A stretch of 37,795 bases of DNA. Source: Thermodesulfovibrionales bacterium. Its GTDB lineage: Bacteria > Nitrospirota > Thermodesulfovibrionia > Thermodesulfovibrionales > UBA6898. The notes below the pieces were generated by a model. The model saw only the letters and a list, made by a program, of their open reading frames with translations, searched no databases and had not been told where the DNA came from. Each line of letters starts with the position of its first letter. The first letter of the stretch is position 1. The translations under genes and the position numbers were made by a program. Positions 1 to 37,795 of this stretch are shown in pieces. Where the stretch lies: assembly GCA_044450345.1 (NCBI GenBank), contig JBIOIY010000030.1:1-37795 (forward strand), in the 5' to 3' direction.

Positions 1-39
1 CACATCCAGCCCCAAATACTTTGTGATATACTGATCCAT
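1..39 (-). CDS. N-terminus of a probable IS110-family (DEDD) transposase/recombinase, truncated by the window edge
   Basis: Minus strand reads AAGGAGG-ACAGGTTT-ATG, then MDQYITKYLGLDV. The Y-x-G-L-D-V motif matches the first catalytic Asp region of IS110 recombinases. Only 13 codons are visible. Confidence 0.7.
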   Translation of the reverse strand, partial: MDQYITKYLGLDV

Positions 40-127
40 AAACCTGTCCTCCTTAATTGTGGCTCTGAGCCTTTGGTTTTTCCAACCTTAAAGCTTAACC
101 CACGCGCCTTAAGGTAGGACAGGTTTA
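39..127 (-). ncRNA. Structured RNA hairpin with internal loop, candidate IS110 bridge/seek RNA module
   Basis: TAAACCTGTCCT-CCTTAA (39-56) pairs with TTAAGG-T-AGGACAGGTTTA (109-127): 18 bp with one bulge. Inner stems GTGG/CCAC and TTGG/CCAA flank an internal loop. The stem includes the transposase RBS. Confidence 0.4.
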
Positions 128-237
128 ATACATTATGTCTAACAAACGGGTTTCAAGAAAATGCAACTGCGAGAAGTACCCCTTCCAGTCCTCACTTTTC
201 AAAAACTCGATAATAGTGTAAGTTATTATGAAAAACC

Positions 238-1434
238 ATGAATGAGCGAAATATACAGGACTATCTGTACGCAAATCCTGAAGTTCTTTTTACTTCCGGA
301 AACATAACCGAAAAAGCAAGGGAGTACAGCATTCATGGCAAGAGGATTGATCTTCTATTCGTTGTGGATGGTGTTCGCTACATTGTTGAAATCAAAAACA
401 TACCCATTCAGCGCGAACACATAGGGCAAGTTGTCGAGTACTACGGACTGATGCGGCAGTATATGAAAGATGCCAATCTTGCAATGATCTTGGTTTCTTC
501 CTCGATCCCCGCATGGAGAGCCGCCTACCTGGAAGAGCTGGGCATTCGTTGTGTAGAAATTCCTACCATCCCATCAACAGAAAACGAATTTAAACGCATA
601 TCTAAGGAAACTTTAACCTACAGTAGAAAGGTCAAACACAAGAGAGAAGTCAAAGCTGCCCTTGGGGATGGGGAAAGCGTCTCATTCGAGGATATCGCTT
701 GTCCTGCTAGTCCGAAAGGAGTGGCCTTTGCTCGTCGTACGCTTCTCGCCTCCCTAGAACCAATCAGAAAGTCGTTCGATGGATACGATATACTCCCATT
801 TGGCATCACCCGACCATACTCAAATGACTTCGATCTGGAGCACGGAACCAGGGAATTTACGCGTGGCGGTATTTGGTTGGCTTACCGCTTCGGCTTTTCT
901 GACGATATGCCAAAGAATGACGTACCTAATGTCTCCGTCATAGCGAATACCACAGGGCTCGATGTGACCCTGAACGCCGAGTTGCTACCCTCGCAGAAGG
1001 TTATGATTGATCGGATTCAGGCGTTAATGCCAAAATTTGACAGCCTGCTAGCTAATCACGGGGGACTGTGGCTTAAGACTTACTTAAAGTTTGAGCATCA
1101 ACCCCGCGTTTATCACTGGATACTCGCCGATAGGATGTCTCCCGGAAAATTTTATGGTGAGTCTATTCTTCAGATGAAACAAAAGCATGAAAAGGCTTTC
1201 AAGGAAGAGCGGGAACTGTGGCTTCAAAATATTATTTCAGGGAATAAGGAAATCACTAAAGCACAGATTAACCATCTAAAAAATCAGAACAAACGCCTCA
1301 ATCTGGCAATCAGACTTCTAGAGCCCTTCCAGAAAAATGCTTCCCTTTGGTCTCTTCAGCCGCAAAATCAAGTAAATGAAATAGTTGGTGCAGTACAGCG
1401 TATGAAACCCTTAATAGATTTTTTTGTAAGATAA
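238..1434 (+). CDS. NucS/DUF91-like PD-(D/E)XK endonuclease domain protein with unknown C-terminal region
   Basis: N-terminal ERNIQDYLYANPE...REY...RIDLL...IVEIK...IGQVVEY resembles the NucS C-terminal nuclease domain. Visibly more AT-rich than the cob genes. Confidence 0.65.
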   Translation: MNERNIQDYLYANPEVLFTSGNITEKAREYSIHGKRIDLLFVVDGVRYIVEIKNIPIQREHIGQVVEYYGLMRQYMKDANLAMILVSSSIPAWRAAYLEELGIRCVEIPTIPSTENEFKRISKETLTYSRKVKHKREVKAALGDGESVSFEDIACPASPKGVAFARRTLLASLEPIRKSFDGYDILPFGITRPYSNDFDLEHGTREFTRGGIWLAYRFGFSDDMPKNDVPNVSVIANTTGLDVTLNAELLPSQKVMIDRIQALMPKFDSLLANHGGLWLKTYLKFEHQPRVYHWILADRMSPGKFYGESILQMKQKHEKAFKEERELWLQNIISGNKEITKAQINHLKNQNKRLNLAIRLLEPFQKNASLWSLQPQNQVNEIVGAVQRMKPLIDFFVR

Positions 1435-1760
1435 GGCCAGAAACGTGAAACTGCCGAACCAGAGGATAAGCGCCGAATCTGCTCATTTCTTCCAGTATCC
1501 CGCACAGTTTTATTTATTTGAATCGCGTTTAGTTGGAGGTGAAAGTCGCATCGCCACGTGATTGCAAGAGGCGTTAATTAGAAGAGGAAGGATTGTTGTC
1601 TCTCAAGTCCACCATGCTCAATGCGTTTCACAAAGCTGCAACGGTGACGATTTGCGGGAAAAATCCGTGTTACGGCGGGCTCACCGGAAGGCCCGCTTTA
1701 TGCCGACCCGGTGCAGCGGTAGGTGTCTACGATTCCGCGCCCACCAGTTGTAGGTCAGGT

Positions 1761-2129
1761 TTATATCGCAATCTTTACTTGCATTTCGTCATAGGCACTT
1801 CGAGGAGCAGTTTTATTATCATATCGTTTTCGCTCGATCAATCCTATTTGCTCTAAGAAAATAATATCATCAGAGACATTTTTTATATCTCGATTCAGCA
1901 GTTTTGCAAGTTCATGAAGCGAAGAAGGTTTTTCCTCTCTAATGGTATGAAGCAATTGCATTCGTTTAGGAGTGATCGCTCTGCGAAAAGCCTCTAAAGA
2001 CGCAAAGTAAACACCTGTTTCTCTTTGGATTTTCTGGCCATTCTTGATAGACTCGGCAGTACTAACGAAATCTGCAAGAGCTTCATCGACACTTCGAATC
2101 TGTATCCTAATGATCTTCTTTGCTCTCAT
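1761..2129 (-). CDS. HVO_A0114-like HTH DNA-binding protein (putative antitoxin)
   Basis: F.SLEAFRRAITPKRMQLL..I....PSSLHELAKLLNRDIKNVSDD..FLEQIGLI winged-HTH pattern; 4-nt overlap with the upstream gene. Confidence 0.75.
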   Translation of the reverse strand: MRAKKIIRIQIRSVDEALADFVSTAESIKNGQKIQRETGVYFASLEAFRRAITPKRMQLLHTIREEKPSSLHELAKLLNRDIKNVSDDIIFLEQIGLIERKRYDNKTAPRSAYDEMQVKIAI

Positions 2130-2416
2130 AACACACCCCTTTTGTAACGTTCAATATCCTGCTTGAAATCCTCAGATAATTTTTCGAGACTTGTAAAGCG
2201 GTAAGGCTCAACAAAGTCTTTAACATGCCTGTGATCTCCCTTTCCTTCTGAGTTATCATAACCAATAATCCTCTTATTCCCAACAATATAAACCAAAGAA
2301 TATTTAAAACCGTGAGGCTTGTCTGGCGTAGGATTGGAGAGTTGCCACAGCTTGATTTCAACGATGTTTCCCATCTCATCAACAATCTTATTGTGCCTGA
2401 TTAGGTCCGCTTTCAT
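2126..2416 (-). CDS. DUF6516-family protein (putative toxin)
   Basis: PHGFKYSLVYIVGNKRIIGYDNSEGKGDHRH is typical of DUF6516. Start set at ATG 2416 because the upstream extension overlaps the promoter. Confidence 0.75.
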   Translation of the reverse strand: MKADLIRHNKIVDEMGNIVEIKLWQLSNPTPDKPHGFKYSLVYIVGNKRIIGYDNSEGKGDHRHVKDFVEPYRFTSLEKLSEDFKQDIERYKRGVL

Positions 2417-2425
2417 AAATAGCTT

Positions 2426-2460
2426 ATTGGTATTATATACCAATGCTAATATTATTGGAA
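2426..2460 (-). promoter_or_regulatory. Sigma70 promoter with an overlapping palindromic operator for the DUF6516/HTH pair
   Basis: Minus strand TTCCAA(2460-2455)-17 nt-TATAAT(2437-2432). Inverted repeat ATTGGTAT-tat-ATACCAAT at 2426-2444 covers the -10. Confidence 0.65.
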
Positions 2461-2530
2461 GAGCTACTTGTATAGCGAAAGTTCTTTCATCGTCCTCACC
2501 CGCCGAACCGTTGCCTTTCCACCTCTGCGC

Positions 2531-2559
2531 TTGACTCTCGCCGCATCAGGAAGTATGCT
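2531..2559 (+). promoter_or_regulatory. Sigma70 promoter
   Basis: TTGACT(2531-2536)-17 nt-TATGCT(2554-2559). Confidence 0.55.
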
Positions 2560-2586
2560 GTGGGGAAGATAGCCGGGGAGGAAGGA

Positions 2587-2769
2587 ATGACAAAAGGCGG
2601 CGGAAAAATTCTGTCGGGGGTCTTGTTCTTTATCGCGGTTCTCGTAATTATGAGGTGGCTCGTGTCCCTGGGTGGGGAAGAAGAGAGGAGCCTGATCATC
2701 GCGCTGGGGGAATCGTTCTTCCTGGTCTGGGCAGGGGTTTTCTTCCTCAAGGGCAGATACATCGAGTAA
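2587..2769 (+). CDS. Small membrane protein (60 aa, two hydrophobic segments)
   Basis: GGAGGAAGGA upstream of ATG 2587, own promoter, two hydrophobic stretches (ILSGVLFFIAVLVIM; LIIALGESFFLVWAGVFFL). Confidence 0.55.
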   Translation: MTKGGGKILSGVLFFIAVLVIMRWLVSLGGEEERSLIIALGESFFLVWAGVFFLKGRYIE

Positions 2770-2777
2770 CAACGGGT

Positions 2778-2981
2778 TCACTTAGGGACTATCCTGTATA
2801 TCTTGTCGTCTCCCGGTTTAGGCGTGCCCCTCCCGTCCCGGTTGTTGGTGAGGAAATAAAGTGCACCGTCCGGCCCTTCAACAACATCCCGGAGCCTGCC
2901 GTATTTCCCTTCGGAATAATCCGATGCGAACCATCTTTCGATTCGCGTTATCTCTTCGGGGAAAAAGTACTTTTTTGCATC
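2778..2981 (-). pseudogene. 3' remnant of a PQQ-dependent glucose/sorbosone dehydrogenase (GSDH) gene
   Basis: Start-less open frame ...ERWFASDYSEGKYGRLRDVVEGPDGALYFLTNNRDGRGTPKPGDDKIYRIVPK* matches the GSDH C-terminal signature GRLRDV...PDG.LY..T.NRDGRG.P...DD.I.RI. Confidence 0.75.
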
Positions 2982-3971
2982 TTATTTTGCGACATGGACT
3001 ATTGCTACTTTATTTTTGCCGCTGCACGCCAGATAGAGTTCTCCTTCCGGGGTCGCCACCATATTTCGGACCACACCGCCTCCGGAGGGAATCGGCCGGC
3101 TTGAAAATGATGCGGTTTTCGGATCGAATCTCACAATCGTATTGGGAGTGACGCCCGATTCGCTGTACCAGACAATACCATCAGCAGTTATCGCTATAGC
3201 ATAAGGTCTGGAACCCCGGCCGCCAGGTGAGGGCCATTCCTCTGCTTTGCCGTCTAACGGGCTGAGACGACCCAATTTCCCACTTGAGTAATCGGTGTAA
3301 TAAATAATGTCGTCGGCTGCTATTGCCAGACGTCTTGGCCGGGCGTCCTTGGGAAGGGGATATTCCTTGATACGCATAGTGTCCGGATCGATGCTCGCAA
3401 GTTTATTGGCGCCGAGCTCACAAAAAAACGGGATGCCTTTTGAATTGACCGCGATCCCATAGGGCCGGGCATCCGGTGTGGGTAACGGTTTGACATTAAT
3501 GTCTCCTGTCGTGGGATCCAACCGCCCTACCATGTTGCCCGTCTGCACGGTAAACCAAAGAATGCCTTTCCGGTCAAAGACGGGAGTGTGCGGGTCATGT
3601 GCTGCTTCCGGGAGTTTATATTCAGTGATCTTACCGGTTGTCGGATTGAGCTGGCCGATATAACCCTTGAAATTGGCAGTAAACCAGATATCCCCCTCTT
3701 TATCTGCCACGAGCCCGTGAGGGCCCGAGCCGGCGGTCTTCAACGGATATTCCTTTATTTCGTCTGTTTTTGGATTTAGCTCGCCGATGGTATTCGACCC
3801 CATGCCTGTATACCACAGCGAGCCGTCAGGTCCCAGAGCCGGATCATGAGGGAAGGAATTCGGCGTAGGGAGGGTCCATTCTTTAATAGTGATCGAAACC
3901 GGATCGGCGGCAAACAGTGCAACCGGTATCGCAATAAGAATAAGTATGTTCAAAAGAGATTTGTATCTCAT
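2982..3971 (-). CDS. Secreted Vgb (virginiamycin B lyase)-like beta-propeller protein
   Basis: Repeated P(H/Y)G(L/I)...DG.IW(F/Y)T....IG.LNP.TG.I.EY.LP blades. Signal-peptide-like N-terminus MRYKSLLNILILIAIPVALFAA after GGGGG at ATG 3971. Confidence 0.8.
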   Translation of the reverse strand: MRYKSLLNILILIAIPVALFAADPVSITIKEWTLPTPNSFPHDPALGPDGSLWYTGMGSNTIGELNPKTDEIKEYPLKTAGSGPHGLVADKEGDIWFTANFKGYIGQLNPTTGKITEYKLPEAAHDPHTPVFDRKGILWFTVQTGNMVGRLDPTTGDINVKPLPTPDARPYGIAVNSKGIPFFCELGANKLASIDPDTMRIKEYPLPKDARPRRLAIAADDIIYYTDYSSGKLGRLSPLDGKAEEWPSPGGRGSRPYAIAITADGIVWYSESGVTPNTIVRFDPKTASFSSRPIPSGGGVVRNMVATPEGELYLACSGKNKVAIVHVAK

Positions 3972-4013
3972 CTTATTACCCCCGAAGAAGTTATATCGTC
4001 CGGCTATAATTGA

Positions 4014-4042
4014 AGTATACAATGGCCGGAGAGGGCTGACAA
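4014..4042 (-). promoter_or_regulatory. Sigma70 promoter of the vgb-like gene
   Basis: Minus strand TTGTCA(4042-4037)-17 nt-TATACT(4019-4014). Confidence 0.55.
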
Positions 4043-4100
4043 GGCCGCTCAGTTCGCTCCGCGAGTCGGTGGACGTCAAGGCCGATCGCTTCGTCGTCGC

Positions 4101-4253
4101 TTGACTTCCATGGTGAGTCATGACTACCCTAAAGAAAAAGTGCCGCAAGTCATAACAGAGACCCCGGTGCGGTGATATATCCCTGCGGAGGAGATGAAGT
4201 TGAAGGTTAACCGGAAGCAATCCTTAAGGCCTTTTTGCCCTGGAGATTTTTTT
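4101..4253 (+). promoter_or_regulatory. Weak promoter plus a degenerate, internally deleted cobalamin-riboswitch leader upstream of bzaC
   Basis: TTGACT-18-TACCCT (4101-4130). 4140-4172 matches 8747-8779 at 25/33 nt. 4188-4253 resembles the expression platform/terminator at 8974-9037. Confidence 0.6.
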
Positions 4254-4297
4254 ATAAGAGTCGTTATCCCAGATATATTCTTTTCGGGCTGCCGGTC

Positions 4298-5851
4298 ATG
4301 AACCATGTCCCCTTTACCGGCCGGGACCCTCAGGATGCGGGACCTCAGTATCTCGAAGACCTCGCCACCGGCTACTGGTTCTCTCTTTCGCTCTTTACGG
4401 CGGTGGAGGCGGGTCTTTTCGGTCTCCTTGAGCCTGCGGGAAAAACTTTGGATGAGATCTCTTCCGCACTCGGCTTCACACGCGAAGGGACGGACAGATT
4501 CTTACATGTCCTCTGTTCCATGGGATTATTAGTCTGCGATGGTCCGCACTATTTCAATTCCAGAATTTCCAGTGATTATCTCATTGCCGGGAAAGATAAT
4601 TACCAGGGTGATGCGGTCCTCTGGAGAAAAGACCTGATTGCGCAATGGTCCGGCATCAAGGATTGTCTCGAGGTCGGCGGGAGGATTGTGAAGGGCTCCG
4701 GACAAGAAGACCCGGCGGTACTGTTTCAACGGAGGCGGAAATATATCCGCGCTATGGATTGCACGGCGAAGACAAAAGTGAGAGAGATGTTTCCGCTCTT
4801 TGAAGGCTGTTCCCTCGGGGGCGAGATGCTCGATGTCGGGGCCGGGTCCGGTGCAGTGGCCGCAGGGTTCCTCGATCGTTTCCCGTCGCTCAATGCCACC
4901 CTCCTCGACATCCCCGAGATACTCGAACATACGAGGGATTTTATTCGTGAGAGGGGACTTTGCAAGAGGACTGATTTCTGCGCGGCCAATGTCCTCGATC
5001 CGTGGCCCGTCGAAAAAGGGCGTTTCGACTTTATCATGCTTTCGAATATCATTCATGCCTATTCGGAAAAGGAACTCCTCCATATCCTGGCCGAAGCCGT
5101 ACGGTGTCTGAAGGAAGATGGGCTTCTCATGATTCACGATTTCTTTTTCGAACACTTCCCTGAAAAAGCGGCGCTCTTCGATCTGAACATGTTCATCAAC
5201 ACCTATAACGGAAGGGTTTTTTCGGAACGCGACGTGAGAGAAAAATTGGCCCTCATGAACCTCCATGTGACCGGCCTTCTGCCGCTCGGAACCGACACCG
5301 CCCTGATCATCGCATCGAAAAAAGCCGAGGCCCTTACGCAACTACATATTGATAAAAAGGCGCAACTGAGCGCAAAGATCAGGGCCCTCGGGTTCCGGGA
5401 CCTTTTTATCATCCCCGTCGATACGATCCATATCCCCGGCTGGACGGATATGCGATGCCGATTCGGATGCGGCCATTTCGGGAAACCGAATTGCCCTCCC
5501 CATGCGCCTTCTCCTGGGAAGACCCGGGACTTCATAAAAGATTATGCATTTGCGCTTCTCCTTGAAGGAGAGCCGCCCACTAAAGATTTCCAGGCGCGGA
5601 TACTTCAGGCCGAACGGGAGGCCTTTAATGCCGGATTTTATAAGGCCTTCTCATATTGGGCCGGTCCCTGTTCGCTTTGTCCTTCCTGCGCGGAGGACGG
5701 CATATGCCGTAACACTAAAGATGCCCGCCCTTCGATGGAAGGGGCTGGAATAGATGTCTTTGAGACCGCCAAACGCGCCGGCAGCACGCTCAGGACACTG
5801 GACAAAAAAGACGATTTTGTAAAATATTTCGGCCTGATTCTCCTGGAGTAG
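4298..5851 (+). CDS. bzaC: SAM-dependent O-methyltransferase with C-terminal DUF2284, BzaC-like (5-hydroxybenzimidazole ribotide methylase)
   Basis: Dimerisation helix region, MLDVGAGSG SAM motif, Cys-rich C-terminus (CRFGC...NCPP; GPCSLCPSC; RPSMEGAGIDV). Lies next to two B12 radical SAM genes and a ThiC paralogue in a cob cluster. Confidence 0.8.
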   Translation: MNHVPFTGRDPQDAGPQYLEDLATGYWFSLSLFTAVEAGLFGLLEPAGKTLDEISSALGFTREGTDRFLHVLCSMGLLVCDGPHYFNSRISSDYLIAGKDNYQGDAVLWRKDLIAQWSGIKDCLEVGGRIVKGSGQEDPAVLFQRRRKYIRAMDCTAKTKVREMFPLFEGCSLGGEMLDVGAGSGAVAAGFLDRFPSLNATLLDIPEILEHTRDFIRERGLCKRTDFCAANVLDPWPVEKGRFDFIMLSNIIHAYSEKELLHILAEAVRCLKEDGLLMIHDFFFEHFPEKAALFDLNMFINTYNGRVFSERDVREKLALMNLHVTGLLPLGTDTALIIASKKAEALTQLHIDKKAQLSAKIRALGFRDLFIIPVDTIHIPGWTDMRCRFGCGHFGKPNCPPHAPSPGKTRDFIKDYAFALLLEGEPPTKDFQARILQAEREAFNAGFYKAFSYWAGPCSLCPSCAEDGICRNTKDARPSMEGAGIDVFETAKRAGSTLRTLDKKDDFVKYFGLILLE

Positions 5852-5856
5852 GTGAT

Positions 5857-7179
5857 ATGCGCATCCTCATGGTACAGACACAATCGGTAGAAGGGGCCTC
5901 ATCGGAAAGGGTCTATCCCCTCGGTATCGTATTGCTCGGAGGACTGCTCAAGACGGAAGGACATGAGGTCTCGGTTCTGGACATGAATCTTTCCTCCGAT
6001 CCGTTCCTGGAGCTGAAAGAACGGCTCCTGGATTTTCATCCCGATGTTGTCGGCCTCTCGTTGCGGAACATCGACCCCCTGGGGAACAAAAGCACGTCTC
6101 TCGTGCCCCCTTTCGTCGCTACCGCCCGCCTCGTTTCCTCACTGGCGCCGGATGCGTCCATTATCGCAGGCGGAACAGGTTTTTCGCTCTTTCCTGAAAG
6201 GCTCATGAAGGAGGTCCCGGAGATCCGATACGGGTTCGTCGGCGAGGCCGAAGAGGCCCTCCCCATGCTGATCGCATCACTCCAAAATCCGCCGCGGCTG
6301 AAGGGCCTCTGTTACAGGAAGGATGGTAATATTAAGACGGTTCCCCCTTCGCGGGATTTTGATATGACCGCGTATAGTGTCCCCGACAGGAGACTCCTCG
6401 ACCCTTCATCCTATGCCGATATCAATGCGTACGTCCCGGCCATCGGGATCGAGGGCAAGCGCGGATGTCCTTTCACATGCTCCTATTGCGTATACCCGAA
6501 GCTCCAGGGAAGAAGACTGAGATGCAGACCGCCCGTTGCTATTGTGGACGAGATGGAAGCCCTCCACAAAGAATACGGTATCGGAGGTTTTCATTTCACG
6601 GACCCTGTGCTGAATATCCCTCAGGGCCATCTCGAAGAGGTATGCCTTGAGATACTGCGAAGGAAGCTGAAGGTGAGATGGGACGGATTTTTGAGGGAAA
6701 ATCTTCTGGATGAGAGAAACGTCGTCCTCTTCGAAAAGGCGGGCTGCGAATGCTTCTCCTTCTCCCCTGACGGCCTCTGCAGTCAGTCTCTTCAGGTGCT
6801 GGGGAAAAGGATGAAAGAATCCGATATCCTGAAGGCCGCCGCGCTTGCTGCAAGGACGGACGTGCTCAGCGTGTATCATTTCATGGTGAACGTCCCGGGC
6901 GAAAATGAAGAGACCTGCAAGAGGGGCATAAGTCTTCTCGAACGTCTCTATGAACTCCACGACAGGAAGAGGAACCTCGGCACGATCGTCCTGAACAATA
7001 TCCGCATCCTTCCCGGTACACCGATCGAAGAACGGGCGAGGGAGGAAGGAATCTTGAGGCCCGGGACTGACCTCCTTTATCCGACCTATTATAATCCGCC
7101 GCCCTTCGATACACTTCGGTACCGGCTCGAGACGCTCCATTTCTGCAAGAACGTTTTCTTATGGCAGGAGATACAATGA
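5857..7179 (+). CDS. bzaD: B12-binding radical SAM enzyme, BzaD-like
   Basis: N-terminal B12-binding region (YPLG...GHEV...DMN...PDVVGLSLRNID) and KRGCPFTCSYC CxxxCxxC motif; position after bzaC. Confidence 0.72.
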   Translation: MRILMVQTQSVEGASSERVYPLGIVLLGGLLKTEGHEVSVLDMNLSSDPFLELKERLLDFHPDVVGLSLRNIDPLGNKSTSLVPPFVATARLVSSLAPDASIIAGGTGFSLFPERLMKEVPEIRYGFVGEAEEALPMLIASLQNPPRLKGLCYRKDGNIKTVPPSRDFDMTAYSVPDRRLLDPSSYADINAYVPAIGIEGKRGCPFTCSYCVYPKLQGRRLRCRPPVAIVDEMEALHKEYGIGGFHFTDPVLNIPQGHLEEVCLEILRRKLKVRWDGFLRENLLDERNVVLFEKAGCECFSFSPDGLCSQSLQVLGKRMKESDILKAAALAARTDVLSVYHFMVNVPGENEETCKRGISLLERLYELHDRKRNLGTIVLNNIRILPGTPIEERAREEGILRPGTDLLYPTYYNPPPFDTLRYRLETLHFCKNVFLWQEIQ

Positions 7180-8687
7180 AGGTCCTTCTACTCGAACACC
7201 CGAGGGACATAACACCAGAGAGATGCAACGACATCGCGAATACGCCGCTCTCTTCATGTCTTCTGTCCGGGTATGCGGCCGGAATGTTGAAACGGGACGG
7301 ACACGATGTGGAGATAATCGAAGGCTATCTCGACAGGCTTTCGTATGAGGACATAGGGAACAATATCAGCTCGATGAAACCGGATCTTCTCGGCGTTCAT
7401 ATGGTCTACCATTGGCAGCGCGACCATGCCCTTTTCGATTTTCTCGAAAGGGTGAAGGGTGATTTTTCTCCTTACATCGCTGCGTATGGTTTTTATCCCA
7501 CTATCGCATATAAAGATATTTTGGGACAATGCAAGGCCGTCGACTCGGTCGTCCTCGGGGAACCGGAATCGCCCTTTTCGTGTCTTGCCGGTTCCTCCCT
7601 GACGGGCGGGCATATCCCCCGCATCCCGGGTCTCGCGCTGAGAGACGGATCGGGATATTTCACCGTTACAAAACCGGAGCCGATAGAAGACCTAGACAGT
7701 ATCCCCTTCCCGGTCCGCACAGACGCGTTGCTCCGGCTTCCCGAAGTGAACATCCTCGGAAGCCGCGGCTGTTATGGAAAATGTACCTTTTGCTACATCA
7801 ACACCTTCTTCAGCCGCGGGACTTCATGGCGAAGGAGGGGTCCGGAGAACATCATGGAGGAGATCGACGGCCTCATTTCCCGGACGGGACTGAGGGATTT
7901 CTATTTTACCGATCCGAATTTTTTCGGATCCGGCAGAACCGGACAGGAGAGGGCATTGCGCATCGCTTCCCTCATAAAACAAAGGGGCATCAGGTTCGGC
8001 ATCGAAGCCCGCGTCAACGACATCCATGACGAGACGATCGCTGCACTCGTCAAGGCCGGTCTCCGCCATATTCTCATCGGCATCGAGAGCGGCAGGGACG
8101 CGTCCCTCCGGCGCATGAACAAAATGACGACGGTCGCACAGAACGAGCGGGCGATCAGGGTTCTCAGGAAACACGGGGTGGAACCGAACGTGGGATTCAT
8201 CATGTTCGAGCCCGATTCCACCCTGGAGGACATCAGGACCAATTTCGAATTCCTGAGGAGGAACGACCTCCTCAGGAACCTCTCTGTTACCGCGAATGTG
8301 CTCTATCACCACCAGATCATCCTCGAGGGGACCGATGCGTATCGTGCCCTCAAGAAGGAGGGGCGGCTTGTGACGGGACAGGCTGCTTACGAGGGCACAA
8401 CCTATTTTAAGGTTCCCGAGGTCGCTTCTCTGGCCGACATCATGCGCCGGATCACTAATACCCTCTTTTCATGCATGGACGGTATCTGGTCAGGACATAT
8501 GATCGGGCCCCCCGGGGCAGGGGCAGGATATGAAAAGGTGAACCAGCTCCTCGTTAAGGCCTTCGAGAGTAGTCTTGAGGCCCTTGAATCGGGTGAAAAG
8601 TTTACTGAGGACCGTGCGTCTTCCAGAGTCTGCAAAACAGAAAAAGAGATGCTTGAAATTGTAAAACTTGATGTATATAAATTCTGA
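7176..8687 (+). CDS. bzaE: B12-binding radical SAM enzyme, BzaE-like
   Basis: SRGCYGKCTFC motif and N-terminal B12-binding-like domain. ATGA overlap with bzaD and AGGAG RBS; third gene of the C-D-E order. Confidence 0.68.
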   Translation: MKVLLLEHPRDITPERCNDIANTPLSSCLLSGYAAGMLKRDGHDVEIIEGYLDRLSYEDIGNNISSMKPDLLGVHMVYHWQRDHALFDFLERVKGDFSPYIAAYGFYPTIAYKDILGQCKAVDSVVLGEPESPFSCLAGSSLTGGHIPRIPGLALRDGSGYFTVTKPEPIEDLDSIPFPVRTDALLRLPEVNILGSRGCYGKCTFCYINTFFSRGTSWRRRGPENIMEEIDGLISRTGLRDFYFTDPNFFGSGRTGQERALRIASLIKQRGIRFGIEARVNDIHDETIAALVKAGLRHILIGIESGRDASLRRMNKMTTVAQNERAIRVLRKHGVEPNVGFIMFEPDSTLEDIRTNFEFLRRNDLLRNLSVTANVLYHHQIILEGTDAYRALKKEGRLVTGQAAYEGTTYFKVPEVASLADIMRRITNTLFSCMDGIWSGHMIGPPGAGAGYEKVNQLLVKAFESSLEALESGEKFTEDRASSRVCKTEKEMLEIVKLDVYKF

Positions 8688-8703
8688 TAACCAGGACTAC
8701 AAG

Positions 8704-8732
8704 TTGACAGGGAATTTTCTAAATGCTATAAA
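8704..8732 (+). promoter_or_regulatory. Strong sigma70 promoter of the cob operon
   Basis: TTGACA(8704-8709)-17 nt-TATAAA(8727-8732) with extended -10 TG. Confidence 0.8.
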
Positions 8733-8740
8733 AAAGTATA

Positions 8741-8928
8741 CTTCAGGTGCCGCGAGGCATAAAAGGGAATCCCGTGAGGGCCATCAGACCCAAGCCGGGA
8801 GCGGTCCCGCCGCTGTAATCCCGATTCCGGAGGATTTCCGGAATAAACGTCTCTGTCTGTAAAGGGCCACTGTTCTTCGAATGGGAAGGCCGGCAGAGAT
8901 CGGGAGAGCCAGAAGACCTGCCTGAGAG
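8741..8928 (+). ncRNA. Cobalamin riboswitch
   Basis: Conserved elements in order: AGGTGC..., AAAAGGGAATCCCGTG, GCGGTCCCGCCGCTGTAA, GCCACTG...TGGGAAGGC, B12 box GAGCCAGAAGACCTGCCTG. Upstream of a cob operon. Confidence 0.95.
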
Positions 8929-8996
8929 GTGGTCCGTATTGTACGTATGCGGACATTTCCCGTGTGAGGAAAAGAGGATGAAGTGAACCAGGGTGC

Positions 8997-9041
8997 AATC
9001 CTCAGGTCCCTTTTTCAAGGGGTCTGAGGATTTTTTATTTT
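8997..9041 (+). terminator. Intrinsic terminator of the riboswitch expression platform
   Basis: AATCCTCAG-GTCCCTT / AAGGGGT-CTGAGGATT stem running into a T-tract (9031-9041), directly before the AAGGAGG RBS. Confidence 0.8.
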
Positions 9042-9054
9042 AAGGAGGTAACAC

Positions 9055-10356
9055 ATGACACAGTTGGAAAGAGCTGCAAAGGGCGATTTGACGGAGGAGA
9101 TCAAAGCGGTGGCCGCAAGTGAAGGTTTGTCAGCGGACTTGGTCAGGGAGCGTGTGGCGGCCGGGCAGATCGTGATCCCTGACAACAGAAACAGGAAGAA
9201 GAACGTCGTCGGCATAGGCAAGGGCCTGCGGACGAAGGTAAACGCCTCGATCGGGTCTTCGACGGATATCGCCGATATCGCGATGGAGGTCGAAAAGGCG
9301 AAGATCGCCGAAAAGTACGGCGCCGACACCTTGATGGACCTGAGCGTGGGAGGAGACATACCGGGGATAAGAAAATCAGTCATGGATGCGATCGGCCTTC
9401 CCGTCGGCACCGTGCCGCTTTATGAGGCCTTCGCGCTTGCGATCGAGAAATACGGCGCCGCCGTGAATATGCCGGCGGAACTGCTCTTCGAGATCACCGA
9501 AAAGCAGTGTCAGGAGGGGGTCGGGTTCATGGCGATCCACTGCGGAATAAACAGGAAGACGGTCGAGATGCTGAGGAAGCAGCACTACCGTTATGGCGGG
9601 CTCGTTTCAAAAGGCGGCTCTTATATGGTCGCATGGATGGAGCATAATAACAAGGAGAACCCGCTCTACGAACACTTCGACAGGGTCGCCGCGATCATGA
9701 AAAAATACGATGCCGTCCTCAGTCTCGGAAACGGCTTCAGGGCGGGCGCGATCCATGACGCGTCGGACAGGGTCCAGATACAGGAGCTCCTCATAAACTG
9801 CGAACTCGCCGAACTGGGAAGGGAGATGGGTTGCCAGACGATGGTGGAAGGTCCGGGCCATATCCCGATCAACGAGATAGAAGCGAATATCATCATGGAA
9901 AAGAAGATGAGCGGCGAATCTCCTTTTTACATGCTCGGGCCGATCACGACCGATATCGCGCCCGGATACGACCATATCACCGCCGCTATCGGCGCCGCAC
10001 TCTCCTCTTCCTACGGGGCCGATTTTATCTGTTATGTGACTCCTTCGGAACACCTCGGCCTGCCCTTCCCTGAAGACGTGAGGGAGGGCGTAATCGCATC
10101 GAGGATCGCGGCACATGTCGGCGACATGATCAAGCATAAAAACATGCATGCCGACAAGACGATGTCGAAGGCGCGGCGCGATATGAAATGGGACAAGCAG
10201 TTCACTACGGCAATCGATCCGGAAAGGGCAAGGGAGATAAAGGCCAGGAGGGGCAACGGCGATGAGCATTCCTGCACCATGTGCGGAAAGTTTTGCGCCA
10301 ACGATATCCTCCGCGGCATGTTCGAGGCCGACATGAAGGGAACGGACAAGAAGTAA
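9055..10356 (+). CDS. bzaF: 5-hydroxybenzimidazole synthase BzaF (ThiC paralogue)
   Basis: ThiC fold (LRTKVNASIG, EGPGH, GYDHIT, C-terminal CTMCGKFC), but GGLVSKGG and LSLGNG replace ThiC-type SRGG/LGDG. Single copy, under a B12 riboswitch, fused in an operon with cobU/T/S. Confidence 0.85.
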   Translation: MTQLERAAKGDLTEEIKAVAASEGLSADLVRERVAAGQIVIPDNRNRKKNVVGIGKGLRTKVNASIGSSTDIADIAMEVEKAKIAEKYGADTLMDLSVGGDIPGIRKSVMDAIGLPVGTVPLYEAFALAIEKYGAAVNMPAELLFEITEKQCQEGVGFMAIHCGINRKTVEMLRKQHYRYGGLVSKGGSYMVAWMEHNNKENPLYEHFDRVAAIMKKYDAVLSLGNGFRAGAIHDASDRVQIQELLINCELAELGREMGCQTMVEGPGHIPINEIEANIIMEKKMSGESPFYMLGPITTDIAPGYDHITAAIGAALSSSYGADFICYVTPSEHLGLPFPEDVREGVIASRIAAHVGDMIKHKNMHADKTMSKARRDMKWDKQFTTAIDPERAREIKARRGNGDEHSCTMCGKFCANDILRGMFEADMKGTDKK

Positions 10357-10889
10357 TGGCCGTCATAAAGGGGAGGACTGTCTTTGTGATCGGGGGAGCG
10401 AGGAGCGGAAAGAGTACCTTCGCACTGGAGAAGGCAAGATCGTTCCCCGGCAAAAAGGCATACATTGCGACCGCAGAGCCCCTCGACGACGAGATGAAAA
10501 AAAGGATAGAAAGGCATAGAGTGGAAAGGGGCGGGGACTGGGAGACCTTTGAAGAGCCTATTAAAATAGCCCGTGTTCTGAAGGAGCTGGGAAGCGGCTT
10601 CAACGCCGCAGTCATCGATTGCCTGACGCTATGGCTGTCTAATCTGCTTCTCGGCACCGAAGACCCTGAAGAAGAGATCGAGTCGTTTCTTGCATCACTC
10701 GGGGGCGGAGGTCATCTGCCGCTCTTCGTCGTTTCGAATGAAGTCGGAATGGGCATCGTACCTGATAACGCCTTGTCAAGGAGGTTCAGGGACCTCGCCG
10801 GCCATTTGAACCAAAAGGTGGCGGCGATCGCCGATGAGGTATATCTTGTGACAGCCGGAATACCGGTGAGAATTAAACCGTGGGAATGA
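10356..10889 (+). CDS. cobU: Adenosylcobinamide kinase/guanylyltransferase
   Basis: GGARSGKS P-loop, RI.RH...R, IDCLTLWLSN, VSNEVGMGIVP; start overlaps the bzaF stop (TAATG). Confidence 0.95.
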   Translation: MAVIKGRTVFVIGGARSGKSTFALEKARSFPGKKAYIATAEPLDDEMKKRIERHRVERGGDWETFEEPIKIARVLKELGSGFNAAVIDCLTLWLSNLLLGTEDPEEEIESFLASLGGGGHLPLFVVSNEVGMGIVPDNALSRRFRDLAGHLNQKVAAIADEVYLVTAGIPVRIKPWE

Positions 10890-10910
10890 CAGCTATGACG
10901 AGGAGGGAAA

Positions 10911-11972
10911 ATGGATCTGCTTAAGAACACAACTACGTCCATCAAGCCGGTCAGTGAGGAATGGTATGCCGCAGCCCAGAAACACCTCGATAATCTGACG
11001 AAGCCCCCCGGAAGCCTCGGAAGACTCGAAGAGTTTGCGCGGCGGCTTGTGGCAATTACAGAAAACAGAAAGCCGAGCCTCGACAAAAAGGTGATCTTCA
11101 CTCTTGCCGGCGACCACGGCGTTGTGGCCGAGGGGGTCTCCGCATATCCGAAGGAAGTCACTCCCCAGATGGTATTCAATTTCCTGAGAGGAGGAGCCGG
11201 CATTAATGTTCTTGCGAGGCATGCCGGGTCTGAAATCGTTGTCGTGGACATCGGCGTCGACCACGATTTTGGCGAGGTCGAAGGACTCCTGAATATGAAG
11301 GTGATGAAGGGAACAAGGAACTTTGCGAAAGGCCCGGCCATGACAAGGGACGAGGCAATGAAATGTGTCGAGTCCGGGATAGAACTTGCGAACGGGTACG
11401 CAAAGAAGGGATACAGGATAATCGGAACCGGAGACATGGGAATAGGGAATACCACTCCTTCAAGCGCAATAGCGTCGGTGCTTACAGGGGCTCCTGTTTC
11501 AGAAGTCACCGGCAAAGGCACGGGTATATCCGATGAGGCCCTGCTGAGGAAGATCAAGGTCATTGAAGACGCGATTCGCCTCAATAAACCGGATCCCAAA
11601 GACGCGATCGACGTGCTTTCGAAGGTGGGAGGCACCGAAATCGGCGGTATCGCCGGGGTGATACTCGGGGCCGCATCAAACAGGATACCGGTCATCATTG
11701 ACGGCTTTATCTCGACCGCCGGCGCACTGGTCGCATACACTATCGAGCCCGCGGTGGGAGATTATATGTTTGCGGCTCACAACTCGGTCGAGAAGGGCCA
11801 TCGGGTGATGCTCGAAAGGATGGGGCTGACCCCCATCGTCGATCTTGGTCTGAGACTCGGGGAAGGGACCGGCGCAGCCCTTGCGATGCTCATGATAGAG
11901 GCGGGTCTGAAGATATATAAAGAGATGGCGACCTTTCAGGAAGCGGGCGTATCGGACGAGATCATAAATTGA
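10911..11972 (+). CDS. cobT: Nicotinate-nucleotide-dimethylbenzimidazole phosphoribosyltransferase
   Basis: [38 protein letters not shown]. Confidence 0.97.
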
Positions 11973-12790
11973 TGAGACAGGTGCTTCTGGCGTTTCAGTT
12001 CCTGACCATAGTGCCGGTGAAGGTTACGGGCGATATCACCGAAAAGGATGTCGCAGGCTCTGCGGCCTTCTTCCCTCTCGTCGGCGCTTTTCAGGGATTA
12101 CTGACTGCGGTGCCTGCTTTTCTTCTGATGAAGGTCTCGCGGCCGGACATCGCGGCGGCATTCGCTATTGTATTCCTTATCCTGGGTAACGGCGGCTTCG
12201 ACCTCGACGGACTCGCCGACACCATCGATGCCCTCGCAGTGAAATCATCGGGCGACGTTGAAAAAGACAGGGCAAAAAGGCTCTCGGTGATGAAGGACAG
12301 CGCCACCGGTGCAATGGGTGTGATCGCCCTGATAATGACGATCCTCCTGAAATTTGTCCTGATGCAGAGGCTTCTTTCCGATTTTCCCCTCCTCGGTGTC
12401 GTCTCAATATTTTTCCTGATGCCGGTATTCTCTAAATGGATCACGGTGCCTGCCATGTATTACGGCACCCCTGCGAGGGAAGACGGCCTCGGCAAGATAT
12501 TCATCGAGCACACGGGTTTGGCCGGTGTAATCATTTCAACGGCGTTCATCCTCTTGTTGTCCCTTCTGGTGTCTTCGCTGGACCTTATCACGACTTCCTT
12601 CGTACACAGCATTGAATTTTGCGGCGGATCTGTCATCGCATTTTATCTCCTCGGCCTCTTGGCGGTAAAATTTCTCATGAAGAGATTCGGGGGCCTGACG
12701 GGCGATCATTTCGGCGCAATGACAGAGATCTCAGAAGTCCTTTTCTTATTGGCGGCATATATATGGTTACAATCTGTCATCCGGATATAA
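11972..12790 (+). CDS. cobS: Adenosylcobinamide-GDP ribazoletransferase (cobalamin synthase)
   Basis: AFQFLT, DGLADT.D, MKDS..GAMG, FGGLTGD..GA..E; multi-pass hydrophobic. Confidence 0.95.
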   Translation: MRQVLLAFQFLTIVPVKVTGDITEKDVAGSAAFFPLVGAFQGLLTAVPAFLLMKVSRPDIAAAFAIVFLILGNGGFDLDGLADTIDALAVKSSGDVEKDRAKRLSVMKDSATGAMGVIALIMTILLKFVLMQRLLSDFPLLGVVSIFFLMPVFSKWITVPAMYYGTPAREDGLGKIFIEHTGLAGVIISTAFILLLSLLVSSLDLITTSFVHSIEFCGGSVIAFYLLGLLAVKFLMKRFGGLTGDHFGAMTEISEVLFLLAAYIWLQSVIRI

Positions 12791-12811
12791 AACTCCTGAA
12801 CGGAGGCTCAA

Positions 12812-14380
12812 ATGGCTAAGGCAATGATGATTCAGGGAACCGGCTCCGGTGCCGGCAAAAGCCTTATCGCCGCGGCATTTTGCCGGATATTCCGGAATAT
12901 GGGGCTGAAAGTGGCGCCCTTCAAGTCGCAGAATATGGCCCTCAATTCCTACATAACCATCGAAGGCGGAGAGATAGGAAGGGCCCAGGCGCTCCAGGCA
13001 GAGGCCGCCGGGATAGAACCTTCCGTTGACATGAACCCGGTGCTCCTCAAGGCATCGGGCGAAATGGGTTCGCAGGTGGTCCTTCAGGGCAAGGTCCATT
13101 CCATGATGAAGGCACACGAGTATTACGCATTCAGGAAAGAGGCATGGGAAGTGGTGAGAAAATCCTATGCAAGGCTCTCGCGGAAATACGACATGATCGT
13201 AATCGAAGGCGCCGGAAGCCCCGCTGAAATAAATCTTATGGACGTGGACATCGTGAATATGTCTGTCGCAAGGCATGCGAAGGCCCCCGTGCTTCTCGTC
13301 GGTGATATCGATAAGGGAGGGGTGTTCGCATCGCTTTACGGCACCGTAAAGCTCCTTGGAAGGGACAGCAGATATATAAAGGCCTTCGTGATAAACAAGT
13401 TCAGGGGTGACATCGGGATACTCAGGCCCGGCCTCGAAATGATCCGGGAGAAGACCGGCATACCGGTCATCGGGGTGCTTCCCTTTGTACAGGACCTGGG
13501 ACTGCCCGAAGAAGACGGCATGGCCCTTTCTCAGAACGTAAAGTACAGGAGGCAATCCGGCTCGGGTGAGGTGAGGATCGTTGTTGTGCGGCTGAAATAC
13601 ATATCGAACTTCACAGACTTCGATCCTTTTTACCACGAGCCTGATGTGGAGATCCTGTTTTCGACCCATGCCTCGGATATCGAGAATGCCGATCTCGTGA
13701 TCGTTCCCGGCACAAAGAATACGGTAAAAGACCTCCTGCTCCTGAAGGAAACCGGACTCGACAGCTGCATAAGGGAAGCCCATAAAAAAGGCGTTATGGT
13801 AATGGGCATGTGCGGAGGCTATCAGATGCTCGGCAGAAAGATTTACGACCCCCATGGAGTCGAGAGCGATCTCGGCGAGATCGAAGGCATAGGCCTCCTC
13901 GACATCGAGACCACCTTCGGTAATGAAAAGAGGACCTGCAGGGTCGAGGCGGAGTTAACGGGGATTGGGGACTGGGGACCGGGGATTAGCAGGGGTAATA
14001 CTAACCCCCGTGCCCTGACCCCTGATACCACTATTAAAGGCTATGAGATACACATGGGCGACAGCTCAGGAGATATCGGTTTGTTCAGAGTGAGAAGAAT
14101 ATCAACTGACTCCTGTAAGGGCGGGGTTACCCCGCCCCTGCAAACCACCTTGGACGGTTCGCAAAAAGGCAACTGCTGGGGCACGTATTTACATGGGCTT
14201 TTCGATAACGACCTTTTCAGGAGGGACCTCATTAATGTCCTGAGGATACGGAAGGGCCTGTCGCCGCTTAGTGCGTGCTGCTGTTATTCCGACGTCAAGG
14301 AGAAAGCGATAGATCGTCTGGCCGACGTTATCAGGGAGAATACTGACATGGATTTCATCAGGGAGATGCTCGGTTTATGA
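12812..14380 (+). CDS. cobQ: Cobyric acid synthase CobQ/CbiP
   Basis: QGTGSGAGKS, PFKSQNMALNS, EGAGSPAEINL, ISNFTDFD, GMCGGYQMLG, GTYLHG. Confidence 0.97.
   Translation: MAKAMMIQGTGSGAGKSLIAAAFCRIFRNMGLKVAPFKSQNMALNSYITIEGGEIGRAQALQAEAAGIEPSVDMNPVLLKASGEMGSQVVLQGKVHSMMKAHEYYAFRKEAWEVVRKSYARLSRKYDMIVIEGAGSPAEINLMDVDIVNMSVARHAKAPVLLVGDIDKGGVFASLYGTVKLLGRDSRYIKAFVINKFRGDIGILRPGLEMIREKTGIPVIGVLPFVQDLGLPEEDGMALSQNVKYRRQSGSGEVRIVVVRLKYISNFTDFDPFYHEPDVEILFSTHASDIENADLVIVPGTKNTVKDLLLLKETGLDSCIREAHKKGVMVMGMCGGYQMLGRKIYDPHGVESDLGEIEGIGLLDIETTFGNEKRTCRVEAELTGIGDWGPGISRGNTNPRALTPDTTIKGYEIHMGDSSGDIGLFRVRRISTDSCKGGVTPPLQTTLDGSQKGNCWGTYLHGLFDNDLFRRDLINVLRIRKGLSPLSACCCYSDVKEKAIDRLADVIRENTDMDFIREMLGL
13960..14029. 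repeat. Inverted heptamer array inside cobQ
   Basis: GGGGATT-GGGGACT-GGGGACC-GGGGATT followed by a degenerate complementary arm (CTAACCCC...TGACCCC); encodes GIGDWGPGISRGNTNPRALTPD. Confidence 0.65.
14114..14142. repeat. REP-like palindrome inside cobQ
   Basis: TGTAA-GGGCGGGG-TTA-CCCCGCCC-CTGCA. Confidence 0.65.
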
Positions 14381-15375
14381 TAGGGCCTTCCGAACTGTTG
14401 CTCGCATTCCTCGTAGACCTTGCGATCGGCGATCCGCAATGGTTGCCCCATCCGGTGAGGCTGATGGGGAAAGCGATCTCCCGTTCCGAACTCTTTCTCC
14501 GCCGTCATTTCAGCACACCTTCAGGGGAAAAGAAGGCCGGGATATTTCTCGTGCTCATGATCGTCGGGCCGTCTTTTTTGGTCACACTTGCGCTCCAGGA
14601 GGCGATTTTCCGGGGTTTGGACAGGACTTTGGTTTTTGTCGGCACCATACTCCTTGTCTACCTTATCGCCTCAACGATTGCGGTCCGGGAGCTGATAAGG
14701 TCCGCAGGGCTCGTTATCGAGTCTGTAAAGGACGGGAGTCTCGTCCCCGCCCGGCGTAAACTGAGCATGATCGTAGGACGCGATACCGAAAGTCTTTCGG
14801 AGCAGGAGGTCCTCAAGGCGGTGACCGAGACCCTCGCTGAAAACCTCTCGGACGGCGTCGTCGCGCCCCTCTTTTATCTCGCCCTCGGAGGGCTTCCTCT
14901 CGCGATGACCTACAAGGCTATTAATACGCTCGATTCGATGGTTGGTTATAAAAACGGGACCTACATCAATTTTGGTTGGGCCGCAGCGCGGCTCGACGAT
15001 ATCGCAAACTATATCCCCGCGAGGATCACGGGCCTTCTCATCGTCCTCTCGGTCTTCGTGACCGCGGTATTCAGAAGAAACGATAATCCTCTTCCCTCGG
15101 CATGCCGTGCCTTCCGGATCATGCTGCGCGACGGCAGAAACCATACGAGCCCCAACAGCGGTATCCCCGAAGCCGCGATGGCCGGAGGACTCGGCATAAG
15201 GATGGGGGGCCCTTCGAGATACGGCGGTATCCTCGTTGATAAGCCTTATATCGGCGAGACCGAAAAAGAAGGATATCTCTCCGCCTCTGAGGATGCAATA
15301 ATGCTAGTACAGGCCGCATCCGCAATGGGCGTCGGGATTGCGGCGATTCTCTTGTCTCTGAGGAGTTCACTGTGA
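14377..15375 (+). CDS. cbiB: Adenosylcobinamide-phosphate synthase CbiB
   Basis: GDPQWLPHPV, LSMIVGRDT, ETLAENLSDG, YKAINTLDSMVGY, SPNSG.PEAAMAG. Confidence 0.96.
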   Translation: MIGPSELLLAFLVDLAIGDPQWLPHPVRLMGKAISRSELFLRRHFSTPSGEKKAGIFLVLMIVGPSFLVTLALQEAIFRGLDRTLVFVGTILLVYLIASTIAVRELIRSAGLVIESVKDGSLVPARRKLSMIVGRDTESLSEQEVLKAVTETLAENLSDGVVAPLFYLALGGLPLAMTYKAINTLDSMVGYKNGTYINFGWAAARLDDIANYIPARITGLLIVLSVFVTAVFRRNDNPLPSACRAFRIMLRDGRNHTSPNSGIPEAAMAGGLGIRMGGPSRYGGILVDKPYIGETEKEGYLSASEDAIMLVQAASAMGVGIAAILLSLRSSL

Positions 15376-16493
15376 TACAGGAATCTCACGGCGGAAATAT
15401 CTATCTCCTTGCCGAAAGGCTCGGGATCGCGGAAAGCGATATCGTCGACTTCAGCGCATCGATTAATCCCCTCGGCGTCCCGAAGAGCGTGCAAGAGGCG
15501 ATGAAAGAGAATATGCGATATCTCTTTAATTATCCCGACCCCGATACAAAAAGACTGAGGCTCAAGATCTCGGAGCATACCGGTGTTAGCCCGGATTCTC
15601 TCATATGCGGAAACGGGAGTACTGAACTCATATACCTGATTGTGAGGGCGTTGAGACCCGCGAGGGTGCTCATCCCTCAGCCTACCTTCTCAGAGTACGA
15701 GAGGGCGGTGAAAAGCCAGGGGTCAGGGGCCGGGGGTCGGAGGCCGGAAATAAAATATTTCTATATGGAAAAAGAAAATAATTTCGATATAAACATCGAT
15801 GGGTTTATATCCGCAATGGGCGGTGGAAAGAACCCGTCACGCATCACGCATCACACATCACGGTCCTTCGATATGGTCTTCCTCTGTAACCCCAATAATC
15901 CGACGGGTACGCTGATCAAAAGAGAGGGCATGCTCAGGATCGCCGCTGCAGCGAAGGAACTCAAATGCGCCCTTGTCGTGGACGAGGCCTTTATCGATTT
16001 CTGTCCAGGCGCTTCGATAATGGACGAAGTCGGTAATAACCCGTACCTCATTGTTCTGAGGTCGCTCACAAAAATGTATGCACTTTCCGGGTTGAGGGTC
16101 GGCTACGCGGCCCTTGCACCTTCATTTCTGAATGCGGTAAGAGAAGCGAAAGAGCCCTGGACAGTGAATAGCCTGGCACAGGTAGCGGGGATCGTCGCCC
16201 TTGATGACGAGGCTTACAGGGCCGAGACTTTCACGGTAATCGAGAAGGAAAAGAAGGCCCTGGAAGAGGGCTTAGAGCGGTTGGGGGTCACTTATTTTCC
16301 CTCCTCTGCCAATTATTATCTCCTGCGATCTAAGAGGGCGCAGGAGCTTGCATCTTTCCTGAAAGAGAGGGCGATCCTGGTGAGGGACTGCTCGAATTTT
16401 CCGGGTCTCGACAGCTCATACATCAGGGTCGCAGTGAAGTCGAAGCATGACAACATGAGGCTCCTGGAGGAGATATCTTCATGCGCGGCGTAG
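15372..16493 (+). CDS. cobD: Threonine-phosphate decarboxylase (PLP-dependent)
   Basis: HGGN, DFSASINPLG, CNPNNPTG, VDEAF, RSLTK..ALSGLRVGY, VRDCSNF.GL. Confidence 0.93.
   Translation: MIQESHGGNIYLLAERLGIAESDIVDFSASINPLGVPKSVQEAMKENMRYLFNYPDPDTKRLRLKISEHTGVSPDSLICGNGSTELIYLIVRALRPARVLIPQPTFSEYERAVKSQGSGAGGRRPEIKYFYMEKENNFDINIDGFISAMGGGKNPSRITHHTSRSFDMVFLCNPNNPTGTLIKREGMLRIAAAAKELKCALVVDEAFIDFCPGASIMDEVGNNPYLIVLRSLTKMYALSGLRVGYAALAPSFLNAVREAKEPWTVNSLAQVAGIVALDDEAYRAETFTVIEKEKKALEEGLERLGVTYFPSSANYYLLRSKRAQELASFLKERAILVRDCSNFPGLDSSYIRVAVKSKHDNMRLLEEISSCAA
15715..15749. repeat. Five degenerate heptamers inside cobD
   Basis: GCCAGGG GTCAGGG GCCGGGG GTCGGAG GCCGGAA; encodes SQGSGAGGRRPE. Confidence 0.55.
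15837..15864. repeat. Four TCACGCA-type heptamers inside cobD
   Basis: TCACGCA TCACGCA TCACACA TCACGGT; encodes SRITHHTSR. Confidence 0.7.
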
Positions 16494-17917
16494 TGATCGC
16501 GGGGACCCATAGCGGATGCGGCAAGACGACCGTCACCCTCGGTCTCCTTGCCGCTCTTAAAAAGAAGGGATTGACGGTCCAGGCCTTCAAGGCCGGACCG
16601 GATTTTATCGATTCCGGACTCCACAGGATTATCACCGGCAGGCCTTCGCGGAACCTCGACCTCTGGATGTGCGGGGAGAACTATGTGAAAGAATGTTATG
16701 CAAGAAATTCTTCGGATGCCGATCTCGCTGTCGTAGAAGGGGTCATGGGACTCTATGACGGAACGCTCAGCACCGCGTCGCTTGCGGCACGATTGGACCT
16801 CCCCGTCGTCCTCGTCATCGATTCGTACGGGATGGCCGAGACCGCAGGCGCTCTGGTAAAAGGTTTCGCCGAATATGCGTCGGAAGAAAAGATCGAACTC
16901 GCAGGGGTTATTTTCAACCGGGTGGCGTCCGGACCCCATTACGATCGTCTCTGCGCAGGCGTCCGCAATGTGAGGGTGTTGGGATATCTTCCGAGGGAAC
17001 TGGAATTCGAGATTCCCCATCGCCACCTCGGCCTCACTGTCGCGGAGGAAAATCCTATCGCAGGGGAGAATATCGATAAACTTGCAAACGCCGTGCTGCA
17101 GCATATCGATGTCGACGGACTTATGGGAATAAGCAGGAAAAGGAAACAGGTCCATCGTGCGGCTGCCCCCGGAACTTCCGGACTTTCCTGTCCTATCATC
17201 GCAGTCGCCTATGACAGGGCCTTCTGTTTTTATTATGAAGACAACCTCGACCTTCTCAGGGATGCGGGTGCCGAGATTGTCAGTTTCAGCCCTCTTGCCG
17301 ACGCTGCGGTCCCTGAAGGAGCTGATGCGGTATATATCGGGGGCGGGTATCCCGAGCTTTATGCCCCTGAATTGTCTGTGAACAAGTCGATGATTAACGC
17401 AATCGCGACATGGGCGGCCTCGGGGAAACCGCTTTATGCCGAATGCGGCGGACTGATGTACCTCTCAAGAGGCATACATGATTTCGAAGGGAATTTTTTC
17501 GGGATGGCGGGTGTATTCCCCTTCGAGACGCGGATGAAAAAGGGAAGGTCGAAGCTCGGATACCGGGAGATTTTGTTGAGGGAAGACTGTATCATGGGAA
17601 AAAAAGGAGCGACATTGAGGGGCCACGAATTCCATTATTCGGAAATTGTGGGACAGTTACCAACGTCTGATTCTGTCATTGCGGCTTGTCCGCAATCTTT
17701 CTTTGAAGAGGGATTCCCGACAAGCGGGAATGACAAAAATGGAGCTTTTTGGGCGAATTCCAGGATCTATTCCGTAAAGAACGGCTCAGGACAGGAGCTG
17801 CACGGTGAAGGCTACAGGTATAAGCAGGCGCTGGCCAGTTATATCCATATCCATTTCGGAAGCAACCCCGGCATTGCGAAGGAATTTGTGACTTCATGCA
17901 GGGAGAAAGGTAATTAA
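16481..17917 (+). CDS. cbiA: Cobyrinate a,c-diamide synthase CbiA/CobB
   Basis: SGCGKTT, KAGPDFID, VEGVMGLYDG, RHLGL, AFCFYY, GGGYPEL, YAECGG, GHEFHYS. Confidence 0.96.
   Translation: MRGVVIAGTHSGCGKTTVTLGLLAALKKKGLTVQAFKAGPDFIDSGLHRIITGRPSRNLDLWMCGENYVKECYARNSSDADLAVVEGVMGLYDGTLSTASLAARLDLPVVLVIDSYGMAETAGALVKGFAEYASEEKIELAGVIFNRVASGPHYDRLCAGVRNVRVLGYLPRELEFEIPHRHLGLTVAEENPIAGENIDKLANAVLQHIDVDGLMGISRKRKQVHRAAAPGTSGLSCPIIAVAYDRAFCFYYEDNLDLLRDAGAEIVSFSPLADAAVPEGADAVYIGGGYPELYAPELSVNKSMINAIATWAASGKPLYAECGGLMYLSRGIHDFEGNFFGMAGVFPFETRMKKGRSKLGYREILLREDCIMGKKGATLRGHEFHYSEIVGQLPTSDSVIAACPQSFFEEGFPTSGNDKNGAFWANSRIYSVKNGSGQELHGEGYRYKQALASYIHIHFGSNPGIAKEFVTSCREKGN
17674..17735. repeat. Double-hairpin (REPIN/dRS3-like) element inside cbiA
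   Basis: TGTCATTGCGGCTTGTCCGCAATC ... GATTCCCGACAAGCGGGAATGACA: two inverted copies, each self-palindromic. Confidence 0.7.
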
Positions 17918-17921
17918 TCAG

Positions 17922-18926
17922 GTGGAAAATATCATACTCATCGGACACGGCAGCCCAAAGAAAGAGGCGAACAATATCGACCTCATCGGAAGACTTCTTC
18001 ACCACGCGATCCATCCTGAATGCGAAGGCGGGTGCGTGAAGATTGCGTACCTGCAGTTTGCAGAGCCCGGCATCATGGCAACGATAAAGGGATGCGTCGA
18101 AGGCGGAGCAAAAAAGATAATCGTCCATCCCTTTTTTCTCAGTTCCGGCATGCACGTGACAAAGGACATCCCCGAGATGATCAGCAAAGCGAGAGGGATG
18201 TATTCCGGCGTCGAATTCGTGTATACGGAGCCGCTCGGCATACACGAAAAACTCGTGCAGGTCGTGATCGAGAGGATACGGGACGAAAAATTTTCCGTTC
18301 CCGGGGATATAGAAAAGAGGAGCTTCGAGATAATCTCGGAGGAATTCGACCTGTGCGACGTCCCGGCCGAGCAGATGCCGATTATAAAGCGGGTGATCCA
18401 TTCGACCGCGGATTTCGAGTTCAAAAACACCCTCACCTTCCATCCGGATGCGGTAAGGGCGGGTCTCGATGCGATCAGGGCGGGCAAGGATATCCTCGCT
18501 GATATAGAGATGGTGAAGGCCGGGATTAATAAGCGGCTCCTCAATACATGGGGAGGAGAGGTAATCTGTAATATTGCCGATGAAGAAGTCGTTAGGACCT
18601 CTGAGGAGACCGGCATGACCAGGGCCGAGATATCGATGGTGAAGGGACTAACCGAAAATGTCGGGATCGTGGCGATCGGGAATGCGCCGACGGCCCTTCT
18701 TAAGGTGATCGAACTCCTTTCGGGTAGGGGCGTATTGCCATACGCCCCTGCAACTTCCCCTCTTGTCGTCGGAGTTCCCGTGGGTTTTGTGAAGGCCCTC
18801 GAATCGAAGGCCCTTCTTTCGACCCAAAGATTTCCTTTCATCACGAATGTAAGCAGAAAGGGCGGAACGCCGGTCGCCGTCGCGATCGTAAACGCTCTGT
18901 TGAAAATGGCCGCAGAGGAAAAATGA
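17922..18926 (+). CDS. cbiC: Fusion of short CbiX cobaltochelatase domain and CbiC/CobH precorrin-8X methylmutase
   Basis: N-terminal ILIGHGS...AYLQFAEP...PFFLSSGMHVTKDIP...EPLG (CbiX), then IEKRSFEII...RVIHSTAD...AIGNAPTAL...GVPVGFV...KGGTPVAVAIVNAL (CbiC). Confidence 0.9.
   Translation: MENIILIGHGSPKKEANNIDLIGRLLHHAIHPECEGGCVKIAYLQFAEPGIMATIKGCVEGGAKKIIVHPFFLSSGMHVTKDIPEMISKARGMYSGVEFVYTEPLGIHEKLVQVVIERIRDEKFSVPGDIEKRSFEIISEEFDLCDVPAEQMPIIKRVIHSTADFEFKNTLTFHPDAVRAGLDAIRAGKDILADIEMVKAGINKRLLNTWGGEVICNIADEEVVRTSEETGMTRAEISMVKGLTENVGIVAIGNAPTALLKVIELLSGRGVLPYAPATSPLVVGVPVGFVKALESKALLSTQRFPFITNVSRKGGTPVAVAIVNALLKMAAEEK
18724..18751. repeat. GTAG-type REP-like palindrome inside cbiC
   Basis: GT-AGGGGCGTAT-TGCC-ATACGCCCCT-GC with perfect 10-bp arms. 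Confidence 0.7.
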
Positions 18927-19711
18927 AAACGCGGGATTCAAAAACTAAAATTCGCTGCTCGAAGTCGAGCGTTTTTATCCTTTCGCTATTCGCTATTCAC
19001 TATTTACTGTTCGCTGCCTCCGACGCATATGCGATGCATATCTCGGAAGGGATTCTTCCCTACGGATGGGCCGCTTTTTGGTTCGCCGCCTCGGCTCCTT
19101 TTGTGGCCTACGGATTATACAGACTGAAGATGACTTCGAAAACCGATCTCTCGTTTAAGCCCCTCGTCGGTCTCCTGACGGCGGCGGTCTTCATCATCTC
19201 CTGCATGCCGGTTCCCGTGCCGATCGCGGGCACGGCTTCTCATCCATGCGGAACAGGGATATCGGGGATTTTGCTCGGGCCGTCGATAAGCGTCCTCGTT
19301 GCGTCGGCTGCGCTGCTCATTCAGGCGCTTTTCCTCTCCCACGGCGGATTGAGTACGCTCGGGGCCAATATCTTTTCGATGGGAGTCATAGGATCCTTTA
19401 CCGGCTTCATCGTCTTCAGACTCCTTCGGATATTCCAGGTAAATCTCGCCATAGCGGGCTTTTTCGCCGGCATCCTCGCCGACTGGGCAACCTATATGGC
19501 AACTTCTCTCGAACTCGCCGCCGGGATAAAGGGCGATGCGTTATTCCTCCCGCTATTTCTCAAGATCCTCATCGCCTTCATCCCGACCCAACTCCCCCTC
19601 GGTGTTCTTGAAGGGGTCATGACTGCGGGCATGATGTCGCTCCTTTACCGGAAGAGGCCCGACCTGCTCGTGAAAATGCGCGTTCTCAAACCGGAGGAGG
19701 CGGCGGGATGA
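18923..19711 (+). CDS. cbiM: Cobalt ECF transporter substrate component CbiM, with signal peptide
   Basis: AYA|MHISEG N-terminal metal-binding motif after a leader; SHPCG, HGGLSTLGAN, FIPTQLPL. Confidence 0.93.
   Translation: MKTRDSKTKIRCSKSSVFILSLFAIHYLLFAASDAYAMHISEGILPYGWAAFWFAASAPFVAYGLYRLKMTSKTDLSFKPLVGLLTAAVFIISCMPVPVPIAGTASHPCGTGISGILLGPSISVLVASAALLIQALFLSHGGLSTLGANIFSMGVIGSFTGFIVFRLLRIFQVNLAIAGFFAGILADWATYMATSLELAAGIKGDALFLPLFLKILIAFIPTQLPLGVLEGVMTAGMMSLLYRKRPDLLVKMRVLKPEEAAG
18982..19016. repeat. TTCGCTA-type heptamer array encoding the CbiM signal-peptide core
   Basis: TTCGCTA TTCGCTA TTCACTA TTTACTG TTCGCTG. Confidence 0.65.
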
Positions 19712-20019
19712 GAAACGGGAAGCCAGGGACAAGAAGACGGAAGTTCGGCAAATTGTTGTTCACCATATGTTTGCTATTCGCGATGTACTGTTTATTTTTC
19801 ACGGTTGTTTTCGCTGAAGAGAAATGGCAGGGAGTTGATAAGGCAGTCGTGGAAAAGTTTGCAAAGGAGCACGGGAGAGAGGCAAAGGAAAATCTGATCA
19901 ACACCGATCAGGGTGACCTTCTCCTCTTTGTCTTTCTCATAGCCGGGGTCGTCGGAGGCTTCGCGGCAGGATATTACTGGCGGGTGCTCACTGAACAGAA
20001 GGCGAAGGAGAGAGAGTGA
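19708..20019 (+). CDS. Small auxiliary cobalt-transport membrane protein (CbiN-like position)
   Basis: Between cbiM and cbiQ; two hydrophobic segments flank the loop WQGVDKAVVEKFA...DQGDLLLF. Confidence 0.7.
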   Translation: MRNGKPGTRRRKFGKLLFTICLLFAMYCLFFTVVFAEEKWQGVDKAVVEKFAKEHGREAKENLINTDQGDLLLFVFLIAGVVGGFAAGYYWRVLTEQKAKERE

Positions 20020-20774
20020 ATATGCACGTATTTTCGGATCATTCCAGGAAAAACCATATCCTCTCAGAGAGCGACGCGAGGCTGAAGCTTCTGGTTGCAG
20101 CGGGGCTTCTTGTGATGGTCCTGAGTTACAGGGGGTTCGTCTTCCCCCTCGTCGTGACGGCAGTGGGTTTTCTGCTCTGCGTGAAGATGAAGGTGCCGAT
20201 GAAGGCCTTCATCCTGAGGTTTTCGGAGCCCGCCTTCATTGCGCTCGTGCTGGTCCTGATCAAGTTCTTTTTCTTCGGCAGGGACGTGCTCTTTACGACC
20301 CATCTCTTCGGCATTGCGATATCCGGATACAGGGACGGACTCATCGATGGATTGATGATCGCGACGAGGATAATCGGCGCGGTATCGGTGATCGCGGCGC
20401 TCGGTTTCGCCACGCCCTTTACCGATATGATGTCCGGTCTGTCCTGGTTCAGGGTCCCGCAGGGGCTGATCGAGATATTGATGTTCGCCTACCGGTATAT
20501 CTTCATGCTTTTCGAGGACGCCATGGTGATCTATCACGCGCAGAAAAACCGGCTCGGGTATTCAAATCTCAGACGCGGTCTGACTTCCTTCGGCATCCTG
20601 GCCGGCTCATTGACCCTCAAGGCCTTCGAGCACAGCCAGAACGCGACGGTTGCCATGGTCCAGCGGGGATACGACGGGACCATGCCTGTTCTGAAACATA
20701 AGCCCTTCAAACCTGCCGAGGTGGTCGCATCGGTCTGCATAATCGTAATCATGGGAGTCATATGGAAGATATAA
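20016..20774 (+). CDS. cbiQ: Cobalt ECF transporter T component CbiQ
   Basis: DARLKL, AYRYIFML, AQKNRLGY, AMVQRGY. Confidence 0.92.
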   Translation: MNMHVFSDHSRKNHILSESDARLKLLVAAGLLVMVLSYRGFVFPLVVTAVGFLLCVKMKVPMKAFILRFSEPAFIALVLVLIKFFFFGRDVLFTTHLFGIAISGYRDGLIDGLMIATRIIGAVSVIAALGFATPFTDMMSGLSWFRVPQGLIEILMFAYRYIFMLFEDAMVIYHAQKNRLGYSNLRRGLTSFGILAGSLTLKAFEHSQNATVAMVQRGYDGTMPVLKHKPFKPAEVVASVCIIVIMGVIWKI

Positions 20775-21622
20775 TCAGGCTTGCGGTGAGGATAGAAACG
20801 TTTCGATATCCCGACGGAACGAGGGCAATGGACGGAATTACCCTCGATATTAAACAGGGGGAGTTTGCAGGCATACTCGGATCGAACGGCTCCGGCAAGA
20901 CGACCCTCCTCAAGATCATGGACGGACTGATCAAGGACATTAAGGGAAGCGTCCATCTAGACGGTTCGGACATGAAGAAACTCTCGCCGAAGGAGATCTA
21001 CCGCAAGGTAGGCCTTATATTCCAAAACCCGGACGAACAGCTTTTTGCGCCGACCGTATTCGAGGACGTCTCGTTCGGCCCGCTCAATATGGGCTTTACC
21101 GAAGAGGAGACGGCAGAGAAGGTGAAAGAGGCGCTCGGCAATGTCGAAATGGAAGAGTACGGGAAAAAATCGATCCATAATCTGAGCTTCGGCCAGAAAA
21201 AAAGGATCTGCATCGCGGGACTCCTTGCGATGGGACATGAGATTCTCCTCCTCGACGAGCCGACCGCAGGCCTCGACCCAATGGGTGAATACAGAATGAT
21301 GAACCTCCTGAAGAGGCTGAACAGGGAAAAGGGGGTAACGATCGTTATGGCCACCCACAGCGTTGACCTCGTGCCGCTCTTTCTCGACAGGCTCTTTATT
21401 CTCAGCAAGGGCAGCATTATAAGGGGGGGAGTCCCGGAGCAGGTCTTCACCGCGCCCGAAGAGATGTCTGAGGTAAAACTCAGGCTCCCGCAGATCGCGG
21501 AGCTTATCTACAGGCTGAAGCATGAAGATAAGATGCCTTTTGAGAGGATCCCTCTCACAATCGGTGAGGCCCGCAGGGAGATCATGAGGAGCGTCGACGT
21601 TCACAGCGATGGAGGGACTTAG
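20762..21622 (+). CDS. cbiO: Cobalt ECF transporter ATPase CbiO
   Basis: GSNGSGKTT, FQNPDEQLF, LSFGQKKR, LLDEPTAGLD. Confidence 0.93.
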   Translation: MEDIIRLAVRIETFRYPDGTRAMDGITLDIKQGEFAGILGSNGSGKTTLLKIMDGLIKDIKGSVHLDGSDMKKLSPKEIYRKVGLIFQNPDEQLFAPTVFEDVSFGPLNMGFTEEETAEKVKEALGNVEMEEYGKKSIHNLSFGQKKRICIAGLLAMGHEILLLDEPTAGLDPMGEYRMMNLLKRLNREKGVTIVMATHSVDLVPLFLDRLFILSKGSIIRGGVPEQVFTAPEEMSEVKLRLPQIAELIYRLKHEDKMPFERIPLTIGEARREIMRSVDVHSDGGT

Positions 21623-21628
21623 AAGAAG

Positions 21629-22150
21629 ATGAAGAAAGGCTACATACAGGTTTACACGGGAAACGGAAAGGGCAAGACGACTGCGGCACTGGGGCTTTCC
21701 CTGAGGGCAGCAGGCGCAGGGCTCAAAGTGTTTATCGCCCAGTTCATAAAGAAACGGAGATGCAGCGAACACGATATAATCCAGGAGCGGTTCTCGGACC
21801 TGATAACCGTCGAACAGTTCGGCAAAGGGCTCATTCTGAAACGGACGACGACGCAATCTGATATGAAGGCGGCGCAGAAGGGTCTTGCAGAGATCAGGAA
21901 TGCGATAGAATCGAATGAATATGACATCGTGATTCTCGATGAGGTGAATGTGGCGGTGCACTACAATCTCATCGACCTCGACGACCTTCTCGATATCATG
22001 CAGAAGAAGCCCGAAGGCGTAGAGCTCGTCATTACCGGAAGATACGCCGATGACAAGGTGATCGAGAGTGCGGACCTCGTGACCGATATGAGGGAGATCA
22101 AGCATTACAAGAGGAAGGGGATCAAGGCCAGACGTGGCATCGAATACTAA
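21629..22150 (+). CDS. cobO: Cob(I)yrinic acid a,c-diamide adenosyltransferase (CobO/BtuR)
   Basis: YTGNGKGKTTAA, QFIK, ILDE, ELVITGR, ADLVT, KH...GIEY. Confidence 0.95.
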   Translation: MKKGYIQVYTGNGKGKTTAALGLSLRAAGAGLKVFIAQFIKKRRCSEHDIIQERFSDLITVEQFGKGLILKRTTTQSDMKAAQKGLAEIRNAIESNEYDIVILDEVNVAVHYNLIDLDDLLDIMQKKPEGVELVITGRYADDKVIESADLVTDMREIKHYKRKGIKARRGIEY

Positions 22151-23252
22151 AAAACTGAGGTCAGGATATACCACGGGGGCGTGTGCTGCAGCTGCTGCAA
22201 AAGCTGCAACGATACTTCTGCTTTGTGCTGACAGGCAAGGGCAAAGGAGTACGGAAGTGGAAGTCCCATTTCCTGACGGAAGCAGGGTAACGTTTGCGCT
22301 CCATTACCTCGAGATTACAAACGGTTCTTCAGGGCCGGTGGCATCGGCATCAGTAATTAAAGATGCGGGAGATGACCCCGATGTGACGAACGGTGCGGAG
22401 ATCATGGCCTCGGCGAGAATCTTTACGGGCTCCGCAGACGGGAGCGAAGGTATGTTGCTGAAAGGCGGCAGAGGCGTCGGACGAGTGACTAAGCCGGGAC
22501 TTTCGGTCCCGGTCGGGGAACCCGCGATCAATCCGGTACCAAGGAGGATGATCGGGGAAGCGGTGGCCGAGGCGGTCCGCGAATGCGGGCCGGCGGACGG
22601 GCACAGGATAGAAATCACGATCTCTGTCCCGAAAGGAGAGGAACTGGCGAAAAAGACGCTCAACTCGAGGCTCGGCATAATCGGCGGCATATCGATATTG
22701 GGCACTTCCGGCATCGTCAGGCCTCTTTCGACAGAGGCCTGGACCAGCAGCATTGTCGCTGCGATGGATGTGGCCAAGGCATCCGGAATCGCAGAGATAG
22801 TTCTCTCCGTGGGCAGGGTATCTGAAAAGGCCCATATGAAAAAATACAGGGTGCCCGAAGAGGCATACGTGATGATGGGCGACTACTTCGAATTTTCCCT
22901 GGCGGAGGCGAAAAAGCATACTTTTGAAAAGATCCATATCAGTGCACATTGGGCAAAGATGCTCAAGATCTCGATGTCGACGCCCCAGACCCATGTGAGA
23001 CACGGTGCGATCGACATAAGGAAAGGGGTGGAGCATCTAACCCGTATGGGTATCGCCGTCCCCGAAGGCCGTGAATTCAACACCGCTCGTGAAATATACG
23101 ACCATCTCATCTCGACATACGGACTTTCACGACCGATGCTCCGTAAGGTCTGCCTCGCTGCAAAGAGATACGCCGAAGGGATCACCGCCGGAATTCCGGT
23201 GACGACCCACCTCGTTTCGTATGAAGGGGATATAATAACAGACAGTGAATAA
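22134..23252 (+). CDS. cbiD: Cobalt-precorrin-5B C1-methyltransferase
   Basis: LRSGYTTGACAAAA, KDAGDDPDVT, AINPVP, TLNSRLGIIGGISILGTSG. Confidence 0.96.
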   Translation: MASNTKKLRSGYTTGACAAAAAKAATILLLCADRQGQRSTEVEVPFPDGSRVTFALHYLEITNGSSGPVASASVIKDAGDDPDVTNGAEIMASARIFTGSADGSEGMLLKGGRGVGRVTKPGLSVPVGEPAINPVPRRMIGEAVAEAVRECGPADGHRIEITISVPKGEELAKKTLNSRLGIIGGISILGTSGIVRPLSTEAWTSSIVAAMDVAKASGIAEIVLSVGRVSEKAHMKKYRVPEEAYVMMGDYFEFSLAEAKKHTFEKIHISAHWAKMLKISMSTPQTHVRHGAIDIRKGVEHLTRMGIAVPEGREFNTAREIYDHLISTYGLSRPMLRKVCLAAKRYAEGITAGIPVTTHLVSYEGDIITDSE

Positions 23253-24531
23253 GATCCACGTCATAGGCGTCGGCTACAGGCCTTTTACTGAAAGGGCGCG
23301 GGAAGTCCTGTTCAGGGCAGACCATATCCTGGCGTCCATCAGGCTCTTTGAAGTCTTCAAGAGATATGAGGATTTCACCTCGCTGGAAGAGAAGGTCAAG
23401 GTCATAAACAGGATTGAAGAGACGATGGACTTCATCCGCAATAACTTCGAGGAGAGGGCGGTCGTTCTCCTTGCTTCAGGGGACCCGTTGTTTTTCGGCA
23501 TCGGCAGGAAAGTCATCGGTGAGTTCGGTGAGGACCGCGTCGAGATACTTCCCGATCTTTCGAGTATTCAGATCGCCTTCTCGAAGATCAAAGAACCCTG
23601 GGATGACGTGTTTCTGATGAGCCTTCACGGCGGCCCCGATCCAGAAAAGAGGAGAAGACTCCCCTACGAAATCGGCGACATATCTTCACTCCTCCGGGTG
23701 CACAACAAGATGGCGGTCCTCACCGACAGGGAGAACAGCCCGACGGAGATCGCAAGGCGGATCCCGAGAGTTCCGGGATTCACCGCGTTGAAGATTTTCG
23801 TCTGCGAAAAACTCGGCTATCAGGATGAGAAGATCACTTCCGGAACGCCTGAGGAAATCGCAGGAATGACCTTTTCGGACCCGAATGTGGTCATACTGGT
23901 GAACAGCGAAGAAGCGCGGAAGAAGGGAAGCGCGGAAGGGGAACGTATCGCGAAGAATACAGATATGCCTTTCGGGCTTTCTGAAATGGAAATTGCCCAT
24001 TCCAGGGGGCTCATCACTAAGGACGAGGTCAGAGCGGTATCGATCCACAAACTGAGGCTCCCGAAAAAAGGCATATTCTGGGATATCGGCGCGGGTTCCG
24101 GTTCGGTATCGATCGAGACGGCAAGGCTCTATCCTGAATTGAAGGTCTTTGCGATCGAGAAAAATGAGGAACAACTCGCATACATCAAAGAGAACAAAAT
24201 GAAATTCGGCACGCGAAATATTGCGATCACATCCGGTGAAGCGCCTGAAGTCTTGAAAGACCTGCCTTCCCCGGACAGGGTCTTCATCGGTGGGAGCGGC
24301 GGTCAGCTGTCCGGAATAATACGCCGCATCAGGGAGAGGATGCCGAGGGGGGTCGTTGTGCTGAACGCCGTAATGCTGGAGACCCTGAATGAGGCATTAG
24401 CGGTCCTGGAGAACAACGGCTTCGAAACGGAGATTTCGCAGATTTCTGTATCGAGATCGAAACTCCTTAACGACCAGAGGCAGATGGCTGCATTGAATCC
24501 CGTCTTCGTCATCAGGGGGGAGAGGAAATGA
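23245..24531 (+). CDS. cbiET: Bifunctional CbiE/CbiT precorrin-6Y C5,15-methyltransferase (decarboxylating)
   Basis: LASGDPLFFGIG (CbiE), then ITKDEVR and WDIGAGSGSVSIE...PDRVFIGGSGG (CbiT). Confidence 0.93.
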   Translation: MNKIHVIGVGYRPFTERAREVLFRADHILASIRLFEVFKRYEDFTSLEEKVKVINRIEETMDFIRNNFEERAVVLLASGDPLFFGIGRKVIGEFGEDRVEILPDLSSIQIAFSKIKEPWDDVFLMSLHGGPDPEKRRRLPYEIGDISSLLRVHNKMAVLTDRENSPTEIARRIPRVPGFTALKIFVCEKLGYQDEKITSGTPEEIAGMTFSDPNVVILVNSEEARKKGSAEGERIAKNTDMPFGLSEMEIAHSRGLITKDEVRAVSIHKLRLPKKGIFWDIGAGSGSVSIETARLYPELKVFAIEKNEEQLAYIKENKMKFGTRNIAITSGEAPEVLKDLPSPDRVFIGGSGGQLSGIIRRIRERMPRGVVVLNAVMLETLNEALAVLENNGFETEISQISVSRSKLLNDQRQMAALNPVFVIRGERK

Positions 24532-25247
24532 AACCTGGCAAACTCTATGTGATAGGTGTCGGTCCGGGGGACCCCGAGTTGCTGACGATAAAGGGCCTGC
24601 GGATCCTTAACGGGATCTCCTGCATCTGTGTGCCAAAGGGCAGAGAAGAAGGGAGCAGCCTCGCGCTTTCGATCGTAAGGAAGATCGTGGACCTCGACAA
24701 TAAAGAAATTATCGAGGCCTATTTCCCGATGAGAAAGACAAGAGAATCGGTGCATGGCGTCGAACTCGATGCGAAGTGGGATGAGACAGTGAGAACGGTG
24801 TCGGACAGGCTGAATAAGGGCGCCGATATGGCGTTCATCACGATAGGCGACCCCACCATCTACAGCACCTTCTTCTACCTGTACGACAGGCTGATCGAAT
24901 CTGATCCGAACGTTGATATCGAGATCGTCCCGGGCGTTTCTTCGATCACCGGGTCCGCAGCAAGGGCGAAAATCTCCCTGGGGCTGGCGGACGAAAAGAT
25001 TGCCGTGCTTCCCGCCACCTATGTCGGGAATCTGAGAGAGACATTCGAGAAATTCGATACGATCGTGCTCATGAAGGTCCACAGGGTATTCGGGAAGGTC
25101 ATCGAGATACTCGACGATATGCATCTGGCGTCAAAAGCGGTATATGTCTCAAGGGCCGGAATGGAAGACGAAAAGATAGTCAGAGACATCAAGGCGCTGA
25201 AAGAGGAGGATATGAACTACTTTTCGATGGTGATAGTAAGAAAATGA
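24528..25247 (+). CDS. cbiL: Precorrin-2 C20-methyltransferase
   Basis: GVGPGDPELLT, FPM, ITIGDPTIYSTF, VLMK, YFS. Confidence 0.92.
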   Translation: MKPGKLYVIGVGPGDPELLTIKGLRILNGISCICVPKGREEGSSLALSIVRKIVDLDNKEIIEAYFPMRKTRESVHGVELDAKWDETVRTVSDRLNKGADMAFITIGDPTIYSTFFYLYDRLIESDPNVDIEIVPGVSSITGSAARAKISLGLADEKIAVLPATYVGNLRETFEKFDTIVLMKVHRVFGKVIEILDDMHLASKAVYVSRAGMEDEKIVRDIKALKEEDMNYFSMVIVRK

Positions 25248-26008
25248 AGCACAAGGCGATCGTGTATTTCGTGGGAGCAGGCCCCGGAGACCCGGAACTT
25301 ATCACCCTTAAGGGCAGAAGACTTCTCGATGAGGCCGACGCGGTGATTTATGCAGGAAGCCTGGTCAATCCGGAGCTTCTCAAGGGTATAAAAGCGGAGG
25401 TCTTCAATTCGGCAAAGATGAACCTCGACGAGATAATAGATGTCATGGCGGGTGCGATAAAGAAAGGCAAGACGGCAGTCAGGCTTCATACCGGCGATAC
25501 TTCTTTTTACAGCGCCATATCGGAACAGATCGAGAGACTGAGGGAACTTAATATCGACTGCGAGGTGGTCCCCGGCGTTTCTTCCGCCATGGCGGGCGCG
25601 GCAGTGCTCAAACAGGAACTCACGATCCCGGAGATAAGTCAGACGGTCATATTCACGCGAATGGAAGGGAGGACGCCGGTGCCCGATTCCGAAAGATTGG
25701 GCGAACTCGCGAAACACGGATCGACGATGGTGGTATTCCTGAGCGTCGGCATGATCGAAAGAGTGAGAGAGGAGCTTTTGCAAGGCTATGATGAGGAGAC
25801 TCCTTTTGCGGTCGTCGAAAAGGCATCATGGCCTGAACAGAAAGTAGTGAGGGGAAGGCTGAAGGAGATTGTCGAGGTGGTAAAGGAATCGGGCATCGAG
25901 AAGACTGCGCTCATCTATATCGGCGATTCTCTCAGGGCCTCGGAGGGCCCTCTCGGAAAGGAATCGAAGCTCTATCACAAGGATTTCACCCATGGGTACC
26001 GGAAATAA
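25244..26008 (+). CDS. cbiF: Precorrin-4 C11-methyltransferase
   Basis: GAGPGDPELIT, YAGSLV, RLHTGD, ELTIPEISQTVI, GRTPVP, SKLY. Confidence 0.95.
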   Translation: MKHKAIVYFVGAGPGDPELITLKGRRLLDEADAVIYAGSLVNPELLKGIKAEVFNSAKMNLDEIIDVMAGAIKKGKTAVRLHTGDTSFYSAISEQIERLRELNIDCEVVPGVSSAMAGAAVLKQELTIPEISQTVIFTRMEGRTPVPDSERLGELAKHGSTMVVFLSVGMIERVREELLQGYDEETPFAVVEKASWPEQKVVRGRLKEIVEVVKESGIEKTALIYIGDSLRASEGPLGKESKLYHKDFTHGYRK

Positions 26009-27743
26009 TATCGCGGCCTTCTTTGTTACTGAGAAGGGCCGGCTTCTCGCCGAGAGGCTGAAGGGGCTTTATCCCGATCTGGAGATAATAACGTTTTCGG
26101 CGGGCGCCGCAAAAAAAAAGTGGGATGAATGTAAGAGCTTTATCTTCATCATGGCGGCGGGTATCGTGGTCCGGACAATCGGGCCTCTCATAAAGGATAA
26201 GAGGTCCGACCCGGCGGTCGTTGTGCTCGATGAAAACGGCAAATATGCCGTCAGCCTCCTGAGCGGTCATCTCGGCGGCGCGAATGAGAGGGCGAGGGAG
26301 ATCGCAGGTTTTCTCAAGGGTGAAGCAATCGTTACCACGGCATCCGACGTGAACGGACTCACGTCGATCGACCTCTGGGCGCGGGACAATGGTCTCGTGA
26401 TCGAGGACTGGAAGCTTCTCCCCCGCACCGGCACCTTTCTCGTAAACAGAGGAAGTCTTAATGTCTATACCGACATCGAGATCGCACTGCCTGATGAGTT
26501 TGTGAAGGTGGCCGACCCCGCAGCTGCCGACCTGCTTATTACTCACACGAAATCGCTTTCCTCTGAATCCGGCCTTTACCTTAGACCGAAGGATCTCTTC
26601 GTCGGCATCGGCTGTAACAGGGGGACTTCGGCAGGCGAGATCGAGGCAGCGGTCAGAAACGTGCTCGATAAGTATAATTTCTCGTTTTCGTCGGTCCGCT
26701 CGATCGCGACGATAGATTTGAAGGCTGAAGAGCCGGGGATGAAGGTATTCGTAAAAAAATGTTCTTTCGGCCTTCTGTCTTTTCGGCCTGAAGAACTTAA
26801 TAATGTGAGCGGCGTAGCGTGGTCCGATTCTGCTTTTAGGGCCACGGGGGCGAAGGCGGTGGCGGAGCCTTCCGCCCTGCTGGCGGCTGGCGCGGAAATG
26901 CTCCTTGTCCCAAAACAGAAAATAGGCAATGTAACCGTGGCGGTAGCGGAAATTAAAAGAGGAGTGAAGAAGGTGGAGAAAGAGAAAGCTTTAGGAAAAA
27001 TTTATGTTGTGGGTACCGGGCCGGGATATGTCGAACATATCACTCCTTACGCCCAGCAGGCGATCCGGGAATCGGATACCATCGTGGGCTATGGCACCTA
27101 TACCGGGCTCATTCAAGAAATTATCAGGGACAAGATGGTCTTCTCGACCGGTATGACCCAGGAGATCGACAGGTGCAGGAAAGCCGTTGAACTGGCACTC
27201 AGCGGCAAGACAGTTTCCGTGATAAGCGGCGGAGACCCCGGGATATACGCGATGGCAGGGCTGGTTTTTGAACTTCTGAAAGAACGTGACGGCGGCACAC
27301 CATTGCCCCACGTCGAGGTGATACCAGGCATTTCGGCGCTGAACGCCTGCGCAGCAAGGCTCGGAGCGCCGCTGATGCACGACTTCGCTTCCATAAGCCT
27401 TTCCGATAGGCTTACACCCTGGGACCTTATAGAAAAAAGGCTCGATGCCGCAGCAATGGCCGATTTCGTTATTATTCTTTATAACCCCAAGAGCAAGGGC
27501 AGGGCAGGGCATATTGCGAGGGCGAGGGAGATCGTCATGAAGCACCGGTCGCCTGAAACACCTGTGGGGATCGTCAAAGGGGCGATGCGTGAAGATGAAA
27601 AGATCGTCCTCGCGGACCTCGGGACAATGGTCGACCACGAGATCGATATGCAGACGACCGTGATCATAGGCAATTCGAAGACCTTTTTCTGGAACAACTT
27701 GATGATCACGCCCCGGGGATATGAAAACAAGTTCAAATCCTGA
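25992..27743 (+). CDS. cbiGH: CbiG (cobalt-precorrin-5A hydrolase)-CbiH (precorrin-3B C17-methyltransferase) fusion
   Basis: DPAVVV...SLLSGH.GGAN, TTASD, GIGC, VAEPSA (CbiG), then VGTGPG, SGGDPGIYAMAG, SLSDRLTPW, YNPKS, TPRGY (CbiH). Confidence 0.94.
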   Translation: MGTGNNIAAFFVTEKGRLLAERLKGLYPDLEIITFSAGAAKKKWDECKSFIFIMAAGIVVRTIGPLIKDKRSDPAVVVLDENGKYAVSLLSGHLGGANERAREIAGFLKGEAIVTTASDVNGLTSIDLWARDNGLVIEDWKLLPRTGTFLVNRGSLNVYTDIEIALPDEFVKVADPAAADLLITHTKSLSSESGLYLRPKDLFVGIGCNRGTSAGEIEAAVRNVLDKYNFSFSSVRSIATIDLKAEEPGMKVFVKKCSFGLLSFRPEELNNVSGVAWSDSAFRATGAKAVAEPSALLAAGAEMLLVPKQKIGNVTVAVAEIKRGVKKVEKEKALGKIYVVGTGPGYVEHITPYAQQAIRESDTIVGYGTYTGLIQEIIRDKMVFSTGMTQEIDRCRKAVELALSGKTVSVISGGDPGIYAMAGLVFELLKERDGGTPLPHVEVIPGISALNACAARLGAPLMHDFASISLSDRLTPWDLIEKRLDAAAMADFVIILYNPKSKGRAGHIARAREIVMKHRSPETPVGIVKGAMREDEKIVLADLGTMVDHEIDMQTTVIIGNSKTFFWNNLMITPRGYENKFKS

Positions 27744-29049
27744 GAAGAGTACGACGAGCAAGGTTGCGTTTCTTTGGGACGAATCATTTCTCTGGGGGGT
27801 GATGTCCTACAAGGCGCTTCGCGCCAATGGTCTTTCCTTTGATCTCTTTCGTTCCGAAGACATTAGAAGGGGAAAGCTCAAAGACTATTCTCTGCTCTTT
27901 GTTGCCGGGGGATGGGCATCGAATAAACTGAAATCCCTTGGTGATGACGGGGTCTCGGAGATAAAAAAGTTTGTCCGCAGGGGAGGCAATTATCTCGGAT
28001 TTTGCGGCGGCGCCGGTCTCGCTACCCTTGATGGGATGGGTCTTGTAAATGTGAGGAGAAAACCGACGAAGGAGAGGGTCCCGAGTTTCAGCGGAAGGAT
28101 ACGTCTCGATCTAATAGAACACCCGATATGGAAAGCCATCCGGGAAGGCGGGCCTAAAGGGGGGGGTAATTCTTCATCTCAAATCTTTCAGGCATGGTGG
28201 CCCTCCCAGTTCCTGGTAGAAGGGGAAGAGACCAAGATCCTTGCGACCTATCGCGATGCGCTGCCCGATTCCTTTAGCGCGGACTTGAATGTCGGAGATA
28301 CGGAGGCAGCCGGCAGCTGGGATAAAATGGAAAAGATCTACGGGATCAAACTCGATCCTGACCGGTTACGCAACGACCCTGCTGTTTTAGAGGGAAAATA
28401 TGGGGAAGGCCGTGTCATTCTTTCACTCATTCACTTCGATACCCCCGGGGACGAGAACGGGCCGGTCGTGCTCGGGAATTTATGGGAATATCTCGCCGGA
28501 GAGAAGTCCGAAAGGCGTGAATGCGGAAATCATCCGCAAAACGCAGCGGGCCTTAGCGAACCTGCTGTTTATGTTGATCTGATGAAGGCGGTTCACGAAT
28601 TCGAAGCCGAAGTCGGGGAATTGATCTCCCTCGGTATGAGGAATTTTCTCTGGTTCTGGAGAAACCCTATGCTCTTACAGTGGCGGAGGGGAGTCAGAGG
28701 TCTTGAATACTGTACTCTGTACATAATGATAAGGGAGATCGCCGAAATCATGCGCATAAAAAAGGCCCCCTGGGCTGGTGACGTTACATCGCGGCTCGAA
28801 AGGGGGTTGGGTGTCGCGAGATCTCTTCTTAACCCCTTTATTAAAGACGCGAAAAGGCTGATCATTATGGAGAGGTTCGCTTTGCAAAACGGGCATATCA
28901 CCTATGACAGATGCGAAGATCCCGAAATCAAGAAGATCAGGATGGAGCTCTTTTCGCATTCGAAGAGCTATGGCGGATTATTCAAAGACGTGATCAATGA
29001 AATCGATCGGGTCTTATTCATGCTGATATGTCCCGCTGCGAATAAATAG
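27721..29049 (+). CDS. Uncharacterised BPL_N / class I glutamine amidotransferase-like protein
   Basis: LFVAGG...IKKFVRRGGNYLGFCGGAG nucleophile elbow and GEGRVILSLIHFD. Overlaps cbiGH by 23 nt. Confidence 0.7.
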   Translation: MKTSSNPEKSTTSKVAFLWDESFLWGVMSYKALRANGLSFDLFRSEDIRRGKLKDYSLLFVAGGWASNKLKSLGDDGVSEIKKFVRRGGNYLGFCGGAGLATLDGMGLVNVRRKPTKERVPSFSGRIRLDLIEHPIWKAIREGGPKGGGNSSSQIFQAWWPSQFLVEGEETKILATYRDALPDSFSADLNVGDTEAAGSWDKMEKIYGIKLDPDRLRNDPAVLEGKYGEGRVILSLIHFDTPGDENGPVVLGNLWEYLAGEKSERRECGNHPQNAAGLSEPAVYVDLMKAVHEFEAEVGELISLGMRNFLWFWRNPMLLQWRRGVRGLEYCTLYIMIREIAEIMRIKKAPWAGDVTSRLERGLGVARSLLNPFIKDAKRLIIMERFALQNGHITYDRCEDPEIKKIRMELFSHSKSYGGLFKDVINEIDRVLFMLICPAANK

Positions 29050-29220
29050 TTCAGATTGTATAAGTGATCAGCTTGAGCAAATTAGTGTAAGAGTCAATCG
29101 ATGCTTCTGCCTATTTCCCCCGGACCTCACAATCAGGAAGCGCGGGCGTGCCGGACAAAATTCGCGCATCCGGCGGCCGGTCGTGATATAATTCATGATA
29201 TCATTTGAGGAGGCTTTGCC

Positions 29221-29439
29221 ATGGCAAAACGTGCAGGCGCTTACAAAAGCGAAAAGAGGAAAAAAGAGTTGATGCGTCAGAAGAAACAGGACGAGAAGAG
29301 GAAGAGGCGGTTATACAAGGCGGACGGGACGCCGCAAGATGCTGAGGGTATGGAGCAGGCTGAGGGTTCGGAGCAGACAGAAGGTCAGGAGCCGGCAGTT
29401 ACAGATGAGGCCGCTGCCGAAAGCGAGCCGAAAGAGTAG
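29221..29439 (+). CDS. Small hypothetical protein with basic N-terminus and acidic C-terminus
   Basis: GAGGAGG RBS and extended -10 TGATATAAT at 29184-29192. Confidence 0.7.
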   Translation: MAKRAGAYKSEKRKKELMRQKKQDEKRKRRLYKADGTPQDAEGMEQAEGSEQTEGQEPAVTDEAAAESEPKE

Positions 29440-29450
29440 CCTGCAGAAAG

Positions 29451-29798
29451 TCAACCGGGAGGCCAGTGCATATGTCTTCCGCCCAGAATGTGGATATGGA
29501 CATGATACACGGTCTGGCCTGCCTCCGGATTCGTGTTTACCACCAGACGGAAGCCCCTTTCCGCGATTCCTTTCCCCTTAGCGATTTTTCCTGCCGTCCG
29601 GAATAAATGCCCGATGAGCGCGTTGTCTCCGTCTTCTATGTCGAGGGTTGTAGAAATATGTTTTTTGGGGACAACCAGGGTATGCACAGGGGCCTGGGGG
29701 TTTATGTCATCAAATGCCAATACGCGTTCATCTTCATAGACGATCTTTGCCGGGACCTTCTTTGAGACTATTCTGCAAAACAAACAATCAGCCATCAT
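29451..29798 (-). CDS. Histidine triad (HIT) nucleotide-binding protein
   Basis: DCLFCRI, DINPQAPVH, GQTVYHVHIHILGG; start may be 29798 or 29795. Confidence 0.95.
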   Translation of the reverse strand: MMADCLFCRIVSKKVPAKIVYEDERVLAFDDINPQAPVHTLVVPKKHISTTLDIEDGDNALIGHLFRTAGKIAKGKGIAERGFRLVVNTNPEAGQTVYHVHIHILGGRHMHWPPG

Positions 29799-30084
29799 GC
29801 GTACCCTTTTTACCGAACCTGTCCCTGAGTTCTGCAAAGACTTCCTCGTGGCCTACTCCTTCATCCGCCATGAGGACGAGGCAATGAAACCACAGGTCGG
29901 CCATCTCGCCTATGATTTGTTTTTTGTCCCCGGTCTTTGAGGCGATGATCACCTCAATCGATTCTTCGCCGATCTTCTTCAGTATCTCGTCCTTTCCTTT
30001 TGAGAGGAGCGAGGAAACGTAGGAATCCGTACCGGGGTTCTTTTTTCTTTCAAGGATTATTTGGTAAATATCATCAAATATCAT
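29788..30084 (-). CDS. hisE: Phosphoribosyl-ATP pyrophosphatase
   Basis: SY...L...ILKKIGEE..EVIIA...EMADLWFH. Confidence 0.95.
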   Translation of the reverse strand: MIFDDIYQIILERKKNPGTDSYVSSLLSKGKDEILKKIGEESIEVIIASKTGDKKQIIGEMADLWFHCLVLMADEGVGHEEVFAELRDRFGKKGTHDG

Positions 30085-30092
30085 AGTCGTAA

Positions 30093-30172
30093 CTATCAGC
30101 CGTCAGCATTCAGCGATCTGCTTTCGGCCAGATGCAAAAATCTCTGCAGTTGCTGACAGCTGATCGCTGACA
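30093..30172. repeat. Intergenic inverted heptamer arrays (TCAGC/GCTGA cores) between hisI and hisE
   Basis: CTATCAG CCGTCAG CATTCAG CGATCTG ... GCTGACA GCTGATC GCTGACA. Confidence 0.65.
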
Positions 30173-30173
30173 G

Positions 30174-30548
30174 CTATTCTTTCTTCCCATAGACATCTTC
30201 CGCCGAAAAAACTTTTTCTTCGATCTCTCCGCCCTCGATATCGGTGAAGAAGCAGGACCTGTGGCCGGTGTGGCAGGCGCCGGGCCCCCTCTGTATCACC
30301 TTAATAAGTAGTGTGTCTCTGTCGCAGTCTAAGAGGATCGTCTTGACCTCCTGCACATGCCCCGAAGATTCGCCTTTTTTCCAGTATTTCTGTCTCGACC
30401 TCGACCAGAAGTGCGTGAACCCGGTGGCGATCGTTTTGCCGAGAGATTCGGAGTTCATGTACGCCATCATCAGCACCTCATTGCTCACCGCGTCCTGCAC
30501 TATCGCAGGAATGAGGCCTCTTTCGTCATATTTGAGATCGGGTAGCAT
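30174..30548 (-). CDS. hisI: Phosphoribosyl-AMP cyclohydrolase
   Basis: [13 protein letters not shown]...W.KGESSG, DCD.D, ACHTG..SCF; GGAGGA RBS before ATG 30548. Confidence 0.96.
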
Positions 30549-30647
30549 TTGTCCTCCAAAATTGTCAGGTAATATATTTTGCGGTAGTTTGGCGTTGCCG
30601 GTCAAGTTGTTTGTTCCGCAAACATATCAATACAGTGTGGTATTACT

Positions 30648-31415
30648 TCATCGGCCTTCTGCACTGCGGGCTCTGAACTGCTTTAACAGCAGGTACCCTC
30701 CCCAGGAAACCGCACAGATCATCAGTAATGCCCCGAGCGAATGTGAGACTTTTGCTAGGAGATGATCATATTCAAGCAACCCCAATTTGCGGAAGATAAA
30801 TTCCCAGTCGTGATAGTCGTCCACGTCTTTTCCCGTCACACCCCCCAAAAGTATTAATTTGAGGTCTCTCGCATCATTGATATACGGTGCCAGGTCAATA
30901 AGATTTTCTCCCATCCACCATAGGGAGACGGAAGCACCAAAAGTATCCCTTGTCTTAAGAATAAAGGTCAAAAGGCATATCAGCGGCACCAGTAACTGTG
31001 TCAGACTTCCGCCCGCGGTCATCATGAACTGGCCGAACACGCGGAATAATATGTGGCCCGCCTCATGGAAGGGAAGGTTAATGAGATGCAAAAAACTCTC
31101 TCCTGAATAGTTGCTCTCGATAGAAGAAAAAATGAATTTAAGCCCCCAGGAAAAGAGTACTAAAAGAAGAAGGCTCCGACCCAGCAAGGTAAAAATGCCT
31201 GCCCCGGGGTTGACGTAAAAAAACAGTTCTCTGTAATAGCCCGGCGTTTCTTCCGGCCCGTTATGTTCTCCTGCCGGGAAAACAGGTTCGGAACCAGTGA
31301 GCATTTCTTCGGCAGAGGTTTTTCGTTTCGTGAGATATTTCAAAAAAACGATGCCGCATCTATTGCATTCGGTCCCGCCGTCAGGTTGATCAAAGCCGCA
31401 CTTCGGACACCTCAT
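30648..31415 (-). CDS. Zinc-ribbon plus membrane domain protein with HEXXH motif (M50-like)
   Basis: CPKC...CNRC N-terminus, several TM segments, LPFHEAGH, and HDW. Confidence 0.7.
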   Translation of the reverse strand: MRCPKCGFDQPDGGTECNRCGIVFLKYLTKRKTSAEEMLTGSEPVFPAGEHNGPEETPGYYRELFFYVNPGAGIFTLLGRSLLLLVLFSWGLKFIFSSIESNYSGESFLHLINLPFHEAGHILFRVFGQFMMTAGGSLTQLLVPLICLLTFILKTRDTFGASVSLWWMGENLIDLAPYINDARDLKLILLGGVTGKDVDDYHDWEFIFRKLGLLEYDHLLAKVSHSLGALLMICAVSWGGYLLLKQFRARSAEGR

Positions 31416-31582
31416 TGCCGTTACCTTTTTGCAGAGATACGGTAATGGTTTTTTAGCTGACGCATGGACTATTTTAGCAGATAGAGGGTATGCGGCTATA
31501 AGAATATATTGTGAGAGTCAGGCCGTATTATGGAACTGCTATTCTTTAGGCGGTATTTAATGATGCCAAGTTGCGAAACTTC

Positions 31583-31612
31583 TTGACAATGGCGGCCCAT
31601 AACTAATATCAT
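31583..31612 (+). promoter_or_regulatory. Probable sigma70 promoter of the CBS gene
   Basis: TTGACA(31583-31588)-18 nt-TATCAT(31607-31612). Confidence 0.45.
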
Positions 31613-31667
31613 TAAAGATATTCCGTTCACGGAAACCAATGTCCAGATGAAAAAGGAGCGAGCAGAA

Positions 31668-32069
31668 ATGATACCCGCAAAATATATCATGTGTAAGAAA
31701 GCAGCAGTAAATAAAGCCACGTCTGGCAGAGAGATTGTGTATAAGATGATGGGGATAGGTTGCCCTGGTCTTCCCGTCGTCAATGAAGCCTCGGAAGTCA
31801 TAGGCGTCGTGAGTATGTGCGATATTCTTAAGGCAACCCAAGAAAAAGGTGCAGTGATGGATGACATACGTGCAGAACAGGTCATGTCTCATGTGCCGGT
31901 GACAGCCGGTCCGGACACTTCCCGAGAAGATTTGGCAAAGATGATGGTCGAAAATAATTACTCTTTCATCCCTATTGTCAAAGGCAAAAAACTGATTGGG
32001 ATAGTGAGCGGCCGCGAGATAGTTGAAACATATGTGGAACCGCATCTCTACAGCGTTTTCGAAGAATAG
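31668..32069 (+). CDS. CBS-domain pair protein
   Basis: GLPVVN...IGVVS..DI and IPIV....LIGIVS motifs; AAGGAG upstream (alternative start 31647). Confidence 0.88.
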   Translation: MIPAKYIMCKKAAVNKATSGREIVYKMMGIGCPGLPVVNEASEVIGVVSMCDILKATQEKGAVMDDIRAEQVMSHVPVTAGPDTSREDLAKMMVENNYSFIPIVKGKKLIGIVSGREIVETYVEPHLYSVFEE

Positions 32070-32164
32070 ATAATAGTGCAGGGCGAACCCTTACGTAAAT
32101 GTCTCACGGGGAGAACAGGCATTCGCCGGAAGAGAAATAGTATCGGGTGCAGGAAGGCTTCGCG

Positions 32165-32647
32165 CTAGAGCTTGTACCCTATCTTCCTTAAAAACTCTTT
32201 CCTATGCGCTTTGTCTTCAGGCGTCTCCTTGCCCCTCGGGGAGAAGCCGTCTATCACGCCCATCACCCCTCTTCCCTGGGGCGTCTCTGCGACGACCACC
32301 TGCACCGGGTTTGCCGTTGCGCAAAAGATACGGCAGACCTCGGGACAGTTTTTTATCTGGTTTAGGACATTAATCGGGAAGGCGTTTTTGAGGATGATAC
32401 AAAATACGTGGCCCGCGCCCACGGACTCGACGTTTTTCACGCTGGCCTCGACGAGTTCAGGGCTGTTCCCTTCAGTCCTGATGAGACATGGCCCCGACGC
32501 CTCGGTGAAGGCGATGCCGAATTGGGCCTGCGGCACGGCTGTTACGATGATTTCGTAAAGGTCTTCAGCCGTCTTTATGAAGTGGGTCTGGCCTAGTATG
32601 ACATTGCTGTCTGCGGGCATTTCGAGCGTAATAGTCTTTATTTCCAT
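32165..32647 (-). CDS. DUF355 / adenosine-specific kinase family protein
   Basis: NVILGQTHFIKT.EDLYE, FGIAF.EASG, PEVCRIFCATANP, GRGVMGVIDG; GGGAGG RBS before ATG 32647. Confidence 0.85.
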   Translation of the reverse strand: MEIKTITLEMPADSNVILGQTHFIKTAEDLYEIIVTAVPQAQFGIAFTEASGPCLIRTEGNSPELVEASVKNVESVGAGHVFCIILKNAFPINVLNQIKNCPEVCRIFCATANPVQVVVAETPQGRGVMGVIDGFSPRGKETPEDKAHRKEFLRKIGYKL

Positions 32648-32720
32648 GGTTTCCTCCCTGGGTCCCTTAACGATTACTATACATATCGATATGCTATAAT
32701 GAAAATAAATTTTTTCGGAG

Positions 32721-33290
32721 ATGTCAAGTTTTATGTTGCGAATACTCCTCACAATAGCTCTTTTTCTCTCGGTGCTCATCCCCCCTGTGGCCGAAGGTCA
32801 GGAGATATCCGGTCCCGAGGTGAGATTTGCCAACAACGATGTATATGTCAGTTTCTCCCTTGTCCCGGGCGCTAAATACATCGAGGAGATAAAGGATGGG
32901 ATAGACAAGGAGCTAAAACTCTACATAGACCTGTTCAGGGTATGGAAGGTCTGGCCCGACGAGTTTGTTCTGGGGAAGTTTTATTCAAGGAGGATGAAGG
33001 TCGATCCTATCAAAAAGGAATATGTTGCAACATCTTTCGACGGGAATGTCATCATCGAGAGAAGGTTCAGGTCCTTTGAAACGATGCTCGTCTGGACATT
33101 GTCCGTCAAAGACCTGAAACTCACCAACACCCGGGAACTCGAACCCGGGCAATACTTTGTGAGGATCACGGCGGAATCGAAGATAAGGAACCTCCCTCCG
33201 ATGATACGGCAGTTTTTTGTCTTCTTGTCTGAAAACGAATTCAAGGTCAGGAAGGACTCAGGCGTCTTTGTCATCGAGGGCGGCAAATGA
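32721..33290 (+). CDS. DUF4390-family exported protein
   Basis: Signal-peptide-like N-terminus, position directly upstream of an NtrY-like kinase, extended -10 TGCTATAAT at 32692-32700. Confidence 0.7.
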   Translation: MSSFMLRILLTIALFLSVLIPPVAEGQEISGPEVRFANNDVYVSFSLVPGAKYIEEIKDGIDKELKLYIDLFRVWKVWPDEFVLGKFYSRRMKVDPIKKEYVATSFDGNVIIERRFRSFETMLVWTLSVKDLKLTNTRELEPGQYFVRITAESKIRNLPPMIRQFFVFLSENEFKVRKDSGVFVIEGGK

Positions 33291-35323
33291 GAAATGTGCG
33301 GCTTACTCTGCTTATTACCGCGGCGGCACTCTTTATCCTGTCCGTCTTCGGGATAGAAATCCATTATATGAAGCTCGAAAAGGTCCCCTTCTTGACGAAG
33401 GTGGTCCTTTTCATTCTCCTGAATCTGAGCCTGATAGCCCTTCTAGTCCTGATGTTCTTTGTCGGCAAAAGCCTCCTGAATATCTATTTTGAGAGAAAAA
33501 ACAGGGTGCTCGGATATAAATTTAAGACGAAGTTCGTGGTGGTGCTCGTGGTCCTCACGATGATCCCCTCCGCGTTCCTCTTCATAGTGTCGAGCGGGAT
33601 AGTAACGAATTATCTTGACCGGTGGTTTGACCCCCAGGTAAAGCAGCCTTTGAACCTCTCCATAGAGATTGCGAAGTCAGCGTACGAAATGCAGCGGCGC
33701 CAGGCGCTTGCGTTTGCGGAGGCGATCGCCTCGGGCAAGGCCATACCGGAGAATTATTCGGTGCGCCATCTCACTGCAATCCCGGAGGACGCCTCGGACA
33801 CCGTCAGAACAGGCTTTGAGGGGAAAAAGGACGCAGAGGTGATCACGGGTGAGCAGGGAGATATCGTCAGGGCTGTTGCGCCTGAGTTTCGCGGGACGAA
33901 ACAGACAGGGGTGGTGGTGGTCGAATTTCTTATCGGAAGAGATATCAGCAAGAATTCTGAAAAGATAAACGATATGTACAAAAATTATATGACGCTCGAG
34001 TCGTGGAAGACCCCGATAAAGTTAAACTATCTTCTGGTGCTGAGCTTCTTTACCCTGATGACGATATTCATGGCTCTATGGGTGGGACTCAGGATATCCC
34101 GCGGGATTACCGACCCCATCCAGGCGCTTGCCCAGGGGACGGAGCGGGTTGCAAAGGGGGACCTTGAGACCAATATCGATATCCAGAGGGAGGATGAAAT
34201 CGGACTGCTCGTGAGGTCTTTCAACAACATGGTAAAGGAGTTGAGGGAGGGCAAAGAGTCCCTCCAGCGTGCCTGGGCCGAATCCGACAGGAGGAGACTG
34301 ATCATAGAGATCATCCTCGAAAATATTAATTCGGGTGTTATTTATCTCAATGCACCTGGTGAAATCCTTGCCATAAACAGTGCCGCATGCAGGATACTCG
34401 GCGTATCGTCCGGGGAGATACTGGACAAGAATTATTCCGTCCTGCTTACGATGCTCAGGTCTGAGGAACTGAAAGAGACCGTAAAAAACATAAGGGTCAA
34501 TGAGTTCAAAGGCCTCGAAAGGGAGATCAGGGTGACGGTGGGGGACCGCCGTGTCCTGCTGAGGATATTCATTACGACCTTGATGGACGGCCATAATTTC
34601 CTCGGGACCCTTGTCGTCTTCGACGACCTTACCGAGATCGTCAGGGCACAAAAGGCGCTGGCCTGGCAGGAGGTAGCGCGCAGGATCGCACACGAGATAA
34701 AGAACCCGCTTACCCCTATCAAGCTTTCGACGGACCATATGATAAAAAAGTGGCAGAATAAAGATGATGACTTCGGCCAGGTCTTCGACCGTTCTACGAA
34801 AACCATCATTAAGGAAGTGGAGAGCCTGAAAAGGCTGGTCAATGAATTCTCGAGGTTCGGGAAGATGCCGGAGATCCATAAAACACCGGTGCTTATTTCG
34901 CACATCATCGAAGGGGCGGTAAATCTCTACAGGGATTACAAGGGACTTGAAATCACCATCGGAAGGGTGGAAAATGAGCCTGTTGTCGAGGCCGATGCGG
35001 AACAGTTTAAAAGAGTTATAATAAACATCCTGGACAACGCTATACAGGCGATGCAAAACAAAGGAAAGATCATCATTGACATCAGGCATGATATCGCACT
35101 TAACCGTTTATTCATCGACATCGCCGATGACGGTCCCGGCATTCGTGAGGAGGACAGGGAGAAGCTCTTTCTCCCCTATTTCTCTACGAAGAGGGACGGG
35201 ACCGGTCTCGGCCTGGCAATCGCCTCCAGGGTCGTGGCAGAGCACAGGGGGTATATCAGGGTGAAAGACAGTAAGCCCGCAGGAACGATCTTTACGATAG
35301 AACTGCCCGTGAAGGAGGGCTAG
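33287..35323 (+). CDS. ntrY: NtrY-like sensor histidine kinase (TM-HAMP-PAS-HisKA-HATPase)
   Basis: HAMP (DEIGLLVRSFN), PAS, AWQEVARRIAHEIKNPLTPI, DDGPGI, GTGLGLAI. Confidence 0.85.
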   Translation: MRNVRLTLLITAAALFILSVFGIEIHYMKLEKVPFLTKVVLFILLNLSLIALLVLMFFVGKSLLNIYFERKNRVLGYKFKTKFVVVLVVLTMIPSAFLFIVSSGIVTNYLDRWFDPQVKQPLNLSIEIAKSAYEMQRRQALAFAEAIASGKAIPENYSVRHLTAIPEDASDTVRTGFEGKKDAEVITGEQGDIVRAVAPEFRGTKQTGVVVVEFLIGRDISKNSEKINDMYKNYMTLESWKTPIKLNYLLVLSFFTLMTIFMALWVGLRISRGITDPIQALAQGTERVAKGDLETNIDIQREDEIGLLVRSFNNMVKELREGKESLQRAWAESDRRRLIIEIILENINSGVIYLNAPGEILAINSAACRILGVSSGEILDKNYSVLLTMLRSEELKETVKNIRVNEFKGLEREIRVTVGDRRVLLRIFITTLMDGHNFLGTLVVFDDLTEIVRAQKALAWQEVARRIAHEIKNPLTPIKLSTDHMIKKWQNKDDDFGQVFDRSTKTIIKEVESLKRLVNEFSRFGKMPEIHKTPVLISHIIEGAVNLYRDYKGLEITIGRVENEPVVEADAEQFKRVIINILDNAIQAMQNKGKIIIDIRHDIALNRLFIDIADDGPGIREEDREKLFLPYFSTKRDGTGLGLAIASRVVAEHRGYIRVKDSKPAGTIFTIELPVKEG

Positions 35324-36667
35324 ATGGCAAAGGCGGTCATATTGATAGTCGACGATGAAGAGGGCATCCGTACGACCCTTTCGGGCATATTTGAAGATGA
35401 AGGCTACGAGGCGGTCACCGCGGGATCGGGCGAGGAGGCTTTGCGGGTTGCAAAGGAAGCCAATCCTGATATCGTCATCCTGGATGTGTGGATGTCGGGC
35501 ATGGACGGCATCCAGACCATGGAAGAACTACGCCAATGGAATCGTGACCTGCCTGTGGTAATCATCTCCGGCCACGCCAATATCGAGCTTGCGGTAAAGG
35601 CAACGAAGATAGGCGCATATGATATCCTCGAAAAACCCCTCTCGATGGAAAAAGTCCTCCTTACCGTCTTCCGGGCGCTCGAGAAGAGGAAGCTCGAGAT
35701 CGAGAACAAGGCGCTTAAGGAAAACCTCATCAGGAAGTCGAGGCTCATCGGAAATTCCGCCAAGACCAATCAGCTCAGGGAACAAATAAAAATGGCGGCT
35801 GCAAGCAACAGCAGGGTCCTCATACTCGGCGAAAGCGGTTCGGGCAAGGAACTTGTTGCACACCTTCTTCACGAAAACAGTACCAGGACGGAAAAGCCGT
35901 TTATCGAGGTGAACTGTGCCGCTATACCCCAGGAGCTCATCGAGAGCGAACTCTTTGGCCATGAAAAAGGCTCATTTACCGGAGCCTTCGAAATGAAGAA
36001 GGGGAAGTTTGAGCAGGCTGACGGCGGCACACTTTTCCTTGACGAAATCGGAGACATGTCGCTGCAGACACAAGCGAAGGTCCTGAGGGTCATCGAGACC
36101 CAGGAATTCCAGCGTGTGGGGGGCAATAAGAATATAAAGGTCGATGTGAGGATAATATCCGCCACTAACAAGGACCTTCCGGAGGAGGTCAAAAGGGACG
36201 CTTTCAGAGAGGACCTCTTCTTCAGGCTGAATGTCATCCCTCTTAAGGTCCCGGCCCTCAGGGAGAGGCCCGATGATATCCCGGTCCTGGTGGAGTATTT
36301 CCTCGAATCCTTTGCCTTGGAATACGGCCAGCAGCCGAAGAAAATTGCTCCTGACGCCGTCAAGATCCTCCAGAAGCACGTATGGCCGGGCAACATCAGG
36401 GAACTGAAGAATGTCCTGGAGAGGCTCGTTATCATGACCCCGTCGAAGGTGATCACGCCGGGAGATCTTTTTATTCCCGATGCGAAAAGGGCCGATTATT
36501 TTGCTGTCGATTCTCTAAAGGACGCAAGGGAGTTGTTCGAGAGGGATTTCATCGCGAGGAAACTCGAAGAAAACGCCTGGAATATCTCGAAGACCTCCGA
36601 AGTGCTCGATATCGAGAGGAGCAACCTCCACCGCAAGATTAAGGCATATGATATAAAGATACCCTAG
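35324..36667 (+). CDS. ntrX: NtrX-like sigma54-type response regulator
   Basis: Receiver domain, GESGSGKE, ESELFGHEKGSFTGA, LFLDEIGD, WPGNIREL, Fis-type HTH. Confidence 0.85.
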   Translation: MAKAVILIVDDEEGIRTTLSGIFEDEGYEAVTAGSGEEALRVAKEANPDIVILDVWMSGMDGIQTMEELRQWNRDLPVVIISGHANIELAVKATKIGAYDILEKPLSMEKVLLTVFRALEKRKLEIENKALKENLIRKSRLIGNSAKTNQLREQIKMAAASNSRVLILGESGSGKELVAHLLHENSTRTEKPFIEVNCAAIPQELIESELFGHEKGSFTGAFEMKKGKFEQADGGTLFLDEIGDMSLQTQAKVLRVIETQEFQRVGGNKNIKVDVRIISATNKDLPEEVKRDAFREDLFFRLNVIPLKVPALRERPDDIPVLVEYFLESFALEYGQQPKKIAPDAVKILQKHVWPGNIRELKNVLERLVIMTPSKVITPGDLFIPDAKRADYFAVDSLKDARELFERDFIARKLEENAWNISKTSEVLDIERSNLHRKIKAYDIKIP

Positions 36668-36675
36668 GAGCACGG

Positions 36676-36888
36676 ATGAAGATTACGCTGAATGTAGGTA
36701 CGATCTTTTGCTACGACTGTGTCCTGGCGTTAAGAAAATTTATAGGTTCCGTGAAAGGCGTGGGCTCGGTCGAAGTGGAAGAAGGCAAGGTAGCGATAGA
36801 CTTCGACCCTTCAGTGATCAGCGAAACGGAAGTAGTTCGGCTTGCCAGAGACAGCATAGAAAAACTCGGATACAAGGTGCTTGACTAG
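36676..36888 (+). CDS. HMA-domain-like small metal-binding protein
   Basis: CYDC motif, GV..VEV, DFDP...IEKLGY; AGGAG RBS. Confidence 0.75.
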   Translation: MKITLNVGTIFCYDCVLALRKFIGSVKGVGSVEVEEGKVAIDFDPSVISETEVVRLARDSIEKLGYKVLD

Positions 36889-36926
36889 TCCAACGGCCCA
36901 TTTGCTGGCAGCAGAAAGAATTACTC

Positions 36927-37517
36927 CTACGGCCCGAAGAACCATCTCTTCCAGTTCCAGAAGTGGATGAGCTTCTGTGTGAAGGCCGTATCGTCAACCT
37001 TTTCCGCCAGGTCTCTGAGCTCCGCCCGGTTTTTTTCTATCTCCCTGAACTGCTCTTTTTCAAGCCCTCCGTCAAGGATAAAATGTCTTATCTTTTCAAG
37101 CTCCCCATTATCGAGCCAGACGCCGTGCCTTCCGCACTCGTCTATGATCACTCCTGATATATGTCCGTAATTCTTCTTCACCATAAGCTTCCCGCATCTT
37201 ACGCAGGGGATGTATTCGATACTGTCAGGAAGCTGAGGGCGGCTGTATTCTTTATCGAGTTTTTCCTCCCTATAGACCGTCGATTCTGCGGTAAGGACAT
37301 CGAACTCTCCCCGATCGAGCCATAAGCCGCCGCATCGCGGACAGGAGTCTATCTCTATATCATCCTTCCTCCTGCAGTCAAGAGTAATATTGCACCTTGG
37401 GCAGACAGGATGTTCGAGAACTTTTTCCTCGCCAATCCTCCCTCCGCAGAAAGGGCAGAGGGCACTTTTAGGGTTTACATCCTTTCCGCACTGAGGACAT
37501 TTAATGAGATCCGCCAT
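36927..37517 (-). CDS. Protein with three zinc ribbons (two zf-TFIIB-like)
   Basis: CPQC/CPFC; CPRC...CPRCGGLWLDRGE; CVRC...CGRHGVWLDNGE; AAGGAG before ATG 37517. Confidence 0.8.
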   Translation of the reverse strand: MADLIKCPQCGKDVNPKSALCPFCGGRIGEEKVLEHPVCPRCNITLDCRRKDDIEIDSCPRCGGLWLDRGEFDVLTAESTVYREEKLDKEYSRPQLPDSIEYIPCVRCGKLMVKKNYGHISGVIIDECGRHGVWLDNGELEKIRHFILDGGLEKEQFREIEKNRAELRDLAEKVDDTAFTQKLIHFWNWKRWFFGP

Positions 37518-37563
37518 CTCGCTCCTTTGGCCGACATTTGCCGGATGCACTAACAAAAATTAT

Positions 37564-37601
37564 AACATGTTGGTAGTGTCCCGGAACACTACCAACATGT
37601 T
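37564..37601. repeat. Perfect 16-bp inverted repeat, candidate regulator site
   Basis: AACATGTTGGTAGTGT-cccgga-ACACTACCAACATGTT. Confidence 0.85.
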
Positions 37602-37737
37602 TCCATTATGAGGATCAGAGAAGGCCGCGAATTTTCTAAACCGGCAATCCACCCTTTTTTTTGCATTCCTGCAAAGAGATTTGCGTGAATGCATTCTGCA
37701 GTGAGACTTGAATCCTTTAGAACCAATGAGTTGAAGA

Positions 37738-37753
37738 TGGCACGCTGCATGCT
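37738..37753 (+). promoter_or_regulatory. Sigma54 (-24/-12) promoter for a gene starting at 37792, beyond the window
   Basis: TGGCACG-CTGC-ATGCT (GG-N10-GC, one mismatch to TGGCACGN4TTGC); AAGGAGG then ATG at 37792. Confidence 0.75.
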
Positions 37754-37795
37754 TTATATATTTGCGAGAACTTAAGAAGGAGGACAAGAAGATGA

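Follow-up and report, generated by a model that had tools for sequence, protein, structure and literature searches.

A probable riboswitch pseudogene in front of the bzaCDE genes of a Thermodesulfovibrionales bacterium

Catalogues of riboswitches usually record only presence or absence, and to our knowledge clear remnants of these elements have rarely been described. The bza locus of a Thermodesulfovibrionales bacterium raises the question of whether such a remnant can be recognized in front of a set of cobamide genes, and of how those genes were formerly controlled. The stretch of DNA analysed, 37,795 nucleotides of contig JBIOIY010000030.1 in assembly GCA_044450345.1 (hereafter, the window), carries bzaCDE followed by an intact cobalamin riboswitch and a gene of the bzaF type. 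A sequence-only reading of the window had proposed that bzaCDE once possessed a B12 riboswitch of its own and subsequently lost the aptamer. The comparisons reported here sustain that proposal: orthologous intact switches are found in related genomes, the leader of bzaC is similar to them, and Infernal detects no aptamer in it. Positions 4140–4253 are best explained, with a probability of roughly 85%, as a riboswitch pseudogene: what decay has left of a full cobalamin riboswitch leader that once stood before bzaCDE.

The bza locus and its neighbours

The relic lies on the forward strand, 45–158 nt upstream of the bzaC start codon (ATG at 4298), where the leader of a cobamide gene is to be found (Table 1). 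The gene names assigned by the sequence-only reading hold: BzaD is identified by the TIGR04385 model, BzaC and BzaE by their domain content, and the ThiC homologue as a protein of the BzaF type. The name bzaE is founded on gene position and domain content, with no equivalog model matched; B12-binding and radical-SAM domains are present in both BzaD and BzaE. A second ThiC, 46% identical to the first, is encoded on another contig (C18), where a TPP riboswitch precedes it on the same strand at a distance of about 1.7 kb, which argues that the ThiC-like gene at 9055 is the one of the BzaF type. This gene is followed by cobU, cobT, cobS, cobQ, cbiB, cobD and cbiA, and the cobamide run continues with cbiX/C, cbiMQO, cobA, cbiD, cbiET, cbiL, cbiF and cbiGH. 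The riboswitch at 8728 is the sole match to RF00174 in the assembly (3.19 Mb, 91% complete).

Table 1. Coordinates of the bzaC leader and of the surrounding features, as positions in the window
Feature	Position	Strand	Remarks
Secreted beta-propeller gene, Vgb-lyase family, divergent	2982..3971	-	Pfam PF24684, 191 bits; N-terminal hydrophobic stretch
Intergenic region between propeller gene and bzaC	3972-4297		326 nt
Promoter-like site of propeller gene, TTGTCA-17-TATACT	4042->4014	-	consensus scan
TTGACT, -35-like hexamer named by the sequence-only reading	4101..4106	+	no usable -10 after it
Aptamer stub: GNRA-capped 5' hairpin, joining region, start of next helix	4140..4172	+	
Junction and remnant of small platform hairpin	4173..4199	+	ends in GATGAAG (4193-4199)
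Degenerate conserved platform motif	4200..4223	+	ends in GCAATCC (4217-4223); alignments
Decayed intrinsic terminator	4220..4253	+	2 stem mismatches, -5.5 kcal/mol; seven T at 4247-4253
Promoter-like site, TTTATA-17-TATATT	4251..4279	+	9/12 matches; 19 nt before bzaC ATG
bzaC, intact; O-methyltransferase fused to DUF2284	4298..5851	+	domain searches
bzaD, intact; B12-binding radical SAM	5857..7179	+	TIGR04385, 673.4 bits (cut-off 450)
bzaE-like, intact; B12-binding radical SAM protein	7161..8687	+	domains and position
Promoter of intact riboswitch, TTGACA, 17 nt, TATAAA	8704..8732	+	read from sequence
Intact cobalamin riboswitch aptamer, RF00174	8728..8939	+	83.4 bits, E 2.7e-19
Expression platform of intact riboswitch	8952..9036	+	16-bp terminator at 8997-9032, T run, -20.0 kcal/mol
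bzaF-type ThiC homologue	9055..10356	+	heads co-directional cobamide gene run out to 27743

Resemblance to intact leaders and loss of the aptamer

Two parts of an intact leader can be recognized in front of bzaC. The first is the aptamer stub, for which the sequence-only reading had given an ungapped match to 8747–8779 with correct coordinates and letters: 25 of 33 positions are identical, and this is the best 33-mer diagonal between 4095–4187 and 8700–8946. None of 2000 dinucleotide shuffles reaches that figure (mean 18.0, maximum 24). The stub is also identical at 25 of 32 positions to L072:5689–5720, part of the bzaC leader of a related locus. Of the 23 stub positions without variation in seven intact copies, five are altered, two of them in the GGGAA motif. 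No aptamer core, B12 box or 3' strand of P1 stands between 4172 and the junction segment that follows.

The second part is the expression platform, matched over 4174–4253. When 4095–4300 is aligned with 8700–9055 by the Smith-Waterman method, a score of 34 is obtained, beyond all of 1000 shuffles (17.9±2.2, maximum 28); the downstream match claimed earlier thus stands up to a shuffled control. The 3' alignment spans 4167–4236 and 8947–9015 and passes from TGCGG through GATGAAG and GCAATCC to the T-rich loop of the terminator. In an alignment with related leaders (A3) the relic fits the small hairpin, the GATGAAG...GCAATCC motif, the terminator and the T run, with deviations at conserved letters; both A3 and the block alignments show additional letters, relative to the relatives, within the platform motif at 4200–4223.

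The resemblance might be a matter of chance between leaders of mixed AT and GC content, or an artefact of assembly. The pieces are short, and the choice of scoring affects their rank. With the entire intergenic region as query against both strands of the masked 37.8-kb window (a search space of 75.6 kb), blastn at +1/-1 places 8952–9014 (E 6.4e-4) and 8747–8779 (E 0.091) as the two best matches, collinear and on the same strand; at +2/-3 the same two pieces rank only fourth and fifth, with an E value of 0.42 each. The statistics are modest under the stricter scoring and either piece alone would be modest evidence, but the two together, in the correct order, form a convincing case for homology at the level of sequence. 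Against chance there stand also the shuffles, of which none out of 1000, 2000 and 1000 in three tests attained the observed value, and the leaders of other genomes, which match too. The same arrangement is carried by a contig from another study's metagenome, which spans 3440–4449 collinearly with 48 differences and one gap, so that the relic is not an assembly artefact. These controls effectively refute both chance and artefact.

What survives does not amount to a riboswitch. A scan of 3900–4400 with the Rfam models (cmscan, E≤10) returned no match, the gathering score of RF00174 being 31.5 bits. A covariance model built from seven intact riboswitches of the same group (R1), run with filters off, gives the relic 5.1 bits at 4126–4204 with 126 model positions skipped, against 167.9 bits for the intact copy; since a match on the reverse strand reaches 4.8 bits, the score of the relic is at noise level. 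A live but divergent riboswitch is rejected on these grounds. The conserved motifs are altered or missing: GAGAC is found in the relic where all seven intact copies read GGGAA, and the heptamer GCCACTG (GCCACUG in RNA) is absent from 4101–4297, motifs that we take to be the 'GGGAA core' and the 'B12 box', respectively. The letters of the 5' strand of P1 (8740–8746) have no counterpart before 4140, and R1 marks the pairs as non-standard.

The terminator has likewise decayed, as the sequence-only reading had maintained: its hairpin is predicted at -5.5 kcal/mol, in comparison with -20.0 for the intact copy in the window and -10.7 to -18.0 for eleven other leaders (L067, which is without the anchor motif, was left out of this scoring). 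The hairpin was not called by a terminator scan, despite the T run at 4247–4253. The minimum-free-energy fold of 4101–4300 does not contain it, and is itself unexceptional (z +0.84; equalled or bettered by 158 of 200 shuffles). Compared with an RF00174 riboswitch that acts through a terminator platform, the relic keeps the first 33 nt of the aptamer, a recognizable platform and the T run in collinear order, but it is devoid of the ligand-binding core, the B12 box and P1, and its terminator is weakened. On this comparison of sequences, it is a descendant of the cobalamin riboswitch family and not a member.

Two further elements of the earlier reading fared less well. A weak promoter of the TTGAC type had been placed upstream of the relic, in a position similar to that in the intact leader. 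TTGACT indeed occurs at 4101–4106, and GTGCCGC follows it at 39 nt, the corresponding distance in the intact leader being 43 nt. However, there is no -10 hexamer at 16–18 nt, the nearest -10-like letters standing 23 nt from TTGACT; a consensus promoter scan called no promoter at 4101; and the similarity of 4095–4139 to the promoter region of the riboswitch is not significant, 335 of 1000 shuffles reaching its score. With both the scan and the shuffle test negative, survival of the old riboswitch promoter in the relic is rejected. The consensus scan found two sites where 0.3 were expected, and that at 4251–4279 may be the present promoter of bzaC. If so, the relic would not even be transcribed. 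Variants in related strains miss the hexamers of this site; the sites are few and the avoidance is not significant by a rough estimate.

The second element is the origin of the gap. The pentamers to which the sequence-only reading drew attention (TGCGG at 4168–4172 and 8948–8952, TGAGG at 8775–8779) are present, but a single deletion of 173 nt across a microhomology does not follow from them: the figure of 173 nt was measured on a paralogue, the bzaF leader, and the placement of the junction varies with the leader used. Of three leaders used for alignment (the bzaF leader of the window, L072 and L092), each gives the small intermediate blocks another position. As the junction is not unique, both a single event and its microhomology are conjectural. 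The heptamer TGCGGAC, which follows the promoter in the related locus L038 and occupies 8948–8954 in the window, was considered as a shared deletion junction and rejected: at 7 nt it is too short to be set against chance.

The bzaC leader in related genomes

If a complete leader once preceded bzaCDE, intact versions might survive in relatives, and they do. Loci with bzaC were gathered with a protein alignment (A1) as query, a single BzaC query having recovered no relative; the closest are titled Nitrospirota or Thermodesulfovibrionales. In one genome (G024) an intact RF00174 riboswitch stands directly before bzaC (114 bits) and a second one after bzaE (107 bits), and a genome of the same family (G065) displays the same layout; the sequence-only reading had proposed this inspection of related bzaC leaders, and its outcome supports that reading. 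Eighty bzaC loci from the genome collection were searched with R1. In ten of them, all titled Nitrospirota, the riboswitch ends 112–199 nt upstream of the bzaC match; seven of these ten have a second riboswitch after bzaE and share the order bzaCDE, riboswitch, bzaF with the window, so that the site compared is the same. The nearest riboswitch is 1.4–1.7 kb upstream of bzaC in four loci and 2.5–5.1 kb upstream in 42, mostly titled Bacillota. The remaining 24 show no riboswitch upstream of bzaC in the available sequence, which is shorter than 4 kb in 12 cases; among them are L038, L044, L065 and L069, where a riboswitch is found only after bzaE, as in the window.

The pattern of the 42 loci with a distant switch fits a single riboswitch at the head of a longer operon, and the operon orders quoted in the available sections of PMC8123684 agree with it. 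Such operon-type systems employ the same enzymes, BzaC, BzaD, BzaE and a synthase of the BzaF or BzaAB type. The arrangement of the window and of related Nitrospirota is different: bzaCDE form a unit of their own before riboswitch, bzaF, cobU, cobT and cobS, and ancestrally this unit appears to have had its own riboswitch, the two switches lying 4.4 kb apart.

The relic was also aligned (as 4095–4300) to 18 intact leaders, ten from the bzaC side and eight from the bzaF side. It exceeds all of 200 shuffles for 16 of them; for L063 the score is equalled or surpassed by one shuffle in 200, and for L067, with 49 of 200, there is no resemblance. Highest stands the bzaC leader of L072 (score 40.9, z 11.3), ahead of L092 with a z of 9.6 and, in the terminator region alone, 12/13 and 22/25 identities; the bzaF leader of the window itself attains a score of 34.4 and a z of 7.0. 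Over a panel of nine leaders the median z of the relic is 7.0, that of three unrelated 250-nt stretches of the window -0.2 to 0.3.

The direction of change is indicated by a tree of BzaC comprising 68 rows, drawn up after omission of 14 rows in which the in-frame read from the match start was shorter than 450 aa, and after inclusion of the window and G014. In it L038 emerges as the sister of the window (SH-aLRT 83); BzaC is 68% and BzaF 92% identical between the window and this relative (L038/G019). The bzaC leader of L038 contains neither aptamer nor platform. It retains a 32-nt block identical at 27 of 32 positions to the promoter of the window riboswitch (the block around 8704..8732), a value that none of 1000 shuffles reaches (maximum 22), and the block ends 10 nt before the ATG. 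As the window and L038 keep complementary parts, a fuller leader would predate their split and separate deletions would have followed it. The next relative, L065, carries no relic (best z 2.0, median 0.0), and L053 and L090 are too marginal to be counted as relics (best z 4.4 and 4.1). Because no intact bzaC riboswitch was found inside the sub-branch of window, L038 and L065, the ancestral state is deduced from more distant kin and from the complementary relics.

Two other leaders of the same family have lost the aptamer and kept the platform. L044 is sister to the riboswitch-bearing L042 (support 100), and next to nothing separates its promoter from the platform loop and terminator. L069 groups with the riboswitch-bearing L064 (support 94) and has no stub; some 90 nt of its platform survive, with an identity to L064 of roughly 90% as judged from the alignment, and they follow the stop codon of a phosphatase-like gene in the same orientation. 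To judge from tree and breakpoints, the aptamer was lost separately in the lineages of L044 and L069, at breakpoints other than those of the window. Their terminators are strong (-17.9 kcal/mol for L044, -16.6 for L069) and in both a co-oriented gene ends just upstream, whereas the window alone keeps a piece of the aptamer and has a decayed terminator. The three cases are suggestive of a rule by which the terminator is kept where an upstream transcript still ends at it and drifts elsewhere.

These platforms bear on the proposal that the relic works as a minimal leader, its hairpins forming an attenuator or offering a protein or trans-acting RNA a site to bind, with no direct binding of B12. 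That L044 and L069 keep aptamer-less platforms with perfectly paired terminators, and that the GATGAAG-GCAATCC motif is conserved in sequence across leaders, hinting at a role beyond pairing, would be in keeping with such a function. Nonetheless, the terminators of L044 and L069 are explicable as ordinary gene terminators, and the window has a divergent gene at that place; its motif is degenerate, its terminator weak (-5.5 kcal/mol) and its fold no better than that of shuffled sequence. Related strains differ from the window by about nine substitutions and one indel over 4162–4291, a density of variants similar to that of the coding sequence alongside, where 986 nt hold 37 differences. A functional minimal leader is accordingly judged highly improbable.

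Another proposal is that bzaCDE never had a full switch in this lineage and that the relic is a partial copy: either patchy gene conversion or illegitimate recombination brought it from the bzaF leader, which lies 4.6 kb downstream, or it came in truncated form together with bzaCDE. Several observations speak for such a copy. In five of the seven genomes with two riboswitches the two copies are 89–98% identical and group by genome and not by position, which indicates that sequence exchange between the two leaders is common. Of the family's 54 genomes only seven have a full-length BzaC orthologue, and the seven other members of the genus have none, as against 16 of 54 for BzaF at E≤1e-200 (14 of these at ≥84% identity). 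The BzaF of the window is nearer to that of another genus (92%) than to that of G003, of the same genus (84%), suggestive of a moving locus. The relic nevertheless matches the bzaC leaders of L072 and L092 at least as well as the bzaF leader of the window. L038, moreover, keeps a different part, the promoter, and two deletions from a full ancestor are easier to envisage than two partial copies. This origin is deemed improbable, and the decay of a complete leader is retained as the explanation of the relic.

The same observations permit a broader, speculative proposal, on balance unlikely: in this group of Nitrospirota, bzaCDE could be a recombination cassette delimited by two near-identical riboswitch leaders in direct repeat, 4.4 kb apart. 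Exchange would keep the repeats alike, and could loop bzaCDE out or integrate it at the junction of riboswitch and bzaF. The relic of the window and the aptamer-less leaders of L038, L044 and L069 would then represent destruction of the upstream repeat, an event that would at once fix the cassette at its site and release the DMB-tailoring genes from B12 feedback. The patchy occurrence of bzaCDE within genera fits such a cassette. So does G003, in which a bzaC orthologue is missing and a group II intron separates bzaF from the riboswitch upstream of it: this riboswitch is 96% identical to the bzaC-side copy of L072. The greater closeness of BzaF to another genus than to G003 (92% against 84%) agrees with it as well. 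If true, the proposal would explain why bzaCDE are found in only about half of the family genomes that bear BzaF.

For the relic itself, a course of events can be outlined from the comparisons above. The ancestor would have had a full leader before bzaCDE, with promoter, aptamer and antiterminator/terminator platform, as in related genomes of the Thermodesulfovibrionales type. One or more deletions would have taken out the ligand-binding core together with the B12 box and the closing strand of P1, leaving a 33-nt 5' stub fused to the platform. Deprived of its aptamer, and lacking an upstream gene in the same orientation whose transcript it could end, the platform would have drifted: the terminator would have lost two stem pairs and the old promoter its geometry. 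At present bzaCDE would be transcribed without cis control by B12, perhaps from 4251–4279, while bzaF and the cobamide genes behind it would stay under the sole intact riboswitch.

A probably dismantled switch and its predicted consequences

The relic derives by decay from a riboswitch of a known kind, and its value lies in the comparative series to which it belongs, not in a new mechanism. At one orthologous site the series is graded from an intact switch, through an aptamer deleted with the terminator kept and a stub with a decayed terminator, to a promoter only. It displays the dismantling of a cis-regulatory RNA, parts of which persist for other reasons. In the accessible records of the literature on riboswitch remnants, pseudogenes and decay no such relic is described, the only paper retrieved being an unrelated one on yeast; those that combine bzaC, bzaD, bzaE and riboswitch are reviews and surveys, likewise without such a relic, and none is described in the available parts of PMC6461909 and PMC8123684. 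The series also carries a warning for annotation: scans with covariance models miss relics of this kind, and a gene may be wrongly scored as one that was never under riboswitch control.

On the evidence of the leader, bzaCDE would have escaped direct repression by B12. Some contigs of an RNA-library run (X20), from a related strain, match the window at 90–99% in segments of bzaC, bzaD and bzaE and in the vicinity of the intact riboswitch; 3000–4564 is covered by none of them, and contigs alone show neither transcription starts nor transcription. The consequence of an escape depends on the division of labour among the enzymes. BzaF, which makes the first benzimidazole, is encoded behind the riboswitch, so that flux would still stop with B12. 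Uncoupling of bzaCDE would then mainly ensure full methylation of whatever 5-hydroxybenzimidazole is made. The relations between bza genes and products followed here are those given in the available sections of PMC8123684. For some anaerobes the prediction is that the steps from 5-hydroxybenzimidazole to dimethylbenzimidazole are not repressed by B12, whereas the committed BzaF step still is; this may bear on predicting which cobamide is made by members of a community under B12-replete conditions.

Likeness of the riboswitches flanking bzaCDE

In five of the seven genomes in which two cobalamin riboswitches flank bzaCDE, these two are 89–98% identical to each other, and the copies cluster by genome rather than by position. 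The flanking riboswitches are direct repeats with a spacing of 4.4 kb. Taken together, within-genome identity and grouping by genome point to either concerted evolution or repeated duplication of these repeats as the probable origin of their likeness.

Related strains sampled by other metagenome studies carry extra DNA immediately 5' of the relic, the decayed cobalamin riboswitch leader that precedes bzaC in the window. One contig of run X1 accommodates 1298 letters between window positions 4093 and 4094, and contigs of both X1 and a second run, X6, diverge from the window at 4049 and rejoin it at 4055. Towards the upstream end of the window, the sole domain hit of a 398-aa ORF (238–1434) is a weak one, to the C-terminal domain of NucS (E 3e-7, well short of the cut-off), and a small HVO_A0114/MarR-like regulator is encoded nearby on the minus strand (1761–2129); both seem unrelated to the relic.

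Coordinates of features in the window, in its genome (G000) and in loci of other genomes (L-numbers; locus coordinates)
Feature	Location	Strand	Remark
Riboswitch pair	L072 5672–5862 and 10471–10661		
Riboswitch pair	L076 386–576 and 5174–5365		
Riboswitch pair	L067 929–1112 and 4549–4732		
Riboswitch pairs	L042; L064		
Platform stretch	A3 columns about 45–75; window 8975–9003		with equivalents in 7 other leaders
T run and bzaC start	L042, L064, L069 about 5985–6000		
T run and bzaC start	L053 about 1245–1258		
Promoter, then terminator	L044 about 5905–6000		TTGACA, 19 nt, TATAGT (good); directly 5' of bzaC
Group II intron	L122 (G003:C12:14000-32000), about 8240–9000	minus	matches to RF02001, RF01998 and RF00029
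Second ThiC	G000:C18:12853-14106	minus	46% identical to window copy
TPP riboswitch	G000:C18:15769-15877	minus	about 1.7 kb upstream of second ThiC, same strand

Leader platform and the start of bzaC

Behind the aptamer lies a stretch running from GATGAAG to GCAATCC whose sequence is conserved across genera, far above the level of the terminator stem that follows it (A3, the alignment of leader platforms). The ends of this stretch are complementary (GAGGAT and ATCCTC) and overlap the 5' arm of the terminator; the stretch may act as an antiterminator or as a docking loop for the aptamer. In four loci (L042, L064, L069 and L053) the start codon of bzaC is placed only a few nucleotides behind the T run, which leaves the terminator's G-rich 3' arm as the sole Shine-Dalgarno-like sequence, an arrangement that suggests a combination of transcriptional and translational control at these leaders. 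The window differs from these four in having 44 extra nucleotides between T run and ATG. At L044, an intact 11-bp terminator and its T run start within about 15 nt of the promoter; it is strange for a promoter to fire straight into a terminator, except where the terminator belongs to the small ORF upstream or where read-through is under regulation.

Relatives and history of the bza locus

The second ThiC of the genome, encoded on contig C18, is the housekeeping thiamine gene. In G003, a genome of the same genus as the window, no bzaC orthologue was found, and an ORF-less group II intron (RF02001, 129 bits; RF01998, 62 bits; RF00029, 43 bits) is lodged between bzaF and the T run of the riboswitch terminator, immediately behind the latter. 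Class C introns habitually insert right behind intrinsic terminators.

Window BzaF (9055–10356) shares 92% identity with its counterpart in G019, which belongs to another genus, and only 84% with that of G003, the sole same-genus genome that harbours BzaF. The G003 riboswitch is of the short type, as in the same-family genome G024, whereas that of the window is of the long-insert type. The bza locus has had a history that departs from the taxonomy.
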